Origin: a virus
Length of the DNA: 64,000 nt
Strand: one strand, 5' to 3'
IMG/VR virus record: IMGVR_UViG_3300034111_001103
Coordinates: 32,001 to 96,000 of that record
Shown: piece after piece, positions 1 to 64,000 of the stretch
Numbering within the stretch: the first letter of the stretch is position 1
Layout of the letters: the number at the start of each line of letters is the position of its first letter
Notes under the pieces: generated by a model
Seen by the model: only the letters and a program-made list of their open reading frames with translations
Told to the model about the DNA's origin: nothing
Databases searched by the model: none
Translations under genes and position numbers: made by a program

Positions 1-107
1 GAACGCTCCATAGCTTCATAGTCATTCTTTTCTTCAAACATTGCTATTAATTGCTTATAGGTTGCAATATCCTTTTCAATTTCTTTTTTAGTTCTTTTTT
101 TCATATT

Positions 108-302
108 TTACTTCATTCCAAACATATTCTTTAAATTCTCAAGTACATCATCATCATTTATTCCCTCATTTATTCCCCCATTTATTTTGATAATGTTTAT
201 CTTGTTTTTCAATTTATTGATAGCGTCATTTTTGCTTTCAGCTTCTACTTCGTACTTCATCTTTTTGCCAAAAATTTCAAAGTAAATTTTATATGTTTTC
301 AT
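108..302 (-). CDS. Small hypothetical phage protein
   Basis: ATG ORF, 64 aa, A-rich leader. Confidence 0.55.
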   Translation of the reverse strand: MKTYKIYFEIFGKKMKYEVEAESKNDAINKLKNKINIIKINGGINEGINDDDVLENLKNMFGMK

Positions 303-712
303 TTTATATAATTTAAGCGTAAATACTACCGATTATTTCTATTTTGCTCATTACTTTGCTATCTTCTACTATTATTTTATTCATAACCTCATCTATTCCA
401 TATTCGCTCCATAAGTAGTGATACAAGTACTTTATAAATTCAATACTGCATTGACTATTATTCAAATTCAAATAAATACTATCGTATGAATCATAAATAG
501 TGCTTATTCCGTTAAATAATTCAACTGAATCTACTTGGTTAAGCATCCCAGTTTTGAAGTATTTTATTTTTATAATTTTCACAAAGCAAATATAAATATT
601 AATTATTATATTTACACGTTCATTTTTATTGTTTTGGTTTGGGGAGTATTTATACTCCCTATTTTGTTTTTCGCAAATAATGTTTATATTTGCGAAACCA
701 ATAGTCAAAAAA

Positions 713-1687
713 ATGACAAAAACAGATATATGTAGAACTTATTTAAAGAAATTTCCAAATTTTCCAAACGCTAAATTGGCGAGGATAATAGTCAAAGATA
801 ATCCGTTAATGTTTGATAGCATAGAAGCTACTAGAAGCATAATTAGAGGAATAACAGGCAATATGGGTAAGCGAGTTGTAAAAATAGATGCTGAAAATAA
901 AACTCCACCAAAACCAATGAATCCATATAAACTTCCTGCATCCGATGAAACAAGTTTTACTCCATTTGTTATTAAAGCTAGTAAAGTATTAGTACTTTCT
1001 GATATTCACATACCTTATCATTCCATTAGTGCATTAACTGCCGTATTTGACTACACAAAGAAAATGAAAATAGATGCTATTTTACTTAATGGTGATGTAC
1101 TAGATTTCTTTGGATTAAGTCGATATTGCAAAGACCCAAAGAAAAGAAATTTTGCAGAGGAATTGAAATCTTTTGAAGAATTTATGGATATACTTAACAA
1201 TATCTATAAATGCAAAATTTATTTGAAAATTGGAAACCATGAAGAAAGATATAATCACTTCCTTTGGCAAAAGGCAGGTGAGATAGCAGATGTAGAGGAA
1301 TTTCAACTTGAAGAAATAATTAAAAAACGTGCTAAAAATGTAACTATAATTGGTGAAAAAAGAATTATCAAATTAGGACATTTAAACGTATTGCATGGAC
1401 ATGAATTTGCAGGAGGTGTATTTAGTCCAGTAAACATTGCAAGGGGTTTATTTTTAAAAGCTAAGGTATCAGCTATGCAAGGGCATAACCACCAAACAAG
1501 TGAACATTCAGAAAGTAATTTGGAGGGCAAATTGACTACAACATTTAGTTTAGGATGTTTATGTGAATTGAATCCTGAATATATGCCTATAAACAAATGG
1601 AATCACGGCTTTGCAATAGTAGATATAGATGCTAAAGGCAATTTTGAAGTTCAAAACAAAAGAATATTAAAAGGTAAAGTACTATAA
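713..1687 (+). CDS. Calcineurin-like metallophosphoesterase
   Basis: Motifs SDIHIPY, NGDVLD, GNHE, HGHE, GHNH; likely start is ATG 713, downstream of a TATATTTG promoter-like motif. Confidence 0.85.
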   Translation: MTKTDICRTYLKKFPNFPNAKLARIIVKDNPLMFDSIEATRSIIRGITGNMGKRVVKIDAENKTPPKPMNPYKLPASDETSFTPFVIKASKVLVLSDIHIPYHSISALTAVFDYTKKMKIDAILLNGDVLDFFGLSRYCKDPKKRNFAEELKSFEEFMDILNNIYKCKIYLKIGNHEERYNHFLWQKAGEIADVEEFQLEEIIKKRAKNVTIIGEKRIIKLGHLNVLHGHEFAGGVFSPVNIARGLFLKAKVSAMQGHNHQTSEHSESNLEGKLTTTFSLGCLCELNPEYMPINKWNHGFAIVDIDAKGNFEVQNKRILKGKVL

Positions 1688-2019
1688 TGATACTATCATT
1701 AATAATATTATCTATTTGGGTTTTAGGGCTAACTTACTTTATATTTACTAGAAAATATCAAGATGACGAGGTTATTGACGAAGAGTTGGAAGAAGATATA
1801 GAGTTTGAATTTGAAGCTCCTACTAGAGCTGAAAATATGCAAGTAATATCTTTGGCACATGAATTATTTGAGCAAAGCGACCCTATGATTAAAAGCCAAC
1901 AAGCTACTAAGGAGCGCACAATTAAGAAGTGTAAAAAGATTGCAAAAAGGTATGTAGATGAGATTTATGATGAAACTTTTTATGTAGAAAAAACAGAAGA
2001 AAATGGAACAGAAAGCTAA
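1687..2019 (+). CDS. Hypothetical protein with N-terminal membrane anchor
   Basis: Hydrophobic N-terminus; TAATG coupling to the upstream gene. Confidence 0.6.
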   Translation: MILSLIILSIWVLGLTYFIFTRKYQDDEVIDEELEEDIEFEFEAPTRAENMQVISLAHELFEQSDPMIKSQQATKERTIKKCKKIAKRYVDEIYDETFYVEKTEENGTES

Positions 2020-2365
2020 AACAAAAGAAAAAGAATTAATTGCTTTTAGGAAGCATAAATTATTCGCAGGTAGGATAATTTCATTTTCAAAGAGTGGATA
2101 TAGAAAAGCATACCCAAACAATGAAATAATATTTAACTCATTTATTTACACTCCTAAAGGTAGAGTAGTGTGGTATGGCGATATTGATTTAACTACAAGT
2201 TGGAAGCAAGTATGGAAAGCTATGCAAGATTTAGGACTTAAAGAATTGCACATACAGTATGAAAATAGCGAATATCAAAAAGAAGCATCAATGTATATAA
2301 TACGTGATAATAAATTATTTAGATACGTACGAGTAGCAAGTAATTTTACATATAGAATATTTTAA
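2003..2365 (+). CDS. Hypothetical phage protein
   Basis: 120-aa ORF overlapping the upstream stop. Confidence 0.6.
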   Translation: MEQKAKTKEKELIAFRKHKLFAGRIISFSKSGYRKAYPNNEIIFNSFIYTPKGRVVWYGDIDLTTSWKQVWKAMQDLGLKELHIQYENSEYQKEASMYIIRDNKLFRYVRVASNFTYRIF

Positions 2366-2460
2366 TTTTGATTTAAGAATATTTGTATATATTTGCAATA
2401 TTATTCACCAGTTTTTGGGTAATTCTGTGGATTTTCATTTTATTGTTTGGTTTAAAGGTG

Positions 2461-2715
2461 CTAATAATTAGCACCTTTTTTATTTTTCAAAGATTGATTA
2501 AAGTCTTTATCATTGTGTGCCTTATCATGGCATATTCTACATAGTGCAATTAAATTACTATGATGGTCTTGCTCATCTTTTTTATTCTTACCAAACTTAC
2601 TTCTAAATTCTATGTGGTGTATATCAACTGCCTTGCATCCGCAGACCTCACAGGCTATAAATTCAAATCCAGTATATCCATGATGACTAAGATAATTTTT
2701 GATATGTTTTTGCAT
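2461..2715 (-). CDS. HNH endonuclease (small, siphovirus type)
   Basis: CEVC...DIHHI...NLIALCRICHDKAH. Confidence 0.85.
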   Translation of the reverse strand: MQKHIKNYLSHHGYTGFEFIACEVCGCKAVDIHHIEFRSKFGKNKKDEQDHHSNLIALCRICHDKAHNDKDFNQSLKNKKGANY

Positions 2716-3019
2716 TAATTTCTATAAATTCTTTTCCTATGTTTACAATTTCTTTTGTTAAAATTAATTCAAAAATATCTCTATCATTGAATTTATATTT
2801 TTTCTGCATTATATCAATTACTAATTTAGTAGGATTATCAATATCACTCAATGGACTGCTAAACCCATAATGAATAGACAAGCTAATAGGTGCTTCTGGT
2901 ATCTTAAATTTAGGCAACAATAACAACATATCACGCTCAAATTTTAAATATTCTTTTGTCTTAAACCTCTTGCCCTGCCATGCTTTATTCACCGATAATG
3001 GCACTATATTTATTCTCAT
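2687..3019 (-). CDS. RusA-like Holliday junction resolvase
   Basis: PLSVNKAW...SDIDNPTK...D...NDRDI motifs. Confidence 0.8.
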   Translation of the reverse strand: MRINIVPLSVNKAWQGKRFKTKEYLKFERDMLLLLPKFKIPEAPISLSIHYGFSSPLSDIDNPTKLVIDIMQKKYKFNDRDIFELILTKEIVNIGKEFIEINAKTYQKLS

Positions 3020-3186
3020 TTTACAAATTTACTATAAAATTATCACTTTTTATGCAATTTTTTCTATTTGATAATCAATACTTTATAAAAATAATGCTTT
3101 TTTATTTGCATTTTTGTACAAATAAATTTGCATAGTTGTAAAAAGGTTGTATATTTGCATCATTAATTAAACAAACAAAATAAAAA

Positions 3187-3483
3187 ATGAATAATCAATT
3201 AGCAAACAAAAAAATAACAATGGCAACTCTTAAATCTTTTATTAAAAAAAGTAACAATTTATTTGTTGAAGAATTAAGCAGTTTTGATGGTATGATAGAT
3301 GGTATTTCAATGAATCATGATAGAAGATTAATAGAGGTTAGTAAAGAAAAAGCAATAGGACATGATGGCGTTTGGTGTGTTGGTCAATCAAGAGATTACT
3401 TTACTTATGTAGAAAATGAAAACTATTTTGGTATTGAAGTATATAATTGTTGTGGCAATTCTGTATTATGGACAAAAAAATAA
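3187..3483 (+). CDS. Hypothetical protein
   Basis: ORF downstream of TATATTTGCA promoter-like motif. Confidence 0.6.
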   Translation: MNNQLANKKITMATLKSFIKKSNNLFVEELSSFDGMIDGISMNHDRRLIEVSKEKAIGHDGVWCVGQSRDYFTYVENENYFGIEVYNCCGNSVLWTKK

Positions 3484-3548
3484 CAAAAAAAGTGGTGTAT
3501 TATAATAATGCACCACTTAAATTTTAATAATTAAATAAAAAATAAAAA

Positions 3549-3767
3549 ATGAAAAATTCAATAAGTATATCAGATTTTAATTTAAAAAGAGTAGGTTATG
3601 GACAATATAATGTAACATATATTAGTCCAAATACAGGCAAAGAATACACATCAAGAACCACAGACAGTAGTTTAATAGACGCTACATTTAATTCAGATAG
3701 TGCGAAAATAAAAGACTTAAATTTATTAAAAAAGATAGCAAAATATAGTTGCACACATAATTGGTAA
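3549..3767 (+). CDS. Hypothetical protein
   Basis: ATG ORF with A-rich leader. Confidence 0.6.
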   Translation: MKNSISISDFNLKRVGYGQYNVTYISPNTGKEYTSRTTDSSLIDATFNSDSAKIKDLNLLKKIAKYSCTHNW

Positions 3768-3812
3768 TACTCACACTTAAATTTCAATAATTAAACAAAC
3801 AAAACAAAAAAA

Positions 3813-4454
3813 ATGAATACTTACACTAAATATTGCCCAAATGTATGGGTTGCAAAATGCACACAAAAACATCAAAAAGATGATATAATTATATTAACAA
3901 CAAAATATGGTAAAGAAAATGAGTGTTATGTGCATAATCTTTTATTTGAAAAAGATGGTTTTTTTTATTATTCAATTACTAGAGTAGATGGTTTAAACTC
4001 TCAAGAAAGAGCAAAACAAAAAGCAAAAAAATTACAAAATTGGGCTAATAATGCAGAAAAAAGAAGTACATCATATTGGGAAGCATCACAAGAAGGCAAA
4101 GATTTTTTAGTATTAGCTGAACCTATAAAAATAGGACATCACAGCGAAAAAAAACATAGGTCTTTAATCGAACGTAACCATAATCGAATGAAAAAGTGTG
4201 TAGAAGAAAGTAATAAGTCAAAAGAATACGAATCAAGAGCAGAATATTGGGCAAAACTCGAAAATAAAATAGATTTATCAATGCCAGAAAGTTTAGAATA
4301 TTTAGAATATAAACTAGAAAATGCTATCGAAAAACACGCAGAATATAAAAATGGCAAACGTAATCAAGAGCATTCTTTTTCAATTACTTACGCAAAAAAA
4401 GAAGTAAATGAATTAACAAAGAAACTTGAAATAGCTAAAAAACTTTGGTTATAA
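3813..4454 (+). CDS. DUF3560-like protein
   Basis: EPIKIGHHSEKKHR motif, recalled as typical of this family. Confidence 0.65.
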   Translation: MNTYTKYCPNVWVAKCTQKHQKDDIIILTTKYGKENECYVHNLLFEKDGFFYYSITRVDGLNSQERAKQKAKKLQNWANNAEKRSTSYWEASQEGKDFLVLAEPIKIGHHSEKKHRSLIERNHNRMKKCVEESNKSKEYESRAEYWAKLENKIDLSMPESLEYLEYKLENAIEKHAEYKNGKRNQEHSFSITYAKKEVNELTKKLEIAKKLWL

Positions 4455-5009
4455 ATTTTAATAATTAAATAAAATTAATTATATTTGCATTAAAATAAAA
4501 TTACAATGATAAGAAAAGAATTAAGTAAACTAGACAAACAAAAATTAGCAATATTTGTTCACATGAGGAATAAATTAAAGCTAGGTAATACTTTAAAACG
4601 TAAAGGTATAAGCATCTACAAACAAAATCAAATAGTTGAAACTGGATTGTGTGATGATATAGAATTAAATATTATTAATGATGTGTGGGAAACTGTACAA
4701 CATCCAGAAGGAGTAGAATAATGAATAAGTTTGTACAAATCGAGTATGATGCAGTCGAGGAATTGCTTACATACTACCTAAATACAGAGGATAGTGAACA
4801 AGAAAGTTTCTATATAAGTAAACAAGAAATTATCTATGAACTTGGATATGAGCAAAGAAATGGATTTGATGAAATTGAGTTTACGGATGGTTCAGTAATT
4901 GATAAATTCAATGGTGAACACTCACAAGATGAATGTTGGCAGATACTATCTGAATATGAGCCTACTGATGAAGAATTATATAAAATAATCGAAATAAAAC
5001 ACTAAACAA

Positions 5010-5450
5010 ATGAATGAACTAGAACAATTAACAGAAGAAATCAAAAAAGAACTTCCTAGATTAATGGAGCTTACTGATGGATGTATAATTAAAACACCTC
5101 ATTGGAATATTTTTATTCAAATGTATGAAAAAAATAAATATGACGATTATTATATTTTTGGTTCATCTATTTTTAATGACAACTATGATAAGATTTGTAG
5201 TGTTGCAAACATATACAAAGAATTTAGCAAAGAAACTTCTATAATAGGACACCCAATATTACTAAGTGATGTTTTGGAGTGGTTAAAAGGAATTAATACA
5301 GAAATACATTCAATAAATAAATATGGGCTTTTTCATGATAGAAATTGGAATGGTGCTAAAGATTTAAAGTGCGCTTGGGATTTATCCAAACCATATTTAA
5401 AAGACCAATCACAAGAACTTATTGATTATTTACATTCATTAATTAAATAA
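5010..5450 (+). CDS. Hypothetical phage protein
   Basis: 146-aa ORF within a co-oriented operon. Confidence 0.6.
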   Translation: MNELEQLTEEIKKELPRLMELTDGCIIKTPHWNIFIQMYEKNKYDDYYIFGSSIFNDNYDKICSVANIYKEFSKETSIIGHPILLSDVLEWLKGINTEIHSINKYGLFHDRNWNGAKDLKCAWDLSKPYLKDQSQELIDYLHSLIK

Positions 5451-5766
5451 ATATGAACGAACTATTAGATTTATTAATCCAATATGCTAAGTTGCAAAAA
5501 GGATATGAGGACATGGCTGAAAATGCAAAAAGAATGGAGCAATGGGAGTTTTACGATGAACATATAGCTTCATCTATTGCTCTAAAAGAAAAGGTAGAAA
5601 ATATTAAACAAGAAATTCTAAGACTAATACCATGAAGCAAACAATTAACTTACTAATAGACTTTATAAAGTCTTTAGATTTATACAAAGTATTTATTTAT
5701 AGTGCATTTACAATATGTGCATTAATAGTGGCATATCAATTATTTAATTAAACAAACAAAAACAAA

Positions 5767-6279
5767 ATGAACGAACAAAACAAACATTGGAGAGATGTGT
5801 ATAAATCTGACTACTTAGCTAGTTGGGACTTAGACAAAAAAGCTACACTAACTATTAAGGAGTGCAAAGCTGAAATGTGCAAACTTTCAAAAGGCAAAGA
5901 ATTAAAAGTAGTTGCATACTTTGAAGAGTTAGAAATGGCAAACAGAGTAAAAGTAAAACCTATGATTTTAAACCCTACAAATTGCAAGTTCATACAGGGT
6001 CGCACAAATTTACCAAAATATGCAGATTGGAGCGGATTATTAGTAGATATTTCAGTAGAAGAAAATAAAGGTGGTATTGGTGAAAAGTTTGGATTAAGAA
6101 TTGTAAATGTAGAATTTAAAGACAAGTCTAGAAAATTACTACCAGAGCTTAAATTTGAAACTCCACAATACAAACAAACGTACGAAAAGATATTAGCTGG
6201 TACTGTTACTATTGCAAAAGTAAAAGAATTTTACACACTAAGTAGTGAAGTTGAAAATGCTCTAAAATCTATAAAATAA
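5767..6279 (+). CDS. Putative recombination / ssDNA-annealing-associated protein
   Basis: HWR...YL.SWD...KPMILNPTN motif; coupled to the YqaJ exonuclease gene. Confidence 0.5.
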   Translation: MNEQNKHWRDVYKSDYLASWDLDKKATLTIKECKAEMCKLSKGKELKVVAYFEELEMANRVKVKPMILNPTNCKFIQGRTNLPKYADWSGLLVDISVEENKGGIGEKFGLRIVNVEFKDKSRKLLPELKFETPQYKQTYEKILAGTVTIAKVKEFYTLSSEVENALKSIK

Positions 6280-6896
6280 TGTTAGCAGAACAAAGATTTG
6301 GAAAATTTACTGCATCTGAAAATTGGAAGTTGCTAGTAAGTGGCAAAAATAAAGGTGATGTATTTGGCGAAACAGCAAAAACTTACATTAAAGAAAAGGC
6401 AGTTGAAATATTAACACAAAGACGAAAAGAAAGTTTTTCATCACGTGCTACCGATTGGGGCAATGAATATGAATATAAAGCCGTTCAAGAATACAATAGA
6501 TTTAATTTTGTAGATGTTGAATACTTTGGAAGTACAAATCCTAAGTTTTTTACTTGTCCTGAATTTGAGCAGTATGCAGGTGGCAGTCCAGACTTTTTAG
6601 CAGGGGCAACAGTTGGCGAAGTTAAGTGTCCATACGATAGTGTTAATCATTTAGACAACTTACTACTAAGAAATGTAGATGAATTTAAAAAATTGCATAA
6701 AGAATATTACACTCAAATACAATTTAACATCCATTGCACAGGCTCGGAAGTAGGACACTTTGTAAGCTATGATTGGAGATTTCAAGATGAAAAGCAACTA
6801 TTCATTTTAGAAATACCAAAAGACAAAGAACACATAGAATTGATACTTGATAGGCTAAAAATAGCTATTGATAATTTGAATGAATTGATAAATTAA
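6279..6896 (+). CDS. YqaJ / lambda-exonuclease-like recombinase
   Basis: RFGKFTASE, WG.EYE, GSPD, EVKCP, YYTQIQ, FVSYD. Confidence 0.9.
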   Translation: MLAEQRFGKFTASENWKLLVSGKNKGDVFGETAKTYIKEKAVEILTQRRKESFSSRATDWGNEYEYKAVQEYNRFNFVDVEYFGSTNPKFFTCPEFEQYAGGSPDFLAGATVGEVKCPYDSVNHLDNLLLRNVDEFKKLHKEYYTQIQFNIHCTGSEVGHFVSYDWRFQDEKQLFILEIPKDKEHIELILDRLKIAIDNLNELIN

Positions 6897-7120
6897 ATGC
6901 AAATAAAAGTAAGCCACAAATTAGATGGTATAGAAGAATACGATGTAGAAAAGTTTTATAAATCAGAAAAAGAACTTATATCTATTATTAAAAAAGCTAT
7001 TAAAAGCGGAGTAAGTCCACAAGTAGGCAATAGATTAATAACTAATGATGATGGAAATATTTATGAAATAACTTCAATACTTTTTGGAAATTACATAATT
7101 TATGATTTAATAGATGTAAA

Positions 7121-7552
7121 TTGAAATACACATCAACTATAAGATTAGACAATGGAGTTTTAAAGCTCGTAAACAAAGCTGAAATGCTTAAATTTGCATT
7201 ATCTTTGAATTGTAAGGAGTTTGCATTTACTTTGGAAAAGAAACGAAGTAAACGAAGCAATGAACAGAATAGATATTATTGGGGTGTAGTAGTTCCACTA
7301 GTAAAACAAGGTCTTACAGAATTAGGGAATGTAGTTAGTTTAGAAAGTACGCATGATTTTATAAAATCTGAATTTAACTATAAAGAAATTGTAAATGAAA
7401 CGACTGGTGAAGTAAAAAAGTTGCCTAATAGTACAACACAACTAAACAAAACAGAGTTTAGTGAAATGATTGAACGAGTTAAAATATGGAGTGCTGAATG
7501 GTGCAATATTTATATACCAGATGCAGGAGAACAAATAAGTTTTGAATTATGA
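7121..7552 (+). CDS. NinB/DUF1367-like recombination protein
   Basis: KRSNEQNRYYWG...STTQLNKTEFSEMIE. Confidence 0.7.
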   Translation: MKYTSTIRLDNGVLKLVNKAEMLKFALSLNCKEFAFTLEKKRSKRSNEQNRYYWGVVVPLVKQGLTELGNVVSLESTHDFIKSEFNYKEIVNETTGEVKKLPNSTTQLNKTEFSEMIERVKIWSAEWCNIYIPDAGEQISFEL

Positions 7553-8178
7553 TAACAATATTCTCATACCAACGCAAAGAAATGCTTACTAATTTACTTA
7601 GTGAGTTAGAAAAATATGAACCTATTATATTAGATGATGGTAGTGATTTTAAATTAGAATCATCAAACTTTCATCAATTTGAGCATGGTGGTAAAGAAAA
7701 TTTCTATAAACTTTGGCAATTTGCATTTAGTGAAGCACAAAAAAGCAATGATGATTTTTTTATGTTTTTACCTAGTGATTTTAGCAATATTGACTTATAT
7801 AGAATTTATGATTACTACAATCAATTAAGGCATGAATCTTTTGTTTGTAATATTATAAATGATAATCGTAAATCTTGCTGGGGGTCGTACCATCCTATGA
7901 AATACAATAGCGAATTAAATAGAGTTTTCTTTACTGATTGCGGATTTTTCTGTAATAGATTAGCACTCGAAAAAATAGACTTCCATATAAAAGAAGTACC
8001 AAAAAGTAGATTTAATAGAACTAATATATCAAGTGGAGTAGGTCAATACTTAACTTATATATTTAATAAAAAAAATGTAAAGATATACACTCCTATAAGC
8101 TCATTAGCTTTTCATGGTGAGCATGAAAGTTTAATGCACCCAGAGGAACGAATTAAAACACCATTAATAAGTAAATGA
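7549..8178 (+). CDS. Putative glycosyltransferase (GT-A fold)
   Basis: ITIFSYQR...ILDDGS, GT2-like N-terminus. Confidence 0.6.
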   Translation: MITIFSYQRKEMLTNLLSELEKYEPIILDDGSDFKLESSNFHQFEHGGKENFYKLWQFAFSEAQKSNDDFFMFLPSDFSNIDLYRIYDYYNQLRHESFVCNIINDNRKSCWGSYHPMKYNSELNRVFFTDCGFFCNRLALEKIDFHIKEVPKSRFNRTNISSGVGQYLTYIFNKKNVKIYTPISSLAFHGEHESLMHPEERIKTPLISK

Positions 8179-8413
8179 AAAAAAGAGATTTAAAAGAAAT
8201 AAAAAAACTTGCCGATAATTTACCACCTAGTAAATCATTGCAAAAATTTTCTGTAATTTTAAATGGCAAAAAAGAATATAAGTTTAGGCTTGTAGATATA
8301 GACCATTATAGTAGATTAAAACACGCTCATTCAACTAATAAACAAACAGGTATGCAAGATTACATAATTTGGTTAAAAGCTAATAATGAAAAGATAAATA
8401 AAATGTTTAATCA

Positions 8414-9040
8414 ATGAAAATAATAGTAGGCATTGCCACAATGAACGGACGTGAAGAGCAATTAAAAGAAACTTTTGAAAGTCTTTGCCCTTATGTTGAT
8501 GAAATAAACATTTACCACAACGGAATAGAACCAATAGATTATACAGATAATGCTAAGTTTGAAAGCCTACAAAGATACAATGAACCGATTTATTTTTTTT
8601 CATGTGATGATGATATAATATATCCAAAAGACTATATAAGTAAAACTATTGAATTAATAGAAGAGTATAAATGTATCATAACTTATCATGGTAGAATTTT
8701 AAAAGGAAAAGGATTAAACTACTACAAAGGACATCAAGCGTTTCATTGCAAAGGTGCTAATTATGTAAATAGATATATTGATGTAACAGGAACTGGTGTA
8801 AGTGCTTTTAGAACTGATTATTTTAATCCAATAGAAATTTATAAAAGCAAATACAAAAGAATGTTTGATTTGGTATTTAGTTTAGAAGCTAAAAAACAAG
8901 GCAAAAAAATATTATTAGGTAAGCACGATGCAAATTGGATTAAAGTCCAAAATATTCCACTAGAAAAAACTATTTATGGTATGGAAGTCAAAGACTGCTC
9001 AATGCAAAATAGTTTAGCAGATGAAATATTAAGGTTTTAA
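8414..9040 (+). CDS. Putative glycosyltransferase (GT-A fold)
   Basis: IATMNGR...CDDDIIYP (DxD motif), GTGV. Confidence 0.7.
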   Translation: MKIIVGIATMNGREEQLKETFESLCPYVDEINIYHNGIEPIDYTDNAKFESLQRYNEPIYFFSCDDDIIYPKDYISKTIELIEEYKCIITYHGRILKGKGLNYYKGHQAFHCKGANYVNRYIDVTGTGVSAFRTDYFNPIEIYKSKYKRMFDLVFSLEAKKQGKKILLGKHDANWIKVQNIPLEKTIYGMEVKDCSMQNSLADEILRF

Positions 9041-10126
9041 TTTTAAGAAAACACCCCATGCACTATCACCACTATTTGCTAAAGTTATAGAAACTACCAA
9101 ATATTTATTTGTTGTAAAATCTGGTGTAATTGTAGATGGAGATGTAGTAGATGAAACACCTACATCTATTAGTGATGTAGAACTTGTTGGCAATATTTTA
9201 GTACCTGCACCTGTACCATCTTTCTTTTTAATATTGATGTATCTTTGAGCTGTTGCATTTTTAGTAGTAGCCCCTAATGCAGCACTTTGAAAAACTAATA
9301 TAGGACTGCCAGATAAATTAGGAGTAGAATTTATGTACATTTTTAATGTTACAGTTCCTGCACTACCTGTCTTTTCTATTTTAAAACTTGCATCCAAACT
9401 TAAATCATCTTTAATTAAGGAACTTGATATTAGTTCTGCATAAGTAACAGTTTCAGATGTTGTGCCTGTTACTATTGTGCCATCTGCACCTTGATTAATA
9501 ATAGGCAATAAATAATCTAATCCTAAATTTGTTCTAGCAGTTGTAGCACTTGCTAAATCGCTTAGATTATTAGCTTTTAATAAAGCTAGTCCTGTTGCTT
9601 CATATAGTGTATCAAAATAAGTTTTTAGAAAAGATTTAACATTTGCAAAAGTAACTTTCTTTTGTTTATTAGTGTCTGCTGTATCTACAATATTTATTAA
9701 GTCTGCATCTAATGGAGTTGTTTTTGCAGTTAATCCGTTTGCAAAAGCTCCAAAATTAACATCTGTTAAATCATCTTGCTTACCATCTAAAGCAGTTTGT
9801 AAATCTGTTTGGTCTGCTAAAATTCCTGTAATATCACCCCATATAGCAGAACCACCTCCACCTCCACCACATTCACACCTGCAATCTGTTCTTAATCCTA
9901 CTAAATAAGTATATAATAAATCAAATGTAGTGTAAGTACCACCATTAATCAAAGTAACATCATCTAATTTTATTTCATAGGTATTTCTATAATCCTTAAT
10001 AGTAAAAGTATATTCACTATATGCAAATGTTGTTTCAGTTGCATTAAATTCAGCAATTACATTACCATTACTGTCTTTTAAAACTAAAAGACAATCCGAT
10101 TTACTTATGTCGGTTACTATACACAT
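9029..10126 (-). CDS. Tail fibre-like / structural protein
   Basis: Gly linker, WGDITG.L.DQTDLQ.AL and NNLSDL...ARTNLG fibre-type repeats, beta-rich C-terminus. Confidence 0.6.
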   Translation of the reverse strand: MCIVTDISKSDCLLVLKDSNGNVIAEFNATETTFAYSEYTFTIKDYRNTYEIKLDDVTLINGGTYTTFDLLYTYLVGLRTDCRCECGGGGGGSAIWGDITGILADQTDLQTALDGKQDDLTDVNFGAFANGLTAKTTPLDADLINIVDTADTNKQKKVTFANVKSFLKTYFDTLYEATGLALLKANNLSDLASATTARTNLGLDYLLPIINQGADGTIVTGTTSETVTYAELISSSLIKDDLSLDASFKIEKTGSAGTVTLKMYINSTPNLSGSPILVFQSAALGATTKNATAQRYINIKKKDGTGAGTKILPTSSTSLIDVGVSSTTSPSTITPDFTTNKYLVVSITLANSGDSAWGVFLKLKP

Positions 10127-10302
10127 TATTTACCTGAAACATTAAAATCTTTTGCAACTACTCCTAATACTGCAATTGATACAGCTATTATTAATTGTGC
10201 TACTTGTTCTTTGCTACCTGTAAATCCTTCCGAAATAAATGTTTGAGCTACTAATAAGCCTGATGCTATTGCACCTATTAATGTCGTTTTCCAATTTTTC
10301 AT
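10126..10302 (-). CDS. Putative holin (58 aa, two TM segments; not in ORF track)
   Basis: Hand translation MKNWKTTLIGAIASGLLVAQTFISEGFTGSKEQVAQLIIAVSIAVLGVVAKDFNVSGK; overlaps both neighbours. Confidence 0.6.
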   Translation of the reverse strand: MKNWKTTLIGAIASGLLVAQTFISEGFTGSKEQVAQLIIAVSIAVLGVVAKDFNVSGK

Positions 10303-10667
10303 AATTTATTTTTTTTAATGTTATTAAATGATTTTAACCTTTTTTTATTTTGTTTTAAATTTTCAAATTCACTATTTACAATTTGTTCAACTTGTTCAGC
10401 ATTGTAATCATCTTTTAATATTAATATATATTGATTAATTACATCTTTTTGAGAATATTTTTTTAAATCAGTTCTTATATTTTTTCTTATTAAATTATCT
10501 TTTTTTATTTCTTTTCTAGTTGCATCTTTTTTTGCTTCTACAATTTGAACTGGAGTACGAATTTCTTGTTTTTTTTCTATAACTGGCACTAATTCCTTAG
10601 TCGTGTCTGAAACGCTAGAAATTGACTTAAAAAACTGAATTATTAATTCAATAATTGATTGCCACAT
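10299..10667 (-). CDS. Hypothetical protein
   Basis: ORF overlapping neighbours. Confidence 0.55.
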   Translation of the reverse strand: MWQSIIELIIQFFKSISSVSDTTKELVPVIEKKQEIRTPVQIVEAKKDATRKEIKKDNLIRKNIRTDLKKYSQKDVINQYILILKDDYNAEQVEQIVNSEFENLKQNKKRLKSFNNIKKNKL

Positions 10668-10912
10668 TTTTTTTCTTCTTTTAATTCAGGTTCTTCACTT
10701 TTATTTATGAAAAGATAGCTAAAAAAATTAATTGGATTAATGTCATCTTTTGCAATGCCAAGTTTATTATTTATTACTGCAACTTGACTTTCTAGCTTAT
10801 TTGTCTTTTCTACATATTTGTCAATTTTGAAATAAGTTTGACTTGTAAAAAAGCAAACAATAGTAAACATTATTCCTGTTATTGTCTTATAAAAAAAATC
10901 TTGGTTTTTCAT
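10643..10912 (-). CDS. Membrane-anchored coiled-coil protein (possibly lysis-related)
   Basis: One TM segment followed by heptads. Confidence 0.45.
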   Translation of the reverse strand: MKNQDFFYKTITGIMFTIVCFFTSQTYFKIDKYVEKTNKLESQVAVINNKLGIAKDDINPINFFSYLFINKSEEPELKEEKKCGNQLLN

Positions 10913-10937
10913 ACAAAATTAAAAATATTTTATGGCT

Positions 10938-11762
10938 TTAAAGTTTATACCAATTAGTTCCGTCTGTTACAAATTCAAATGCTTTATCATTTCCTGTATA
11001 ATCATAATGAGTAGCACCATCAATATTGCTCCCAGATTGTGGATTAATTATAATATTATGATTTTTTGATTTTCTTTTTATAATAATTCTTGCAGTCATG
11101 CCATTAAAAAACATTTCAGATGCAATTGGCAAAGTTATAGTTTTGCTTGATGCAGAATTATCAACGATTGTAATCGATGCACAACTAGAAGCATTTAATG
11201 TAGTATTAGAGTTTATAACCTCAATAGATGTTGCATAGAATCCATTTACTTGTAATTTTGCTTCATTTGTAGTAGTTTCAAAGTTATCTATTCCAATAGC
11301 AGTTTTACCATTTTTAAGGATTGTAAATGCGTCTGATGGATTGCCACTTCCACCATTACCTACTACTAATAATCTATCTGTTGGCTCAAATGAAGTTGCG
11401 GATATTGGAGTATAGTCTGTATTTAAAGAACCTAATGATGTTTCTGAAAATGATTTTGCAGTTGTTTCAGTCCCCATTGCAGTAGAATAATCCCCACTAG
11501 CAATAGCACCTAGACCACTCATAGCTATACTATTTAATCCTGCAGCACTTTGAGGAGTAAAAGTTCCTGCATCATAGTTTTCAGAATATAGGTAATAAGA
11601 ACCTCCTCCTCCATTATTAACCCATTCTCCTTGTTGATTTAAAACAAGATCAGGATCTCCAGTAGTACTAGATATACCAAGACAAGCTCGAAGATAGCAA
11701 CAAAGTTTATTCCATCTACTTTCTAGTTTTTTTACTCTACTTTCTAATTCAAATAATCCCAT
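10938..11762 (-). CDS. Fibre/adhesin-like structural protein with YadA-head-like repeats
   Basis: SIAM.G.GA.ASGDYSTAMG..T.A repeats, LLVVGNG...SDAFTILKNG. Confidence 0.6.
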   Translation of the reverse strand: MGLFELESRVKKLESRWNKLCCYLRACLGISSTTGDPDLVLNQQGEWVNNGGGGSYYLYSENYDAGTFTPQSAAGLNSIAMSGLGAIASGDYSTAMGTETTAKSFSETSLGSLNTDYTPISATSFEPTDRLLVVGNGGSGNPSDAFTILKNGKTAIGIDNFETTTNEAKLQVNGFYATSIEVINSNTTLNASSCASITIVDNSASSKTITLPIASEMFFNGMTARIIIKRKSKNHNIIINPQSGSNIDGATHYDYTGNDKAFEFVTDGTNWYKL

Positions 11763-11883
11763 ATTATTATAATTCTATATTTTTTATTTATTGTTTGATT
11801 TGAAAAACTACTCCCTCCCTTTTTAGGGGGAGGATTGTAGAAAAACTCACTGAAACCAAAAAACAGGAAGTTTTGTAAAATTT

Positions 11884-12819
11884 TTATATTACTCTTTCCA
11901 CTATTAGAGAAAGGATACCCTTTCCTCCTACAGTTGTTTTAGCAGCTAAACACATTATTGTATCATCTGCTACAAAATCCCAAGTAGATGGAGTAAATGT
12001 TAGAGAAACAGTATCATTTACAGCACTAGATAAAGGTACAGTTAAAATACCCATAGATGTAAAAGGAGAGGTGTTGTATTTAAAATTAATAGTCCCATTA
12101 TCTGTAGCAGATAAAACTTTTGTAACACAGAAGTAAGCTTCTTTCATAAAACCAGCAAAAGGTAGTTTTATAATATTAGCACTTTGTTCCCCTGATTCAA
12201 AAGAAATTGGGATATTTATTACTTCATATAAAGAAGATAATACAAAAGCAGATTTATTTATAGTGGTAACAGTAGTACCATTGCCTATAGGAATTTCATT
12301 GTTTGCTAAAGCTAAATCAGCTGGATTTCCTGAAGCATCTCCTATCTTAACAGAAGAAACTGTCATTGTAGCTAATTTGGCATTAGTTACTGAATCATCA
12401 GCTAAACTAGAAGTAGAGATAGCACCAGGAGCAATCTTAGAAGAAGTAATAGCATTGTTCTGTATATTAGAGGTAGAAACAATATTACTATCATCAAAAG
12501 AAGATTGAATATCTACATCCCAAGTGGAACCATTATAAGTACATAGTATTTCTTGAGAGTTAAGAGCTTGAGGAGCTGTTAGAGCTTGACCAAATATTGT
12601 TACAGATGTAGAGTTAGTAGTTATATCTAGTATAGCTTTATAGTTAAAAACATAAGTTAGACCTGTGATGGCTGTATTTATAGGAGCTATAGTAACATTA
12701 GAAATCATTGTAGCTGTTCCTATTATGTTATATATTTCTGTAGAGGCTGTAGTATCTAAAGTGAAAGAACCTCCAGATGCTGTTATAGTTATTGTATCTT
12801 GTACTTTTAAAAAAGGCAT
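11884..12819 (-). CDS. Structural protein (fibre-like)
   Basis: Thr/Ser-rich; I.NNAITSSKIA..A...LAD.SVT.AKLA repeats. Confidence 0.6.
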   Translation of the reverse strand: MPFLKVQDTITITASGGSFTLDTTASTEIYNIIGTATMISNVTIAPINTAITGLTYVFNYKAILDITTNSTSVTIFGQALTAPQALNSQEILCTYNGSTWDVDIQSSFDDSNIVSTSNIQNNAITSSKIAPGAISTSSLADDSVTNAKLATMTVSSVKIGDASGNPADLALANNEIPIGNGTTVTTINKSAFVLSSLYEVINIPISFESGEQSANIIKLPFAGFMKEAYFCVTKVLSATDNGTINFKYNTSPFTSMGILTVPLSSAVNDTVSLTFTPSTWDFVADDTIMCLAAKTTVGGKGILSLIVERVI

Positions 12820-12820
12820 A

Positions 12821-13777
12821 TTATATTTTTTTAAGTAATTCTATTCTAAATAAATCATTTTTAGCAGGGACTGCAACAGTAGAACCAGTACATTGTGCTT
12901 GTATATTTAAAGTAGTCCAATCTATTGTGTCATAGAAACTATAAGTATGTGCTACTTGTTGAGTTGTGTAAGAAGTTACATTGTTAGGAGTATAAGTTAA
13001 ATTTGTTTCTCCTAGTGTTTTATGTACAGTTCCTGTGATTAGAGCATTGTTGGAACCTGATAAAGCAACTACATTTATGTCTAAATCAAAAAGAAAAGAG
13101 TAAGCTTCAGTATCTTGTCCATCATTTCTACCAGATAAGTTTGTGCCAGAAGAAAGTAATATTGAACAAAACCCAGTACTACCAAAATCCTTTATAGTAG
13201 GTAATTGAAAACTAGATCTTACTTTAATTACATCTCCTACTGCTAAAGAGTAAGTTGTTATGTAGTTAGCTAAAAAAGACTTAGTAGTTGCTAAAGTAGC
13301 AGCATTAGGTCTAGTTAAAGGAGCATTATTAGCATATATAACTCCAGATAAAGCTAAGTTTGAAATAGTATCACAACAATCTTCTATAGCTGTAACTCTT
13401 GTATCTAAATCTCCTATTAAAAGAAGATTTGTTTGGTCTCCAGAAGTTATAGTATTCTGAAGATGTACAAAAGTAGAATTAATGTAATCTTGATAAACAT
13501 CAGCTATATCTACATAATAAGTAGTTGTAGTTCCAGAAGTAGCTGAAGTTACTGTTATTTTAGTAGGATCAGCAGAAGCTACTACTGTAGTAGTCACTCC
13601 ACTAGGACTATTAGTACAGATAAAATCATTTATTCTACTTAAAATAACTTCTAAAGAATCTCCACTAACAGCAGGAATACAATCTAAAGTTTCTGACTTA
13701 TAAAAAATGCATTGGGCATCTAGCTGTATTTCACAACCACATTGATTTAAAGAAGTATTTTCACAACCACAAGCCAT
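12821..13777 (-). CDS. Structural protein with Cys-rich N-terminus
   Basis: MACGCEN...C...C; located in the structural operon. Confidence 0.55.
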   Translation of the reverse strand: MACGCENTSLNQCGCEIQLDAQCIFYKSETLDCIPAVSGDSLEVILSRINDFICTNSPSGVTTTVVASADPTKITVTSATSGTTTTYYVDIADVYQDYINSTFVHLQNTITSGDQTNLLLIGDLDTRVTAIEDCCDTISNLALSGVIYANNAPLTRPNAATLATTKSFLANYITTYSLAVGDVIKVRSSFQLPTIKDFGSTGFCSILLSSGTNLSGRNDGQDTEAYSFLFDLDINVVALSGSNNALITGTVHKTLGETNLTYTPNNVTSYTTQQVAHTYSFYDTIDWTTLNIQAQCTGSTVAVPAKNDLFRIELLKKI

Positions 13778-13798
13778 ATTATTAATTTTTTTTATATT

Positions 13799-14428
13799 TT
13801 AATTTGTTTCTATTGAAAAACCATCTAAAGAGAATCTAAAATTACCTATGGGAGATGCTTCTCCTGTAGATTCATATCTTACTCCTGGAATAAATACTCC
13901 TGTTGAGGGAATAGATATGACTGCATTTAACCAATTAGATACATCATAACCTGTTATATTTGGAAATCTAAAAGCACAAGAATGAAATTCTCTAGTTAAA
14001 AGAGGTCTTATTGTAGAAGGTAATGTTAGAGGAGAAGAGTTATTAGTTGGATCAGGATTTGCTACAAAAGTATTATTGTTACAAATTCCTCTAAAATGTA
14101 CTTTACCTATTATAGAAGGATCTAAAGCATATTGAGGTTTTTGGAAACCTGAAGGAACAGTCCATCCTTCATTTAAAGTTAAATCTACCCAAGTTAAACT
14201 TTCTGTTGCAGGTCTGTTACAAATATAGTCTAACATCAATTCTGCAAATTCTTGCATATTATCTGGTATACTAGATAAACAAGATTCAGGTACAGTTAAA
14301 GATACACATTTTGCTTGTACAACATTTACACAATCAAATTCATCAGGACAATCTGTACAATTAGGTTGACCTATTCTAGTACCTTGATTATTATATATTG
14401 GAGTTCCTCCACAATTAGTTGATGACAT
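13799..14428 (-). CDS. Structural protein with receptor-binding-like C-terminal domain
   Basis: W.DLTL..GW...PQY...V.FRG...TLPSTIRP...SLDG fibre-tip-like pattern. Confidence 0.55.
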   Translation of the reverse strand: MSSTNCGGTPIYNNQGTRIGQPNCTDCPDEFDCVNVVQAKCVSLTVPESCLSSIPDNMQEFAELMLDYICNRPATESLTWVDLTLNEGWTVPSGFQKPQYALDPSIIGKVHFRGICNNNTFVANPDPTNNSSPLTLPSTIRPLLTREFHSCAFRFPNITGYDVSNWLNAVISIPSTGVFIPGVRYESTGEASPIGNFRFSLDGFSIETN

Positions 14429-14446
14429 ATTTATTTATTTTTTGTA

Positions 14447-15076
14447 TTACACACAAGATCCTCCTCCAAGTGTTAGAGTTTTTAGACAATTTACTTGTCT
14501 TATTAGAACTCCTATTTGGGCAGATTGTAAAGCTAAACTAGTTTGTAAATTAGCTATTGTAGTAGCTTGTTCTTGTACCATACAAGATAAAGATTTACCT
14601 GTAGGAACAGGACATAATTCAAATCCTAAATTAGATTTTAACTCACATAAACAATTTAATACATTTTGTATAGCTTCAGATACTGTAACAGTCCCTACAG
14701 TAACACAAGGGCTATCTGCACAACATTTATAGTCTACAGTTACCATTGGTTCAAAAGTAGATAAATCTGTATTTAGAGTATCTATTTGAGATTGTAGATT
14801 ACAAGATTCTTCTAAAAGAAAAAGTATAAACTCAAGGATAGTTTTATCTCTAGTACCCCAAGCTGTCACTAGACAAGGAGGAAGAACAATAGTAGAAACA
14901 TTTGTTGCTCCCACTAATTCACATAACTTTTCAGCTATAGAAACCTGAACTGTAGTTAGTTTCATTCCAGGACAAATTTCTAAACAAGGTATTTCTGGTC
15001 CTTGATATGAAACACAGTCAGAAGTAATTACATCTGGACAATTATAAAAGGAATCTTGGCAAGTCTTACAGCTCAT
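14447..15076 (-). CDS. Cys-rich coiled-coil structural protein
   Basis: Many Cys residues, C-terminal heptads. Confidence 0.55.
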   Translation of the reverse strand: MSCKTCQDSFYNCPDVITSDCVSYQGPEIPCLEICPGMKLTTVQVSIAEKLCELVGATNVSTIVLPPCLVTAWGTRDKTILEFILFLLEESCNLQSQIDTLNTDLSTFEPMVTVDYKCCADSPCVTVGTVTVSEAIQNVLNCLCELKSNLGFELCPVPTGKSLSCMVQEQATTIANLQTSLALQSAQIGVLIRQVNCLKTLTLGGGSCV

Positions 15077-15344
15077 TTAATTTATTTTTTATAACACTAA
15101 AAATATCTTCTATTTTGTAATCTTTAAAACAAGTATCACAATTTTTAATCTTTTCTAAGAGTTCTTTATATTTAGCTACTTTAAAAACTAAATCTTTATT
15201 TATAGTACCTCCTAAATCAAATCTTTGAGAAGAATGAAAAGCATTTATTTTTTTTGAAAGTTTTTTATCTATGGTTCTTTGTAATTTTTCTATATCTTCA
15301 CAAGAATAACCACAATCACAATTATTTGGTGTCATTACAATCAC
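15066..15344 (-). CDS. Hypothetical structural-module protein
   Basis: Overlaps both neighbours. Confidence 0.55.
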   Translation of the reverse strand: MIVMTPNNCDCGYSCEDIEKLQRTIDKKLSKKINAFHSSQRFDLGGTINKDLVFKVAKYKELLEKIKNCDTCFKDYKIEDIFSVIKNKLNEL

Positions 15345-15876
15345 AGTTTATTAGATTATCCAATATTTTACTTGCTTTAGAATATAAAGAATTAGCTTCT
15401 TTAAGATTACAGTCATTAGTATTTGCTAATACTCCTTCCATATATAATCCAGCTAATTTTAGTTTTTCTAGTTTATCTTTAGAATAACAAGCAGAACATT
15501 GTGCAAAATCTAATTCTAAGAGAGCTTTAAAGTAAAGACACTCTAGTTTACACATTCTGTAGAAAGTTCTTTCTTTATAGAATTGATCATGAGGACATAT
15601 ACTGATTTTAATAGTATAAGGACCATCTGGTAATTCTATATAGTCAGCAGGATCTAAAACTTTCTTTATATTTAGATTAGAACTGTTTAGAATAGTTACT
15701 CCTTCTTTATAGTAAGTTAATTCTACAGGGTTTGTATAACCTGGAGCTAATACTTGCATAATAGGTTCTGTAATAGTTTGAGCAGGATTATAATAAGATA
15801 TATCCATAACACCTATAGTATTACAAGTATGAGTATTTACAAAAGAAAAATCTAAAAAAGTATTATTAAAAGCCAT
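15322..15876 (-). CDS. Structural-module protein (crAss-like)
   Basis: LPDGPYTIK motif; Cys-rich C-terminus. Confidence 0.6.
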   Translation of the reverse strand: MAFNNTFLDFSFVNTHTCNTIGVMDISYYNPAQTITEPIMQVLAPGYTNPVELTYYKEGVTILNSSNLNIKKVLDPADYIELPDGPYTIKISICPHDQFYKERTFYRMCKLECLYFKALLELDFAQCSACYSKDKLEKLKLAGLYMEGVLANTNDCNLKEANSLYSKASKILDNLINCDCNDTK

Positions 15877-15989
15877 TATTTTTTATTTATAAGTTCCCTG
15901 CACATTCTACAGATACCATTTATTATACCAAGACTACAAGCTTTTCCAGCTTTTCCACATTTGGTACATTTTGTTTGACCACAAGACAT
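15876..15989 (-). CDS. 37-aa Cys-rich peptide (not in ORF track)
   Basis: MSCGQTKCTKCGKAGKACSLGIINGICRMCRELINKK; TAATG coupling to the next gene. Confidence 0.6.
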   Translation of the reverse strand: MSCGQTKCTKCGKAGKACSLGIINGICRMCRELINKK

Positions 15990-16024
15990 GATTTATTTTG
16001 GTTTTTTTGGTTTAAAAAAGAATA

Positions 16025-16462
16025 TTAATCACAATTATCTACTCCTGTTAAAGAAGTTACATCGGATTTATATACTACTCTAGACTTAAAAGCTAAAAGC
16101 AATAATTGTACATTTATTGTTGAAGGAGAATTATACCAAGAAGTTTGTAAATTTCCAGTCCAATTACCTAAAGAATCTAATGTTATAGTATTAATAACTC
16201 CTCCTTCTGGTTCTGTAGAACTTACTATAAATACTTTACAAGTGTTTCCAGCTAATTTAGGAAATGATATAGATACATTTTCAAATATAACACCTGTTAC
16301 ATTAGTATTACTTCCACAAGTAAATGTATCATATGTTACAGAAGGAATACAACAAGGTTCTAAAATAGTTTTGAAATCATTATACATAGTTTTAGAAACT
16401 ATATGTTTTAATTGAGCTAAAAGAGAGGTTTTATAATTAGAAGGTTGTTTTAAGAAAGCCAT
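16025..16462 (-). CDS. Structural-module protein
   Basis: 145-aa ORF in the late operon. Confidence 0.55.
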   Translation of the reverse strand: MAFLKQPSNYKTSLLAQLKHIVSKTMYNDFKTILEPCCIPSVTYDTFTCGSNTNVTGVIFENVSISFPKLAGNTCKVFIVSSTEPEGGVINTITLDSLGNWTGNLQTSWYNSPSTINVQLLLLAFKSRVVYKSDVTSLTGVDNCD

Positions 16463-16560
16463 TTTATTTTAATTTTTATATTTTTAAACAATAAAAAAGG
16501 GAGGTTCAAGGAAGTTTCCTTATTCCTCCCTAATAATAGGTTATTTATTTAGAGTATTTT

Positions 16561-18495
16561 TTAGATAACTATAGGTGATACTATTGAACCTGGGAAAGAA
16601 ACAAAAGCATTGATAGCATTTACAAAACTAGAACCTTGTCCAGCAGGAAAGTACACTGTTAATGAATGTTCTTCAAATTGAGAGTGTCCAAAACCTGAAG
16701 CCATACCAGAGTTTCCTACTTCTGAAGTATATGTCAAAACATATTCATCATAGTATCCTTGTAAATCTATTCCTAATTCATATCCCATAGCATCTCTTGT
16801 TGCAGGATCACTATTCCAGTTTCTGTTAAAGTAGAAGTTAGATAATACTACTCTTTCAGAAAGTACACTAGAACCATATCCTTTTGCATATTTAACTCCT
16901 TGAACAACTGTTACAGGGAAATCAGAAGAGCAAAGTTCACTATAATCCATATCATTAGGGTTTTTACTAGATACAGATATAAACAAAGGTTCAACTTCAT
17001 AAGAAACTGCTTCAAAAAAACATTCTTTTCTATCTCTTTGTACATAAGCACTTTCTAATTGTACTCCACATACACAACCTACACCAGTAACATCAGTAGC
17101 TACTAAAGTCCATATAGAACCATTAAAAGGTTGAGGAGCTGTAAAAGTATAAGTAGGGTCAGAACAATCATCACAATAAATATTATCACTTTCTATTTCT
17201 ATGAAATATTGAGTAGTACAAGTACCAGTGTTAGTAGTTCCTTGAGTTACAGTACCAATTCCATCATAAGCTGCTTGTAATTCTGTTAAGAATCCATCTC
17301 CACAAACATTATTTTTAAGAGATATAGAGTAGCTTTGTAAAGCTCTAGTACAAGTAACACCTTCAGTCCATGCTATAGAAGTAGCAGTATCTTGAGTACA
17401 AACTGCTTGAACATCTCCTATAAGAGTAACCACATCCCCAGCTGTAGCAGCAGCTAAAGTTGCACTTGTAGAATATATTTCATAAGTAGAAGTACCAAAT
17501 GCTCGAGATAATCTTATTGCTGTATTTTCTTCTGCTGTTGCAGTATAGTCAGTTTTAAAAGTAGCTAATGCTGTTGGAGTACCATCATCTGTTCTTGTTA
17601 CAGTATAAGCATACAAACCATCTACTAAAGTATATCCAGAAGGACAAGTAGTACAATTAGGAATTGTAGGAGTAACAGAAGAATCAAAAGCTGTTGGAGT
17701 AGAACTATCACATACAACTAATTTATAAGTTGAGTAAACTCCTGATCTAGATAATCTAGATACAGCTGTACCAATATACTGAGCTTGAACTCTTCCTAGT
17801 GCTTCTTGATTACCTGCATCAGCTACAACCAAAGTAAATTCTGTACAGTTTACAGTAGCATAACCACTTGGAGTATCACAAGATACAACTTTAGAAGCTC
17901 TTACATATTTAGAAAGTAATTCTCCACCTATAGTTTTTCTTTTATTGATTGCATCAATCATTGCATCTGCAACTACATTACAATCTACTAAAGCTCCACA
18001 ATTATCTGCACATTCATCAGTACAAGGTAACTGAATAGTAAATGCTTCAGTTAATGTATTGTAGTGAGTAGTAGAACTAGCTCCTAAAAGATTTCCTATA
18101 GGTGCTCCAGATAATGTTAGGTAGAAATTCATATCTTTACCTTCTTGTAAAGATAAAGTTTTAGTAGCATCCACACCATCATAACCAATTCTTACAATCA
18201 TATTCTGAGGTGCTTGGCTTTTATTACCAACCCAAGATTTAATACTTGATGCTTTAATTGGAAGAGATTTTGGTGTTTCATTTGTTAGACCAATTCCCAT
18301 AGGAAAAGATCTAACATCTCTACCCCAAGCTATTATAATAGCATTGTTTGTAGGATATGAAGGAGTAGTTACTGCTTGATAAGTTCTAGCATCGAAAACT
18401 CCAATTTGAAAATCACCTAAATCATAAGTTGATCCTGTAGAAGGAATAGAACCTAAGTTTGTGATAAATGCATTTCTGTACGGTTGTGTTGCCAT
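16561..18495 (-). CDS. Large virion structural protein (auxiliary capsid/decoration-like)
   Basis: 644 aa, Thr/Cys-rich; position downstream of the MCP block as in crAss-like phages. Confidence 0.6.
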   Translation of the reverse strand: MATQPYRNAFITNLGSIPSTGSTYDLGDFQIGVFDARTYQAVTTPSYPTNNAIIIAWGRDVRSFPMGIGLTNETPKSLPIKASSIKSWVGNKSQAPQNMIVRIGYDGVDATKTLSLQEGKDMNFYLTLSGAPIGNLLGASSTTHYNTLTEAFTIQLPCTDECADNCGALVDCNVVADAMIDAINKRKTIGGELLSKYVRASKVVSCDTPSGYATVNCTEFTLVVADAGNQEALGRVQAQYIGTAVSRLSRSGVYSTYKLVVCDSSTPTAFDSSVTPTIPNCTTCPSGYTLVDGLYAYTVTRTDDGTPTALATFKTDYTATAEENTAIRLSRAFGTSTYEIYSTSATLAAATAGDVVTLIGDVQAVCTQDTATSIAWTEGVTCTRALQSYSISLKNNVCGDGFLTELQAAYDGIGTVTQGTTNTGTCTTQYFIEIESDNIYCDDCSDPTYTFTAPQPFNGSIWTLVATDVTGVGCVCGVQLESAYVQRDRKECFFEAVSYEVEPLFISVSSKNPNDMDYSELCSSDFPVTVVQGVKYAKGYGSSVLSERVVLSNFYFNRNWNSDPATRDAMGYELGIDLQGYYDEYVLTYTSEVGNSGMASGFGHSQFEEHSLTVYFPAGQGSSFVNAINAFVSFPGSIVSPIVI

Positions 18496-18527
18496 TTTAT
18501 TTTATTTGTTTAAATTTATTTTTATAA

Positions 18528-19190
18528 TTAGTTTTGTTTAACTTTCCTACTATCTGCTAGTTGATAACCTATTGAATTTTCTGAACTTCTAAAGAATTCT
18601 TCTACAGCATAGTTTATGATTTCATCCATAAACCTATCATCTATAGGTAGAGGTTGGTTTGTTGAATTTGTGTTGTCTATATTAATGTATCCTTCTATAT
18701 CAAAAGTTGGAAGATTTAAATAATAAGTAACAGTTATTTTAGGTATAGTAAAATCTGTTTTATATACTTTTATAGAGTTAGATGCTATTTGGTGAAATGT
18801 CCATTCCCAATCAAAGTCTGGTTTTTGGTTTTCATCAAATTCTAAAAGGTTTTTATTTTGACCTTTAGAGGGTCTAGAAAAGATTACCTTTTTGCATTTG
18901 TCTTTTACAGCTTCACAAGTTACAGATATACATTCAAAAAAGTTTGAGTCTATTGGAAATTCTATAAAATCTCCTTTATCTATACCATTTATTTTTGAGG
19001 TTGTAACTACTAAAGATTGTATGTCATCTATTAGGATAGAGTCTTTATTCTTTAGTTTATCATTCTCCCAGATATTTTTAACTTCATTTATGATTAAAGC
19101 AAATCTGGCTTTATCACATTGAATGTTAAATTCTGTATTACCTTTATTTATTTTTAATAAAAACTTCTGATATGCTATTTCTGGATTCAT
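18528..19190 (-). CDS. Putative head-tail adaptor / ring protein
   Basis: Size and synteny; C-terminal ...P.DD.FMDEII..AV pattern. Confidence 0.5.
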   Translation of the reverse strand: MNPEIAYQKFLLKINKGNTEFNIQCDKARFALIINEVKNIWENDKLKNKDSILIDDIQSLVVTTSKINGIDKGDFIEFPIDSNFFECISVTCEAVKDKCKKVIFSRPSKGQNKNLLEFDENQKPDFDWEWTFHQIASNSIKVYKTDFTIPKITVTYYLNLPTFDIEGYINIDNTNSTNQPLPIDDRFMDEIINYAVEEFFRSSENSIGYQLADSRKVKQN

Positions 19191-19206
19191 TTTAAACCTT
19201 TAGTTT

Positions 19207-20172
19207 TTAGCCAAGGTTTTTCATAGTCTTAGCTTTTTTATCAACTGCTTCTCTCAACTGTGCTAATTCTGTAGAAAAAGAATCAGATTTTAATAATTCA
19301 ATAGAACCTTCTTCAGTATCTCTATAATTAACTCCACCTCTAAAATAACATTTATCTGTAGGATTAAACTTAACTATATTTAAGATTACAGCTTTTTTGA
19401 AAAGATTTGCTGTCATTATATCTTCATTCTTTAAAGAACAAGCATTATTGAATTTTTCTGCTTGAGCAACAATCATTGTTTTTTCATATAACAACTCTTG
19501 TAAAAGATCTTCAGACATATTTCTCTTAGGTTTGTACCCTAAGTAATAAGCAATTTCCCAAGCTCTATCATAATTTACTTTATCTCCAAATAACTCAGAT
19601 AAGTGTTTACCTTTAGCTATATCTATTCTTACTCTTTGTCTAGCATCTTTGTTTATTTCATCTTCAGTTGTTAAGAGGTATTTAGCTTCTCTGAACTTAG
19701 GATCTCCAGCTTCTTCTTTAGTGCCTGGTACTAGATTGTTAAACTTTAAGAAAATAAGAGCTACTTTATGATAAGGATTATCTGTAGGACTTAAATTATA
19801 ACTTTTACCTTTGATGTCCATGTATGCATTACCAAATGCATCATCTCCAAGAACTACACAAAAATCATCCCAGAATTCAGATTTAGGAGATAAGTCAACA
19901 CCTAAAGTATCTTCTAGGTCTTGTTTTAACTCTGTAATTTCTTTAATTTTTTGTTCTTTTTCTTTACCTTTTAAAACCAATACACTTGGATGAGTTACAT
20001 CTAAACCTGTAGAGAATTTTTTTAAGTTATGATTGTAAGGACAAAAAATTAATTTACTAGTATCTGGGTAAGAACTTTTTTTGTAATCAGAAAGTCCTGA
20101 AGGATCTTTCTCAATGTATCTTTGTTTTACTTGATATGACTTAGATAAGTCAATAGTTGAATCAGTGTTCAT
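19207..20172 (-). CDS. Conserved crAss-like protein downstream of MCP
   Basis: Synteny; TGLD motif. Confidence 0.55.
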   Translation of the reverse strand: MNTDSTIDLSKSYQVKQRYIEKDPSGLSDYKKSSYPDTSKLIFCPYNHNLKKFSTGLDVTHPSVLVLKGKEKEQKIKEITELKQDLEDTLGVDLSPKSEFWDDFCVVLGDDAFGNAYMDIKGKSYNLSPTDNPYHKVALIFLKFNNLVPGTKEEAGDPKFREAKYLLTTEDEINKDARQRVRIDIAKGKHLSELFGDKVNYDRAWEIAYYLGYKPKRNMSEDLLQELLYEKTMIVAQAEKFNNACSLKNEDIMTANLFKKAVILNIVKFNPTDKCYFRGGVNYRDTEEGSIELLKSDSFSTELAQLREAVDKKAKTMKNLG

Positions 20173-20214
20173 TTTGGTTTTTTGGTTTTTGGTTTTTTAA
20201 AAATTTAGTATATC

Positions 20215-21912
20215 TTAGTAAGGAGCAGACAATTCAAATAAGATTGATTTTGTAGGATCTTTCAACCAGATATTAGATTGATTTTCCATGATAGTTGTAG
20301 AACCATCAAATCTACTTGAAGCTACATTACCTCTACCTGCTGAAGGAGCATATGGAGATGTTCTACCTGCAATATAAGTTACTTTAGTACCTGGCATTCC
20401 TGCATTTCTTACTAAGTAAATATTTGCTCCAGTATCTACACCTTTAGCCCATTCTACTTGAGAAGTTACTTGAGCAGCATTTGTTGATGCTGAGTCTGTA
20501 ACATCAAATATAGCAGAAGTGTAAGAATGTTTAGGGAAACCTCCAATATAAGGTTCATCTTCAGTTCTTGAGAACTGTGAATCAAATGCTGGGTTATGTT
20601 CTATTTCAAGAGTACCTAAACCAGAGATGAATACAGATTGCATTCTATAACCAGAAGATAATTGAGATATACCATTTATTTCACCTACTTTTTTAACTAT
20701 ACCAAGATCAGCTGCTTGTAATACTGCACCAGCTTGATTAGCTGTTCTATTTAATTCTTCATTAAAGATTCTTTGAAGTTCATTAACTGCACCTCTACCA
20801 CCTTGTAATTTGAATTTTCTCATATAATCAGGAATGTCTGGTCTGTTTCTGAAAACTTGTCCAAATACATTCATTAAAGCTTGTTTAGAGTATCTAGGGA
20901 TTTTAGCCCAGTTACCTCTTTTCATTTGTTGGTATAAACCTTCACCTATGATTTGAGATTTGTTTCTAGCACCTTGTATAACACCTCCTTTTGCCCACAT
21001 AAGATCTCTTTCTTCATCTAACATTAATTGTTTCATGATAAGAGCATCAGCCATAGACATCCAAGAAGCTGTACCAGGTTTAATACCTTGCATACCATCA
21101 GTACCTAATTTACCATTACCTTCACCAATAACCATATAGAAATTAGGGTCATTTGGATTTAAAAGGTTAGAGTTACCTCCTACAAAGTCTACAGGAGTAG
21201 TACCATTATTTTTATTGAATTGTAGATTCAATCTTTGAGCATTACCTGTGATAGTATACTCAACACCTCTTCTACCTCCCAATTGATGTTTTAATTTCAT
21301 CATACCAAAAGAGTTCTCAATACCTGCAAAGTTTTCTGTGAATTCTCCACCTGTACCTGAAATTCTAAAGTATTGTGTACCTACAGATAAATATTTTTTA
21401 TCAAAGTATTCATCTCTATTGTTAGTTACTAGTCTTACTTTGTAAATAAAACCTTGACCACTTTGAGCAGATGCTACATCCACAATGTAAAGATTTTGTC
21501 CATCTCTGAAGTCTGGAGTAATTCTTGTTCCAATTTGGAAAGTTGGTTCTAGATTACCATCACCTAAACAGATTTCAAATAATTGACCATCTTGACCTGG
21601 TTTAGCTATATCAGTACTCATTTCCTCTTTTACAGTAACACCATCTAATTGGTAAGGCATGTTGAAAGTTAATTCTCCATCATCTCCATTTAAATAGATA
21701 GTATTTTTTTGTAATTCTGTCATTGACAATAATGGTGTAGAGATAAGAGACCATTGATTCCATGCTGAGAGAACTCCCATATGAGTAGATCTAATATCAT
21801 CTCCAAACATCTTTAATAAGTTGTTTGAGTCTGTAAAAACTCCAGACATTCTATAATCTGCTTTTTTTACTACTAAGTTATTGCCAAAATTCTGAAAAGT
21901 AGGTGTTGCCAT
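20215..21912 (-). CDS. Major capsid protein (crAss-like)
   Basis: 565 aa; order terminase-portal-acidic protein-MCP; GEGLYQQ, HNPAFD and C-terminal WLKDPT motifs. Confidence 0.85.
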   Translation of the reverse strand: MATPTFQNFGNNLVVKKADYRMSGVFTDSNNLLKMFGDDIRSTHMGVLSAWNQWSLISTPLLSMTELQKNTIYLNGDDGELTFNMPYQLDGVTVKEEMSTDIAKPGQDGQLFEICLGDGNLEPTFQIGTRITPDFRDGQNLYIVDVASAQSGQGFIYKVRLVTNNRDEYFDKKYLSVGTQYFRISGTGGEFTENFAGIENSFGMMKLKHQLGGRRGVEYTITGNAQRLNLQFNKNNGTTPVDFVGGNSNLLNPNDPNFYMVIGEGNGKLGTDGMQGIKPGTASWMSMADALIMKQLMLDEERDLMWAKGGVIQGARNKSQIIGEGLYQQMKRGNWAKIPRYSKQALMNVFGQVFRNRPDIPDYMRKFKLQGGRGAVNELQRIFNEELNRTANQAGAVLQAADLGIVKKVGEINGISQLSSGYRMQSVFISGLGTLEIEHNPAFDSQFSRTEDEPYIGGFPKHSYTSAIFDVTDSASTNAAQVTSQVEWAKGVDTGANIYLVRNAGMPGTKVTYIAGRTSPYAPSAGRGNVASSRFDGSTTIMENQSNIWLKDPTKSILFELSAPY

Positions 21913-21948
21913 TTTTTATAATTTTTTTTATTATTTGTTTATTTAAGT

Positions 21949-23124
21949 TTATTTAAACCTATCAAATGTGGTAGGTCTGTTAAAAGTTTGTTTTTGTTTT
22001 TTAGTTTCTTCAGGAAACTCAGTATTTTTTCTAGTAATATTACCTTCTCTTATAAGTTGGAAAGTTTTTTTATTAGTTTCCTTTTCTATTTCTTTTTTAT
22101 CTCCCACAGAATCAAAGTCTTTAACCATTTTAACAAGTTTTAAAAACTTTGCAGGATCAGATTGGATTTCTTGTATTTTTAAAAGATAATCAGAAGCTTT
22201 TCTTCCACCTTCAATTACATGTTTAGTATCAAAATAAAACTTTTCTAATTCTTTTTTTTCTCTATCAGGAGTAGAATCTTTGTAGATAGCTTCTTTGAAA
22301 GTTTTTATGTATTTTTCTTGAGATTCTCTTTGATATTTAGCTTGTCTTTCTTGTTCTTGTAAAAGAGTTTGTCTATCTTCTTGTATAGCTTTCACTAGTG
22401 CTTCTTTTGCTTCTTCAGCAGCTTCTGATAAAGCTTCAGCTCCTTGATCTTTTAAGAACTCGATGTATTTTTTTGTATTTTTATCAGAAGCACCTAAAGC
22501 TTCTTGATAATTTTTTATTAATTCTTCAGCATGATCAGGATCTTCAGGATCATAAGAATCTATATTTTTTTGGTCAGCTTCAAATTTTGCTAAATCTTCA
22601 ACTCTACCTCCATTTTTTATAAACTCATAAAAAGACTTATATTGTTCTCCTAGTTCTTCTTCTTTTTGTTGTAGAACAGATTCAGCTTTCCACTGTGCTT
22701 GTTTGATAGCTAGTTCTTGAAAAGATTCATCATCTAGCTCTAAATCTTCTATAGGTTGACCTTTTTCATCTTCTACAGGAAACCATTCTCCAGATTCTAC
22801 TAACATCTTATAGTATTGAGTTCTATCTAGACCTGTTGATTTTGTATTCTCAGTAGTAGGTTTATTATCTTTACTTTTACCAGAGTCTTTTTGAGTATCT
22901 TCTGTAGTAGTAGGTTCTGCACCTAAAACAGATAATTCCTCCTCTGTCATACTTGGGATTTCTCCAGGTATTAAAGTTTGATTGGGAATTACTGTGGTTT
23001 CAGTTTTGGTGTTTTCTACAGTTTCTGTTGTTTCTGTAGTAGCTCCAGGAGCATTATCTAAAGACTCTCCTGACAAAGCTTGAATCTCATCATCAGATAA
23101 TGAGGCAACTTGAAAATCAGACAT
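21949..23124 (-). CDS. Acidic scaffold-like protein
   Basis: Acidic low-complexity N-terminus and coiled coils; directly upstream of MCP; likely start MSDFQ at 23124. Confidence 0.65.
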   Translation of the reverse strand: MSDFQVASLSDDEIQALSGESLDNAPGATTETTETVENTKTETTVIPNQTLIPGEIPSMTEEELSVLGAEPTTTEDTQKDSGKSKDNKPTTENTKSTGLDRTQYYKMLVESGEWFPVEDEKGQPIEDLELDDESFQELAIKQAQWKAESVLQQKEEELGEQYKSFYEFIKNGGRVEDLAKFEADQKNIDSYDPEDPDHAEELIKNYQEALGASDKNTKKYIEFLKDQGAEALSEAAEEAKEALVKAIQEDRQTLLQEQERQAKYQRESQEKYIKTFKEAIYKDSTPDREKKELEKFYFDTKHVIEGGRKASDYLLKIQEIQSDPAKFLKLVKMVKDFDSVGDKKEIEKETNKKTFQLIREGNITRKNTEFPEETKKQKQTFNRPTTFDRFK

Positions 23125-23223
23125 TTTTTTTGGTTTTTTGGTTTTGTGATACAATATTACAAAATATTATTCATATAAAAAAATGAGTATCAATACTTTG
23201 CTTTAATATGTTAAAATGATACT

Positions 23224-23544
23224 TTAAGTTGTAAGTAATCTTTTTATGTGCTCAAAAAGATAAGCTTGTATTTCATGATTGTTAAAATCTATTTCTACTC
23301 CAGCATAATTTAATATATACCAAGTAGCGTGGATTAATTCATGATCTAAAGTAGTATTATTGTTATAAAATAATAGAAAAGAACTTGGACCAGGAAATTG
23401 ATAGAATATACCAAATACATTATCTAGGTCTTCTATTAATTTTGTCTCATTAGGATAATTTAATTTAACCCATTTTTGACATTTTTCTTTATCTTTAAAA
23501 CTAAATATGGGAAAATTAAAAGGTTCAACTATTATTTTTTTCAT
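23224..23544 (-). CDS. Small HExxH (zincin-like) protein
   Basis: LDHELIHATW...NHEIQAYL. Confidence 0.6.
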   Translation of the reverse strand: MKKIIVEPFNFPIFSFKDKEKCQKWVKLNYPNETKLIEDLDNVFGIFYQFPGPSSFLLFYNNNTTLDHELIHATWYILNYAGVEIDFNNHEIQAYLFEHIKRLLTT

Positions 23545-26438
23545 TATTTAGAAGGTTTTGGTTTAGTTCTAGCATTTTTAAGTTGAACTTTAGCTATATC
23601 TAGTTTTATCTTTCCTAACTTTTCATCATTTTTAGCTTCTTTATCTGCTAGTTTTGATTCTTTGTTTAGAACATCCATATCAGTTTTATGTTTCTTGTTA
23701 GCTAACTGTAACTGATTTTGATTTTGTTCTCTAGAAGTTTGTTGTTTTATTTTCTCTGTTTGAGTTTTAGCTCTAAAAGCATCTTCTTTAGCTTTAATGT
23801 CTCTAGCTTGTAAACTTAATTTTTGTTTCTCTAAAGAATGTTTTCTAGAAGATTCTAAGAATTTATGAGAATTGTCTAAGGTAGAGATATATTGATCATG
23901 GGAAAGTCTAGATTGTTCTATAGCTATTTTACCTTGTTCTATAGCATCTATCATATTATTATCAGCAGTATCTGTGTCAAAACCCATTACTTTTATAGAA
24001 GCTTCTTGTATTTTAGCTTCTCTATTGAGTTGATTTTGTTCTGCTTCAAATGCTTGAGCTTTATCTAAGGCTTCTTGTTGAGCTTTAATTTGTTGTTGTT
24101 GCATTTCTTGCTCATGTTGTCTTTGAGCTTCTACTTCTTTTCTTTGATCTTCTTCTGCAACCTCCAAAGCTTTTTGTATAGCATTGATGTTTTTCAAAGA
24201 TATGATAGATATAAGTTTAGACATAGGTAGGTTAGTAGTATTGTTCTCTACAGCTAATCTTCTAGCTAAATCTAAGTCTTGTAAAGTTTCTTGAGCATTA
24301 TCTACATTTACACCCATATTCTTTAAGAGTAAATCTGTACCTGTAGTTTTTATGAAAGCATTGCCTAGGTCAGAAGTTATATAGTCCAGAGTAATGTCTC
24401 CTTTAGTACTAGCAACATATTGTGCTAGGTCTATAAGCATTGTTAGTTTTCTTCTCTTATAGTTATAGAAGTTTTCATTGTAGGGTTCTGTAATTGCATA
24501 AGAATTCATTACAGCTGCTTGAATACCTGTAGCTGTTTCTGAAGCTTGAGTTTGTCCTTGTCTTTGTGGGGTAATACCTATTTGTTTGAAACCCATATCT
24601 TCTATAATAGCAGCCATTTGTAATAACTGCATAGCTTTTTCAGTTTCTCCTAAGTCTAGAACAGTAGTTTGATTAAATTGCACAGAACCTCCTGTGTTTG
24701 AAACAGATGTATCTAAAGGCACAATTCCTAACTCTCTACCTATAGCTAATCCTTTTTCTAAAGCTTGTTCTCCTCCCCAATCTTTAAAGTTAGATAAAAG
24801 TTTAACATCTAAGAAAGCTATCTTACCATTATTTCTTTGAGCTATACCATAAGCTTGATTTACAAGGGCATTATAAAATATCTGATAAGGTTTTAGTAGA
24901 TCTACAAGGGAATTGGATTTAGCATTTCTATTGTTGAAGATACCTCCTACTACAGGAAGTTTTGGTTCAAAAGGAGTAAAATCCCCTTTGAATTGGAAAG
25001 GACAAGGTTTAACATCAAAGTAAATAGCATTTCTATCTCTATCTTCTGTAGATTGAGAGAAATTAGCATTTATTTTACATCCTTGCCATATTTGAGTATG
25101 CCAAGTCCATACTACACTATTTACAGGAAAGTCTTCGTTATAATTAACAAGAGGGGTGTCTCTTATTTCTTTTATATTGAAAAGTTTTGGGTTAAAAGAT
25201 TCATCTACTATTTGTGTGGTAGCTTCACCAGTTTCAGGATCAGCTATAGTTAAGTAACCTATTCTAGATTGACTTCTCCAATAAGCTTCTGTAACTTGAA
25301 CTAAGTCTCCTGTTGCAAATTGGAAATTAGGAAAACCTGTGTTTAAGTCTTCATAACCCAAAGTAGGAAGATTTCCTACAGGAGTATTATTCCAAGGGTC
25401 AAATCCTATAGAAGTAGTTACATTTGCATAATCTCTGTAAGCAGGAAAAGGATACATTGTAGCATTAAAGAACTCTCCATATACATTTCCTTGTGTCTCT
25501 CTATAGTCTTTAGGGTATAATTTTTTAATTTGCTCTTCAGCCATTCTCCAACCAAATCTATCTATTACTGTAGATTTGTTCATATAGAATACTCTACCTA
25601 CATAATCTCCTTTTTCTATATGTGGAAGATCTGGATGCTGATGGAAAAATACATTTAAAGGGTTCCAATATTCTAGATTATAACCTGTAGGTGTGAGGTA
25701 CATATGTGAAAAGCATCTATCTGCTATCAACATATCTGTAAACTCTACTTTTTCTAGTTCTCTAAAGTTAAATCTTTTTCTATCATTAGAAAGTACAGCT
25801 TGTCCCCATTCTTCAGCAGAAGTTCTGTAGTCATACCTCATATATTTTTCAATATTCTTAGGAGTTAACTCCTGGTATTTTTCTTGAACTTGTTGTTGGT
25901 ATTGTTGAGCTTCTTCTTCTGTTTTGAAGTCTTTCTTGTTAGGGTCTATTCCTTGTTGTTGTAACTTAAGAGTTATTTCTCTTTGGATTTCTTCCATCAT
26001 AAACTGATGTAATAAATCAGTCTTAACTCTTAATCTTTCATTAGTAGCATCTGGTCCACTTTCCACCACAGAAAATATATCAGGTCTCTTAAGGTATTCT
26101 CCTACTAAAAGTTGAACAGCCTTACCTATAATATCATAATGTTTTAAGTGAGAAGGAATTTCAAACTCTTGAGATATAGCAGATACTAAATCTACATACT
26201 CATTCTTTCTCATATAATGGGCTAAATCAAACTCTTTAGATACTATCTTGTAGTTTTCCTTTAAAGCCATATTTTGAGCAAACTGATACCTTCCTACAGC
26301 TTCTAAAGCATCCATAGTATCTTTCATCCATTTGGACACACCAAATTTATCCAACTCTTCTAGTTTCTTAGTAAGAGGTAGTTGTTGTCTGGGTAAAGCT
26401 GCATTTAAAGGTTTGCTTGTATCTATAGCACTTGTCAT
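23544..26438 (-). CDS. Portal protein (crAss-like)
   Basis: 964 aa; HYDIIGK...GE...RP, SLVDLLKPYQ..YN, GITPQRQG; long C-terminal coiled coil; next to TerL. Confidence 0.85.
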   Translation of the reverse strand: MTSAIDTSKPLNAALPRQQLPLTKKLEELDKFGVSKWMKDTMDALEAVGRYQFAQNMALKENYKIVSKEFDLAHYMRKNEYVDLVSAISQEFEIPSHLKHYDIIGKAVQLLVGEYLKRPDIFSVVESGPDATNERLRVKTDLLHQFMMEEIQREITLKLQQQGIDPNKKDFKTEEEAQQYQQQVQEKYQELTPKNIEKYMRYDYRTSAEEWGQAVLSNDRKRFNFRELEKVEFTDMLIADRCFSHMYLTPTGYNLEYWNPLNVFFHQHPDLPHIEKGDYVGRVFYMNKSTVIDRFGWRMAEEQIKKLYPKDYRETQGNVYGEFFNATMYPFPAYRDYANVTTSIGFDPWNNTPVGNLPTLGYEDLNTGFPNFQFATGDLVQVTEAYWRSQSRIGYLTIADPETGEATTQIVDESFNPKLFNIKEIRDTPLVNYNEDFPVNSVVWTWHTQIWQGCKINANFSQSTEDRDRNAIYFDVKPCPFQFKGDFTPFEPKLPVVGGIFNNRNAKSNSLVDLLKPYQIFYNALVNQAYGIAQRNNGKIAFLDVKLLSNFKDWGGEQALEKGLAIGRELGIVPLDTSVSNTGGSVQFNQTTVLDLGETEKAMQLLQMAAIIEDMGFKQIGITPQRQGQTQASETATGIQAAVMNSYAITEPYNENFYNYKRRKLTMLIDLAQYVASTKGDITLDYITSDLGNAFIKTTGTDLLLKNMGVNVDNAQETLQDLDLARRLAVENNTTNLPMSKLISIISLKNINAIQKALEVAEEDQRKEVEAQRQHEQEMQQQQIKAQQEALDKAQAFEAEQNQLNREAKIQEASIKVMGFDTDTADNNMIDAIEQGKIAIEQSRLSHDQYISTLDNSHKFLESSRKHSLEKQKLSLQARDIKAKEDAFRAKTQTEKIKQQTSREQNQNQLQLANKKHKTDMDVLNKESKLADKEAKNDEKLGKIKLDIAKVQLKNARTKPKPSK

Positions 26439-26522
26439 TAATACATAAATTATTGTAGCACAATATTACATAAAATATTCCATATTTTAGAATTGATAAC
26501 TAATATCAGTTATTTTGGTTAT

Positions 26523-28628
26523 TTACCAATTTATATTTGTCTTAGGAGTTCTTTGATTTTCTGATCTGAAAGGGGATTTAGACTTAGGTACAATATCTCC
26601 AAAAAAGGTTTGAACTCTAACTTCTGGTTTAGTAGGTTCTGTTGGTTTAGGTTTGTAACCTTCTAGAGGATAAAGAGCATCATAATATTTGGCTAGGGTA
26701 AGGGCATGTCCAGCTGATATGACTCTATCATAGTTACCATCATGCACACCTTTAGAAGAAGAAGGTTTTCCTTTGTACTGTATATATTCTTCTAAAAGCA
26801 TAGGATCTAATATTTTGGATACTCCTAAATATTCTTCTATATTTCCATCTTCATCTATTGTACTAATTTCTTCTTTAGCATCTTCTACTAGGAGAGACAT
26901 ATAGTGATTTTGATTTGGAGTTGAAGCCGAAAGTCCTATTAACCTATTAGATTTAGTTTTTTGATTAATTTGTTTAGAAAGATCTAAAGATTTAGCAAAG
27001 TAATGTCCTTTCTTTTTCATTATGACATATTGTATCATGGTTTTATCTTCATTCTCAGGAAGTGCTCCTTCTATAGCATTATAGTATTCCATAACCATTA
27101 AACATAGTTCATGGAATTCTCCTACAGTTTTACATCTGCCTGTCCAAGAAAACACAAATTTATTAGCAAAAGGATCTCCAGGTTTATAATATCTTTTTCT
27201 GACATGTATAGATCCTAAAGAGTTTACTTTATCAGAAGACTCATTTTCATTGTAAGGGTCAATCCCTATACAGTATGTAGCAAAAGGAGCTTCAGGATCT
27301 GGATGTTCATATACAGAACAAGGTATTTTACCTAAATGTTGTAAGTCTTTAGCACTTACTGGAAATTTAAATATAGGTTTGTTATCAGAATATCTAAAGT
27401 CTACTTTGTTTTTTTGGTTTCTAAATAAATCTACATATTCAGCAGTATAATTTAATTCTAACCATTTTTGTTGAGCTTTACAAGCTTCTACAGGAAAGTT
27501 ATTATGAGATTCTGATAAAAATACATCATCTACATTTAAAGGATAATATGCTTTCCATCTATTGTAAGATTCAATATCACCTTCTTTTTTAAACTCTTCT
27601 AACTCCTCTTCTATTTTTTTAATACCTTTTTCTTTATCAGAAACTCTAATATCAATATCCCAAAGTTCAGAATCCTTAGGTATATCTTTTAAAATTCCCT
27701 GATCTGTAAGATATTTTCCTAGTGATGTAAGATATTTACAATCTTGTCTTAACCAACCAGGTAAAAATAAACCTGTAGTTCTACCATCTTCTTGTAAGTG
27801 CTCTATAAAGGTATGTGCTTTTGGATTAAAAAATAATTTTTTAGCATCTTGAGCTTTTTCTACATTTCCTCCTGTACCTACACAAATGGGAAAACATCTC
27901 CAACCATGTTCAGAAAGCATTGCTGGTTTAGTACCTATAAGAGCTTGTAAAAAATCATTTTTACCTATCTCATCCCAGATATTAGATTTTAAGTTAGAAA
28001 CCCCTGCACCTTTTTCTGTATTTTTACCACCTATTGTGTTTCTTATGACAAAAGTAGAATGTACAATATTATCCCCAGATTTAGTTTTTAGTCCTACTAA
28101 AACCCTTTCTTGTCCCCAATCTTTTGTAATTCTGGGTATTCTAAAATAAGGAGAACAATTTAATAAACCATAATCTAAGTTTTGAGTAAGGTTATTTAAG
28201 TCATCACTAGATGTACCCATTATAAGATTTTGAGAACCTTTAAATAAAATACCTGCTCTCCCTGCATAAGAAGATTCTAAAGTAGTCTTAGCAAATTGTC
28301 TAAGTCCCATAATACTTATTCCTTTTCTTTCTCTTTCAGCAGTTTTTAATTCTTCATTTAAAATGATTTCATTATCCCTCAAACCAGGAGTTACCATATC
28401 AGGTATGATTTCCCCATAGTCAGTCATCTTATCAGCATTAATCTTCCAATGGTTTATATGCCAATATAACCAACCAGTCATTTTATAACCATCTATTTCA
28501 ACACCTCTTTCTACTTTATATTTTTCTTTTTCCCAAAACTCTGCATACCCTGGATCTGTTTTTTTCCAAGGTATGTCCTTATCATTCATTTTGTAAAAAA
28601 GTTCAGTAGTATATGTTTTTTTACTCAT
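26523..28628 (-). CDS. terL: Terminase large subunit
   Basis: GLRQFAKTT (Walker A region), WDEIG (Walker B), GTGG, GIDPY, GNYDRV nuclease motifs. Confidence 0.9.
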   Translation of the reverse strand: MSKKTYTTELFYKMNDKDIPWKKTDPGYAEFWEKEKYKVERGVEIDGYKMTGWLYWHINHWKINADKMTDYGEIIPDMVTPGLRDNEIILNEELKTAERERKGISIMGLRQFAKTTLESSYAGRAGILFKGSQNLIMGTSSDDLNNLTQNLDYGLLNCSPYFRIPRITKDWGQERVLVGLKTKSGDNIVHSTFVIRNTIGGKNTEKGAGVSNLKSNIWDEIGKNDFLQALIGTKPAMLSEHGWRCFPICVGTGGNVEKAQDAKKLFFNPKAHTFIEHLQEDGRTTGLFLPGWLRQDCKYLTSLGKYLTDQGILKDIPKDSELWDIDIRVSDKEKGIKKIEEELEEFKKEGDIESYNRWKAYYPLNVDDVFLSESHNNFPVEACKAQQKWLELNYTAEYVDLFRNQKNKVDFRYSDNKPIFKFPVSAKDLQHLGKIPCSVYEHPDPEAPFATYCIGIDPYNENESSDKVNSLGSIHVRKRYYKPGDPFANKFVFSWTGRCKTVGEFHELCLMVMEYYNAIEGALPENEDKTMIQYVIMKKKGHYFAKSLDLSKQINQKTKSNRLIGLSASTPNQNHYMSLLVEDAKEEISTIDEDGNIEEYLGVSKILDPMLLEEYIQYKGKPSSSKGVHDGNYDRVISAGHALTLAKYYDALYPLEGYKPKPTEPTKPEVRVQTFFGDIVPKSKSPFRSENQRTPKTNINW

Positions 28629-28942
28629 TATTTCATTATATCAGGAACTTCTTGATCATTTCTCATAGAAACTTTAACTTTTTCATCTTCAGTTCTTAGT
28701 TTATTAATAACTTCTAAAAGAGCTAGGTAATCTTTCATAGTTTCTCTATGGTTTTTTTGTTGAGCTTCTATTGTAGCTACTGTAAGAGGCATAGCTCCTC
28801 CACCCTTAGTTTCTTTCCATTGTATTCTATCCACGAAACTATCATAAGGATTATCTTGTAGAAATTTCTTATAATAAGTTAATTGTTCTTCAGCTAATCC
28901 TAACTCTATTAAAATAAATTTATTTTTACTAGTTACTGCCAT
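28628..28942 (-). CDS. Conserved protein upstream of TerL (possible small terminase)
   Basis: Coupled to terL; DRIQWKETKGGG motif. Confidence 0.45.
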   Translation of the reverse strand: MAVTSKNKFILIELGLAEEQLTYYKKFLQDNPYDSFVDRIQWKETKGGGAMPLTVATIEAQQKNHRETMKDYLALLEVINKLRTEDEKVKVSMRNDQEVPDIMK

Positions 28943-29669
28943 TTGGTTTTATTGTTTTTAAGAATTCTTCTATTTGAGGGTTTACTTCTATTTTATCTCC
29001 CTTAATCTTTAGGTTATCTAATACATGATTATTCATTATATAGTAATGAGAGAGTTGAGAATCATTTAAAAGAGTAGTAAGGTCATATCCTAGGTTGTTA
29101 GATATAATTTGTAATAAGGTAAACATTTGTGCTTCTAAAAAGTTAACTTTATAAGAAACAAATCCTAGTTTGATTTTTAAAGATCTATCTAAGTCTTCTT
29201 GATTAAGATTTCCTTTTCTAGCATTATCTTCTATTACTTTAGCTAATTCATTATACTCTTTTAGTATAGAATTGTATTTACTCAAAAGAGAGTCTTTAAG
29301 GGACTCTCTATCAAGTGTTTGGGTATTTGGGTTTGTATTTTCCATTATTCTTCTCCTTCTCCTTCATCATATTTATCAAAAAAAGATACTTTTGGAGGAT
29401 CCATCTCTAGTTCAGCCATATATTTTTCTATCTTAGAGAGAGTTGTTTTGTTAGTCCAAAAGTAAGGACTAGTATCTGATTCTTCTTTTCTAAATATAGT
29501 ACTCATATGTTGAGCAAAAGTCATCATAGGATAAAGATTAGTTAGTTGATCTAGTCTAGAGAGAATCATATTTTTGATTTGTCTGTCTTCTTTAAAGTTT
29601 GGGATAGTGTTTAATCCATTATTCATAAAAATTAGTTTTTATTGTTTTAGTTTTATATTTAAAAGATAC

Positions 29670-30032
29670 TTACCATTTTAAGTTTTGGAAGTTATCTGGG
29701 TTTTCATTATTATATTCTTCTAATCCACAATGACAAGTTAAACAAGCTGTTTTCTTAGAGATTATGCAAGAACAAATGGAACAATGTAAGTATTCTACAC
29801 TTGATTTGTAGTTTTCTCCATATAATTCTTTATACTCTTTAGAAGTTTTTGCATTTATAGAGTTTAAAGGACAAGTTTCACATATAACCCTTCTAGATAT
29901 AATTTTCTCTATATCTTTATCAGATAATTGATTGTTATCTAGTTTATATGCATTGATCCAACCCTCAAGGACTTGAGCTGGATGTCCTAACCCTTTAGGA
30001 ATTAGTTTTAAATATTCTGTTAATTTAGACAT
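29670..30032 (-). CDS. Zn-finger protein
   Basis: RRVICETCP...CSICSC...C..C.C...KW. Confidence 0.6.
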   Translation of the reverse strand: MSKLTEYLKLIPKGLGHPAQVLEGWINAYKLDNNQLSDKDIEKIISRRVICETCPLNSINAKTSKEYKELYGENYKSSVEYLHCSICSCIISKKTACLTCHCGLEEYNNENPDNFQNLKW

Positions 30033-30072
30033 TTTTTATTAAATTCAATTTGTAAATATACAACATTTTTAT

Positions 30073-30603
30073 TTAAAAGTCAATAGGGGGTAATTTTTTG
30101 TGTTCTATAAAGTATTCAACAAACGTATAATCTGTTGGTTTATAGTCTATTATGATTCTATGAGATTCCCCCTTCTCTCTTAGTTTTTGGTTCCAAGCTA
30201 TAGTTCTAATGATTATAACTTTTCTTAGAATTTCTAATTGTTGCCAAGCTATTCTAACTTTATTTTGTAGATCTGTGTAAGCTAGGTAAAGTTTATGTTC
30301 TTCAACTACTATATTTTTTTGTTGTTTGAGTCTTCTAACTCTAGGTTTCATCTTCCTCAACTCTATAATAGAAGAATGTAAGAATTTCTTTAAAGGAGAC
30401 ATTGATACATCAAAGACTCCTAATTTTGGTAATTCTATTGTAGTGTAAGGAGAGAATTGTTTTCTCTTTATAACTTCCTTCCAAAATTCTGTATATATAG
30501 CAGTATGTAATTGAGTAGGAGTTTTTTCCCCTATATCTTTACCTATAGGGGAATCACACTCTTTTACTACTTTATATATTAAATCAGGAATATTTCCAAA
30601 CAT
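30073..30603 (-). CDS. Possible HU/IHF-like DNA-binding protein
   Basis: IELPKLGVF resembles the IHF beta-arm; such genes occur in crAss-like structural modules. Confidence 0.35.
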   Translation of the reverse strand: MFGNIPDLIYKVVKECDSPIGKDIGEKTPTQLHTAIYTEFWKEVIKRKQFSPYTTIELPKLGVFDVSMSPLKKFLHSSIIELRKMKPRVRRLKQQKNIVVEEHKLYLAYTDLQNKVRIAWQQLEILRKVIIIRTIAWNQKLREKGESHRIIIDYKPTDYTFVEYFIEHKKLPPIDF

Positions 30604-30612
30604 ATATTATTT

Positions 30613-30918
30613 TTAAAGTACAGCTATAATTTCAGATTCCTTAATTAGAGCAAATAAAACTTTCTCATTAGCTGTTTCATCTCTCTCACCCCATACTTTA
30701 GGATAAGCATAAGAAGTAAGAACAGTATCTCCTACATTACAGAAAGTAACATCTTCAGCTTTGGTAATAACTTCTCCCTTAAAGAAAGCTTCTTGTGTCT
30801 CTAAAACAGCATCTTCAGCAGAGATAATAATTCCAGATTCTGTTTTTTTAGGGGGCATAATTTGTTTTACTAAGATATGTCCTTTGTTAAATCTGGCATT
30901 TTGATATTTTGATTGCAT
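30613..30918 (-). CDS. groES: GroES-like co-chaperonin
   Basis: ILVK...KTESGIII...GEV......VGDTV...IKESEIIAVL. Confidence 0.85.
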   Translation of the reverse strand: MQSKYQNARFNKGHILVKQIMPPKKTESGIIISAEDAVLETQEAFFKGEVITKAEDVTFCNVGDTVLTSYAYPKVWGERDETANEKVLFALIKESEIIAVL

Positions 30919-32279
30919 AATTTGGTTTTTTATTTATTTATTTATTTAATTAATTTAAAAAATTTCTCAAAAAAATTCTTTTTTGGTTGAGGTTGGGGTT
31001 TATTATTAATAATTCTTTTTAATAGCATTATTTCTTCTTTTAAAGTACTCACTTCATCTAGTAGTCTTTTTTCTTTTTTCCAATTGTCAGCTAATTGTTC
31101 TTCATGTTTTTTCATAAGTTCTAGTAACATATCTTCTTTTGTATAAACAAAGAATTTATCTCCACTACATCTGTTTATATACGCAATGTGATTATGCTCT
31201 AATAAAGTACTATCTCTAAGTAATTTATGATAGTGACTAAGTTCTAATACAACTGTGTTTACTTTTTGCATACTTTTATTTATTTAATAATTTTAATTCT
31301 ATTAGGTTTAATTGGGTAGCTAGAGACATATTCAATTCTTTACAGAGAGTTTCAGAATGTGAATCTTTTACTAGTATCCCTAGGGTTCTATATTTAGATA
31401 TACAGTTTGTTAAGACTTGTTTGTTTTTGCAAAGTTTTAACTCCTCTATAATCTTAGTCTTTGTAAACTCATTATATCCTTCTATCATAAAGGTACTTAT
31501 AATCAAGTTATCATTAGAAGTAATTCTTATGTTCTTTATAAGGCAAATCAACTCTATATAGAATCTAACAGAATCTATGTAGGAAGAAGAATATTTTGTA
31601 ATTTGTATCTTTTGGGCTTTCATATTTATATTTTATATTCCTAATACTGAATCTATAAGTGCATCTAAAGTATCTACTGATTCTGGAGAAGTAAAAGTAA
31701 TATCTATACCTGGGATAATAATCTCTGTTTGTTCAAAACTTACCTCATCAAATGCATAAGGTATCAAAACTATTCCTTTTATACTATCTCCATATACTAC
31801 TAAGTCTCTAACAGAATAATCTGATGGAGCTATTTCTACCTTTACTATATCACCTTCCTCTTTACCCTCTAATTCTTTTTCTATTTTATCTGAAACTCTT
31901 TTATTGTTACAGAATATAGGAATTCTTACTTTTAATATTTTATCCATTATCTAATAATTTTTGGTAAAGTTACAAAGAATTTTTGACATTTAGTATGCTT
32001 TTTACATAAAAAAGTTATCAACATTTTATAACTTATTGATTTTCAAACACACTAGTTTCTATATAGAAATATTTAGGTTTTGATTTTTGATCTTCAGGAA
32101 ACATTTTTAAGTACCAACCATTTTGTTTTAAATGGTTTTGTAACCAAAGATTTTTCATTACAATATTATACACTAATTCTACTTCATCTTCCCTACAACT
32201 AAAACTAGAATATTGTTTATCCTCTTGTAAATCTTTAAATTCTGTTAATTTCATATTTTTGATTTTTAGTTATTTTTAG

Positions 32280-32351
32280 TTTTCTCTTTAGGATTTGAAC
32301 CTAAATTTCCTCAGTCAAAGTGAGGTATCCTGCCAATTAGATGAAGAGAAA
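32280..32351 (-). tRNA. tRNA-Gln(UUG)
   Basis: Cloverleaf: TTTCTCT/AGAGAAA acceptor, CCTCA-CTTTGAC-TGAGG anticodon arm, TTAGG-TTCAAAT-CCTAA T arm. Confidence 0.85.
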
Positions 32352-32735
32352 ATATATTTTATTCAGAACAAAAACTTATTATTTTATAAAATCTAGTACC
32401 TTTCTTTATAGTTACAGGATTACAACTATCTGTTAGTAATTTAAATCTATTAGGGTAAGCTACACAAAATATAGAAATTACAGGATTACTTTGATAAGTT
32501 TCAAGTCTTTCTCCTGTTTTAAATACAAACCCATCTAAATAAAAAGTAGAACAATCTTCCACAGTAACATCTTCTAACACTTTATACCCTCCTAAATTTA
32601 AATTTTCTATTTCTTCTTGTAATTTAGAGATTCTAATATCTAAATTTTTAATAGAATGTTCTAAAAGTTCTTCTTTAGTACAATTGCAATTTCTATCCCA
32701 ACATCTTCCACAAGCTATTTTCATAATCTTATACT

Positions 32736-33191
32736 TTAATTTATATTTAATAATTCTTTAGTTATATATCTAAATTCATTAATACTTGGACATATACCAT
32801 GATAAACAGGATAACTATTCCAACTGCTATTTTTTGTTATAACTATTGTTTTAAATCCAAATCTGTTACCATCCCCCGTTATTATTAGGGTAAAACTAAT
32901 ACTATCTGTATTTTTAATATCATAAATAAAAGAATTAGAATCTTTAGAATATACCCAACCTTCAGATTCTATTTGTTCTTTAGTTAGGTAAAGTGTCCTA
33001 AACTCTGCATAACCATCATCATGAGCTATAACAATATCATCTAAATCTGGACAATAAACACCCTCTTCATCCTTTAACCTTGTATTTAAAGGTATAAATT
33101 CTTCAGAATACCCTCTACTCCAATTTACTTCACATTCATAGCCAATCCTAATATCTGTAATTTTAGGTGTATAGTATAATTCTTTTTCCAT
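32736..33191 (-). CDS. Hypothetical phage protein
   Basis: YYTP...GYECE...YLTKEQIESEGW...CPSINEF pattern, recalled from Bacteroidetes phages. Confidence 0.6.
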   Translation of the reverse strand: MEKELYYTPKITDIRIGYECEVNWSRGYSEEFIPLNTRLKDEEGVYCPDLDDIVIAHDDGYAEFRTLYLTKEQIESEGWVYSKDSNSFIYDIKNTDSISFTLIITGDGNRFGFKTIVITKNSSWNSYPVYHGICPSINEFRYITKELLNIN

Positions 33192-34172
33192 ATTATATAA
33201 TACTTGTTAAGTTAAAGCTACAAAAACCTAATTCTCTAGCATCAAGAGAATCTCCATCAAAACCAGAAGTTTGAACCCTAAACATTTGTAACATATCTAC
33301 TTCTTTATTCATAAGTTTCAATACTATTTTATCTTTTAAAATTTCTTCAGGATTAGAGACAAACATTTTAAAATAACAATTATCCCCCACAATATCTATT
33401 TCTACTCTATCATATTTAATAATAACACCCTCTCTAAAATCTACCATAAAGGTTTTCTTCTTTATAAGATGGTTTAGTAAAAGTTCTAAATTTTCATTTA
33501 AGTTAGACTTAGGTTTTAAGTCAAACATAAAACTATCAAACTCTATTTTTCCTTGTAATATCATTTTCTTTATAATTTTATTGTTCCTATAATTAATTCA
33601 CTTACATAAATATCTGGATAATTGATTATATAATATGACCCACTTTTAAATCCATAGTAACCAATTATTACTTTATCTAAAACTTCTGTTTTAGAAAGAC
33701 CTTCATAGGAAAAAGAAGTATGAACTTTGCCATTAGAATCTACCACTTTATCCTTATAACTAATAGTTTTCCAAAATAATCCATATTTCTTCTCTTGTAA
33801 AAAATAAACCCTTTCCATTTTTTCAGTATTAGTATTAAACATATCTTGTATAATATACCTAATTTTAATTTTTTTCATATTAATTATGATTTTTATTTTA
33901 TATTTAAAACCCCAAAGATAATACTTTTATACTATATATACAAATATATTTATACTTTTCTTTGTTTTTATCCCCCTATACTTAGTTTTTATAAAAAGAG
34001 ACCCCCCCTACCCCATTTTACTTTTTTTTTGTTTTTTGAAAATGTTAAATGTGTAGGTGAATTGGAACCTGGTCACCATTACTACCCCTATTCAAAATTA
34101 GGGTTTGGGTATACCGCCTATGAATGTAGGGGATATTTGAATTTTTAAATAAATATTTAAATTTTAAACAAA

Positions 34173-34604
34173 ATGGCAACAGTTATTTTAAAAGGTGCAA
34201 GACTTAGTAATAATCCTGAAACTAAGACTATAGCAAATGAACAAGGAGTAAATGGATTAGTAAATGTTACTAGCAGTGGTAAACAGTTTTATCAAACAGA
34301 CGTGACATTGTTGAATGGATTAACACCTGTAAACAAAACTCACACAGTTTGGGCTGATGATAATGGAAAATTTCCAGTATCTGTAGCAGAGTACAATGAA
34401 ATGTACAAGGGAGAGAAAACACAAGGTAGACTTGTAAGATTTGATGAAATCCCAACATACGAGGTTGAGGGTAAAGAATTCAACCATGTAACATTACTTG
34501 TAATGGAGGGAGAATCTGAGAGTGCAGTGATTGCAGGTTGGATTAAGAGAAATGAAAGAGCAGAAACATCTGTAAATAGTATGAAAGTAGAAGTGGACAT
34601 GTAG
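34173..34604 (+). CDS. Hypothetical protein, first gene after the strand switch (possibly ssDNA-binding)
   Basis: 143 aa, beta-rich; followed by hairpins. Confidence 0.5.
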   Translation: MATVILKGARLSNNPETKTIANEQGVNGLVNVTSSGKQFYQTDVTLLNGLTPVNKTHTVWADDNGKFPVSVAEYNEMYKGEKTQGRLVRFDEIPTYEVEGKEFNHVTLLVMEGESESAVIAGWIKRNERAETSVNSMKVEVDM

Positions 34605-34630
34605 TCCACTTTCTCTTTCTTTTGAAAGTT

Positions 34631-34676
34631 ATCCTCTACAATACTATAGTAATATAGTGTTGTGGAGGGTATTTTT
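34631..34676 (+). terminator. Hairpin terminator with AGTAAT loop
   Basis: ATCCTCTACAATACTATAGTAATATAGTGTTGTGGAGGGT followed by a T-run. Confidence 0.6.
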
Positions 34677-34827
34677 ATTAATGCATCATAACTCTATTCC
34701 CAAGGTAGAGCAAGTTGTAATATAATAAAGCCATATCATATCCTATGCAGTATAGTAAAGTGTACACTTTATGATTCTGTTGGTTGAGGTTAATAAATTA
34801 TTACAACTTGAATGCAGAGGGATAAAA
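34673..34827 (+). ncRNA. Twister ribozyme (type P1) with long P5 insertion
   Basis: UUUUAU-UAA-UGCA ... CUCUA-UUCCCAAG-GUAGAG ... P5 CAAGUUGUAAUA/UAUUACAACUUG - AA-UGCA-GAGGG-AUAAAA. Confidence 0.7.
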
Positions 34828-35514
34828 CAAAAAACTTAATAACTTTCCAAGTTGTTGAGGACACCAGTTTCTTATACTATATACCAGGGGAATTGCGTAT
34901 AAGTTTTAGGTGTAAAACACAAAAAACCTACTCTTATTATTAATATATAGGAGTAGGTTAATTTTTTGTCTACTTTTACTTTATTTTTTTAAACTCAATA
35001 AACAAACAATTTAAAAATCATGAAAACTATATTATTAGATGAATTTACAAATACAATAGCTGTAGCTTGTTCAGAAGAGCAATGTATAATTAATTATTTT
35101 GACACTGTAGAACATGCTCTTAAAATGTATTCTGATGCAATAATTGACTCTGATTTAGATAAAATTAATATTAGTATTGATAATAATTCTGTTATTATTA
35201 CACTTACTAATCAAAAATTAATCCTAAATAAAGAACAAGCTTATATTTTAAGAAGTGTTCTTGAATCTATTTAAGTTTTTGAGTTTTAGGGGAGATAATA
35301 TCAAACCTAAACTCAATTATTTTTAAAGAACTCAATGTTTATAGGTTAAACAAAATGTAGTCATTTTAGGCTATTTTGAGGAAATAAATTGTTTTTCTCC
35401 TAGAGAAAAATTTACTTTTTACTCATTTTAGTCATATTTTGTTTAACTCTTTTTACATAACTAATTGATAATCAAGTATAGCATATTTTAGAGTATTAAA
35501 CAGTTTATATTTTG

Positions 35515-35591
35515 CTAAAAATATTAGCAATTTACTAAAAATATTAGTAAAATAGTTAGTTTTTTAGTTTAAAATGCTAAAAATATTAGTA
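35515..35591. repeat. Three copies of CTAAAAATATTAG in an AT-rich non-coding region
   Basis: Direct repeats read from the sequence. Confidence 0.7.
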
Positions 35592-36660
35592 GAGGAGTAC
35601 CAGGTTACCCTCTATCCTGTTTATCTACTTTAAAACTTTACTATAATACATAATAGTTTTACTATAGTGAAATAATATTTTATATTATGTTTGGTAGCAT
35701 TACTACTCTATATATTGTATTGATTATCAATACTTTATGTTCTTTTTACCCTAAAAATACACTATTTTAGCTAAATTTGCTATTATATGTTGTGTTAATA
35801 TTATTTATATATTATACCTATATATATATTTTCCCTTTTGTACTAGCTTATTCTCATAAAATAAGTAGTTGTAATATGTAACCTAGATATACTACTTAGG
35901 TGAATTACAAATAGGAGTAGAGTAAATAAGTCAATGTATCAAGAAGCAAGGCTTGAAGTAAATACTTTGATGGTATCTCTATTACAACTAAGTACAAAAG
36001 GGGTTAATTTTAATTTTAAATATATATATACTTCTGGGAGGAGTTATAAAACCTAAATTTTCAATATCATGAAAAACTTTATATTTCTTATCTTATTAAT
36101 AATAATATTCATAGTAATATTATTTCCTGTTATACTAGCATTTGCTGTAGGAAACTATTGGCTCATACTATTATATATTGTTTGGTGGATACCAGGACTT
36201 GTATTAGTAAACTTTTGTGTAGAATTATCTAAAAATCTTTAAACTTTAAAATAAAAAAAATGAAAATATTACTTACTTTATTCCTATTATTCCATATATT
36301 ATATTTATCTATAGTATTAATGAATATATTCTTTATTTGGTTTTATAATACTATAGAAGAAACAAATAGTAGAAATGATAGTATAGATATTATAAACTAT
36401 CAAAAGGCTTTAAATCCAATTTATTTAATTCAAATTATAAAAAAATTTTAAAAATGATAACATTATCTATATTACTAGGAATACTATATTTTTGTTCTGG
36501 ATATTATTTATTTAGAACTGAATTTAATAGTACAAATTTATATTATCCTGCTTATATGTTTTTTTGGGTAACAACAGTATGTATAGGATTTGGTATACTA
36601 TACTTAATAAGCATATATTTACCTTAAAAATCAATTATTAAAAATAAACTAAAAAAAAAA

Positions 36661-37077
36661 ATGAACAAAATACAAGCAAGAAATATGTTAGAAATAGTTG
36701 TAAAACATTTCTCTAAAAATCCTAAAGAATTAAGATGTTTATCTGCTAATGGTAATTGTAATTATTCTTATCAAAAAAATAAACCTAAGTCTTCAGGATG
36801 TGCAATAGGTATATTTTTACCTAATGATTTATGTTTAGAAATGGATGATTCTAGTAATACTGATATTAAAAGTATTCTTGATAATCCAGATTTATATAAA
36901 AAGTTACCAAAATGGATGCAAAGTATGGACAGTAGTTTTTTAGAAAAATTACAAATTTTACATGATGCCAATTATTATTGGACTAAAACTGACATATCTA
37001 AAGGAGGTAAAGAATGGGTTAATGATATTATTAATTCACATAATTTAGGTAAACCTATGTTTAGAGTTACTACTTAA
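36661..37077 (+). CDS. Hypothetical protein
   Basis: C.Y......GCAIG...LQILHD pattern. Confidence 0.6.
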   Translation: MNKIQARNMLEIVVKHFSKNPKELRCLSANGNCNYSYQKNKPKSSGCAIGIFLPNDLCLEMDDSSNTDIKSILDNPDLYKKLPKWMQSMDSSFLEKLQILHDANYYWTKTDISKGGKEWVNDIINSHNLGKPMFRVTT

Positions 37078-38631
37078 AAAATCAATTATTTATAAACAAA
37101 TTTAAAAACAAAAAAAAATTAATAAAAATGAAAAGATCATATAACAAAAAAACAAACATTTGGAAATTCTCTCTATCTTGGACAATGTCTAAAATAATTG
37201 AATTTGTTAACAGACAAATAACTAAAGGAGCAAAACTAATAAAAGATTATACCTCTCAAAAAGGTAAAATATCTTTTGCTCTCCAATATTCTTAATTTTT
37301 TAAACTATAATTACAATGGAATTAGAAGAAATAATAGAATTATTTTCTATAAATAAAGATAAATCTAAATTTATAGAGTATTTAAAAGAAATATATTTAA
37401 ATATATCAGATAATCAATTAGAACAAATTAATGAATTATTAAATATGTTTAATAAATTTAGAACTTATTCTACTGATGAATTGTTAGTAGATATTAAATC
37501 AATATTAAACTAACTAAAAACACTTAAACATTTCTACTATACTTAAATGTATAAATTGTCAAACAAATAAAAATGTGATTAATTATAAAATAGCCAGTTA
37601 TAAGACAACATAAAGCTGTTGTATATGAAATAATTAGCTAATAAAGTAATATTTGCAAAAACTGTGATATAATTACAAATAGCCATTTGAGTTGTAACAA
37701 TTGTAGAAATGTTTATTTCTTTAAAAAAGTAATAAAATATTGTATTAGAGAGAAAGTTCTGGAAGCTCTAAATAAAGTTAATTCCAGGTTGTTTACTTAA
37801 ATTTTAAATGCTATAGGCTAATAAAATTAATAAGAAGAACTTATAAACAAACAATATTTTATTATCTTTAAAATTTTAGACAATTATTCTGTATATAATT
37901 TATAATTAAACAAATAATACTTGGTGATTTAACACCCTAATGGTCTGATTGCAAGGACTCCATGAACAGAGTCATGGAATATTATTAACATAATCCAAAA
38001 TGTTTACGTTTAATATAAATATACTAAATTACAGCTGAGAATACCTAGAGTAGCTGCTAGGAAGTAGTCCTATTTGGAAAGGATATATACAGATAATTGT
38101 CTTTTCTTTAAAAAATTAAAATAAATAAAATGTTTAAAAAAATAGAAACCATTTATCAAAAAAGAGTTAAAACTTATTTAGATGGGGACATTAAACATAC
38201 AGAAACTTATAGATTAAGTAAATATTACTTTCTTTTTATACTAATATATAGTAAAGAAGAAGTATTATCGCATAATTTATAAAAAATTTATGGGGGTGAA
38301 AGGTATAGATTGGACACAAAAGTTTAGAAATTAAGCAAGTGGTAGTATGATTACACTTTAAAAATTACATATAATCAATAAGTGCAGAGAAATCTGATTT
38401 TAGTTTTGAAGATGCAATGAATTTTGTATCTACAGAAGAGCTTGTAGTAGCTTAGTAACAGAATACTACAAATTGTTTTTTCTTATTTTTCTTAAAAAAT
38501 AAGATGGTGGTAGTCTAACCCTCTGTGGTTGGTCCCAATTCTTTATTGGAATCTAAAGTAGTAAGATAAACTTTGATTATCCTAAGCTTATAAATAAATT
38601 TCTTTATAATTGGCGTAACAAGACTTGGGTT

Positions 38632-39446
38632 TAAATTTGGACCCACATAATAGGGATATTATGTTAAAAATTGGATGAATTCAGGGAAAACTGTGTCAGA
38701 AATGATATGTCAATCCTGAGCCAAGTTAAGAATAAATTCTTAAAAGGTGCAACGACTACCTGAGTAGTAAATCTACTTAATAACAGGCAAGAGCTTCCAA
38801 CATCTAGAACAGATGATGATATAGTCTAATCTAAAGGGAAACCTTTAGTTAAATAATTTTTAGTTATTAATTTACACACTAATAAAGTTTCTTCATGTGA
38901 CATAGTATGTTTCATATAATTAATTGATTGAGAAACATATTGAATATTACCTTTTATGTAACCTAAAGAAGAATCAATTCTATCTAAAGAAGCTAAATGT
39001 ATTATATCTTTCTTTTTATTGATATGACTATTTAATATTAAAGATATTCCTGAGTATATACAAATACCATTTTGTATATCCCATTGTTCTTTTAAATCTT
39101 CTAATGTTAAATTACATTCTTTAAATCTACTTTTAGCACATTTTAAATAAAATTTAAATGGATTAAAAGATTTTAATTTATTTCTTTCTATAGTACTTAA
39201 TCTTGATTTTTCTTTAGAATCTTTAGATAATATAGTCTTTTCTACAAAATGTAACCCTGTACATTCTCTAGAACAAAAAGATTTTCTATTTAATCTAACA
39301 TTTCTTAAATATTCAGTTTCAGGTTTTTCATATGAATTACCACAATGATCACAATTAACTTTTATTAATCTTCGATTTTCTTTATATTTTTGCATATGTA
39401 AATATAATCAAAATTTAATTAATAAACAAATTATTATTTAAAATTG
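38632..39446 (+). mobile_element. Group I intron in the tmRNA T-loop
   Basis: P1 GGGUU/GACCC with U:G at the splice site; core elements GAATTCAGGGAAA, AATCCTGAGCCAAG, GCAACGACTA, GATATAGTCT; P9 hairpin with GAAA loop; terminal G at 39446. Confidence 0.9.
38826..39395 (-). CDS. Intron-borne HNH-like homing endonuclease (antisense to the intron)
   Basis: CDHC...FCSREC zinc ribbon; QNGICIYSG...SLDRIDSSLGYIKGN...IN.MK. Confidence 0.8.
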   Translation of the reverse strand: MQKYKENRRLIKVNCDHCGNSYEKPETEYLRNVRLNRKSFCSRECTGLHFVEKTILSKDSKEKSRLSTIERNKLKSFNPFKFYLKCAKSRFKECNLTLEDLKEQWDIQNGICIYSGISLILNSHINKKKDIIHLASLDRIDSSLGYIKGNIQYVSQSINYMKHTMSHEETLLVCKLITKNYLTKGFPLD

Positions 39447-39942
39447 CGAATCCCAACATCTCCACTTAACTAGTTGATTTATAATCAATTAGTGTTTTGT
39501 TTTTCATTTTTATCCTCCTATTATAGTAATATAGTAGGGGGTTTTTAATGAAAAATATATTATTAAAATTTGTATTTTTTGCAAGTTTTAATGATTTAGT
39601 ATTATTTAACAATTTAAAAAATCTTAAAAAAAATGAAACAAAAAACTTTTTACATAATCCTTTTAATAGGATTTTTATGTATAATGACTCTTATGTCATT
39701 TGCTTCTACAGATACTACTTATATAACTAAAGACTCTACATTAGTACTAAAAACTATTAATATAGAACTTTATAAAGAAAGAGTTCAAAATCCTAATAGT
39801 TTTGATAAATTATATATTTATCAAAGAAAAGATAGATTTGGTTATTATAAAGAATTTGTATTTTATAAAAAACTTAAAAATTAAAAAAATAAAACAATAG
39901 TTATTCTTAAACAATATTAAATTAAATTAAAAAACAAAAATT

Positions 39943-40449
39943 ATGGCAACTAAATCAACAAGTAAAAAAGGAACAACAACAGTAGCAACAGTAAACACTA
40001 CATCATTAGTAATTCCTAAAAACAGTCAAGAAGTATCTGTAACTATAGAACAATTAAAAACTCAATTAGCAATATTAAAAGGTGATAGAGAAGATTCTAT
40101 ATCTTTAGATATTAGTTATGATAATGGAGATAATATTAAAAACGTGAATACTGTAGGAAGACTTTTAGAAATATCTTCTGCATTACATACAAGAAATGAT
40201 TCTTATAATAGAGAAGTAGAAAGATATGGTCTACAAGACAAAAATATAGCTCCTTTTAAAGTAGCTAATAAAACAGTTTCTGAATGGGAAAAGATTATAG
40301 ATAAAGCAATTCATGAATTAATCAATAAAGTAAAAATTGAAAAAATTGAATCTGCTATTAAAAATCTTTCTAAACACCTCTCTGAAGAAGAAAGATTAGC
40401 TAATGATTTAAAATCAATAGCAGAATCTGTAACAGAATATATACAATAA
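39943..40449 (+). CDS. Hypothetical coiled-coil protein
   Basis: 168-aa ORF followed by a hairpin. Confidence 0.6.
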   Translation: MATKSTSKKGTTTVATVNTTSLVIPKNSQEVSVTIEQLKTQLAILKGDREDSISLDISYDNGDNIKNVNTVGRLLEISSALHTRNDSYNREVERYGLQDKNIAPFKVANKTVSEWEKIIDKAIHELINKVKIEKIESAIKNLSKHLSEEERLANDLKSIAESVTEYIQ

Positions 40450-40540
40450 TTTTTCATTTTTATAAAGTTTCCCTACTTAGTAAATTAAAAAAAGCTAAGT
40501 AGGGTTTTTTCTTTTTAAAATCAAAAAAAAACATAAAAAT

Positions 40541-41303
40541 ATGAAAAAAGAAAATTATGTATATACAGAAAAAGATATTTATGTAGGACTTCAATTTACT
40601 ACTGTTGATAATACTTATAAGATAACTAATATATATCCTTTTAAATTCATAAATACTGGAGATAATTATGAATTTTCTAGATATAGTATTAAAGAATGTT
40701 TGTATTATTTTAATAACAATGATTGGACTCCTATAATACCTAAACCTCAAAATATAGAGTTATGGATATAACAAAACAAGAAGAAGAAACTACTATAGAA
40801 TTAGTAAAATCTTTAGTAGGAAAAGAAGTAAGTTGTACTTTATATTATAGATTTATAAAAAAAGGTAAAATTATTAAAGAAGGAGATAAATATTATATAT
40901 TACAAAATGTAGAAGATGGGAATTCAGCTAAAAATAAACAAAATTATAATTATTCTTGGCAAATAGATAAAAATAATTGTGACAGATTAATAAATCTTAA
41001 ACCTTTAACACAATCAATAGAATTATGGATATAACAGAAATAACAGATGATATGGTAAGTAAAAAGATTACTTGTTATATAGATGGTACTTTTATAGATG
41101 ATGGAGAAATTACTAAAGAAGGTGATAATTTTTATATACTACAAAATGAACAAGATGGGTTTGAAATAAAAAATAAAAAAGGTTATAAATATTCTTGGAC
41201 ATTAAAGGACGGTTCTCAAATTAAATTAAAAAGTGAATTTATTAATGTATCTCAAATAAAACTTAAAGAATCTTTAACAACTTCTATAGAACTTTGGATC
41301 TAA
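40541..41303 (+). CDS. Three tandem small ORFs (40541-40771, 40762-41034, 41025-41303), each ending IELWI
   Basis: ORF track; ORFs 2 and 3 are paralogues (YILQN..DG...KNK..Y.YSW). Confidence 0.75.
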
Positions 41304-41774
41304 AGTAAAAAATTACAAATAAACAATTAAAAAAAATAAAAATGAAAAAAAGATTAGTAATACACAACAACAAATCATATGTATTAGTATCAAGTACTCA
41401 AATACATAAACCTTCTGTTAGAGTAACAGTAAGTGAAGATTTTCCTATCTCTAAAAAAAGAGAATTAAATGCAACAAAAAAAGCAATTAGATATTTAAGT
41501 GTACTAAATAGTATACAAGATACTAACAAAAAAGCTATTTTTGATCATGAAAATAACCAAATATTAGTAAATTAAATTAATATACAAAATGATCACAAAA
41601 ATTATATTAAAAGTAGTATTAGTTTTAATACTACTTTTTTTATGCAATTGGATATTTAATCATATAAACCCTTGGGTAGGAATATTTTCTGCAATAGGAT
41701 TATGTTTAGGTACTCAATACATATTTAAAAAAGAAATAAATCAAATATTAAACAATTAAAAAAAACAGAAAATT

Positions 41775-42581
41775 ATGAAGAATTTTAAATTATTAGCAAT
41801 TACATTATTATTAAGTACAATATTTTTATTTTCTTGTCAAAGAGTAGCTCCTAATTATGTAGGAGTTCTTATGGAAAATTATGGTAAAGCAGGAAAAGAT
41901 GATTTCTCTATAGTAAAAGGTAGAGTTTCTACTATGTTTTCTCCTGGTTCAGAATTATTTCAAGTACCTTTATGGGAACAAAGAGCTGATTTTGCAGATA
42001 AAGCTTTACATTTAAAAGCTTCTGACAATACAGAATTTAGTTCTAAACCTATTTATTCTTTTGTAGTTATAGAAAAAAGAGCTATAGATGTAGTATTTGA
42101 AAATAAACATTTAGGTTCTGGAGATGATTTTATGACTTCTTTAGAAGATAATATCTTAGAAACTAAGATTTACGATTTAATGAAAGAAGAATCTAGAAAA
42201 TATACTACAGATGAATTAATGGCTACTGGAGGTTCTTTAAAGTTTGAAGAAACTTTACAAAAGATTGTAGCTGAAGAATTTACAAAAAAAGGTCTAGAAT
42301 TAAAAACATTTTCTTGTCAATTAGAATTTTCTGATAAAGTAAAAGCTAAAATTGATAATAGAAATGAAGTAAATACTAATATTTCTGTATTAGATCAACA
42401 AATTTTAGAACAAAGAAAAAGAAATGAATTAGCTGAATTAGAAGCACAAGCTAATATTATAAGATCAAAAGGTATTACACCACAAATTATTCAAGAATGG
42501 GCAATTGATAAGTGGGATGGAAAGCTTCCTACAACAATTACAGGAAATTCATCAACAGTTATGAATATTCCTATTAAATAA
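41775..42581 (+). CDS. SPFH/band 7 domain lipoprotein
   Basis: Lipobox-like LFSC; RVAPNYVGV; C-terminal IDKWDGKLP. Confidence 0.85.
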   Translation: MKNFKLLAITLLLSTIFLFSCQRVAPNYVGVLMENYGKAGKDDFSIVKGRVSTMFSPGSELFQVPLWEQRADFADKALHLKASDNTEFSSKPIYSFVVIEKRAIDVVFENKHLGSGDDFMTSLEDNILETKIYDLMKEESRKYTTDELMATGGSLKFEETLQKIVAEEFTKKGLELKTFSCQLEFSDKVKAKIDNRNEVNTNISVLDQQILEQRKRNELAELEAQANIIRSKGITPQIIQEWAIDKWDGKLPTTITGNSSTVMNIPIK

Positions 42582-42606
42582 TTAAAAATTAAATAAAAAA
42601 AAAATT

Positions 42607-43023
42607 ATGAATAAAATATCACTAAAATCACTAATAGAAAATGGTACTATTGTATCTTTTTCTAGACTAAGACAAAACAGTTCTGAATATCACTATATTA
42701 CTTTTCTAAGTAAAGTAGGAGAACAAACAGTTTCTCAAAATATCTATTTCTCTAAAAATTCTAATGAAATAGTTAAAAATTATAAAATAGGAGATGATAT
42801 TACAAATCTACTAATTACTTCAGAAATAGTATCTACAACAAATGAAGCAGGAGAAGTAAGATATAAATTATCTTTAGTAGATGATACTAAAGAATACATC
42901 AATTCTTCTACACTACTAAGTATATTTGGTATTAAAGAAGATACTAAAGATTTTGACTTAACACACTTTAAAACTCAATTCTCAGCAAAACCTGCTCCTG
43001 TAGTAGCTAATGTTGGAGGATAA
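42607..43023 (+). CDS. Hypothetical protein
   Basis: 138-aa ORF followed by a terminator-like hairpin. Confidence 0.6.
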   Translation: MNKISLKSLIENGTIVSFSRLRQNSSEYHYITFLSKVGEQTVSQNIYFSKNSNEIVKNYKIGDDITNLLITSEIVSTTNEAGEVRYKLSLVDDTKEYINSSTLLSIFGIKEDTKDFDLTHFKTQFSAKPAPVVANVGG

Positions 43024-43479
43024 TAAATAAGTTGTTTTTTTTTTTCATTTTAGTAAGACCTAGTAGTAAAATACTAGGTTTTGCTTATTAAAATATATAA
43101 AAATATGAAAACATTTGGATTATTTATGCTATTATTTATTACAACAGCTATGGTAGTTAAATTAACAATTCCTGGATATTCAGTAGGAGAAATTGGTATA
43201 CAAAGTACTTTATATGCTTATATTATGCAACAATATATGACTAAGAAAGACAATGATAACTGAAGCACAAAAAGAAGCACAAGAATTATTTGATAAATTT
43301 AATAAAGAAGGTTTACATCAGATTTCTAGCATAATAAATAGAACTATTAGAAAACAAATGATTAAACAATGTGCAATTATATCAATAAATGAAACAATTA
43401 AATATGCTAAAACATTTGGAGATGTAACAGAATTAGATATTGTACATTATGAAGAAACTAAACAAGAAATAGAGAAATT

Positions 43480-43539
43480 ATGAGAAATGTATACTTAATA
43501 GAAACAGATAAACCAAGTAGGTTATGGGAAAATTATTAA
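43480..43539 (+). pseudogene. Truncated N-terminus (MRNVYLIETDKPSRL) of the family represented by 44490-45209
   Basis: Hand translation; stops after 19 codons. Confidence 0.55.
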
Positions 43540-43811
43540 ATAGTTTAAATAAACAACTCAAATCAGAACATAAATCAGATGCGGAAGATTGTTTAAAAAT
43601 TTATAATCATTTAAAAGAAACTAATGATGGTAGAGTTTGGGAAAGTCAATGGAATAATTTAATATCTACAAATTTTGAAGGTACATATCCTAATTCTATT
43701 AGAATTTCAAAACCTAATTCCATAGGTAAAATATTTTTAAAAGGTTTAGATAAATAAATTTGGTTTTGTAATTTATTTGTTGTATATTTGTAGGATAAAA
43801 TATATAACATT

Positions 43812-43949
43812 ATGATAAAAGAAAAAGACTTAACAATCAGGATTGAGTTTGAACTCAAAGAAAAACTACAACAAAAAGCTAAATCACTAGGTTTATCTAC
43901 TTCTGCTTATGTGAGAATGATAATTAAAAAGGAGATTGAGAATGAATAA
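43812..43949 (+). CDS. Ribbon-helix-helix-like DNA-binding protein, 45 aa (not in ORF track)
   Basis: MIKEKDLTIRIEFELKEKLQQKAKSLGLSTSAYVRMIIKKEIENE; downstream of a TATATTTG motif. Confidence 0.7.
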   Translation: MIKEKDLTIRIEFELKEKLQQKAKSLGLSTSAYVRMIIKKEIENE

Positions 43950-44514
43950 TCAAGAAATATGGAAAGATATCATAGGTTATGAAATGTTTTATCAAGTTTC
44001 TAATTTTGAAAATGTTAGAAGTTTAGATAGAATAGTTAATAAACCTAATGGAATTTTTTATATAAGAAAAGGTAAGCTTTGTGTTCAATCTAAAAGCAAT
44101 CTTGGGTATATGACTGTTGGATTTACAGTTAACAATAAGAAAGTAAACAAGTATGTCCATAGATTAGTTGCAGAAGCTTTCATTATTAATAACAACAATT
44201 ATCCACAAGTAAACCATATAGATTGTAACAAAACCAATAATAGAATGGATAATCTTGAATGGTGTACTAATTCTCAAAATCATATTCACGCATCTAAAAA
44301 TGGATTAAACAAACTTCATTTACATAGAGTTGCATATTCAGGAGAAAAAAATGGTAGGTCATTATTAACTAAAGAACAAGTTTTAGAAATAAAACAAAAG
44401 TATATTCCTTATAAGTATTCTGCTAAAAAATTAGCTAAAGAGTATAATGTAAGTGAATCATGTATAACACATATTTTAAATAACACATCATGGAAAGAAA
44501 TATCTATAAAATAG
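43942..44514 (+). CDS. NUMOD4-HNH homing endonuclease with C-terminal HTH
   Basis: EIWKDIIGYE.FYQVSN, VHRLVA, VNHIDCNKTNNR..NLEWCT..N..H, LAKEYNVS. Confidence 0.9.
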   Translation: MNNQEIWKDIIGYEMFYQVSNFENVRSLDRIVNKPNGIFYIRKGKLCVQSKSNLGYMTVGFTVNNKKVNKYVHRLVAEAFIINNNNYPQVNHIDCNKTNNRMDNLEWCTNSQNHIHASKNGLNKLHLHRVAYSGEKNGRSLLTKEQVLEIKQKYIPYKYSAKKLAKEYNVSESCITHILNNTSWKEISIK

Positions 44515-45209
44515 GAAAAGAATTGTTTATCACTAATGATGAAGAAATTAAAGAAGGAGATTGGTTTATGTCAGACTTTAATAGTTTTCCAATACATAAT
44601 ATTAAAGAACTTTCAGAAAGAGAAGGAACTTTAAGTTGGGAACAAAAGGATTTAAAAAACAATCTTAAAATCATACTTACAACAGATGACTTGTTAATTA
44701 AAGATGGTGTACAAGCTATTGATGATGAGTTTTTAGAATGGTTTGTTAAAAATACCTGTTGTGAGTTTGTTAAAACTACAAATTATTTTGAAGAATTTGG
44801 AAAAATGGATTTAATAAAATACAAAATAATAATTCCAAAAGAAGAACCTAAACAAGAAGCAAGAGTTTTTGGTGGTAAAGATAATAAAATTTTTTGGATA
44901 GATAAACCTGTTCAAAAAGGACACCCTGACTATAAAGAAACACCTGAAGAAGCTGCGTTAAGATTATATCCGAAAATTATTACTGACCCTTACAATCCTT
45001 CTGAAGATTTATTAGAAGAAGAAAGAGATATTTTTGTCAATGGTGCTAAATGGCAACAAAAAAGAATGTATAGTGAGGAAGAAGTTGAGTCAATATGGAA
45101 ATTTGCTCTATATTTGGCAGAACAGCATGATAAATTTGGAACTAAAAATAAAAGTAATTTTATTAGAAAAGATGTAGAAGAATTTATTGAACAATTCAAA
45201 AAGAAATAA
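44490..45209 (+). CDS. Hypothetical phage protein (ITNDEEIKEGDW / IDDEFLEWFVKN family)
   Basis: Recognisable recurring Bacteroidetes-phage motifs. Confidence 0.65.
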   Translation: MERNIYKIGKELFITNDEEIKEGDWFMSDFNSFPIHNIKELSEREGTLSWEQKDLKNNLKIILTTDDLLIKDGVQAIDDEFLEWFVKNTCCEFVKTTNYFEEFGKMDLIKYKIIIPKEEPKQEARVFGGKDNKIFWIDKPVQKGHPDYKETPEEAALRLYPKIITDPYNPSEDLLEEERDIFVNGAKWQQKRMYSEEEVESIWKFALYLAEQHDKFGTKNKSNFIRKDVEEFIEQFKKK

Positions 45210-45678
45210 AATGGAAATTATAATAATAACAATATTTGCATTAATTCTACTATATTATCATTACAAACCTTTTTTAGAAAAACAACAAAATGGGGATTGG
45301 TTACTATGGTATAATGATCATGAAAAAATAATATCTGGTAGAAAATATATTTTAATTAAAAAAAGACATAAATATGACTAATTGGCTTATAAGAAATAAA
45401 GAATTATATACTAAATTCCTTTCAGATGAAGTATCTATAGAAGATATAAAGAAATTATATAATGAAAAAATATAAAATAACTTTTTTAATGATAAGTCAA
45501 GGACATTACTTTAAAAATGAAATAAAAGAAATTCAAGGAACTTTATATATTTCTGAAAATTATTATAGTATAATAGATGATAAAGGAAAAAGACATTTAT
45601 TTCCAATAAATAATATTTATATTGAAGAAATATAACTATATTTGTATTTTTAAAACACAAATAAAATAAACAAAAAAT

Positions 45679-46344
45679 ATGGCAGAATTTATAGCAATAG
45701 CAGGAATTAGTGGCAGTGGAAAATCAACAGCAATTCAATATTTAGATCCAAAAGAAACATATTTAATAAATGTTTCAGGTAAAAGATTACCTTTTAAAGG
45801 TAGTTCAAAACTATACAATACAGAAAATAAAAATTATTATGAACCTTTAAGTATAGAAGATACTATTAATAAAATTAAAGTAGTAGCAGAAAAAGCTCCT
45901 CATATTAAAGAATTAGTTATAGATGATAGTAATTATCTTCAAACTTTTAATATGATGTCTAAAGCAACAGAGACTGGTTATACTAAATTTACTCTTTTAG
46001 CTAGAGATATTGTAAAATTAATTCAAGAAGGGAAAAAACTAAGAGATGATTTAATTATTTATTATATTTCTCATATCGAAGATGTAAAAGACGGAGAAGA
46101 TATTGTTTCTTATAAATTAAAAACAATCGGAAAAATGCTTGATAATCAAGTAGTTATGGAAGGTTTATTTACTGTTATACTTTATACTAATGTAGAATGT
46201 AAAGGAGATGATTGTAAATATCAATTTATAACTAATAGATATGGTAAACTCTTAGCTAAAAGTCCTTCAGGAATGTTTAAAGACCTTAAAATAGATAATA
46301 ACTTAAAAATTGTATCTGATACTATTAGAGAATATTATAACTAA
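45679..46344 (+). CDS. P-loop ATPase (AAA_24 / Sak4-like)
   Basis: GISGSGKST, LVIDD, AKSPSGMF. Confidence 0.8.
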   Translation: MAEFIAIAGISGSGKSTAIQYLDPKETYLINVSGKRLPFKGSSKLYNTENKNYYEPLSIEDTINKIKVVAEKAPHIKELVIDDSNYLQTFNMMSKATETGYTKFTLLARDIVKLIQEGKKLRDDLIIYYISHIEDVKDGEDIVSYKLKTIGKMLDNQVVMEGLFTVILYTNVECKGDDCKYQFITNRYGKLLAKSPSGMFKDLKIDNNLKIVSDTIREYYN

Positions 46345-46355
46345 AATAAAATAAT

Positions 46356-47369
46356 ATGAATATAGTAGAAAAAGTTAATTTAAAAGACCTTATAGAATCT
46401 AAATTAACTCATTTAGATCTTTATTCTTACTATATGCCTCATAGTTTTGAACTAAATAAGAATTGTTCAAATCCTTTTGTAACAAAAGATAAAAACCCTT
46501 CTTTTAGAGTATTCTATAAGGAGGGTTCTTATTTTCATAAAGCTTATAATAGTAGTCATAAAGGTACTATATATGATTTTCTTAAAGATTTATATAATAT
46601 ATCTTACAAAGAAGTATTAGATAAAATAGCTGAAGATTTTGGTTTAAAGGAAAAAACAGGTAAAAAGTATGAAAAAATTATTACTGAATTACCTAAAATA
46701 GAAATAAGAGAATCTATTTTACCAAATATTAAAGCTATATCTAAGAACTTTCAGAAAGAACATATTGATTACCTGGCACAATTTGCCTTAACTTTAGATA
46801 GTTTAAACTCTGTAAAAGATACAGAAATTTTAGCATTATCTAAATTTTGGATAAATAACAATCTTTATTCTTTAGATAAAGAAGAAGTAGGTTTTATCTA
46901 CTATTGTACAGATATAAACAAAGTAAAAATATATCTTCCTCAAAGAGATAAAGGTAAAAGATTTTATTCTTGCTTACCTTTTACTTATATACATGGTAAA
47001 GAATCTTTTAAATGTGTAAATGATCAAAAACACAAGAAAGGTATCTTAACAAAGTCTATAAAAGATGCTTTGGTGCTTTCTAAATATATTCAATATCCAA
47101 TAGGAGTAGTACAAGCAGAAAATCCTACTTCTATAACACAAGAAGATATAGAATTTTTTAATGAAAATGTTGAAGAAATGTTTATATCTTGGGATTCTGA
47201 TGGACCTGGGGTAAAAAATTGTAAAGAATTAACCTCAAAATTAGGTTGGAATTATATAAATCCTCCTAAAAGATATTTACCAAACATAAAAGATTGGGCA
47301 GATCTTCAGAAGGAAATAGGAGAAAAAGCTCTTTTAAATGAATTCAAAAAGAAAAAATTAATTTTATAA
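46356..47369 (+). CDS. DNA primase-like protein (crAss-like, TOPRIM)
   Basis: NPF..D.NPSF, TKSIKD, WDSDGPG, KDWAD. Confidence 0.7.
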   Translation: MNIVEKVNLKDLIESKLTHLDLYSYYMPHSFELNKNCSNPFVTKDKNPSFRVFYKEGSYFHKAYNSSHKGTIYDFLKDLYNISYKEVLDKIAEDFGLKEKTGKKYEKIITELPKIEIRESILPNIKAISKNFQKEHIDYLAQFALTLDSLNSVKDTEILALSKFWINNNLYSLDKEEVGFIYYCTDINKVKIYLPQRDKGKRFYSCLPFTYIHGKESFKCVNDQKHKKGILTKSIKDALVLSKYIQYPIGVVQAENPTSITQEDIEFFNENVEEMFISWDSDGPGVKNCKELTSKLGWNYINPPKRYLPNIKDWADLQKEIGEKALLNEFKKKKLIL

Positions 47370-47384
47370 CAAAATAAAAACAAA

Positions 47385-49427
47385 ATGAAAGAAAATGAAG
47401 AAATATTAAAAATAACAGATTTAGTAAAAAATGAAATTTACTATTTTGAATCTAATGTAAAATGGATTTTAAGATTTGATAGTTTAACAGAAGAAAATAT
47501 ATTAGTTAATGGTTCTATTTCTGAAAGTTTGTATTATGGAGAAAAAGAAGCGTTTTGGGGGCAGCTTAATGATGCTAAAAATATAAGAAAAGCTACAAAA
47601 AAAGAAATTTATTGGTTTTTAGAATGCGAAAAATTAAATAAGTTTATCAAATATGAAGAAGCAATGAAAACTTTTATAGAAGAATCAGAATTATATGATA
47701 TAAGTAAATTAACTCCTTATCCTAGAGGATATAATGATTTAAAAAGAGGAGATAAAGCTATTTATATAAGTCATGATAAAACTTCTAATAATTGTAAAAA
47801 ATATATACCTTTAGGTAGTATAGTAACTATTAAAGAAAATGGTAGTAATATTCCTATAATTTCATATGATAAATATCCTGAAGCAATTTTTTGTTGTAAT
47901 ACTTATAATTTAGCTCCTATACCAGAAAAACAAAAAGAAAATACTTCTTTAGTAGGTAGATATTTAAAAGCTTTAGTAGATGATGCTCAAAGTACAACTT
48001 TTAAAAAAGGTACATATGTAGAAATAATTGAAAAAATTAATGATAATCAATATAATTTAAAAGGATATTGGACTTATACTATTAATAATAGTACAGCTGA
48101 CAATTGGCAATTAATGCCTGAAGGATTTAATCCTGAAGAAATTAAAGTAGATAGTGTTCCTGAATATGTAGAATACATTGAAACTCAATATAAAGGGCAA
48201 ATTGTTAAAGTTGAAAATTGGGGTTCAGCAAGTTATTGTAAAGTAATATTTCATGATGGTAATAAAGAACAACCTTTTAAATATTTAGTTAAAAAATCTT
48301 CTAAAGCAGAATACGATTTACAAAATAAACCTAAAGAAATGAAAAAAGTAGAAGATTTAGTATATCCTGATGTAATAGAATTAGAATCTCAAGAACAATT
48401 AGATAAGATTTTAAAATATAATCCTAGATTATATAAAAGTTTTAAAAGATATATGTTATTTGGAGAAAAAGATGCGAAAATAGGTTGGGGTACTTCTACT
48501 AGTTATAGTGATATATTTTATAACAATTACAAATTTTCAGATATTATATTTCCAGAAGAAACTACAAAACAATATGATTATGAAGTAGTACATTGTACAA
48601 CACAAGAAGAGTGGGATTTTGCTTGTGATAAATATAATAAAGGTATTTATGTAAAAGAACAATTTGTAAAATATGGTTATAATACTTTTGTGATGTCTAA
48701 TTTTAGTGGATGGAATAAAAAAGAATTTTTTTTAAGTGATCCTCTTTATAATAAAAGTCTCAAAATCTACACTTTCAAAGAATATTGTGATAAATTTGGA
48801 TATACACCTGATTTTATAGAAAAAGAAGAAAAATGGATTCCTAAAGTAGGAGAATGGATTGTAGCCTTAGAAACAATAGGAGATTTAATTACTAAAAATA
48901 AGGTTTATCAATTGAAAAAACTAGATCAATTTGGAATGTGGCATTTATGTGATGATGGTACAACAAATGGTTATGATAGTTCTAAATATAGATTAGCTTT
49001 TCCACATGAAATACTTAATAATCAACAAAATGATCAAACTATAGATATAGGAGATACAGTTAATACTTCTGATGGTAATGGTATTGTTATAGGTATTAAT
49101 ACTAGAAACATGTATTTAGTTAAAGGGGCTAGGAAAATACATCATGGTTTTCCCCAATATAATACTTTAATAAAAGGAAATTTTAGTGATAAAGAAGATA
49201 GTTATTATTATGACTTAGACCAATTAACTTTAGTTAAAAAAGCTAATAAATCTAATATTGATATTGTCAGAGAAACAAAAATATTATCTATAAACACTAA
49301 TTTACCTCTTAAAAAAACAATAGTAGAGTTTGAAATTTATGATCAAAATATTAGTCTTAAAAAAGATACAATTATAGAATTAGATACAAATTTATTAAAA
49401 AACATTAAAAAACCAATTAAATTTTAA
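47385..49427 (+). CDS. Large mosaic hypothetical protein
   Basis: 680 aa built from short modules (LVGRYLKAL, VVHCTTQEEWDF, WIPKVGEW). Confidence 0.65.
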   Translation: MKENEEILKITDLVKNEIYYFESNVKWILRFDSLTEENILVNGSISESLYYGEKEAFWGQLNDAKNIRKATKKEIYWFLECEKLNKFIKYEEAMKTFIEESELYDISKLTPYPRGYNDLKRGDKAIYISHDKTSNNCKKYIPLGSIVTIKENGSNIPIISYDKYPEAIFCCNTYNLAPIPEKQKENTSLVGRYLKALVDDAQSTTFKKGTYVEIIEKINDNQYNLKGYWTYTINNSTADNWQLMPEGFNPEEIKVDSVPEYVEYIETQYKGQIVKVENWGSASYCKVIFHDGNKEQPFKYLVKKSSKAEYDLQNKPKEMKKVEDLVYPDVIELESQEQLDKILKYNPRLYKSFKRYMLFGEKDAKIGWGTSTSYSDIFYNNYKFSDIIFPEETTKQYDYEVVHCTTQEEWDFACDKYNKGIYVKEQFVKYGYNTFVMSNFSGWNKKEFFLSDPLYNKSLKIYTFKEYCDKFGYTPDFIEKEEKWIPKVGEWIVALETIGDLITKNKVYQLKKLDQFGMWHLCDDGTTNGYDSSKYRLAFPHEILNNQQNDQTIDIGDTVNTSDGNGIVIGINTRNMYLVKGARKIHHGFPQYNTLIKGNFSDKEDSYYYDLDQLTLVKKANKSNIDIVRETKILSINTNLPLKKTIVEFEIYDQNISLKKDTIIELDTNLLKNIKKPIKF

Positions 49428-49432
49428 ACATT

Positions 49433-49909
49433 ATGGCAACTAAAAGAAATTCAAGTAAAAAAGTAACAGTAAACACAAATTCATCATCAAACAAAAATCA
49501 AAATCAAAACACAATGGGAGCAACAACAAAAGTATCAAACTTTACAAGTAAAGTATTAGCAGAATTTAACAAATCTGACAAAGAAAAACAAATGGAATCT
49601 GTAGAAGATTTTAGACTTCATGCTATTATTGAAACAGAAAGTGTTATAGGATCATTAAAAACAAATGCTATTCCTTCTTTAGAATTAGACCTTAAAAAAG
49701 CAGAAAGAACTTTAGAAAGTGCTGAAAAAACTTATGAAAAATGTAGATATTCTACAGCATATTCTTATCAAGAGTATTTAGAAGCAAGAAAATATGCTTT
49801 AGGTTCTATTAGAGATGCAAAAAACACTATTAATGACATTAATAGTAAAATTGAGAATCAAAAAGCTCAATTAGCTATGTATCAAGAAATTTTAGCAGAT
49901 CTATCTTAA
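49433..49909 (+). CDS. Coiled-coil hypothetical protein
   Basis: Heptad-rich; followed by a hairpin. Confidence 0.6.
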   Translation: MATKRNSSKKVTVNTNSSSNKNQNQNTMGATTKVSNFTSKVLAEFNKSDKEKQMESVEDFRLHAIIETESVIGSLKTNAIPSLELDLKKAERTLESAEKTYEKCRYSTAYSYQEYLEARKYALGSIRDAKNTINDINSKIENQKAQLAMYQEILADLS

Positions 49910-49986
49910 TATTTTAAGATTTTAAGTATAAAAGTCCTAGTATAGTAAAATATACTAGGACTTATTTTTTCATTAAAACAAACAAA

Positions 49987-50571
49987 ATGATAAAATTATA
50001 TAAAGTAAACAATAAAGAAATAGGTATGCAAAAATTAACTTTTATAGAGTTAATCTTAATAAATATACCTATATCTATAGTACTTTTCTTATTATTTATA
50101 GCAATAGGTTCTTCAAACCCTAAAATAATAACTAAAACAACAACAAACACTACAATAATACATGATACTTTACAACAATTAGTTGTGCTCAGATCAGGTC
50201 TTACAGAAATAACCCTAGATAGAAATAAAAATATAGCTAAATTTTGCTATAATCCAGGTAATATAAGACCAGGAAATAAACAAATAGATGCTTTAGCAAT
50301 AGGCACAATAAGCTCTATAAATGGAGAATTTTTATACTTTCCCAGTGAAGAACAAGGATTTAAAGCTCTTGAAATTCTTCTACAAACTAAATATGCAGAA
50401 AATACTATACAAGAATGTATACAAAAATATGCTCCTCCTTGTGAAAACAATACCTCTAAATATATACAAGATATTTGTAACAAACTAAAAAAACCTTCTA
50501 CTACTAAGATAAAAGACTTAGATATTAAAAAACTATCTAAAGAAATAGCTATTATAGAAGGGTATTATTAA
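49987..50571 (+). CDS. Membrane-anchored protein with NPGNIR (lysozyme-like) domain
   Basis: TM segment then YNPGNIR...F...E.G..A...KYAPP.EN...Y. Confidence 0.6.
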   Translation: MIKLYKVNNKEIGMQKLTFIELILINIPISIVLFLLFIAIGSSNPKIITKTTTNTTIIHDTLQQLVVLRSGLTEITLDRNKNIAKFCYNPGNIRPGNKQIDALAIGTISSINGEFLYFPSEEQGFKALEILLQTKYAENTIQECIQKYAPPCENNTSKYIQDICNKLKKPSTTKIKDLDIKKLSKEIAIIEGYY

Positions 50572-51743
50572 TAAAAATAAAACTTATAAAAATGGAAAAA
50601 TACTTTTTATCTTATGATTTAGCTTCAGAAATAGAAAAATTAGGATTTAATGAATCTTGTTTAGGTAGATGGGTAATTGTTACAGAATGGGAAAACCCTA
50701 CAGGAGAAATTATATTTCAATTGGGAAGAGAAAAAGACAATAACAATACTACTAGATTTCAATATATAGCACCACTTTATCAACAAGTAATAGATTGGTT
50801 TGAAAAAGAACATAATATATTCATAGGTAGAACTTGTTATGATGATGGTAAAACTCCTAAAAGATGGGTATATCATGTAGATAGTTATTATGTACAAGAA
50901 CAATTTTATGATGGGGCTATAAGATATGCAATAGATAAAATTAAAAATACACAATTATGAATTATTTAGTAATAAAAGATGATACAATAATACAAGTTTG
51001 TACTTCTGTAGAAGATTTATTAGAATATCTAGAAGTAAATGTTACTGATAAAGGAATTGTAAAAATTGGTAATAATAATTTACCTACTACTTATAATATG
51101 AAAGAATATACTAAAGAAGAAATAATATCAGATATTATAAAATATAAATTAAAAACTATAGAATCTGTGTTAAAAATTGGTATTTATAAATTAGAAAGAA
51201 TATAAAAATTATGATAGATATAAATAAAGAAGCAGAAGAATATGCTAAACAATTTGATTATCCTGAAGATTCTGCTCCATCAACTTGTTTTATAGCAGGA
51301 GCAAACTCAAAATATGTAAAAGAACAAATAATACAAGCTAAAATAGATGTATTAGATAATTGTTTAGCTGATATGTATCTTTATTCTAGTTTTGAAAATG
51401 GATTTGAACAATATTCTGATGCTTATTATAATTTAGAAAATTCATATAAAAAAAGTTTAAATAAACTTAGAGAAGAATTAAAACAATTACAAGATGTATA
51501 AAGACAAATATATAACATCAGAAAAACTAGAAGGTACATTTAGACAAGATTTACCAATAGGTAATTTTTTAATACAAGGTTATTGTAGATTTGGTATAGA
51601 AGTAGGAAAGCCTATAGATTTATTTAGTCATCTTATAAAAGGAGTTAGACCAGATTGTTGGACTTCTATAGTTAAAGAAATAAATGGAGATATTATTAAG
51701 ACAGAAAATAGTATTTATAAGATTACAATAAAAGAAAAATAAA

Positions 51744-52328
51744 ATGACACAAAAAATTAGTAGAGTTAATCTCAAAGTCATCTATGACAATGTTTGTCAA
51801 GATTGGAAAAATATAATAACTGATATGTTATTATGGAATGTAGAAAGTTCTATAGAAATAGAAGAAGAAACTATCTTAAAAGGATATAATCAAGCAAATT
51901 CTGAACAAAAAATATTATTAGAAAAATACTTTAAAATAAACACACCTAAAGACTTAACAAAAACATTAAAAACTTGGAAAGATGTGTTAAAATATGCTAA
52001 AGAAAAAGGATATAACTTTAAGTTACCTTATTCTGAAAAAACTCAAGTAAAAGAAGAAATATCTTTAAATGCTTTATGTAAAATACATTTATTAGCTAAA
52101 GTATTTAATGAAGATTGGACAGCAAATTTTAAAGACTCAACTCAATACAAATATTATCCTTGGTTTGAAAGAAAAAGTTCTGGGTGGGTCTTTAGTGTTG
52201 TTTATTATCGGGCTTCTGTTTCTTCTAGTGGCTGGGGTGCTCTTTCATACTTTAAAAGTTCAGAAATAGTAAATTATATCGGTAACAATAAAGAATTTGT
52301 AAATATTTATAATGAATATTTACAATAA
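51744..52328 (+). CDS. DGR target protein 1 (VR1 at 52178-52249)
   Basis: QYKYYPWF precedes VR1, which differs from TR1 only at adenines plus one 3-nt insertion. Confidence 0.9.
   Translation: MTQKISRVNLKVIYDNVCQDWKNIITDMLLWNVESSIEIEEETILKGYNQANSEQKILLEKYFKINTPKDLTKTLKTWKDVLKYAKEKGYNFKLPYSEKTQVKEEISLNALCKIHLLAKVFNEDWTANFKDSTQYKYYPWFERKSSGWVFSVVYYRASVSSSGWGALSYFKSSEIVNYIGNNKEFVNIYNEYLQ
52178..52249 (+). repeat. DGR variable repeat VR1
   Basis: 18 substitutions versus TR1, all at TR adenines. Confidence 0.9.
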
Positions 52329-52511
52329 AGTTAATTATTTTATATTATTCTAGGTAGGTCTTTAATGATGTTAATTATCAGAATTCTAATTCTAATAGCT
52401 AGAGTACTCTAACATATTTTGTATTTAAAGAAATAATTAACTTATCCTATAGGATAAAAATCAAGAAATATTTTAAAAAGTGTTTGGTAGGTCTATTCTC
52501 GAAGAACATTT
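52328..52511 (+). ncRNA. DGR RNA 1: TR1 (52348-52416) plus structured flanks
   Basis: AAT-rich copy of VR1 enclosed by a 13-bp inverted repeat and followed by two hairpins. Confidence 0.85.
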
Positions 52512-52519
52512 AAATTAAT

Positions 52520-53470
52520 ATGAAAAGAATAGGAAATTTATACAATCAAATATGTGATAGAAATAATATAGAATTAGCTATAAAAAATTCACAAAAAAGT
52601 AAGAAGAAAAATAAGAATGTTATAGAATTTAACAAAAATTATGAAAATAATTTAGAAATTTTAATAAATTTACTAAAAGAAGAAAAATATGTTATTTCAG
52701 ACTATAAAATAAAATATATTAAAGATGGAAATAAAATAAGGGAGTTAAAGATACTCCCTTATTTTCCAGATAGAATTATACAACATTGTATATTAAATAT
52801 AATATCTTTTACGTTATTAAAAACTTTTCCTACTAATACTTATTCAGCAATTAAAAATAGAGGTATACATAAGTGTTTGTACAAGTTAAAAAGTATAATA
52901 AATAAGTATGACTATTGTTTAAAACTGGATATTAAAAAATATTATGAAAATATAGATAATGACATATTAAAATCTTTTCTTTTAAAAAAATTTAAAGATA
53001 AACAATTATTAGATTTACTTTTTCATATAATAGACAAAGAAAAGGGATGTGTAATTGGCTCTTATTTGTCACAATGGTTTGGTAATTTTTATTTATCTTA
53101 TTTTATACACTATTTAAATGATAAAAAAGATATTAAAGTTTTAGTTTATATGGATGATATTGTTATATTAGGTAATAGTAAACAATTATTGTATGATTTA
53201 AAGTTAGAAATAATAGAATATTTAAGAACTAAACTAAAGTTAGAATTAAGTAATCATCAAGTATTTTCTCTTACACAAGGTATAGATTTTTTAGGCTACA
53301 AAACATTTAAAACACACATTTTAATAAGGAAAAGAATAAAATTAAATTTTATTAAAATGATTAAAACAAATTATAATGAAAAGTCAATTAATAGTTATTT
53401 AGGTTGGCTTTGCCACGGAAATACATTAAATTTACAACAAAAATACATTAAAAATGCAAAAAACAATTAA
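52520..53470 (+). CDS. DGR reverse transcriptase
   Basis: PDRIIQH, LKLDIKKYY, GCVIGSYLSQ (DGR-type SQ), YMDD, GIDFLGY, SYLGW. Confidence 0.95.
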   Translation: MKRIGNLYNQICDRNNIELAIKNSQKSKKKNKNVIEFNKNYENNLEILINLLKEEKYVISDYKIKYIKDGNKIRELKILPYFPDRIIQHCILNIISFTLLKTFPTNTYSAIKNRGIHKCLYKLKSIINKYDYCLKLDIKKYYENIDNDILKSFLLKKFKDKQLLDLLFHIIDKEKGCVIGSYLSQWFGNFYLSYFIHYLNDKKDIKVLVYMDDIVILGNSKQLLYDLKLEIIEYLRTKLKLELSNHQVFSLTQGIDFLGYKTFKTHILIRKRIKLNFIKMIKTNYNEKSINSYLGWLCHGNTLNLQQKYIKNAKNN

Positions 53471-53948
53471 TTTAACAAAAAAAGAAGCTATTAAATTTTA
53501 TAATAGTGCACAAGATCAAGGATTTAAAGATTTATTAGAAACAAATTTTGGTAAAGATTTCTGGAAACAAGAAATTACAGATTTAGTATATGATTTAGAT
53601 TCTTTAAAAGAATATTGTAAAAATAACAATATATCTTTTTCTTTACCTTATCTTTGTGATACTCAAGATAGTTTAGAAAAAACATTAAATGCTACTTACA
53701 TATTAGCAAAAGTTGCTAAAATATATAATAAAGGAACTATTTTAAATTGGAAAAACAATAATGAATACAAGTATTTACCTTATTTATATTTTTCTGGTGG
53801 TTCTGGGGTTGCTGCTGGTGTTTCTTTTTATTGGGATTCTGATTTGTTTGCTTCTTATTGTTTGTACTATAAAAACTCAAATTTAAGCACAAAATCTTAT
53901 AATAACTTTAAAAAATATTGGGAAGATTATTGGGGAGTAGAACAATAA
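53454..53948 (+). CDS. DGR target protein 2 (VR2 at 53790-53868), paralogue of target 1
   Basis: EYKYLPYL precedes VR2, which matches TR2 except at adenines. Confidence 0.9.
   Translation: MQKTINLTKKEAIKFYNSAQDQGFKDLLETNFGKDFWKQEITDLVYDLDSLKEYCKNNNISFSLPYLCDTQDSLEKTLNATYILAKVAKIYNKGTILNWKNNNEYKYLPYLYFSGGSGVAAGVSFYWDSDLFASYCLYYKNSNLSTKSYNNFKKYWEDYWGVEQ
53790..53868 (+). repeat. DGR variable repeat VR2
   Basis: 18 A-specific substitutions, 1 C>T and one 3-nt insertion versus TR2. Confidence 0.9.
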
Positions 53949-53958
53949 TATAAAAAAG

Positions 53959-54151
53959 AGATAAATAAATATTTTCTAGTAGTTCTAGGGTTACTAATGA
54001 TTCTAATAATTGGAATTCTAATTTGAATACTCCTAATTGTTTAAACTTAATTATAATACAAACAATTTTATTTATCTTAACCTATTGGTTAAAAAAACAA
54101 GCAAAATCTTAAAACAAATCCCTTAGTACCTTTAGTGTGGAAAAGGGATTT
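53959..54151 (+). ncRNA. DGR RNA 2: TR2 (53972-54047) plus structured flanks
   Basis: AAT-rich copy of VR2 enclosed by an 11-bp inverted repeat, followed by the same two hairpins as TR1. Confidence 0.85.
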
Positions 54152-54527
54152 TTTAATTAAGTACAAAAATATAAAGTAAAATATGGAATTACCAATATTA
54201 ATACCTACAATATATGTAGATACTCCAGAACATAAAAAAACTATTCAATATGGGAAATATTTAGTAGTAAGAAAAGATGGTAAAACTCACTTAGAAACAT
54301 TTAATGGAACTGGATGGGCTTATAATCATAATACTATTATAGCTTATTATTTACCTAAAATTAATTAAAAATGAATTATTTAGATACATTAAAACAAAAA
54401 AAATCAATAGATACAGAGTATGAAACTCAAAAAGAGTTATTATTACAACAAATAACTAACATAAATACTCTATATAGTAAATATAATGGAGATTTTTTAA
54501 AAGAATTAAGTCAATTTACTAAAGATT

Positions 54528-55217
54528 ATGAAGAAAGAAGAAAAATTAAATTGGGACAACTTCTCACTGAAATTTCATCCAACTTGGAGAAACAAAATGA
54601 AAAAAATAGTGGAAAGCCCTCAATTATTTCAGATATTCCAAGAACTGAAGAAGCAATCTAGCCAAGGAAACAAATTATATCCTCAAAGTAAAGATATATT
54701 TGAATTTTTAAATTTTGATATATCTAAACTAAAAGTATTAATCTTAGGAGATATTCCTCATACCTATAGTAATGGGATATGGTTAGATTGTAGTAATAAC
54801 ACAATAGTTTCTAAAGATTTAGAATATTTTTATAATAATATAGAAAAAGATCTTTATAACCTAGATTTTAACTATGATAGAAACAATAAAAGTTTAGAAT
54901 ATCTTAAGGAACAAGGGGTTATATTATCTTCTTGTTCTTTAGTATCTAATAATATAGAACTTTTTAAGCTTTTTTGGAAGTTAATGTTTGAAGAAATCTT
55001 TAACACACAAGCAGGTTTACATATTATAGCTGTAGGAAAAGAAGCTCAAAAAATATTAGTAGAGAACTCAGAACCTTTTATACACTATACTTATTACCTA
55101 GAATCTTGGGATAAAACTCTAGAATATCCTAAATTTAATACTTTTTCTATTATAAATAAACTATTAGAAAAAGATAATGGTAAAGAATTTACAATACAAT
55201 GGCTAAAAACAATTTAA
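54528..55217 (+). CDS. Uracil-DNA glycosylase-like protein (degenerate active site)
   Basis: YP..KDIF...LKVLILGDIPH (canonical GQDPY), EQGVIL, C-terminal I.W. Confidence 0.6.
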   Translation: MKKEEKLNWDNFSLKFHPTWRNKMKKIVESPQLFQIFQELKKQSSQGNKLYPQSKDIFEFLNFDISKLKVLILGDIPHTYSNGIWLDCSNNTIVSKDLEYFYNNIEKDLYNLDFNYDRNNKSLEYLKEQGVILSSCSLVSNNIELFKLFWKLMFEEIFNTQAGLHIIAVGKEAQKILVENSEPFIHYTYYLESWDKTLEYPKFNTFSIINKLLEKDNGKEFTIQWLKTI

Positions 55218-55693
55218 AACATCTATTATTAATACCTTGTATAATATTTATAACTCTAATAATGAAAGATTTGACAAATATTCCTTTAGTAAGAGATTGG
55301 TTATATTTTATATTATTAGAGTTTTTCTTACAAGTATATTATAATAGAATAGTAAAAGAAGATTTATAAATAATAAAATAAATAAAAAATGAAACAAGTA
55401 AATATAAAAAAACAAAAAATAGTATTAACAGGATATTTATTTAATATATTACCTGGAATTTTAATAACAGATGATCATAAAGAACAATTTGAGTATCATT
55501 TTGAAAAAAAAGATATATTAGATATTATACTAGATAATATTTCTGACTATAACAGTAAAAAAACAGTAACTTTAGATAAGTTGACAAATCAAGAAATTAA
55601 CAAAGCTGTTTATATTTGTCAACAAATAGTTCAAGATGTAGACTATGCTAACAATTTATTTGCTTTGAGTAAAAAATATAGAGGTTTATTATA

Positions 55694-56245
55694 ATGAAAA
55701 CTATATTTTCAGATAAATCAAAGATAATTGACCTTTGGATAGAACAAAAACAAGATTTTGCTGGGACTCCTTTAAGTGTAATAACAGATAGTAGTATAAA
55801 ACAAAGAAGATTATTCTTTAAAGGAGATACTATTTATAGTTATAGAGAATCTTATCCTTTAGCTAGATTATTAGGAGATAAGATATATTTAAGAGAGGAA
55901 AATTATAGTAGAACAACAAGTAAACAAAAACTTTGTATACAAAGTAGGGCTTTAAAATATAATAAAAAAATAATATTTTCAGATGATTTGAAAAATGAAA
56001 ATATTAAAGATAAAAAATTACAAATTGCTTTAGAAAAATTATTAAAAGCTAGACTTTGGAAAGATTATTATATTTATGCTATTTCTAATTTAATAGCAAA
56101 TAATGAAAATAATCTTATAACTAAATCTAAATTTCCTTTATTATTTGATGAAAAACATGAAAAAGTAAAACAAATGTTATTTTCTCAAGATAATGAAACA
56201 GTTAATTTAGCAATAAAAATTATAAAACAAGAAAAACTAATATAA
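55694..56245 (+). CDS. Hypothetical protein with C-terminal SxDxE helical module
   Basis: YSRTTSKQ; QMLFSQDNETVNLAIKII. Confidence 0.6.
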   Translation: MKTIFSDKSKIIDLWIEQKQDFAGTPLSVITDSSIKQRRLFFKGDTIYSYRESYPLARLLGDKIYLREENYSRTTSKQKLCIQSRALKYNKKIIFSDDLKNENIKDKKLQIALEKLLKARLWKDYYIYAISNLIANNENNLITKSKFPLLFDEKHEKVKQMLFSQDNETVNLAIKIIKQEKLI

Positions 56246-56608
56246 TATGTATGCAATAAAAGTAAAAAATAAAGATTTATATTTAAATCTTGATAGTCTA
56301 ATAGGATATTTTATATCTTCTTATCCTTATATAGCTTCTAAAAAACAAATAACAGATATTTTTTTAAATATTAATTCTGAAAAACCTTATTACGAAATTA
56401 ATTCTAATACAGAAGAATTAAGTTTTGAAGATGATATAAAAAATTATATATTAGAAAATATTGAAGATTTAGAAATTAAAGAAATAAAAATAGAATTAAT
56501 ATGACAAAATCAAATGAAAAAGAAGCTATCTCGTATTAAATAACAGAAATGTAGGATACTATCAACAAAAATAGTATTTTTGAGGATAATAATCAACAAT
56601 AATAAAAT

Positions 56609-56678
56609 AGTCAGGTGGCGTAAGGGAAACGCAGTCTCCACAAAGAAAGAAAGCAGGTTTGAATCCTTGTCCTGACTA
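56609..56678 (+). other. tRNA-like element / pseudo-tRNA
   Basis: AGTCAGG/CCTGACT acceptor, GCGT/ACGC D stem, GGTTTGAATCC T arm; no proper anticodon stem. Confidence 0.6.
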
Positions 56679-56692
56679 CAAAAAATAAAAAA

Positions 56693-57058
56693 ATGATAAT
56701 ATTTAAATTTACACTATATACTTTAATTCTTAGTTATAGTCCTTGTGATGTATTTAAACATTTTAATGTAACTGAAATGCATGGTCTTAATTTAGTTGAT
56801 TGTGAAAAATACAATAACACTAATGAAGATGCTTATATAGCAGGTTTTTGTAATGTATCTCCTATTGATGGTAAACCATTTGTGTTTATAAATTTAAGTA
56901 GATGTAATAATGATGTTGAAACAACAGCATTAGTATTTCATGAGATGATGCATCTTTCAGGTATAAAATATAATGATGAATGGTTATCTAATGAAGAAAA
57001 TATGATAACATTTGCAGAAAATGAAACATATAAAGTTGTTAAACTAATTAAAAAATAA
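56693..57058 (+). CDS. HExxH metallopeptidase-like protein
   Basis: VFHEMMH...EE. Confidence 0.55.
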   Translation: MIIFKFTLYTLILSYSPCDVFKHFNVTEMHGLNLVDCEKYNNTNEDAYIAGFCNVSPIDGKPFVFINLSRCNNDVETTALVFHEMMHLSGIKYNDEWLSNEENMITFAENETYKVVKLIKK

Positions 57059-57061
57059 TAA

Positions 57062-57199
57062 AATGGAAAAATTTTAATTTTTAATTCTATTTCAGAAGCT
57101 TCTAAAATTTTAAATATTAACATTAGTAATATTTCTAGAATAGCAAAAGGAGAAAGAAAAACTAGTAAAAAATTAAATATGACATTTCAATTTATATAA
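57062..57199 (+). pseudogene. NUMOD1-like HTH remnant of a homing endonuclease
   Basis: Start-less frame NGKILIFNSISEASKILNINISNISRIAKGERKT. Confidence 0.6.
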
Positions 57200-57218
57200 A
57201 TTATAAAAAAAAAAGAAT

Positions 57219-57611
57219 ATGAACCCACATTTGCATTCAAAATCCTCTGTAAAGCGTTGGGGAGGAAAAATAGAAGACTACATAGAATTACATAAATTTT
57301 TAGATAGTCCAAAATCTTGTATGAATAATAATACTTCTAGGATGTTAACACACAATACTTGGTTTATTTATGAAGTTATTCCTAGAGTATTTGGTTATAA
57401 TATAATAAACTCAGAAGGAAAATCTGTAGATACTGTAGATATAGCTATGTTACATGTGAGTGAAGACTTTAGACATAAATTTATACCTACTCCACAAGAT
57501 TATTTAAAAAATATGAAAATACAATCTTGGATGAATAATGGAGTAAAAGATATTGATAATCCTGATTCAATAGAATTAGCTAAAAAAGTAATAGAAAAAT
57601 GGAAAAATTAA
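57219..57611 (+). CDS. DUF6915-like protein
   Basis: NPHLHSKSSVKRWGGKIEDY..LH..LD.PK...H..EDF...IPT..DYL (family recalled, not searched). Confidence 0.6.
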   Translation: MNPHLHSKSSVKRWGGKIEDYIELHKFLDSPKSCMNNNTSRMLTHNTWFIYEVIPRVFGYNIINSEGKSVDTVDIAMLHVSEDFRHKFIPTPQDYLKNMKIQSWMNNGVKDIDNPDSIELAKKVIEKWKN

Positions 57612-57728
57612 TAAAAATTAAAAGATGGAATGGTTATTAGTAAAAATAAATAATGAAATAGATGTTATTTGGAATTGGGAAGTGTATAATATTAATTTAA
57701 AATGGAAATCTTGTAAAATAATTAAAAA

Positions 57729-58340
57729 ATGGAAGAATTAATAAAAGAATGGTTAGATAAAAAAATAGATAGAGCAGAATTTGAGTTTAGTTGTGGGGGA
57801 GATTCTATGAATAATATTTCTTTAATCTTCTTTGATAAAGAAAATAAAGAGGTTATTATGAGTGATGAAAGCAGAGAAACCCTAGATGATAATATTTATG
57901 AAAATGTAGAATTTTATGAAGACTCTGATGGACATTATCAAGGAGAATTTGGAAAAGTTTTAATTGAATTTGATGAAGAAGAAAATGAATTTAATTACAG
58001 TAAAAGTGCTACAGAAGAATGGTCAGAGTCTTTTACTGATATTATAAAATTAGAAATAACTCCAGAACTACATAAATTCTGTAAAGAGTATGTACTTGAA
58101 ATATCAGGAGAGTCTGATTTTTTAGATATTGAATATGCTAAAGATTTTTACATTAATTCAGAAAAATGTAAAATGCTTGAAGATATTCAAGAAATTATTA
58201 ATGAAGCTATTGATAATCATGAACCAGAAAATACATTAGCAGGAGAATTAGAAGATTATGTAAATATGTCTAACTTTGCAACTATTGATAACAATAAAAT
58301 AAAATTTAACTATGACTATGGAAAAACAGTTTATAATTAA
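57729..58340 (+). CDS. Acidic hypothetical protein (DUF6878-like)
   Basis: FSCGGDS motif; adjacent to the DUF6915-like gene. Confidence 0.45.
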   Translation: MEELIKEWLDKKIDRAEFEFSCGGDSMNNISLIFFDKENKEVIMSDESRETLDDNIYENVEFYEDSDGHYQGEFGKVLIEFDEEENEFNYSKSATEEWSESFTDIIKLEITPELHKFCKEYVLEISGESDFLDIEYAKDFYINSEKCKMLEDIQEIINEAIDNHEPENTLAGELEDYVNMSNFATIDNNKIKFNYDYGKTVYN

Positions 58341-58614
58341 ACATGATAAATACAGCCTTAAACAAGGAATAAGATTCTTAAAAACCACTGTAACAAACAA
58401 TTATGATGAATTACCAGAGTATTTTAAAGATGAAGAAGTTAAAAATAGTTGGGATTTATATGAAGGTATACCTTTAAAACTGTATCAAATGACTCAATCT
58501 AAAGATGAAGAAACTTTAGAATTAGCTATAGAATTATTAAGAAAAGCTGATATTAAATTTACATATAGAAAAAACCATTTTGGACCAAATAAAATAGAAT
58601 TATGGAACAATTAA
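58312..58614 (+). CDS. Small protein with SxDxE module and IELW end
   Basis: QSKDEETLELAIELL; KIELWNN. Confidence 0.6.
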   Translation: MTMEKQFIIKHDKYSLKQGIRFLKTTVTNNYDELPEYFKDEEVKNSWDLYEGIPLKLYQMTQSKDEETLELAIELLRKADIKFTYRKNHFGPNKIELWNN

Positions 58615-60974
58615 AAATTAAAAATGATACTACAAAGCTACAACAACTTTTAGGATCTAAATTATATTCAGATAAATATAGTTTTATATCAGAAGCTTTA
58701 CAAAATAGTACTGATGCTATGCGTAAAATAGGTAAACAAGAAGAAAACTTTGATATAGGTATAAAACAAGTAGATTCTGATTTTTATTTTTATATAAGAG
58801 ATTATGGTTGTAGTTTTGATAGTATAGAAGAATTTAAAAGATTAGTAGGTACTCTTTTAGAGTCTAGTAAGACTCAAAGTAAAGATAGTACTGAAAATCA
58901 AGAGCTAGGAAAGTATGGGATAGGATCCATTAGTTTTAGTGCATATCAAAAAAGCTGTAATTATATAGTATATAAAAATGGGAAAGGGTTTAAAGCTAGA
59001 CTAGAAGAAGTTGAAAACAAAGGTTTATTTATAAAATGTGAAGATTATTTTGAAAGTGATGAGCCTCAAGGAGTTTACTTTGAATTAATAATTGATAAAT
59101 ATGATTTAACTACATTTTATGACAAACTAATAGAAAAATCTAAATATTTTCAAAATATTAGATTCAAATTTGATTTAAGTTTTATTAATTCTCAAAAATA
59201 TATAAAAGAAGAATTATTAGAAATTAACGACAAATTTGCAATATATAAGTCAGATGACTTTCAATTTAGTACTTTAAATCAAGATAAATACTTACATATT
59301 TGTTTAGATCAATATAGTTATCCTATTAAATGGGAAGAATTAGGTATAGATAAAATTTCAATGCCTATAGCATTAAGATTTAACTTAAATGATTTTGAAA
59401 CTAATCCTACAAGAGAAGTAATTACTATAGAAAAAGATTATAAGGATAAAGTATTAAATAAAATTAAAAAAGTAGCTGATTGGTTTTACAATAAATATAA
59501 TGAAGAAAATCCTGTAAAAGAATGTACTAATATGTTTAATTTTAGAGATTCTATAGATAACTTAAGAGATGTTATAAAAATAGGAGAAAATACTTTTTAT
59601 ATTAATAACTTAAAAGCACATACTGATATTATTTTAAATAAACCTGTTTATAAAGAATATTCTTATACAGATATTAATAATTTTAGTAATTTTATGTCAC
59701 AAACCTGGAGTATGCATTATACTTTAAAATATAGTCTAAAGCATAATGTGTTGGCGAGAAATGGTTTTAGTAGATATTCAGAAAATAATAATATTTTTAT
59801 GGGTAAATCTTTAAAAAGAGTAGAACAAGAATATTATAAATCTTTAGGAGAACTTTTTAAATTTTATAATAAATCTGAAGTAATTTATCATAAATTATAT
59901 GAAGAAATTATAGATGAAGTTGGAAATATTACTTATAAATCAAGAATATGTTTTTTAAATTATGTAGGTAAATCTATGGAGAAATATCTTGAAGATGAGG
60001 TTTTAAAAGCATATGTAGATACTGAATATGATAAATTTATGAAACTAAAGGAAGAATTTGAAACTTTATGTTTTAAAAATATTGAAATTCCTAAAGAATT
60101 CTTAGATAAAGCTAAAGTTGTAAAAGAGTCTAAACCTAAAGTAGTTAAAAACAATGACCAAATAATACTTAAATATCCTAGAAAACCACAAAAATGGATT
60201 AGTTGGAATGCAATTTGGGAAGATACAGCTGTAAATATATTAGATTTAAGAAAATTACCTAAGTTACATATCTATGGTTTAGAAAGTCAAAGAAGAAAAC
60301 TAGAATTTATATTTACAAATCTTAAAAACAGAATTAACAATTTAGAACTTATAATGGTATCAGAAAAAACAAAGAAAATGATAGAACAAGAAAATCCACA
60401 TAATTTTATTTATATAGAAGATTTAAAATCTAGATTAGATTTAATGAGTAAATATGTAACAGCTAATTATATCAGAATTAATTTAGAAAAACATAAAGAA
60501 GTAGTAAATCATACTAATATTAAAATCATAAAAGAACATATTTCTACTAAAATAGGAGATGATTTGTTACATTTAATGAATTTTTTACAAAAATATAATA
60601 ATGAAAAGTTATTTGAATATCCTTCTGAAGATCAAGTACATTTCTTAGAAGAAATCTTCAATCTTTTTAAAGATAATCCTAAATTATATCATCAAGAATA
60701 TATTGATTTATTCAATAGATTAGATAAAAACTTAGAAAAATTAGATTTTGTTCCTTTATTTACTCAACAATTGTATTATTTAGATAGACAAGATATGAAA
60801 TTAGATTATACAAGAGCACAAATTGCTTTAAAAACTATGAGAGATTTATGTAAATATAAACAATTAAGGATGGATTGGGGATATTATGTATTAGATAAAG
60901 TACAAGAAGTTATTACTCCAGTAGAAGAAGAATTAAAAATTGATATTTTAGAAGAAACAGAAAATTTTGCATAA
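58602..60974 (+). CDS. rIIA-like protein with N-terminal GHKL (Hsp90-like) ATPase
   Basis: LYSDK...E..QNSTDA, IRDYG, SSK, GKYGIG. Confidence 0.75.
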   Translation: MEQLKIKNDTTKLQQLLGSKLYSDKYSFISEALQNSTDAMRKIGKQEENFDIGIKQVDSDFYFYIRDYGCSFDSIEEFKRLVGTLLESSKTQSKDSTENQELGKYGIGSISFSAYQKSCNYIVYKNGKGFKARLEEVENKGLFIKCEDYFESDEPQGVYFELIIDKYDLTTFYDKLIEKSKYFQNIRFKFDLSFINSQKYIKEELLEINDKFAIYKSDDFQFSTLNQDKYLHICLDQYSYPIKWEELGIDKISMPIALRFNLNDFETNPTREVITIEKDYKDKVLNKIKKVADWFYNKYNEENPVKECTNMFNFRDSIDNLRDVIKIGENTFYINNLKAHTDIILNKPVYKEYSYTDINNFSNFMSQTWSMHYTLKYSLKHNVLARNGFSRYSENNNIFMGKSLKRVEQEYYKSLGELFKFYNKSEVIYHKLYEEIIDEVGNITYKSRICFLNYVGKSMEKYLEDEVLKAYVDTEYDKFMKLKEEFETLCFKNIEIPKEFLDKAKVVKESKPKVVKNNDQIILKYPRKPQKWISWNAIWEDTAVNILDLRKLPKLHIYGLESQRRKLEFIFTNLKNRINNLELIMVSEKTKKMIEQENPHNFIYIEDLKSRLDLMSKYVTANYIRINLEKHKEVVNHTNIKIIKEHISTKIGDDLLHLMNFLQKYNNEKLFEYPSEDQVHFLEEIFNLFKDNPKLYHQEYIDLFNRLDKNLEKLDFVPLFTQQLYYLDRQDMKLDYTRAQIALKTMRDLCKYKQLRMDWGYYVLDKVQEVITPVEEELKIDILEETENFA

Positions 60975-61249
60975 TGTTAGAAGAAAAAGAAGAAAAAGAA
61001 CCTATAAAAAATGAATTATTGGAGCAATTGATTAATTCTGAAATAGAAGAAAATAAAGAATTTGGGAGTCTACTTTTGAATTCTGAAAATATTCCTCAAG
61101 AAGAAAGAGAAGTCTATATAAATCAATTGCTTAAAAAATTCTTAAGTAGTAATAACTTAAATATATCTATACAAGTATTAGAAAATGTTATAAATGCAAG
61201 AAATAATTTAAACATTAATTATGCTAAAAACAAAATAAAGAAAATATGA
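60974..61249 (+). CDS. Small helical protein (SxDxE-module family)
   Basis: QLINSEIEENKEFGSLLL. Confidence 0.55.
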   Translation: MLEEKEEKEPIKNELLEQLINSEIEENKEFGSLLLNSENIPQEEREVYINQLLKKFLSSNNLNISIQVLENVINARNNLNINYAKNKIKKI

Positions 61250-61887
61250 TAAAACAATATAAACCAGGAGATACTTTACTAAAAGTTGATTATGATAATA
61301 TAAAAAATAAACTAAACAATCTTCCAAAAAGTTCTACTTTAGAAGAAGGAAAAACTGTATATTTTAATAAAGCTGTACAAACTTCTAGAACAGAATTTAA
61401 AAAACAATATCCTACTAATAAAATAGTACATGATCTTTCAAAAGCTAATTATTATATAACTAATAGTTTACCTTATATAACTTATTATTTTGAAAATGGT
61501 TTACAAGTAGTTGCAACTCTTATAATATCTAATGATAGTTGGAGATCAAAAGAATCTTTAAATAATCTTAATTTAGCATGTATTTTAGCTAATACGCCAG
61601 AACTCAAATTTATTTTTCCAGAAAATATTAAATTTAAATCTTCTAATACTGATTTACCTGAAGAAATGATTGAAAGAATAACATTAATGTTAAAATCTTC
61701 AGATCAAGAAACATTTAATTTAGGTTGGACTATATTATGGGAATATGATCATAGTTTAAATAGAGATAAATTTTTAGTTATTTTAGCTAATTCTCATCCT
61801 ATGTCTTATTATAGGAGAAAAAAGTCTAGAATTATAGAACAAAAATTAAAAATATTAAAAACATTTTATCCAAATAAAAACTTTTAA
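61246..61887 (+). CDS. Hypothetical protein with SxDxE module
   Basis: LMLKSSDQETFNLGWTIL. Confidence 0.6.
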   Translation: MIKQYKPGDTLLKVDYDNIKNKLNNLPKSSTLEEGKTVYFNKAVQTSRTEFKKQYPTNKIVHDLSKANYYITNSLPYITYYFENGLQVVATLIISNDSWRSKESLNNLNLACILANTPELKFIFPENIKFKSSNTDLPEEMIERITLMLKSSDQETFNLGWTILWEYDHSLNRDKFLVILANSHPMSYYRRKKSRIIEQKLKILKTFYPNKNF

Positions 61888-61897
61888 ATAAAAAAAT

Positions 61898-63094
61898 ATG
61901 ATAAATACAGAATTAAAACCTTCAGAAGTAGTAGAATTATTAAAATATGTAATTCCTCAAAACATAAAATTAGCAGAAAAAGGACATCATCCAGTTGCTT
62001 ATAATATAATAGGAGAACCTGGTATTTCTAAATCAGCTGTAGTAGATCAAACAGCTAGAGAATTAAACACTCATCATTATATATCATTAAATCTTTCAAT
62101 GGCTGAAGTAGGTGATTTAATTGGATTTCCTATAACACAATACAAAGTTTGTAAAAATGAAGAATGTTTGTGGATAGGAGATAAATTATTAAATGATTAT
62201 ATTTTACAAGGTTATCATGCTAATGGAGAAAGTAGAATGAGTTATGCTAAACCTGAATGGTTAGTTGGAAAAGAAGATAAACCTGTAATATTAAATTTAG
62301 ATGATTTTTCCAGATGCTCTCCTATGATGATGAATGCTTGTATGCAATTAATTGTAGCTCAAGAAACAATTTCTTGGACATTACCAAAAGGTAGTACTGT
62401 AATTTGTACTTCTAATCCTGATGATGGGGATGAAAGTTTTTCAGTTACAACAATGGATGAAGCTCAAAAAACTCGCTATATCCCTATAAGAATGAAAGCT
62501 AGTGTAGAAGATTGGGCATTAAACTTTGCAGAAAAAGCTGAAATAGGAAGTCCTTTTATAAATTTTCTTTTAAAAAATCCTGAAATAATAGAAGGGTCTA
62601 ATGTAGATGCTGATGGTAATCATTGTAAAAAAGGAAATTTAAGAATTTGGACTAAATTTTTCCAAGCTTCAGAAGGATTATGTAATAATTTATCTGATAA
62701 TTGGAAGATAGTCTTTAATTTAGGACAAAATGCTGTTCCTCAAGAACATCTATTAATGTTAAATAAGTTCATAGAAGATAAATTAGACAAATTATCTACT
62801 CCAGAACAATTATTAAAGATGAAACCAGAAGATGCTTTAAAAGACTTAAAAACTTGTATTGGTGAAGGTTCTAAGAAAAGAATAGATATTTCTTCCATAA
62901 TGAGTAGAAGAGTTATGAATTATGTGTTAGTAAACCATAAAAATTTCACTAAAGATATGATAAATAATTATGCTGAAATTATGGAATCTGAATATATGAG
63001 TCCTGATCTTGTTTTACTTTCAGTTAAGAAAACTACTAAGTTATTTCCAGAGTTGATCAAGCGAGAAAAATTAATTAAAATATTAACTACTTAA
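61898..63094 (+). CDS. MoxR-like AAA+ ATPase
   Basis: GEPGISKS (Walker A variant), LNLDDF (Walker B), TSNP, DEAQKTR. Confidence 0.8.
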   Translation: MINTELKPSEVVELLKYVIPQNIKLAEKGHHPVAYNIIGEPGISKSAVVDQTARELNTHHYISLNLSMAEVGDLIGFPITQYKVCKNEECLWIGDKLLNDYILQGYHANGESRMSYAKPEWLVGKEDKPVILNLDDFSRCSPMMMNACMQLIVAQETISWTLPKGSTVICTSNPDDGDESFSVTTMDEAQKTRYIPIRMKASVEDWALNFAEKAEIGSPFINFLLKNPEIIEGSNVDADGNHCKKGNLRIWTKFFQASEGLCNNLSDNWKIVFNLGQNAVPQEHLLMLNKFIEDKLDKLSTPEQLLKMKPEDALKDLKTCIGEGSKKRIDISSIMSRRVMNYVLVNHKNFTKDMINNYAEIMESEYMSPDLVLLSVKKTTKLFPELIKREKLIKILTT

Positions 63095-63157
63095 TAATAA
63101 TAATAATAAAAGTGGTATATTTGTAAAAGAGTATACCACTTTTTAAATTTTATAATT

Positions 63158-63451
63158 ATGATAGAAGAAAAATGGGCACAAGAATTTCAATATTTATATT
63201 CAGATGATACAGAAATAGTTTGTTTATATTTAAATATAATTTATGAAAAATATGGTAAAGATGTTTTAATAGACTATTTTAAAGCAAAAGAAGATATGGA
63301 TAGGTTATTTTATGCTTATGGTGATCCTACAACTAATACTTTAATAGCAATATCAACAAATTTTAAACCTACTTTTTATTTTTTATTTGAAAATAATAGA
63401 TTTATTTCTAGATCTGAACAATTGAAAAATAATAAAAATCTTATAATATGA
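63158..63451 (+). CDS. Small protein, SxDxE-module family
   Basis: YLYSDDTEIVCLYLNIIY. Confidence 0.65.
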   Translation: MIEEKWAQEFQYLYSDDTEIVCLYLNIIYEKYGKDVLIDYFKAKEDMDRLFYAYGDPTTNTLIAISTNFKPTFYFLFENNRFISRSEQLKNNKNLII

Positions 63452-63696
63452 CATTAAAAAAAGCATTAGAAGGGGATGATTTAGATATTATAAATCTTTA
63501 TTTACAAATAGTATATCAAAATGAAGGTTTAGGAGCTGTTACTAAAGCTTTTGAAGGAACAAAAAAGTATTCATTTTATGAGTTAAATGGTATACTTACT
63601 TTATTAAGATGTAATGCTTTTTATGAAAATATGTGGTTAAAAGATCCAACTAAATCCATTTTAATAGAACTTAATAATAATGATGACAATGATTAA
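63448..63696 (+). CDS. Small protein, SxDxE-module family, carrying an MCP C-terminal-like peptide
   Basis: ALEGDDLDIINLYLQIVY; NMWLKDPTKSILIEL versus MCP NIWLKDPTKSILFEL. Confidence 0.7.
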   Translation: MTLKKALEGDDLDIINLYLQIVYQNEGLGAVTKAFEGTKKYSFYELNGILTLLRCNAFYENMWLKDPTKSILIELNNNDDND

Positions 63697-63946
63697 AGAA
63701 TTACAAAATCTATTTAAATTTGTAAAATCTAAAGATAGAGAAATATCAGAATTATATTTAAAATTAGTATTAGATAAGTATAAAATTGATATAGTTGAAG
63801 ATTATGTTTTTAGATATGAACCTAATATTATAATAACAAACCATTTAATACCTCAAGTAAAATCTATTACTATAAGATTATTTGCTACCCCAAATTATTA
63901 TTATGAATATGATACGAAGATAAAAGAATTTTTAAATTCTCGTTAA
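63680..63946 (+). CDS. Small protein, SxDxE-module family
   Basis: FVKSKDREISELYLKLVL. Confidence 0.65.
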   Translation: MMTMIKELQNLFKFVKSKDREISELYLKLVLDKYKIDIVEDYVFRYEPNIIITNHLIPQVKSITIRLFATPNYYYEYDTKIKEFLNSR

Positions 63947-64000
63947 ACCCTTTAAAGAAATGAAAAAAGAAGATTACTTAGAAAGTGATGATATAGAAAT

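What the first reader, a model, noticed from the sequence alone, without database searches (positions are those of the whole stretch)
51744..54151. DGR with one RT and two independent template-target pairs, and no avd
Seen: the order is target1(VR1)-TR1-RT-target2(VR2)-TR2. VR1 (52178-52249) matches TR1 (52348-52416) with 18 of 18 substitutions at adenines. VR2 (53790-53868) matches TR2 (53972-54047) with 18 of 19 at adenines. TR1 and TR2 are related but differ at many non-A positions, so each VR tracks only its own TR. There is no room for an avd-like gene and no GC-rich IMH is visible. Established: multi-target DGRs usually use one TR for several VRs. Inference: a target+TR cassette duplicated and diverged into an RT-less satellite unit served by the shared RT, giving two separately programmed libraries.
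Basis: partly seen in the sequence, partly recalled or inferred. Interest (0 to 1): 0.9.

Follow-up and report, generated by a model that had tools for sequence, protein, structure and literature searches.

The report
Phage DGR with two template modules
One reverse transcriptase in a complete 169-kb uncultured phage rewrites two different small genes from two separate RNA templates, each with its own scaffold; the system is real, varies in nature and is conserved in a group of related phages, but it is a variant of a known mechanism, not a new kind.

Summary
VR1/TR1 differ at 17 sites, all template adenines (P about 2e-11). VR2/TR2 differ at 19 sites, 18 at adenines (P about 5e-12). The complete genome has one RT, no further VR and no Avd homologue.

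- Both pairs vary in nature. Near-identical contigs differ by 15-16 of 72 nt in VR1 with TR1 invariant. In a sister lineage two contigs differ at 4 of 5,938 nt, all in VR2 at TR2 adenines.
- Each TR sits in its own full RNA scaffold: a 5'/3' clamp duplex of 11-13 bp, a short hairpin plus A-run, and a second hairpin. Covariation supports this across about 40 related loci. It resembles the Bordetella phage DGR RNA without the Avd-binding stem-loop.
- The two-template layout recurs in at least eight lineage groups of a wider phage DGR family. Most members use one TR for 2-3 targets.
- The duplication looks ancient, and module order around the RT varies.
- In this lineage unit 2 looks much slower than unit 1.

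Multi-TR and Avd-less DGRs are already in the literature, so this is a new variant of a known kind. This scan earlier noted a different multi-TR design in another genome.

The parts
51744..52328 (+). Target gene T1 (194 aa, beta-type small helical target)
   Evidence: ORF; paralogue of T2; phrog_11581, function unknown; 16 homologues that vary only in the VR among close relatives
52178..52249 (+). VR1 (72 nt; contains a 3-nt in-frame insertion relative to TR1)
   Evidence: 17 of 17 mismatches to TR1 at adenines; alleles of 72, 69 and 66 nt in near-identical contigs, all compatible with TR1
52328..52340 (+). 5' clamp strand of template unit 1
   Evidence: 13-bp perfect duplex with 52431-52443; 1 of 200 shuffles as long; same position in relatives with different sequences
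52348..52416 (+). TR1 (69 nt, non-coding; in the VR frame it has two TAG stops at the conserved Trp codons)
   Evidence: 0 of 69 differences among close relatives whose VR1 differs at 15-16 sites
52431..52443 (+). 3' clamp strand of unit 1, abutting hairpin 1
   Evidence: cis pairing 13 bp against 6-7 bp for cross-unit pairing
52444..52455 (+). Hairpin 1 of unit 1 (ATCC-TATA-GGAT), followed by an A-run
   Evidence: RNAalifold: 4 pairs, all with compensatory changes, none broken in 15 sequences
52478..52511 (+). Hairpin 2 of unit 1 (stem around a conserved GGTA...GAAG loop)
   Evidence: Alignment A4 and RNAalifold; covariance model R1 hit 52435-52523, 67.9 bits
52520..53470 (+). DGR-type reverse transcriptase (316 aa), the only RT in the genome
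   Evidence: RVT_1 E 1e-14; phrog_1423 E 8.5e-90; best solved relative 8ub7_A, E 3e-25; closest GenBank RTs are in crAss-like phage DGR cassettes; YMDD and IGSYLSQ motifs read from the sequence; single copy
53454..53948 (+). Target gene T2 (164 aa, alpha-type small helical target; overlaps the RT stop by 17 nt)
   Evidence: ORF; 34 homologues; AF2 model pLDDT 84 with the VR in a low-confidence loop, no solved fold match
53790..53868 (+). VR2 (79 nt; contains a 3-nt in-frame insertion relative to TR2)
   Evidence: 18 of 19 mismatches at adenines; identical on at least 19 contigs of this lineage; differs from the L004 allele
53959..53969 (+). 5' clamp strand of template unit 2
   Evidence: 11-bp perfect duplex with 54067-54077
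53972..54047 (+). TR2 (76 nt, non-coding)
   Evidence: two private substitutions relative to close relatives
54067..54077 (+). 3' clamp strand of unit 2, abutting hairpin 1
54078..54091 (+). Hairpin 1 of unit 2 (TAACC-TATT-GGTTA), followed by an A-run
   Evidence: compensatory relative to unit 1
54116..54155 (+). Hairpin 2 of unit 2 (9-bp stem AAATCCCTT/AAGGGATTT around TAGTACC...TGGAA) plus a T-run
   Evidence: R1 hit 54070-54170, 71.5 bits; not called a terminator by the simple scan

Best explanation
This is an Avd-less diversity-generating retroelement of the crAss-like-phage RT lineage, built from one RT gene and two self-contained target-plus-template modules. Each module has a small helical target gene whose C-terminal loop is the VR. 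After the gene comes a non-coding DGR RNA: a 5' clamp strand, the TR, a 14-19-nt linker, a 3' clamp strand, a short hairpin with an A-run, and a second hairpin. Inferred mechanism: the single RT binds either scaffold in trans and copies that TR into adenine-mutagenised cDNA. Copying would stop at the clamp, as at the 'cPRT Stop' of the Bordetella phage DGR. The cDNA then replaces only the VR that is homologous to it. Because TR1 and TR2 differ at many non-adenine positions, the two libraries stay separate. Shown here: the anatomy, the single RT, the adenine-restricted natural variation of both VRs, and the scaffold covariation. Inferred: RT-scaffold binding, priming and stop sites, and the absence of any protein cofactor. 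In this lineage unit 1 turns over much faster than unit 2.
For: - A-specific TR/VR mismatches: P 1.7e-11 and 4.7e-12.
- One RT and no extra VR in a complete genome.
- VR1 activity: 15-16 of 72 differences against 0 of 69 in TR1 and 3 of 513 in the rest of T1. At least 7 VR1 alleles sit on otherwise identical C-termini. All VR1 alleles fit TR1 at non-A sites.
- VR2 activity: L011 and L025 differ at 4 of 5,938 nt, all in VR2 at TR2 adenines. Three T2 alleles differ only in the VR.
- Scaffold: 15 TR-downstream regions align, and 7 of 9 predicted pairs show compensatory changes.
- Model R1 gives only two strong hits in the 169-kb genome, both in its training set. It gives 29 hits in 57 held-out loci, all immediately 3' of the TR. 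It also hits gut crAss-like DGRs just upstream of the RT.
- Clamp duplexes of 10-14 bp, with unrelated sequences, are found in 12 of 33 units tested, 10 of them among the 16 units of two-TR loci. They are cis-specific: 10-14 bp against 6-8 bp for cross-unit pairing.
- The design matches the upstream:Sp duplex, short stem-loop, unpaired adenosines and RT-binding stem-loop described for BPP-1 (bioRxiv 10.1101/2023.10.23.563531).
- The two-TR layout is conserved in the window clade, L027/L030, L032/33, L038, L044, L054 and L028.
- Each two-TR locus has exactly one target in a monophyletic beta clade, SH-like support 0.91.
Against: - In this lineage VR2 is identical on at least 19 contigs, even where VR1 differs.
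- TR2 carries two private substitutions, one of which makes the non-A mismatch.
- Both VRs carry 3-nt insertions relative to their TRs. A simple full-length copy would not produce these.
- No biochemical data exist for any Avd-less RT of this lineage.
- A structurally Avd-like small ORF, or a host factor, was not excluded by fold.
- Contig consensus sequences hide within-population variation.
- The RT tree is a quick tree, because the careful search did not finish.
Confidence: 0.85

Rival explanations
1. Unit 2 (TR2/VR2) is dormant or decaying in this particular phage lineage. Only unit 1 is still being rewritten, and the two-template layout here is partly a fossil.
For: The same VR2 (P0017) is on at least 19 contigs from many samples, while the T1 cluster holds at least 7 VR1 alleles. 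TR2 has two private substitutions against 0 of 69 in TR1. VR2 keeps a 3-nt insertion. Related genomes show repeated DGR decay: L007/8 have a truncated RT and no TR2, L009 has the RT deleted, and L012 keeps T1 only.
Against: The Sp2 scaffold is intact and is the better of the two strong model hits in the genome (71.5 bits). Its clamp is an 11-bp perfect duplex. VR2 differs from the L004 allele essentially at TR2 adenines. VR2 is demonstrably variable in the L011/L025 sister lineage. T2 is intact.
Confidence: 0.25
2. The element is not cofactor-free. An unrecognised accessory protein is needed for reverse transcription: a fold-level Avd analogue among the small flanking ORFs, a protein encoded elsewhere in the genome, or a host factor.
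For: In BPP-1, cDNA synthesis needs Avd. In 47 of 65 related loci a conserved ~100-aa gene sits right after the RT: phrog_19665, with weak matches to OB-fold domains. This shows that the family can carry an accessory gene. The small ORFs flanking the window's cassette were not folded.
Against: The genome has no PF05635 match and no homologue of the OB-like protein. ORF clustering found no gene other than targets and RT shared between the window and other loci. The TR-to-clamp linker is only 14-19 nt, so it has no room for the Avd-binding stem-loop that lies there in BPP-1. Most crAss-type DGRs are reported without Avd (PMC12386605).
Confidence: 0.3
3. TR2 is copied by a different RT, from a co-infecting phage or from the host, rather than by the RT at 52520-53470.
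For: None directly. TR2 is not adjacent to the 5' end of the RT gene.
Against: The complete genome has one RT. Sp1 and Sp2 share one scaffold family. T2 overlaps the RT stop codon by 17 nt, so the two are probably co-transcribed. The two-module layout is inherited together with the RT across diverged lineages.
Confidence: 0.03
4. The repeats are chance matches in AT-rich, low-complexity DNA.
For: The region is about 22% GC, and many weak AT-rich repeats are listed.
Against: Hypergeometric P is about 1e-11 for each pair. The pairs are conserved in relatives, and natural variation is confined to the VRs.
Confidence: 0.01

Closest known systems
Bordetella phage BPP-1 DGR (mtd-avd-TR-brt)
   Same: RT of the same superfamily: the best solved match is the 328-aa 'Reverse transcriptase' 8ub7_A (E 3e-25), and Bordetella phage records are among the tblastn matches. 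Mutagenesis is adenine-specific and runs from TR to VR, with the VR at the 3' end of the target ORF. The RNA design is similar: a duplex between sequence upstream of the TR and the spacer, then a short stem-loop, then adenosines, then a further stem-loop (one search compared).
   Different: There is no avd and no room for an Avd-binding stem-loop. There are two TR-RNA modules instead of one. No GC-rich IMH is seen. The targets are 164-194-aa helical proteins with no detectable C-type lectin fold and lie outside the tail module.
DGRs of gut crAss-like phages (for example Buchavirus cr52_1 and cr60_1)
   Same: These carry the closest GenBank RTs (38-44% identity). Their order is target-TR-RT with no annotated avd. 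The same spacer scaffold is detectable just upstream of the RT with model R1 (E 2e-4 and 2e-3).
   Different: One TR is expected between the target and the RT (not scanned here). The one target is an approximately 410-aa Mtd/sulfatase-like tail protein in the structural module.
Zeta crAss-like phages Lera and ct1yV3 with three TR-VR pairs (PMC12386605)
   Same: One RT is reported with several TR-VR pairs in a large crAss-like phage genome.
   Different: Those two phages do carry AVD genes and their targets are tail-fibre proteins. Pairs 2 and 3 have many non-A substitutions and were judged possibly inactive. No per-template RNA scaffold or population evidence was reported.
Multi-TR DGRs in automated surveys (MetaCSST, PMC6642488)
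   Same: The paper states that most (216) of its 271 multi-VR DGRs have only one TR, so a minority (about 55) carry more than one. One example is Stenotrophomonas sp. SKA14, with two TRs and six VRs.
   Different: These are survey calls, with no analysis of whether each TR is a complete template RNA, whether the pairs are independent, or whether both are active.
Single-TR members of the same phage DGR family (IMG/VR loci L035-L105)
   Same: They share homologous RTs (41-52% identity), homologous small targets and the same TR-adjacent scaffold.
   Different: One TR serves 2-3 targets, either tandem (V-V-TR-RT) or flanking (V-TR-RT-V in L036, L089, L099). Most also carry the ~100-aa gene after the RT that weakly matches OB folds; two-TR loci lack it.

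Membership tests
Diversity-generating retroelement (DGR) | RT of the DGR type | tested here: met
   RVT_1; phrog_1423 E 8.5e-90; best solved relative 8ub7_A at E 3e-25, ahead of group II and retron RTs; the nearest GenBank RTs sit in crAss-like phage target-TR-RT cassettes. The IGSYLSQ motif (the DGR-typical [ILV]GxxxSQ, from my own knowledge) and YMDD are read from the sequence. That 8ub7 is the Bordetella bRT was not verified here.
Diversity-generating retroelement (DGR) | TR/VR repeat pair whose differences fall at template adenines | tested here: met
   17 of 17 and 18 of 19 mismatches at adenines; P 1.7e-11 and 4.7e-12
Diversity-generating retroelement (DGR) | VR inside the 3' part of a protein-coding gene; TR non-coding and invariant | tested here: met
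   The VRs lie at codons 145-169 of 194 and 113-139 of 164. TR1 has in-frame TAG stops. TR1 is 0 of 69 different in relatives with different VR1. TR2 shows 1-3 differences.
Diversity-generating retroelement (DGR) | Natural variation confined to the VR at adenine-templated sites | tested here: met
   VR1. VR2: 4 of 4 substitutions in 5,938 nt.
Diversity-generating retroelement (DGR) | Avd accessory protein (present in the prototype and many DGRs, not universal) | tested here: not met
   No PF05635 match in the whole genome at E <= 10. There is no ORF space between TR and RT. No conserved accessory gene is shared with other two-TR loci. A fold-level analogue was not excluded.
Diversity-generating retroelement (DGR) | GC-rich IMH at the 3' end of the VR, with IMH* in the TR | tested here: inconclusive
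   No (G/C)-run comparable to BPP-1 is visible at either VR end. An AT-rich functional equivalent cannot be recognised from sequence alone.
Diversity-generating retroelement (DGR) | Target with a C-type lectin or Ig-like variable fold | tested here: inconclusive
   The AF2 model of T2 (pLDDT 84) is mainly helical with the VR in a low-confidence loop. Foldseek PDB gave nothing at E <= 0.001. The best VIA-align hit had Z 4.7. BFVD matches only uncharacterised phage proteins.
BPP-1-type DGR RNA architecture (cPRT Stop plus RT-binding stem-loop) | Duplex between sequence upstream of the TR and the spacer, followed by a short stem-loop and adenosines, then a further stem-loop | tested here: met
   The clamps are 13 and 11 bp and directly abut hairpin 1. 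Clamps of 10-14 bp with unrelated sequences are found in 12 of 33 units tested, 10 of them among the 16 units of two-TR loci. The hairpins are supported by compensatory changes. Function as a stop or binding site is inferred.
BPP-1-type DGR RNA architecture (cPRT Stop plus RT-binding stem-loop) | Avd-binding stem-loop immediately 3' of the TR | tested here: not met
   The TR-to-clamp linker is only 14 nt in unit 1 and 19 nt in unit 2 and holds no stem.

The most novel reading that the evidence does not exclude
Target-TR-scaffold modules are autonomous, portable cassettes that an Avd-independent RT serves in trans, so a phage can add or reshuffle separately programmed libraries. Here the libraries diversify small, non-structural helical proteins of an undescribed fold. 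These proteins are encoded among replication and accessory genes, next to anti-defence homologues such as Gad1 in relatives. That would point to DGR-driven variation of intracellular binders, for example counter-defence proteins, rather than receptor-binding tail proteins.
Probability: 0.15. Interest if true: 0.8.

Novelty: new variant of a known kind. Interest (0 to 1): 0.55.

Why it matters
It is a natural, population-supported case in which one DGR reverse transcriptase serves two complete and mutually incompatible template RNAs, each with its own covarying scaffold. This supports the idea that the RT acts in trans on modular template cassettes. It defines a compact, Avd-less RNA scaffold of about 100 nt that could be tested and used for multiplexed targeted mutagenesis. 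It also adds a widespread family of small phage proteins of unknown fold to the list of DGR targets.

Tried and rejected
- The RT search in the 5.8-billion-protein collection timed out. RT relatives were taken from IMG/VR, assemblies and GenBank phages instead.
- No second RT was found, and no further VR for either TR in the genome.
- The genome has no Avd (PF05635) and no homologue of the OB-like accessory protein.
- T2 fold: Foldseek PDB, VIA-align wide and BFVD gave no informative match. T1 was not folded.
- The accessory protein's Foldseek matches to OB folds are weak (E >= 0.01).
- The promoter and terminator scans were uninformative. Promoter-like sites were at the shuffle level, and hairpin 2 of unit 2 was not called a terminator.
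- A possible extension of TR2 homology upstream into the clamp strand (53962-53971) rests on A-compatible matches in AT-rich sequence with one non-A mismatch. I left it out of TR2.
- The first regex used to locate hairpin 1 missed many loci. A position-free duplex search replaced it.
- The careful RT tree did not finish, so the quick tree was used. The target tree is FastTree only.
- No TR2 was found in L007/8 even with relaxed alignment.
Full report
**Observation.** The window is bases 32001-96000 of a complete 168,934-bp viral record with direct terminal repeats. The gene order is T1 (51744-52328), TR1, RT (52520-53470), T2 (53454-53948), TR2, all on the + strand.
- VR1 (52178-52249) aligns to TR1 (52348-52416) with 17 mismatches, all at TR adenines (23 A in 69 nt; P = 1.7e-11).
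- VR2 (53790-53868) aligns to TR2 (53972-54047) with 19 mismatches, 18 at adenines (P = 4.7e-12).
- Cross pairs (VR1/TR2, VR2/TR1) show 16-21 non-adenine mismatches plus gaps, so each VR follows only its own TR.
- The RT is the only reverse transcriptase in the genome, both by protein search and by the RVT_1 profile.
- A scan tolerant of adenine changes finds no other VR in the genome.
- No Avd (PF05635) match exists at E <= 10.

**What the RT is.** It matches RVT_1 and phrog_1423 at E 8.5e-90. Its best solved relative is the 328-aa 'Reverse transcriptase' 8ub7_A (E 3e-25), ahead of group II intron and retron RTs. I did not verify that this entry is the Bordetella bRT. In GenBank phages the closest RTs (38-44% identity) belong to crAss-like phages. 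There they sit in cassettes of Mtd-like tail protein, TR and RT, with no annotated avd. The sequence shows YMDD and IGSYLSQ; the latter fits the DGR-typical [ILV]GxxxSQ motif, which I know from memory. The putative capsid protein (20215-21912, minus strand) has only distant cultured relatives: Leptolyngbya phage Lbo-JY46 at 32% and the 145-kb Cellulophaga phages phi4:1 and phi17:2 at 28%. A gut phage, csAssE-Sib, matches at 25%. My data are compatible with a distant crAss-like assignment but do not establish it.

**Are both pairs active?** Sixteen T1 homologues and 34 T2 homologues were found. In both families, variation among close relatives is concentrated in the VR.
- *VR1.* Contigs L004-6 and L018 differ from the window at 15-16 of 72 VR1 positions. 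They differ at 0 of 69 TR1 positions and 3 of 513 positions in the rest of T1. VR1 alleles of 72, 69 and 66 nt all fit TR1 at non-adenine positions. The protein collection holds at least 7 VR1 alleles on otherwise identical C-termini.
- *VR2.* The sister-lineage contigs L011 and L025 align over 5,938 nt with four substitutions. All four lie in VR2 at TR2 adenines. Three T2 alleles in that lineage differ only in the VR.
- *This lineage.* The same VR2 is found on at least 19 contigs, including one with a different VR1. The window's TR2 has two private substitutions, and one of them creates the single non-A mismatch. So unit 1 turns over much faster than unit 2 here. Dormancy of unit 2 in this lineage cannot be excluded.

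**Each TR is a complete template RNA.** Downstream of every TR in two-TR loci lies the same element. It has a short hairpin (NNCC-TATW-GGNN) followed by an A-run. About 25 nt further on is a second hairpin around a conserved TAGTA...TGGAA loop, and then an AAGTAA motif.
- RNAalifold on 15 such regions predicts 9 pairs, 7 of them with compensatory double changes. The four pairs of hairpin 1 are never broken.
- A covariance model built from these regions gives only two strong hits in the whole genome. They are Sp1 (52435-52523, 67.9 bits) and Sp2 (54070-54170, 71.5 bits), and both were in the training set.
- In 57 held-out loci the model gives 29 hits at E < 0.01, every one immediately 3' of the TR.
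- It also hits just upstream of the RT in gut crAss-like phages.
- The sequence just 5' of each TR forms a perfect duplex with the sequence directly abutting hairpin 1. In unit 1 this is 52328-52340 with 52431-52443 (13 bp). In unit 2 it is 53959-53969 with 54067-54077 (11 bp).
- Clamps of 10-14 bp with unrelated sequences occur at the same position in L011, L032, L038, L044, L054, L014 and L003. That is 12 of 33 units tested, 10 of them among the 16 units of two-TR loci; in most of the 12, 0-2 of 200 shuffles reached the observed length (range 0-8).
- Cis pairs reach 10-14 bp, whereas cross-unit pairs stay at the 6-8 bp background.
- This is the layout described for the Bordetella phage DGR RNA: an upstream:spacer duplex, a short stem-loop, unpaired adenosines (together the 'cPRT Stop'), and then an RT-binding stem-loop (bioRxiv 10.1101/2023.10.23.563531).
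- The Avd-binding stem-loop of BPP-1 has no counterpart. The TR-to-clamp linker is only 14-19 nt, which fits the absence of avd.

**Family context.** The small targets belong to phrog_11581, of unknown function. They are DGR targets in about 70 IMG/VR loci.
- The dominant layout is V-V(-V)-TR-RT, with one TR for 2-3 tandem targets.
- L036, L089 and L099 have V-TR-RT-V with one TR.
- The two-TR layout V1-TR1-RT-V2-TR2 occurs in the window clade (including L004-6, L011 and L025), L027/L030, L032/33, L038 and L044.
- L054 has both modules upstream of the RT. L028 has two modules and no RT within the stretch held.
- In the quick RT tree the two-TR loci lie outside the large single-TR clade.
- In a FastTree of targets, each two-TR locus contributes exactly one target to a monophyletic 'beta' clade (support 0.91). 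Its other target falls in the grade shared with single-TR loci.
- The window's T1 is the beta type and T2 the alpha type. In L030, L038 and L044 the order is reversed.
- The second module therefore probably arose once, long ago, and modules have moved relative to the RT. The two targets of a locus are only 25-32% identical, which explains why they need separate templates.

**Decay in relatives.** L007/8 have an N-terminally truncated RT, an inserted 101-aa ORF, and neither Sp1 nor TR2. L009 has lost the RT but keeps TR1, TR2 and Sp2. L012/13 keep only T1 and a scaffold remnant.

**Accessory gene.** In 47 of 65 loci, mostly single-TR, a conserved ~100-aa ORF (phrog_19665) follows the RT. Its model is beta-rich (pLDDT 84), and the weak Foldseek matches are to OB-fold domains. 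All two-TR loci lack it, and the window's genome has no homologue.

**Targets.** The AF2 model of T2 (pLDDT 84) is mainly helical, with the VR in a low-confidence loop (residues 116-129). No solved fold was matched, only uncharacterised phage proteins in BFVD. The cassette lies downstream of a primase-like gene and an AAA_24 gene and next to a transglycosylase-like gene, among small unknown ORFs. In relatives the neighbours include Gad1, RlaP and GmrSD-N homologues. The function of the targets remains unknown.

**Novelty.** A minority of the multi-VR DGRs in a MetaCSST survey (about 55 of 271, inferred from the paper's statement that 216 have one TR) have more than one TR (PMC6642488). Zeta crAss-like phages Lera and ct1yV3 were reported with three TR-VR pairs, and most zeta crAss DGRs lack Avd (PMC12386605). 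New here are four things: evidence that each TR is a self-contained scaffolded RNA module; population evidence for activity of both pairs; the ancient, reshuffled two-module design; and the target family. I rate this a new variant of a known kind, interest 0.55.

Noticed in passing
L049:6018-6314, L035:6421-6729, L003:5601-5894 and 44 other loci: A conserved ~100-aa gene (phrog_19665, unknown function) sits immediately after the RT in 47 of 65 related DGR loci. Its AF2 model is beta-rich (pLDDT 84) and its Foldseek matches to OB-fold domains (Teb1, RPA, HIN, SSB) are weak. It is absent from every two-TR locus and from the window's whole genome. It may be a non-Avd DGR accessory protein.
   Followed up: partly
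window 52178-52249 and 53790-53868; L004, L018: The VRs change length in frame. VR1 alleles are 72, 69 and 66 nt against a 69-nt TR1, and the window's VR2 is 79 nt against a 76-nt TR2. The inserted triplets look like A-mutagenised duplications of neighbouring TR triplets, which suggests slippage during cDNA synthesis or integration.
   Followed up: partly
window 52352-52357 and 52400-52405 (TR1): Read in the VR frame, TR1 has TAG stop codons at both conserved Trp codons of VR1 (TGG in nearly all alleles, TTG in one relative). An unmutated copy would therefore truncate T1, and only A-mutated copies can survive.
   Followed up: partly
L007/L008, L009/L010, L012/L013: The cassette has decayed repeatedly in close relatives. 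In L007/8 the RT is N-terminally truncated, a 101-aa ORF is inserted and TR2 is lost. In L009/10 the RT is deleted but both TRs are kept. In L012/13 only T1 and a scaffold remnant are left.
   Followed up: partly
window 53989 and 54033 (TR2): The window's TR2 has two private substitutions (A to G and T to C) relative to relatives that carry the identical T2 and VR2, while TR1 is invariant in the same set.
   Followed up: partly
L014:4588-4660 with VRs at 4434-4506 and 1123-1194: In a relative with 50% T1 identity, one TR matches two VRs 3.3 kb apart, both in beta-type targets. The contig ends inside the RT, so a second template module cannot be assessed.
   Followed up: no
L007:7333-8310, L012:4726-5115: Homologues of the anti-Gabija protein Gad1 (PF25705) lie directly downstream of the DGR cassette in relatives. 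RlaP, nucleoside deoxyribosyltransferase and GmrSD-N genes are also nearby, so the cassette sits in an accessory or counter-defence region.
   Followed up: no
L111:2919-3012, L113:2918-3004 (Buchavirus cr52_1, cr60_1): The covariance model built from the freshwater loci also finds the spacer scaffold just upstream of the RT in human-gut crAss-like phage DGRs. The scaffold may therefore be general to this Avd-less RT lineage.
   Followed up: partly
window 52297-52325: An 11-bp perfect inverted repeat (TTGTAAATATT / AATATTTACAA, 7-nt loop) lies at the very 3' end of T1, just before the 5' clamp strand. No counterpart was seen after VR2. Its role, whether a DGR target hairpin, a terminator or chance, is unknown.
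   Followed up: no

Follow-up and report, generated by a model that had tools for sequence, protein, structure and literature searches.

The DGR RNA of Bordetella phage BPP-1, avd-TR-Sp, corresponds to Rfam RT-10 (bioRxiv 10.1101/2023.10.23.563531; NAR 2018, PMC6182149). In this RNA, an upstream:Sp duplex of 11 bp, in which one base is unpaired, adjoins a stem-loop, and adenosines contact the G:C pairs lying at its end through A-minor interactions; a single-stranded Thumb Ring is also present, and a stem-loop containing internal loops binds the RT (bioRxiv 10.1101/2023.10.23.563531). A 30-nt stem-loop that immediately follows the TR binds Avd, and a TR:Sp template:primer duplex terminates in the priming adenosine, which is 2 nt short of the stop duplex. 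Re-forming the stop duplex failed to rescue activity in BPP-1. Another RNA family, RT-17, was reported without an assigned function (Weinberg et al. 2017, PMC5737381). About 20% of surveyed multi-VR diversity-generating retroelements (DGRs) have more than one TR, although this survey did not cover RNA scaffolds (Yan et al. 2019, PMC6642488).

Here we analyzed a stretch of 64,000 nucleotides from a viral record (the window; positions 32,001 to 96,000 of IMGVR_UViG_3300034111_001103), in which positions 51744–54151 are a DGR inside a complete 169-kb phage genome (168,934 bp) that is large and AT-rich (∼25% G+C). This DGR has one reverse transcriptase (RT) and two target-TR-scaffold modules (Table 1). 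Judging by its RVT_1 match and GxxxSQ motif (GSYLSQ in the translation), P0001 is a DGR-clade RT; it matched phrog_1423 with an E value of 8.5e-90 and had 2669 homologues at E<1e-20. The unit 1 scaffold ends 8 nt 5' of the RT ATG, while no RT gene follows TR2 and unit 2, after which the next gene is a 61-aa ORF. [quoted passage not shown]

Table 1. Positions of DGR features in the window.
Feature	Position	Strand	Evidence or remark
Target gene 1 (194 aa, P0002)	51744–52328	+	ORF list
VR1, near 3' end of target gene 1	∼52178–52253		VR1/TR1 alignment
Unit 1 closing duplex, 5' strand	52328–52341	+	Complementary to 52430–52443
TR1, template repeat, loop enclosed by closing duplex	52348–52420	+	A-specific mismatches vs VR1
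Unit 1 closing duplex, 3' strand	52430–52443	+	Carries near-invariant C, model position 3
Unit 1 hairpin UUAUCC-UAUA-GGAUAA, adjoining duplex	52442–52457	+	Fold, covariation, de novo RNAalifold
Unit 1 A-run and single-stranded A/U-rich linker with UCAAG	52456–52477	+	Column conservation
Unit 1 distal stem-loop	52478–52511	+	Aligned to RT-17 and RT-14; fold; covariation
DGR-type reverse transcriptase (316 aa, P0001)	52520–53470	+	RVT_1 E 1.2e-14
Target gene 2 (164 aa, P0003)	53454–53948	+	Target 1 paralogue, BLASTP 32% identity, E 8e-11
VR2, inside target gene 2	∼53786–53868		VR2/TR2 alignment
Unit 2 closing duplex, 5' strand	53958–53969	+	Complementary to 54067–54078
TR2, second template repeat	53972–54047	+	TR2/VR2 comparison
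Unit 2 closing duplex, 3' strand	54067–54078	+	Pairs with 53958–53969
Unit 2 hairpin UUAACC-UAUU-GGUUAA	54077–54092	+	Fold, covariation
Unit 2 A-run and single-stranded linker with ACAAG	54091–54115	+	Column conservation
Unit 2 distal stem-loop	54116–54151	+	Fold; covariation

A sequence-only reading had placed three stems in each unit, and both direct reading and RNAfold, which recovers all three helices in unit 1 and in unit 2, bear this out. Positions 52328–52340 (AAGTTAATTATTT) are the exact reverse complement of 52431–52443, so that the unit 1 closing duplex reaches 14 bp when the terminal G-U is counted, its 5' strand overlapping the stop codon of target gene 1 at that codon's final base. 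Likewise, 53959–53969 (AGATAAATAAA) is the exact reverse complement of 54067–54077 in unit 2, where the duplex has 12 bp including the terminal G-U. Shuffling the upstream region equalled the closing-duplex score in 0/100 (unit 1) and 1/100 (unit 2) cases. Between the two hairpins a U-A pair is swapped for A-U, the compensatory change already noticed in the sequence-only reading, and both are followed by an A-run and then (A/T)CAAG, with a linker of 22 nt in unit 1 and 25 nt in unit 2 as annotated (∼3–4 nt longer in unit 2). In the distal stem-loop of unit 1, an 8-bp stem leads through the GGUA/GAA internal loop to an inner stem of 2 bp, which has a bulged U and is capped by a loop of 6 nt; in that of unit 2, a 9-bp stem (AAAUCCCUU/AAGGGAUUU) leads through an AGUA/GAA loop to the inner stem CC/G.G, and a U-run follows the whole; the inner 2-bp stem thus covaries from GG/C.C to CC/G.G. 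Given that whole-unit folding energies were not better than those of shuffled sequences (z −0.65 and −1.42), the support for these helices comes from covariation and not from stability.

All three helices are strongly supported by covariation across ∼80 related viral loci, in agreement with the shared, covarying fold proposed from the window alone. Relatives were gathered with an alignment query, a single-protein locus query having given one relative only. In four close phages, with eight units in all, 98.4% of cells were paired versus 79.6% after shuffling, and across 82 distinct sequences these values were 88.6 and 64.6%, with double changes in 16/16 pairs. When 28 distant loci were aligned with plain MAFFT, the closing duplex was 96.6% paired, versus 82.8% when shuffled and at most 46% when slid, and had double changes in 8 of its 12 pairs. 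Three of our alignments (A6, A7, and A11) were fitted to a window-seeded model, which favours the structure, while A9 and A10 are independent of it. RNAalifold predicted all helices de novo on the 28-locus distant alignment (A10) and missed the closing duplex on the mixed alignment (A9), because the 5' arms of the AT-rich clade were misaligned there.

Within the family, the closing duplex has a 1-nt bulge, and its two G:C pairs adjoining the hairpin are invariant (27/27). The C at model position 3, which lies on the 3' strand of the duplex and pairs with a 5'-strand G, was present in 81/82 sequences, and the AAA after the hairpin had A in 82/82, 81/82, and 72/82. In the distal internal loop, G, U, and A were each found in 81/82 sequences, and the three positions of GAA in 77, 81, and 79 of 82. 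The consensus of the sarcin-ricin or loop E (bulged-G) motif is 5'-AGUA-3'/5'-GAA-3'. With RGUA opposite GAA, helices on both sides, and near invariance in 82 sequences, the internal loop of the scaffold is a loop-E-like candidate, the match being one of sequence consensus only. G-U pairs were numerous, and on the + strand only (e.g., UG in 29 and 21 of 82 sequences at two pairs), indicating a sense-orientation RNA and not a DNA feature. In virtually all of the 86 loci, the scaffold ends ∼8–12 nt 5' of the RT start; the G+C content of these loci varies while the placement relative to RT and TR stays the same. Both units are under purifying selection, as the sequence-only reading had suggested, since they are conserved with compensatory changes in five related loci (L002, L005, L006, L008, and L013).

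Regarding family membership, the downstream part of the scaffold is, by homology via intermediates, a divergent, AT-rich member of RT-17. Unit 1 scored 18.8 bits against RF03020 (RT-17; gathering score 40.4; E 0.27 in a 261-nt search) and aligned end to end with the RT-17 and RT-14 models, below threshold in both cases, while a scan with Rfam covariance models gave no RT-17 match for unit 2. In the same kind of scan, unit 2 matches to CRISPR-DR66, PreQ1, and greA were spurious and were rejected as chance. The RT-17 gathering score was passed by 11/20 tested relatives, at the homologous site that is hit by our models. Model R3, which was built from distant loci only, scored the window units at 51.6 and 50.4 bits (E ∼2e-7), the latter being the score for whole unit 2 (E 2.8e-7), and its next-best match within the 64-kb window had an E value of 0.33. 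The window units have the RT-17 consensus architecture and conserved nucleotides: ACC before the hairpin, AAAA after it, an A-rich linker, and a stem enclosing UGGUAG...CGAA. Unit 1, but not unit 2, also resembles RT-17 in sitting immediately 5' of an RT gene. AT-richness and divergence keep the window copies below the Rfam cut-off, and the Rfam model leaves out one half of the TR-closing duplex, its 5' strand. The fold is therefore real yet not a new kind, given that the hairpin and distal stem are already those of RF03020.

The sequence-only reading had further taken the pair of units to define the structure for RT recognition and priming. A role in recognition fares well, in that homology to RT-17 and analogy to BPP-1 both point to a cis-acting scaffold; what did not hold is that this structure is newly defined, as the two downstream stems are RF03020 and the duplex, hairpin, and A-run correspond to the published cPRT Stop (bioRxiv 10.1101/2023.10.23.563531). 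Neither did a priming structure emerge from the unit pair: no conserved template:primer duplex was found by eye or by RNAalifold on sub-alignments of the TR 3' end and linker, and no priming nucleotide was identified when we looked for one. By analogy, priming would be expected at a nucleotide within 52418–52430 in unit 1 and within 54048–54066 in unit 2. In unit 2, an 8-bp AAUUGUUU/AAACAAUU pairing was noticed by eye (54035–54042 with 54060–54067) that has no unit 1 counterpart.

The closing duplexes bracket real template repeats. VR1 differs from TR1 by 17 mismatches at TR adenines and 1 elsewhere, and VR2 from TR2 (53786–53868 vs 53968–54047) by 20 at TR adenines and 2 elsewhere. Of the latter, 2 at adenines and 1 elsewhere fall in the four bases with which the alignment begins and which precede the annotated TR2 start (53972), so that the VR2/TR2 core has ∼18 at adenines and 1 elsewhere. 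VR1 and VR2 of this strain each have one extra codon, and a VR one codon longer than its TR in both pairs is a difference unexpected from a single faithful retrohoming event. Across relatives, the duplex-enclosed loop matched the upstream VR in 35/35 units, with 9–23 mismatches at adenines and 0–1 at other positions, and in a cross-locus control the own upstream region scored 20.9 versus 14.6 for upstream regions of other loci.

Strain comparisons were consistent with ongoing diversification, more clearly in unit 1 than in unit 2. In 10 strain contigs, TR1 and its scaffold showed no difference (100% identity), while VR1 had at least 4 alleles with changes only at TR1 adenines; given that VR1 varies only at these positions among near-identical strains, we conclude that unit 1 is active. 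Activity of unit 2 is probable too, with VR2 differences between strain groups mostly at TR2 adenines in a by-eye reading of the alignment. Given that VR2 had only 2 alleles in 11 contigs and that its surroundings diverged too, we are less sure that unit 2 was active recently. L002, L003, and L004 are identical and hence uninformative on VR variation.

A covariance-model scan for RT-less TRs, proposed in the sequence-only reading, did find RT-less second cassettes. Each second unit in L002, L005, L006, L008, and L013 is accompanied by a VR of its own, mismatched at adenines only, with TR2/VR2 mismatches across lineages amounting to 15–20 A versus 0–1 non-A. The two-module, one-RT arrangement is kept in six lineages, including L008 and L013, whose RTs are only 51–56% identical to the window RT. 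RT-less cassettes occur in at least two arrangements, downstream of the RT (window clade, L008, and L013) or upstream of it (L066). The window genome contains no further satellite TR; two weak matches to model R1 (G000 107707–107779 and 146059–146131, E ∼0.1) are attributed to chance, and model R2 is without them. Literature searches gave no description of duplicated DGR scaffolds, though multi-TR DGRs have been described.

Altogether, we consider it very probable that the window encodes a one-RT, two-scaffold DGR in which an RT-17-type cis-acting scaffold surrounds each TR and the RT copies both. Each TR would be transcribed inside the same scaffold, in which a duplex of 12–14 bp pairs the sequence just upstream with that just downstream of the TR, so that the TR loops out. 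A short hairpin stacks directly on this duplex, followed by the invariant adenosines, a single-stranded A-rich linker and, as the last element, the distal stem-loop with its conserved RGUA/GAA internal loop. By analogy with the BPP-1 cryo-EM structure, duplex, hairpin, and adenosines would together form a cPRT Stop, placing the template within the RT and bringing cDNA synthesis to an end once the 5' edge of the TR is reached, while the linker would wrap the RT thumb and the distal stem-loop would act as an RT-binding grapple. RT produced from the gene after unit 1 would bind both scaffolds, that of unit 2 lying away from its own gene, and would copy TR1 and TR2 into adenine-mutagenised cDNAs replacing VR1 and VR2 in two paralogous targets. 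We also lean, if only slightly, towards a broader reading in which target, TR, and scaffold are a self-sufficient, duplicable cassette, and a single Avd-independent RT recognises flanking RNA of ∼110 nt in total, 14 nt before and about 95 nt after the TR, wherever this RNA is transcribed and can thereby diversify several genes using separate templates.

Unit 2 could instead be a relic of an ancestral tandem duplication, with its RT lost, retrohoming ended, and stems persisting by recent common descent. The lack of an RT after unit 2, the single VR2 allele in 9 contigs where VR1 shows 3, a private C in the window TR2 where other strains have T (causing a non-adenine mismatch), and the failure of Rfam models to detect unit 2 would all fit such decay. 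Recent common descent, however, does not sit well with the second unit being kept in L008 and L013 despite their RT divergence, nor with compensatory changes of its own in unit 2; moreover, in every lineage TR2 and VR2 mismatch essentially only at adenines, VR2 strain-group differences are, by eye, mostly TR2 adenines, and R3, an independent model, scores unit 2 as high as unit 1. We regard a defunct unit 2 as improbable.

Even less probable, at a few chances in a hundred, is a role of the stems in gene expression instead of reverse transcription, in which RT translation would be regulated by the unit 1 distal stem-loop and an intrinsic operon terminator formed by the distal stem and U-run of unit 2. 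The unit 1 stem does end at 52511, close to the RT ATG at 52520, and the U-run after the unit 2 distal stem is UUUUUU in the window, L002, and L005 and UUUU in L006, within a family consensus of UUUAAA, but the same element with its invariant GUA/GAA loop occurs both before the RT gene and without a following RT. Furthermore, neither a terminator nor an occlusion hairpin explains the near-invariant unpaired nucleotides and the TR-closing duplex, and a scan for terminators came up empty at this site, the "loop" being 18 nt long. The distal stems may still have a secondary regulatory or terminator role. Short complementarities are frequent in AT-rich sequence, and with unremarkable whole-unit z-scores in a genome of such low G+C the pairings could be suspected of being chance, or DNA inverted repeats marking duplication boundaries; this has next to no probability, being effectively refuted already by the covariation statistics and by the constant location relative to RT and TR in 86 loci of varied G+C, and opposed by the de novo recovery of the helices and the strand specificity of the G-U pairs.

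Under the two-scaffold model, RT-17, an orphan Rfam family, would gain a function as a cis-acting scaffold in a large clade of phage DGRs, as suggested by homology and by analogy to BPP-1, and the family model is extended by the TR-closing duplex. The duplicated cassette without its own RT argues that one RT can serve separate scaffold-carrying template RNAs. A non-template RNA as short as ∼110 nt and the service of separate templates by one RT are relevant to DGR-based targeted continuous mutagenesis, and the window DGR is a compact natural system. A minimal portable DGR RNA, as put forward in the sequence-only reading, is a reasonable inference from these ∼110 nt and from a genome in which no Avd was detected. 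If the cassette reading is true, nature itself would have supplied the proof that a DGR RNA can be compact and portable, in RT-less cassettes arranged in at least two independent ways, and the RT-17-type scaffold would be the minimal core that it has in common with BPP-1, minus the Avd arm.

Among described RNAs, RT-14 (RF02921) shares with the window units a hairpin, an A-rich linker, and a stem enclosing UAGUA..GAA, and unit 1 aligns over its full model, but at 19.9 bits versus a gathering score of 48.1; the window units also lack the additional 5' stem of RT-14 with its 45-nt insertion. The likeness to BPP-1 is one of architecture, with no sequence homology claimed: in both, a duplex of ∼11–13 bp with a single unpaired base brackets the TR and abuts a short stem-loop, after which come adenosines lying beside G:C pairs, then single-stranded RNA, and finally a terminal stem-loop that contains internal loops, all in the same order. 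By this analogy, the cPRT Stop has its counterpart in the closing duplex, hairpin, and adenosines, the A-run and linker may be assigned as equivalents of the A-minor adenosines and the Thumb Ring, and the distal stem-loop matches the RT-binding stem-loop, with a putative role in RT binding.

Avd is an accessory protein of most, though not all, DGRs. Unlike in BPP-1, no Avd gene was found in the window genome: a profile search for PF05635 gave nothing in the complete 168,934-bp genome, neighbouring ORFs had no Pfam or NCBIfam match, and two ORFs upstream of target 1 gave no informative lead in a protein atlas search. This absence is one in profile searches and, in relatives, covers two flanking ORFs. 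Nor is there room for the 30-nt Avd-binding stem-loop, with only 3–23 nt between the TR end and the duplex, where RNAalifold predicted no conserved helix before the duplex 3' strand; given this short gap, the priming geometry of BPP-1 is not simply transferable. The non-template RNA is ∼110 nt in the window versus 160 nt in BPP-1, and the window DGR has two scaffolds per RT. The cPRT Stop architecture, known by cryo-EM from one Avd-dependent Bordetella phage element, recurs with covariation in a distant clade, for which "no Avd" refers to the window genome and to the two flanking ORFs checked in relatives. As in the multi-TR DGRs surveyed previously (PMC6642488), one RT locus is accompanied by more than one TR and several targets, but in the window each TR has its own complete scaffold and the whole module is duplicated. 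The fold overturns nothing known; the duplication alone is unusual.

The three stems that the sequence-only reading had described in both units, each a template repeat (TR) with its RNA scaffold (~52328-52511 and ~53958-54151), were borne out by direct reading of the sequence and by RNAfold, which recovered all three helices in unit 1 and in unit 2. The arms of the stem closing the TR are perfectly complementary over 13 bp (unit 1) and 11 bp (unit 2), or 14 and 12 bp with a terminal G-U, and their sequences differ between the units. The abutting hairpins are one compensatory swap apart, and the distal stems, unrelated in sequence, both enclose RGUA opposite GAA and contain an inner two-pair stem that covaries between the units. 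Total folding energy was not better than that of shuffles for either unit, as expected at ~25% G+C, and stability alone therefore proves nothing for the fold.

Covariation in homologues, named beforehand as a test of these stems, was found. The reverse transcriptase (RT) has thousands of homologues, and three close phages (L002, L005, and L006; RT 77-84% identical) have the two-unit layout of the window. In the eight units of these phages and the window, the hairpin and distal stem were 98.4% paired vs 79.6% in shuffles. A covariance model of the eight units (R1) matched most of 80 viral loci with RTs only 42-56% identical, at a site ending ~8-12 nt 5' of the RT start, and a rebuilt model (R2) had a match in essentially all of them. 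Across 82 distinct sequences, 88.6% of cells were paired vs 64.6% when shuffled, double compensatory changes occurred in 16/16 pairs, and pairing dropped to 39-52% when the partner was slid one to three columns. On plain MAFFT alignments fitted to no model, RNAalifold predicted the hairpin and distal stem. For the distant-clade alignment, its prediction also included the TR-closing duplex, and no structure inside the TR. The frequency of G-U pairs on the + strand indicates that the structure is a sense-orientation RNA. The fold of three stems is thus confirmed, far beyond chance.

The closing duplex was sought in 52 units by taking the 20 nt just 5' of the hairpin and looking for their best complement. 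The partner lay 79-108 nt upstream in most units, with ~25 different arm sequences, and farther upstream in some (116 nt in L029, 139 nt in L001, 151 nt in L019). The enclosed loop held a real TR in 35/35 units examined: it matched an upstream variable repeat (VR) along 51-117 nt, and TR adenines accounted for 9-23 mismatches per unit, other positions for 0-1. From the TR end to the 3' strand of the duplex there were 3-20 nt in 33 of these units, 23 nt in L001, and 32 nt in window unit 1, where a codon indel cuts the ungapped match short. The distant-clade duplex, GGUU-G-UGCAGUGU with ACACUGCA-AACC, comprises 12 bp with one bulged base. On a MAFFT alignment of 28 distant loci it was 96.6% paired, whereas shuffling gave 82.8% and sliding no more than 46%, with double changes in 8/12 pairs and the two G:C pairs adjoining the hairpin invariant in 27/27 sequences. 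In a cross-locus control, the mean score was 20.9 for a unit's own upstream region vs 14.6 for those of other loci.

[quoted passage not shown]
Feature	Position	Strand	Remarks
Target gene 1	51744-52328	+	VR1 ~52178-52253
TR1	~52348-52420	+	followed by ~100 nt of non-coding RNA
Reverse transcriptase, 316 aa	52520-53470	+	RVT_1; GSYLSQ = GxxxSQ motif
Target gene 2	53454-53948	+	VR2 ~53786-53868; start overlaps RT end
TR2	~53972-54047	+	followed by second ~100-nt non-coding stretch, no RT downstream

The source record is a complete virus of 168,934 bp with direct terminal repeats, and the sole named phage with DNA similarity to the RT region was crAss-like phage cr55_1 (64% identity, 16% of query). 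The two target proteins are paralogous (32% identity, E 8e-11), indicating that the whole target-TR-spacer module was duplicated around the RT. Both, at 194 and 164 aa, are small proteins that match phrog_11581 (unknown function), and no Pfam domain was found in either. The covariance-model scan of phage loci for RT-less TRs that had been suggested was run and detected second units in 7 of ~86 loci, within the flanks fetched. In L066, the extra complete unit lies ~2 kb upstream of the RT-proximal one, an arrangement unlike that of the window, so RT-distal cassettes arose in more than one arrangement. This unit (L066:170-384) comprises the closing duplex, a TR-like loop, the hairpin, and the distal stem, and precedes ORFs of 99 and 451 aa; no VR was found for it. 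A conserved ORF of ~100 aa overlaps the RT 3' end in distant RT-17-type DGR loci (L076:3450-3746 and L066:3454-3756; proteins P0124 and P0125), a position occupied by target gene 2 in the window. It matches phrog_19665 (unknown function), with no Pfam match and no homologue in the window's genome, and may have an accessory role in these distant DGRs. In several distant loci (such as L051:1910-2287), the VR and the TR downstream of it are ~570-660 nt apart, separated by an ORF of ~125 aa for which no Pfam or NCBIfam match was found; in others, the TR directly follows the target gene.

Ten contigs from other samples (L091-L100) with a near-identical RT (P0004, 99% identical to the window's) were used for strain comparison. 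Over a 370-nt stretch that begins with VR1 and runs up to the RT start, all differences fell inside VR1, which had at least four alleles with substitutions at TR1 adenines only, plus a codon indel; TR1 and scaffold 1 were 100% identical. Judged by these sequences, unit 1 is clearly active. VR2 had two alleles that differed mostly at TR2 adenines (alignment read by eye). Given that TR2, scaffold 2, and the surrounding sequence also differed slightly between two strain groups, the VR2 divergence could be older. In L002, L005, L006, L008, and L013, the second unit in each case has a separate VR that differs from its TR at adenines only, and these second units carry compensatory changes of their own, which argues for continued function, not decay, and upholds the proposal that both units are under selection.

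In nine of the ten strain contigs, the targets have 193 and 163 aa and therefore lack the window's extra codons. VR1 is exactly one codon longer than TR1 (52217-52222, an extra TCT-type codon in a short repeat), as is VR2 relative to TR2 (53810-53815, an extra GCT in a short repeat). Given that L099 is like the window, these indels are polymorphic, and they could stem from slippage in cDNA synthesis or replication. Between 53760 and 54160, about a dozen non-VR differences separate the window from L091-L100, four of them in TR2 and one a C-to-U change in the unit 2 distal stem that preserves pairing through G-U. In the unit 1 half, only VR1 differs, and this uneven divergence suggests a mosaic or recombinant locus history.

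In Rfam, the relatives' elements correspond to RT-17 RNA (RF03020), with 11/20 loci tested above the gathering score, at exactly the same site as our models' matches. Window unit 1 aligned at full length to RT-17 and RT-14 with scores of only 18.8 bits and 19.9 bits, and unit 2 was missed altogether. A model from distant loci only (R3), built with the window clade, L008, L013, and L066 left out, identified exactly the two units over the 64-kb window (51.6 and 50.4 bits, E ~2e-7; next match, E 0.33), although its alignment, free of window-clade sequences, was made with R2, itself descended from a window-seeded model. Given the RT-17 relatives and the R3 results, the hairpin and distal stem are divergent members of this catalogued family. 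RT-1 to RT-19 were described as motifs adjoining RT genes, with RT-10 alone tied to a DGR (BPP-1) and DGR membership of others offered as speculation (Weinberg et al., 2017; PMC5737381).

In the cryo-EM structure of the Bordetella phage DGR ribonucleoprotein, an Avd-binding stem-loop lies 3' of the TR, and a TR:Sp template:primer duplex ends in the priming adenosine (bioRxiv 10.1101/2023.10.23.563531). The window differs from BPP-1 in that its scaffold leaves no space for an Avd-binding stem-loop, and no Avd was recognisable in its genome or among neighbouring ORFs. The fold had also been thought to define the priming structure, which was not borne out: RNAalifold predicted no conserved template:primer duplex. 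At the 3' end of TR2, AAUUGUUU (54035-54042) is perfectly complementary to AAACAAUU (54060-54067), just 5' of the downstream arm of the closing duplex, the geometry expected of template and primer. No counterpart was found in unit 1 or the family consensus, so this pairing may reflect chance in AT-rich sequence.

The remaining elements occur in the window in the same order as in BPP-1. There, the 'cPRT Stop' begins two nucleotides after the priming adenosine with an 11-bp duplex that has one unpaired base and joins Sp to a segment 5' of the TR. A short stem-loop comes next, then adenosines in A-minor contact with G:C pairs at the end of that duplex, and last a single-stranded Thumb Ring and an RT-binding stem-loop with internal loops (bioRxiv 10.1101/2023.10.23.563531). 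Putative stop duplexes, on average 13 bp, were reported in 207/278 Avd-containing DGRs, 47 of these 207 with an adjacent stem-loop (bioRxiv 10.1101/2023.10.23.563531). The stop duplex resembles our closing duplex with its conserved G:C beside the hairpin, the short stem-loop our abutting hairpin, the A-minor adenosines an invariant AAA (82, 81, and 72 of 82 sequences), the Thumb Ring a single-stranded A-rich linker, and the RT-binding stem-loop our terminal stem-loop with its nearly invariant internal loop (G, U, and A each in 81/82; GAA in 77, 81, and 79 of 82). Given this shared set and order of elements, we infer that the closing stem, hairpin, and A-run would position the template and stop cDNA synthesis at the TR 5' edge, and that the distal stem-loop would act as an RT grapple. 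The sequence-only reading was thus right that the scaffold is the RT's cis-acting RNA, with both copies selected, but the RT-recognition fold it presented is not a new one: it is RT-17 and shows the cPRT-Stop architecture already published. What is new is a compact layout with no apparent Avd, a connection between RT-17 and DGR function, the addition of the closing duplex to the RT-17 model, and a duplicated scaffold whose copies flank a single RT, one copy being RT-less.

What the first reader, a model, noticed from the sequence alone, without database searches (positions are those of the whole stretch)
63448..63696. Small early-region protein carries a copy of the major capsid protein's C-terminal peptide
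Seen: 63628-63672 encodes NMWLKDPTKSILIEL, and the MCP gene (20230-20274, minus strand) encodes NIWLKDPTKSILFEL: 13 of 15 identical, with 10 consecutive identities. Six of the 13 identical residues use different codons, so the match is better at protein than at DNA level. The peptide is fused to the shared SxDxE module. Established: several anti-phage systems are triggered by capsid proteins (e.g. CapRel, Lit/Gol peptide). Inference: a self-mimic or decoy that titrates a capsid-sensing defence, or a regulator/chaperone adaptor of capsid assembly. Alternative: a fragment captured from a related phage's MCP gene.
Basis: partly seen in the sequence, partly recalled or inferred. Interest (0 to 1): 0.8.

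Follow-up and report, generated by a model that had tools for sequence, protein, structure and literature searches.

The report
Small phage protein copies capsid hairpin
A freshwater crAss-like phage makes a small non-structural protein whose tail is an old, selectively kept copy of the most conserved 15-17 residues of its own capsid protein, which suggests a molecular mimic, but its target has not been found.

Summary
The 82-aa ORF at 63448-63696 ends in NMWLKDPTKSILIEL. The crAss-type major capsid protein (MCP, 20215-21912, minus strand) ends in NIWLKDPTKSILFEL. That is 13 of 15 identical residues, 10 of them consecutive, and 6 of the identical residues use different codons.

Within this genome alone the match is only borderline: 1 of 30 shuffled proteomes reached the same score. 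Relatives make it solid:
- The MCP motif is conserved in MCPs down to 22% identity.
- The small-protein copy survives in about eight sub-lineages whose remaining sequence is only 23-36% identical.
- The two family profiles align over 17 columns (hhalign probability 97.6%).
- Synonymous sites between the two copies are saturated (pS 0.78, pN 0.10), so this is an ancient capture kept by selection, not a recent neutral one.

The ORF belongs to a tandem, fast-diversifying family. Members share an N-terminal three-helix module and have variable C-termini. The array sits between a MoxR-like ATPase gene and a DUF2201 VWA/metallopeptidase gene. The family is accessory: it is absent from many related phages, and some alleles are truncated.

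My best reading, which is inference, is a competitive mimic of the capsid hairpin, probably used in conflict with the host. An assembly role or plain structural reuse remain live alternatives. I could not test co-variation with each genome's own MCP. Earlier notes from this scan on the same genome had already described the module family.

The parts
63448..63696 (+). 82-aa small protein gene, the peptide-bearing member of the tandem module family
   Evidence: ORF seen. Twelve or more distinct homologues have the frame intact. Against L002, pN 0.10 and pS 0.19. AF2 mean pLDDT is 80. The start overlaps the upstream paralog's stop (ATGA), and the next paralog starts 17 nt before this ORF's stop.
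63448..63552 (+). N-terminal three-helix module (residues 1-35), shared with the paralogs
   Evidence: AF2 predicts helices 3-7, 12-26 and 28-34 with pLDDT 90-94. BLAST to paralogs gives E 4e-5 to 0.07.
63625..63675 (+). MCP-like C-terminal hairpin (residues 60-76; core NMWLKDPTKSILIEL at 63628-63672)
   Evidence: AF2 predicts strands 61-65 and 72-75 with pLDDT about 60.
20215..21912 (-). Major capsid protein gene (565 aa, crAss type)
   Evidence: Pfam PF23898, phrog_35737, and a Foldseek match to the phicrAss001 MCP in 7qoi/7qof.
20230..20274 (-). Conserved C-terminal hairpin motif of the MCP, the source of the copy
   Evidence: The motif is conserved in 120 homologues of 46-100% identity and in MCPs down to 22% identity. 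AF2 predicts strands 537-550 and 557-561 with pLDDT about 80.
63158..63451 (+). Paralog 1 of the tandem array (97 aa), without the capsid peptide
63680..63946 (+). Paralog 3 of the tandem array (88 aa), without the capsid peptide
63960..64000 (+). Start of paralog 4 (96 aa; it runs past the window end to genome position 96250)
61898..63094 (+). MoxR-like AAA+ ATPase, the conserved upstream neighbour of the array
   Evidence: phrog_1297 at E 7.5e-27. Homologues carry precomputed PF07726/PF07728. Synteny is seen.
63108..63143 (+). Strong hairpin between the ATPase gene and the array (terminator-like or attenuator)
   Evidence: 15-bp stem, dG -17.1 kcal/mol, z -5.5. No function was tested.

Best explanation
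Shown: The 82-aa ORF is a real gene. It belongs to a tandemly duplicated, fast-diversifying family of small proteins in the replication/early-middle gene block. Each member has an N-terminal three-helix module and a variable C-terminal beta part. The array sits between a MoxR-like AAA+ ATPase gene and a DUF2201 VWA/metallopeptidase gene. In one subfamily the last two beta-strands are a copy of the MCP's C-terminal strand-turn-strand, the most conserved sequence element of crAss-type capsid proteins. The copy lies at the C-terminus in both proteins, as expected from capture of the 3' end of an MCP gene. It is old and under purifying selection.

Inferred: The protein works as a molecular mimic. 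It is made from a non-structural gene block, and it displays the capsid hairpin on a small scaffold. In this way it occupies the site of whatever factor recognises that hairpin on MCP. Because the family is accessory, patchy and rapidly diversifying, I think that factor is most likely a host component that recognises the invariant capsid element (a decoy or bait role). The shared N-terminal module may tether the bait to the neighbouring ATPase/VWA-peptidase pair.

No step of the binding, the timing or the tethering has been shown.
For: The copy is real and old:
- The match holds at family level.
- pS is 0.78 and pN 0.10 over the 15 codons.
- A Ser codon class switch (TCN to AGT) occurs among homologues.

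It is under selection. The peptide is kept in about eight sub-lineages:
- the window clade P0001-P0006
- P0258
- P0130 and P0135, which keep 11/15 and 10/15 peptide residues against 16/60 and 14/60 elsewhere, Fisher p 0.0013 and 0.0023
- P0131
- L063, 23% identical overall but ending ...IFVKDTTKTVLIDL
- L060

The small-protein copies share a consensus of their own (PTKS, then I three residues before the end). That points to one capture followed by independent constraint, not repeated conversion.

The MCP element is the family's most invariant stretch, so it is a logical recognition target.

The context is that of an accessory, conflict-type gene:
- Arrays hold 2-7 paralogs with variable C-termini.
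- Ten related MCP-bearing genomes have no second copy of the motif.
- G003 has the ATPase and VWA genes but no array.
- Truncated alleles occur.

The order ATPase, array, VWA/peptidase is conserved in six lineages. In the AF2 model the hairpin is the least confidently packed part (pLDDT about 60, against more than 90 for the helices). That fits a displayed element.
Against: - No binding partner is known and no defence system is identified.
- A decoy that binds a sensor could also trigger it.
- The peptide has decayed in some lineages (P0131 partly; P0129 and P0133 fully) and is cut off by stop codons in others (P0127/P0259, L060). It is therefore dispensable at least sometimes.
- Among close relatives the peptide is not more conserved than the N-terminal module.
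- A D-P-T turn with flanking aromatic and aliphatic residues is a good beta-hairpin former in its own right. Part of the conservation may therefore be purely structural.
- Expression timing is inferred from gene position only.
- Co-variation with the resident MCP could not be tested. The one circumstantial pair does not co-vary: P0131 has W...T-I-S, while an F...T-R-S MCP sits on another contig of the same metagenome.
Confidence: 0.35

Rival explanations
1. Regulator or adaptor of the phage's own capsid assembly. The mimic binds MCP, or a partner of the MCP hairpin such as the auxiliary capsid protein, the scaffold, or the neighbouring ATPase/VWA pair acting as a chaperone. In this way it delays or guides assembly.
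For: - The copied element is the MCP's most conserved motif.
- In phicrAss001 the MCP A-domain contacts the auxiliary protein and forms the head-fibre pocket (PMC10172136).
- MoxR/VWA pairs are generally remodelling chaperones (general knowledge).
- The gene sits between them in six lineages.
Against: - Ten related phages with the same MCP family and motif have no second copy.
- Most of those ten lack the ATPase as well.
- G003 has the ATPase and VWA genes but no array.
- Natural truncated alleles exist.
A core assembly function would be expected to travel with the MCP.
Confidence: 0.2
2. Structural reuse only. A fragment of the MCP gene's 3' end was captured long ago. It now serves simply as the last beta-hairpin of the small protein's own sheet. 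It stays similar because the W...DPT...hydrophobic pattern is an intrinsically stable hairpin. No mimicry is involved.
For: - AF2 places the peptide as strands 3 and 4 of a four-stranded sheet of the small protein.
- Similar W-x-x-D-G/P-T hairpins recur in unrelated ELWxxDGT repeats.
- The peptide decays or is lost in some lineages.
Against: - The two copies sit in different protein environments, and synonymous sites are saturated. Even so, 13/15 residues are retained, including turn residues likely to be exposed (K, D, T, K, S).
- In P0130 and P0135 the peptide is by far the best conserved part of the protein.
- pLDDT is lowest in this hairpin.
Confidence: 0.25
3. Chance or convergent similarity between two short beta-hairpins in an AT-rich genome with biased composition.
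For: Within this genome alone the match is borderline. One of 30 shuffled proteomes reaches 32.7 bits, and E is 3.4e-4 multiplied by 227 queries.
Against: - Profile-profile probability is 92-97.6%.
- The motif recurs at the same C-terminal position in about eight diverged sub-lineages.
- It lies at the C-terminus in both families.
Confidence: 0.05
4. Recent neutral capture of a fragment from a related phage's MCP gene.
For: The C-terminal position in both genes fits capture of a 3' end.
Against: - pS is 0.78 between the copies.
- The peptide is present in homologues only 23-36% identical elsewhere.
- The small-protein copies share a consensus of their own.
Confidence: 0.02

Closest known systems
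Capsid-derived triggers of abortive infection: the Gol peptide of T4 gp23 sensed by Lit, and MCP sensed by CapRel
   Same: A short, conserved region of an HK97-fold MCP is the recognition element for another protein.
   Different: In those systems the element acts inside the MCP itself and activates a host toxin. Here a second copy sits on a separate small phage protein. No defence partner is known, and no sequence relation was tested.
Phage mimic and decoy counter-defence proteins, such as the DNA mimic Ocr and signal sponges (my own knowledge)
   Same: Small, accessory, fast-evolving phage proteins encoded outside the structural genes that act by imitating a ligand.
   Different: The known ones imitate DNA or bind nucleotides. 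I know of none that copies a piece of the phage's own capsid protein. The searches returned nothing of the kind among listed titles and abstracts, which were not read further.
MoxR AAA+ / VWA adaptor systems such as CbbQ-CbbO and RavA-ViaA, and the ATPase plus DUF2201 gene pair of N4-like phages (my own knowledge; the one DUF2201-phage hit, PMC5735904, was not read)
   Same: The array lies between a MoxR-like ATPase gene and a VWA/metallopeptidase gene in conserved order.
   Different: No small adaptor family with variable C-termini is described for these systems. The link here rests on gene order only.
C-terminal cargo-loading peptides of encapsulins and capsid-targeting sequences of phage internal proteins (my own knowledge)
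   Same: A short terminal peptide on a small protein that could dock on an HK97-fold shell.
   Different: Those peptides are not copies of the shell protein itself. Packaging of this protein into virions is untested.
ELWxxDGT repeat proteins (TIGR04534) of Bacteroidota
   Same: Residues 33-60 of the window protein resemble one repeat unit of P0128, and both have a W-x-x-D-G/P-T hairpin.
   Different: The small protein does not hit the family model. The resemblance is limited to the window clade and is inflated by repeat summation. Its last 15 residues are far closer to the MCP.

Membership tests
crAss-type major capsid protein (Pfam PF23898), for the 565-aa protein | Profile match above the curated cut-off | tested here: met
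   52.5 bits against a cut-off of 27; phrog_35737 at E 1.3e-41.
crAss-type major capsid protein (Pfam PF23898), for the 565-aa protein | HK97-like fold closest to phicrAss001 gp32 | tested here: met
   Foldseek top hits are 7qoi, 7qoh and 7qof at E 8.7e-23 to 1.8e-17. The model's mean pLDDT is only 63.
MoxR-like AAA+ ATPase with VWA partner (neighbouring genes) | AAA_3/AAA_5 ATPase profile match | tested here: inconclusive
   The window protein scores 13.8 bits on AAA_5, below the cut-off of 22. It hits phrog_1297 'ATPase' at E 7.5e-27. Homologues carry precomputed PF07726/PF07728.
MoxR-like AAA+ ATPase with VWA partner (neighbouring genes) | Adjacent VWA-domain protein | tested here: met
   The intact homologue in L002 scores 33.3 bits on DUF2201_N (cut-off 23.2). 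It scores 21.1 bits on the DUF2201 VWA-like model, below that cut-off. In the window genome the gene is split (earlier notes e1-5632643 and e1-5644780).
Any described protein family, for the 82-aa protein | Profile or fold match | tested here: not met
   No hit in Pfam, PHROGs or NCBIfam. Foldseek found nothing at E <= 0.001 in PDB or BFVD. The best VIA-align Z was 4.2 (a weak or missing fold match does not show the fold is new).
ELWxxDGT repeat (TIGR04534) | Match to the repeat model | tested here: not met
   P0128 scores 225 bits. The small proteins P0001, P0130 and P0135 and the MCP C-terminus give no hit at E <= 1.
HEAT-like repeat, for the N-terminal module | Profile match | tested here: inconclusive
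   Only sub-threshold hints in paralogs: HEAT_2 at E 0.19 and DNA_alkylation at E 0.029.
Capsid-sensing defence triggers or decoys (Lit/Gol, CapRel-type) | Physical binding to, and activation or blocking of, a defence protein | not testable with these tools
   No host genome or defence partner is available. This needs bench work.
Capsid-targeting or cargo-loading peptides | Presence of the protein inside virions, dependent on the peptide | not testable with these tools
   This needs virion proteomics.

The most novel reading that the evidence does not exclude
The small protein is a bait. Its tail copies the one capsid element that crAss-type phages cannot change, so a host immune sensor aimed at that element binds the bait first. 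The shared N-terminal module then hands the captured sensor to the phage's MoxR-like ATPase and VWA/metallopeptidase for unfolding or cleavage. The other paralogs of the array would be baits for other host factors. On this reading the array is a modular, evolvable counter-defence system.
Probability: 0.13. Interest if true: 0.85.

Novelty: new variant of a known kind. Interest (0 to 1): 0.55.

Why it matters
If the mimic reading holds, this would be the first case I know of in which a phage carries a separate, selected copy of its own capsid's invariant recognition element. It would point directly at whatever reads that element. That could be a capsid-sensing immune protein of Bacteroidota-type hosts, for which almost nothing is known with crAss-like phages. 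Or it could be an unknown assembly factor.

It also gives a handle on two other open questions. One is a large family of small proteins with a shared N-terminal module and variable C-termini. The other is the unexplained MoxR/VWA gene pair found in crAss-like and N4-like phages.

If the peptide is only structural reuse, the case is still a clean example of a new small gene built from the 3' end of a structural gene.

Tried and rejected
- Predicted complex of the MCP (A2) with the small protein (A3): no verdict, score 0.00 against a mark of 0.32, controls not run. This is neither for nor against binding.

- Pairing each small protein with its own genome's MCP failed.
  - The loci are not in held records.
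  - IMG/VR holds only a 99% identical 46-kb contig and the 19.6-kb L063 contig.
  - The JGI pattern scan returned MCP genes only.
  - Two scans of GTDB genomes gave one mis-binned MCP contig with no ATPase in the same bin.
  - The 91.9-kb and 121-kb contigs that carry P0005 both end 14-17 kb upstream of the small gene.
  - MCP look-ups gave unrelated samples.

- Mapping the motif onto the solved phicrAss001 MCP by sequence failed: phmmer and profile searches found no PDB hit. Only the fold match worked. The paper does not describe the MCP C-terminus.

- Extending the similarity beyond 17 residues gave zero confidence outside the core.

- Looking for other virion-protein mimics among eight module-bearing ORFs of this genome found none.

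- tblastn of the small protein and of the MCP tail against GenBank phages was not informative.

- Rfam found no group I intron in L042 at gathering threshold.

- Literature searches for MoxR/VWA in phage capsid biology, capsid decoys and DUF2201 returned no listed title or abstract describing such a protein; the hits were not read further.

Full report
**Observation.** The window lies at 32001-96000 of a 168,934-bp, 27% GC phage genome.

The ORF at 63448-63696 (+) encodes 82 residues ending ...YENMWLKDPTKSILIELNNNDDND. The 565-aa ORF at 20215-21912 (-) ends ...QSNIWLKDPTKSILFELSAPY. It is a crAss-type major capsid protein:
- Pfam Crass_capsid scores 52.5 bits.
- PHROG 'virion structural protein' scores E 1.3e-41.
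- Its AF2 model matches the phicrAss001 MCP chains at Foldseek E about 1e-22.

The two 15-mers share 13 residues, 10 of them consecutive. Six of the identical residues use different codons.

**Is it more than chance?** Within this genome alone the match is only borderline.
- BLASTP gives E 5e-7 for the pair and 3.4e-4 against the 227 ORFs.
- One of 30 shuffled proteomes produced an equally good non-self hit.

Relatives settle the question.
- The MCP tail is the most conserved stretch of the whole MCP family. All 120 listed homologues (46-100% identical) carry [IV][WF]L[KR]DP[TGS][KR]S..L. Versions of it persist in MCPs only 22-31% identical and in a human-gut crAss-like phage.
- The small protein has homologues at 70-89% identity that all keep the peptide.
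- A profile search of 1.84 billion representatives found distant homologues that still end in the motif...SIWLQDPTKSILIQLE...THLKDPTKSIIIDLK and ...SWIKDPTISVLNC. A fuller allele in one of those clusters, P0258, ends ...IWLKEPTKSILIEP.
- In P0130 and P0135 the peptide keeps 11/15 and 10/15 residues while the rest keeps 16/60 and 14/60 (Fisher p 0.0013 and 0.0023).
- Two more sub-lineages came from ATPase-anchored loci. L063 is an 81-aa protein, 23% identical overall, ending ...SIFVKDTTKTVLIDLK. L060 ends ...FFVRDPTRTVLIEIS.
- Profile against profile, the two families align over 17-19 columns with probability 92-97.6%. The similarity does not extend further.

**Age and selection.** Over the 15 codons, the small gene and the MCP gene of this genome differ at pS 0.78 and pN 0.10. 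Synonymous sites are therefore saturated, and a recent capture or recent gene conversion is excluded.

Among small-protein homologues the core D-P-T-K-S is kept through synonymous changes, including a TCN/AGT serine switch. The small-protein copies share features of their own: T-K-S, and an isoleucine three residues before the end. MCP clades vary at these positions (K/R, T/G, F/L/V/I). This suggests a single ancient capture followed by separate constraint. In both proteins the motif is C-terminal, as expected if the 3' end of an MCP gene was fused to a small gene.

**What the gene is part of.** Four tandem, translationally coupled paralogs (genome 95158-96250) share the N-terminal roughly 35 residues.
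- AF2 models this part as three helices with pLDDT above 90. Four strands follow, and the last two are the capsid-like peptide, with pLDDT about 60.
- No family or fold match exists for the protein.
- The array lies between a MoxR-like AAA+ ATPase and a DUF2201_N/VWA metallopeptidase-like gene. A strong hairpin follows the ATPase gene.
- The order ATPase, array, VWA recurs in L002-L006, L020, L049, L060 and L063.
- Arrays hold 2-7 paralogs with very different C-terminal parts. L021 packs at least five into 1 kb.
- Earlier notes of this scan had already listed the module family and the ATPase/VWA locus. I confirm the four tandem paralogs by BLAST. The four more distant 'module' ORFs show only motif-level resemblance.

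**Distribution.** The family is accessory.
- Ten IMG/VR genomes with related MCPs carry the motif once only, in the MCP. Eight of them lack the ATPase.
- G003 has the ATPase at 72% identity and the VWA gene, but no array.
- The lineage of L057 has module ORFs downstream of the VWA gene, none with the peptide.
- The peptide is degraded in P0129 and P0133.
- It is removed by early stop codons in P0127/P0259, whose cluster-mate P0258 has it.
- In L060 it is cut off by a single in-frame TAA.
- None of the other module ORFs of this genome matches a virion protein.

**Mechanism.** Shown: an old, selected, C-terminal copy of the capsid's invariant hairpin on a small accessory protein, encoded between an ATPase and a VWA/peptidase gene. 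The rest is inference.

The retention of 13/15 residues in two different protein contexts after synonymous saturation suggests a shared external constraint, meaning a common binding partner. The residues likely to form the exposed turn are among those retained. Hence my preferred reading is competitive mimicry.

The patchy, fast-diversifying, truncation-prone nature of the family looks like a conflict gene rather than a core assembly factor. I therefore lean toward a decoy or bait for a host factor that recognises the MCP, perhaps coupled to the neighbouring ATPase/peptidase. My confidence in this is about 0.35.

Live rivals:
- A role in the phage's own capsid assembly (0.2).
- Plain structural reuse of a stable hairpin (0.25). 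W-x-x-D-G/P-T hairpins also occur in ELWxxDGT repeats, one of which resembles residues 33-60 of the window protein.
- Chance (0.05).
- Recent neutral capture (0.02), which is essentially excluded.

**Co-variation.** Every assembly that carries a small-protein homologue either is short or ends 14-17 kb upstream of it, and the public records are not held whole. Two hints point in opposite directions.
- The small family has both W-type and F/R-type variants (L060, L063), as the MCP family does.
- P0131 (W-type, partly decayed) lies on a 64.5-kb contig of a metagenome in which a 55.6-kb contig carries an F/R-type MCP. Whether the two contigs are one genome is unproven.

**Novelty and verdict.** The feature is real and conserved, and I know of no described equivalent. 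The literature searches listed none by title or abstract; I did not read the hits. Its function is open. I rate it a new variant of a known kind (mimic-type accessory protein, or a gene built from a captured structural-gene end), with interest 0.55.

Noticed in passing
Genome 96240-98888, just beyond the window end; also L042:2746-3975: The DUF2201/VWA gene is split into 304-aa and 122-aa parts by an insert encoding a 336-aa protein. Relatives have an intact gene of 423-426 aa. G003 carries a near-identical insert ORF at the same place. Earlier scan notes call it a group I intron in the MIDAS motif.
   Followed up: partly
L042:1196-1500 (G003): The MoxR-like ATPase of G003 is interrupted by about 305 nt between ...EIGD and LVGFP.... 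There is no ORF inside and no Rfam hit at gathering threshold. It may be a small intron.
   Followed up: partly
L060:5836-6053: The peptide-bearing paralog is interrupted by one in-frame TAA. It reads as 42 aa, then the stop, then 29 aa ending FFVRDPTRTVLIEIS. It could be a pseudogene, a polymorphism or an assembly error. The truncated 57-aa alleles P0127/P0259 sit beside the full 80-aa P0258.
   Followed up: partly
window 63544-63627 (residues 33-60 of the ORF) against P0128: The middle of the window-clade protein resembles one unit of an ELWxxDGT-repeat, T9SS-sorted Bacteroidota protein (40% over 45 aa). The HMM E-value is inflated by five repeats. The small protein does not hit TIGR04534.
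   Followed up: yes
L050:1 and L051:1, about 14-17 kb upstream of the small gene (about window 45-46 kb): Two independent long contigs end in the same region: L051 just upstream of the primase gene and L050 about 1.7 kb upstream of the AAA_24 gene that precedes it. Something there breaks assemblies, perhaps a repeat or a hypervariable stretch.
   Followed up: no
L054 (CAYQFS010000012.1): A 6.7-kb contig carrying an MCP whose last 120 residues are nearly identical to the window's (ending ...NIWLKDPTKSILFEVG) is binned in a 'Candidatus Saccharibacteria' MAG. This is probably a mis-binned phage contig.
   Followed up: partly
window 63108-63143: A 15-bp-stem hairpin (dG -17.1, z -5.5) sits between the ATPase stop and the first paralog. 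It may be a terminator or attenuator that sets the array's expression apart.
   Followed up: partly
L057:6551-8498 and L060:5258-6818: There are large arrays (6-8 ORFs) of small proteins starting with ...ML-x-S-x-D-x-E-x-x-x-LG..LL and having unrelated C-termini. Sub-threshold HEAT-like hints appear (HEAT_2 at E 0.19).
   Followed up: partly
MCP C-termini: After the conserved hairpin the MCPs carry variable tails, from none to 4-25 residues (SAPY, KPNGTLYTGRNSL, DAIQNNYN and others). The small protein's acidic NNNDDND tail is likewise specific to its clade.
   Followed up: no
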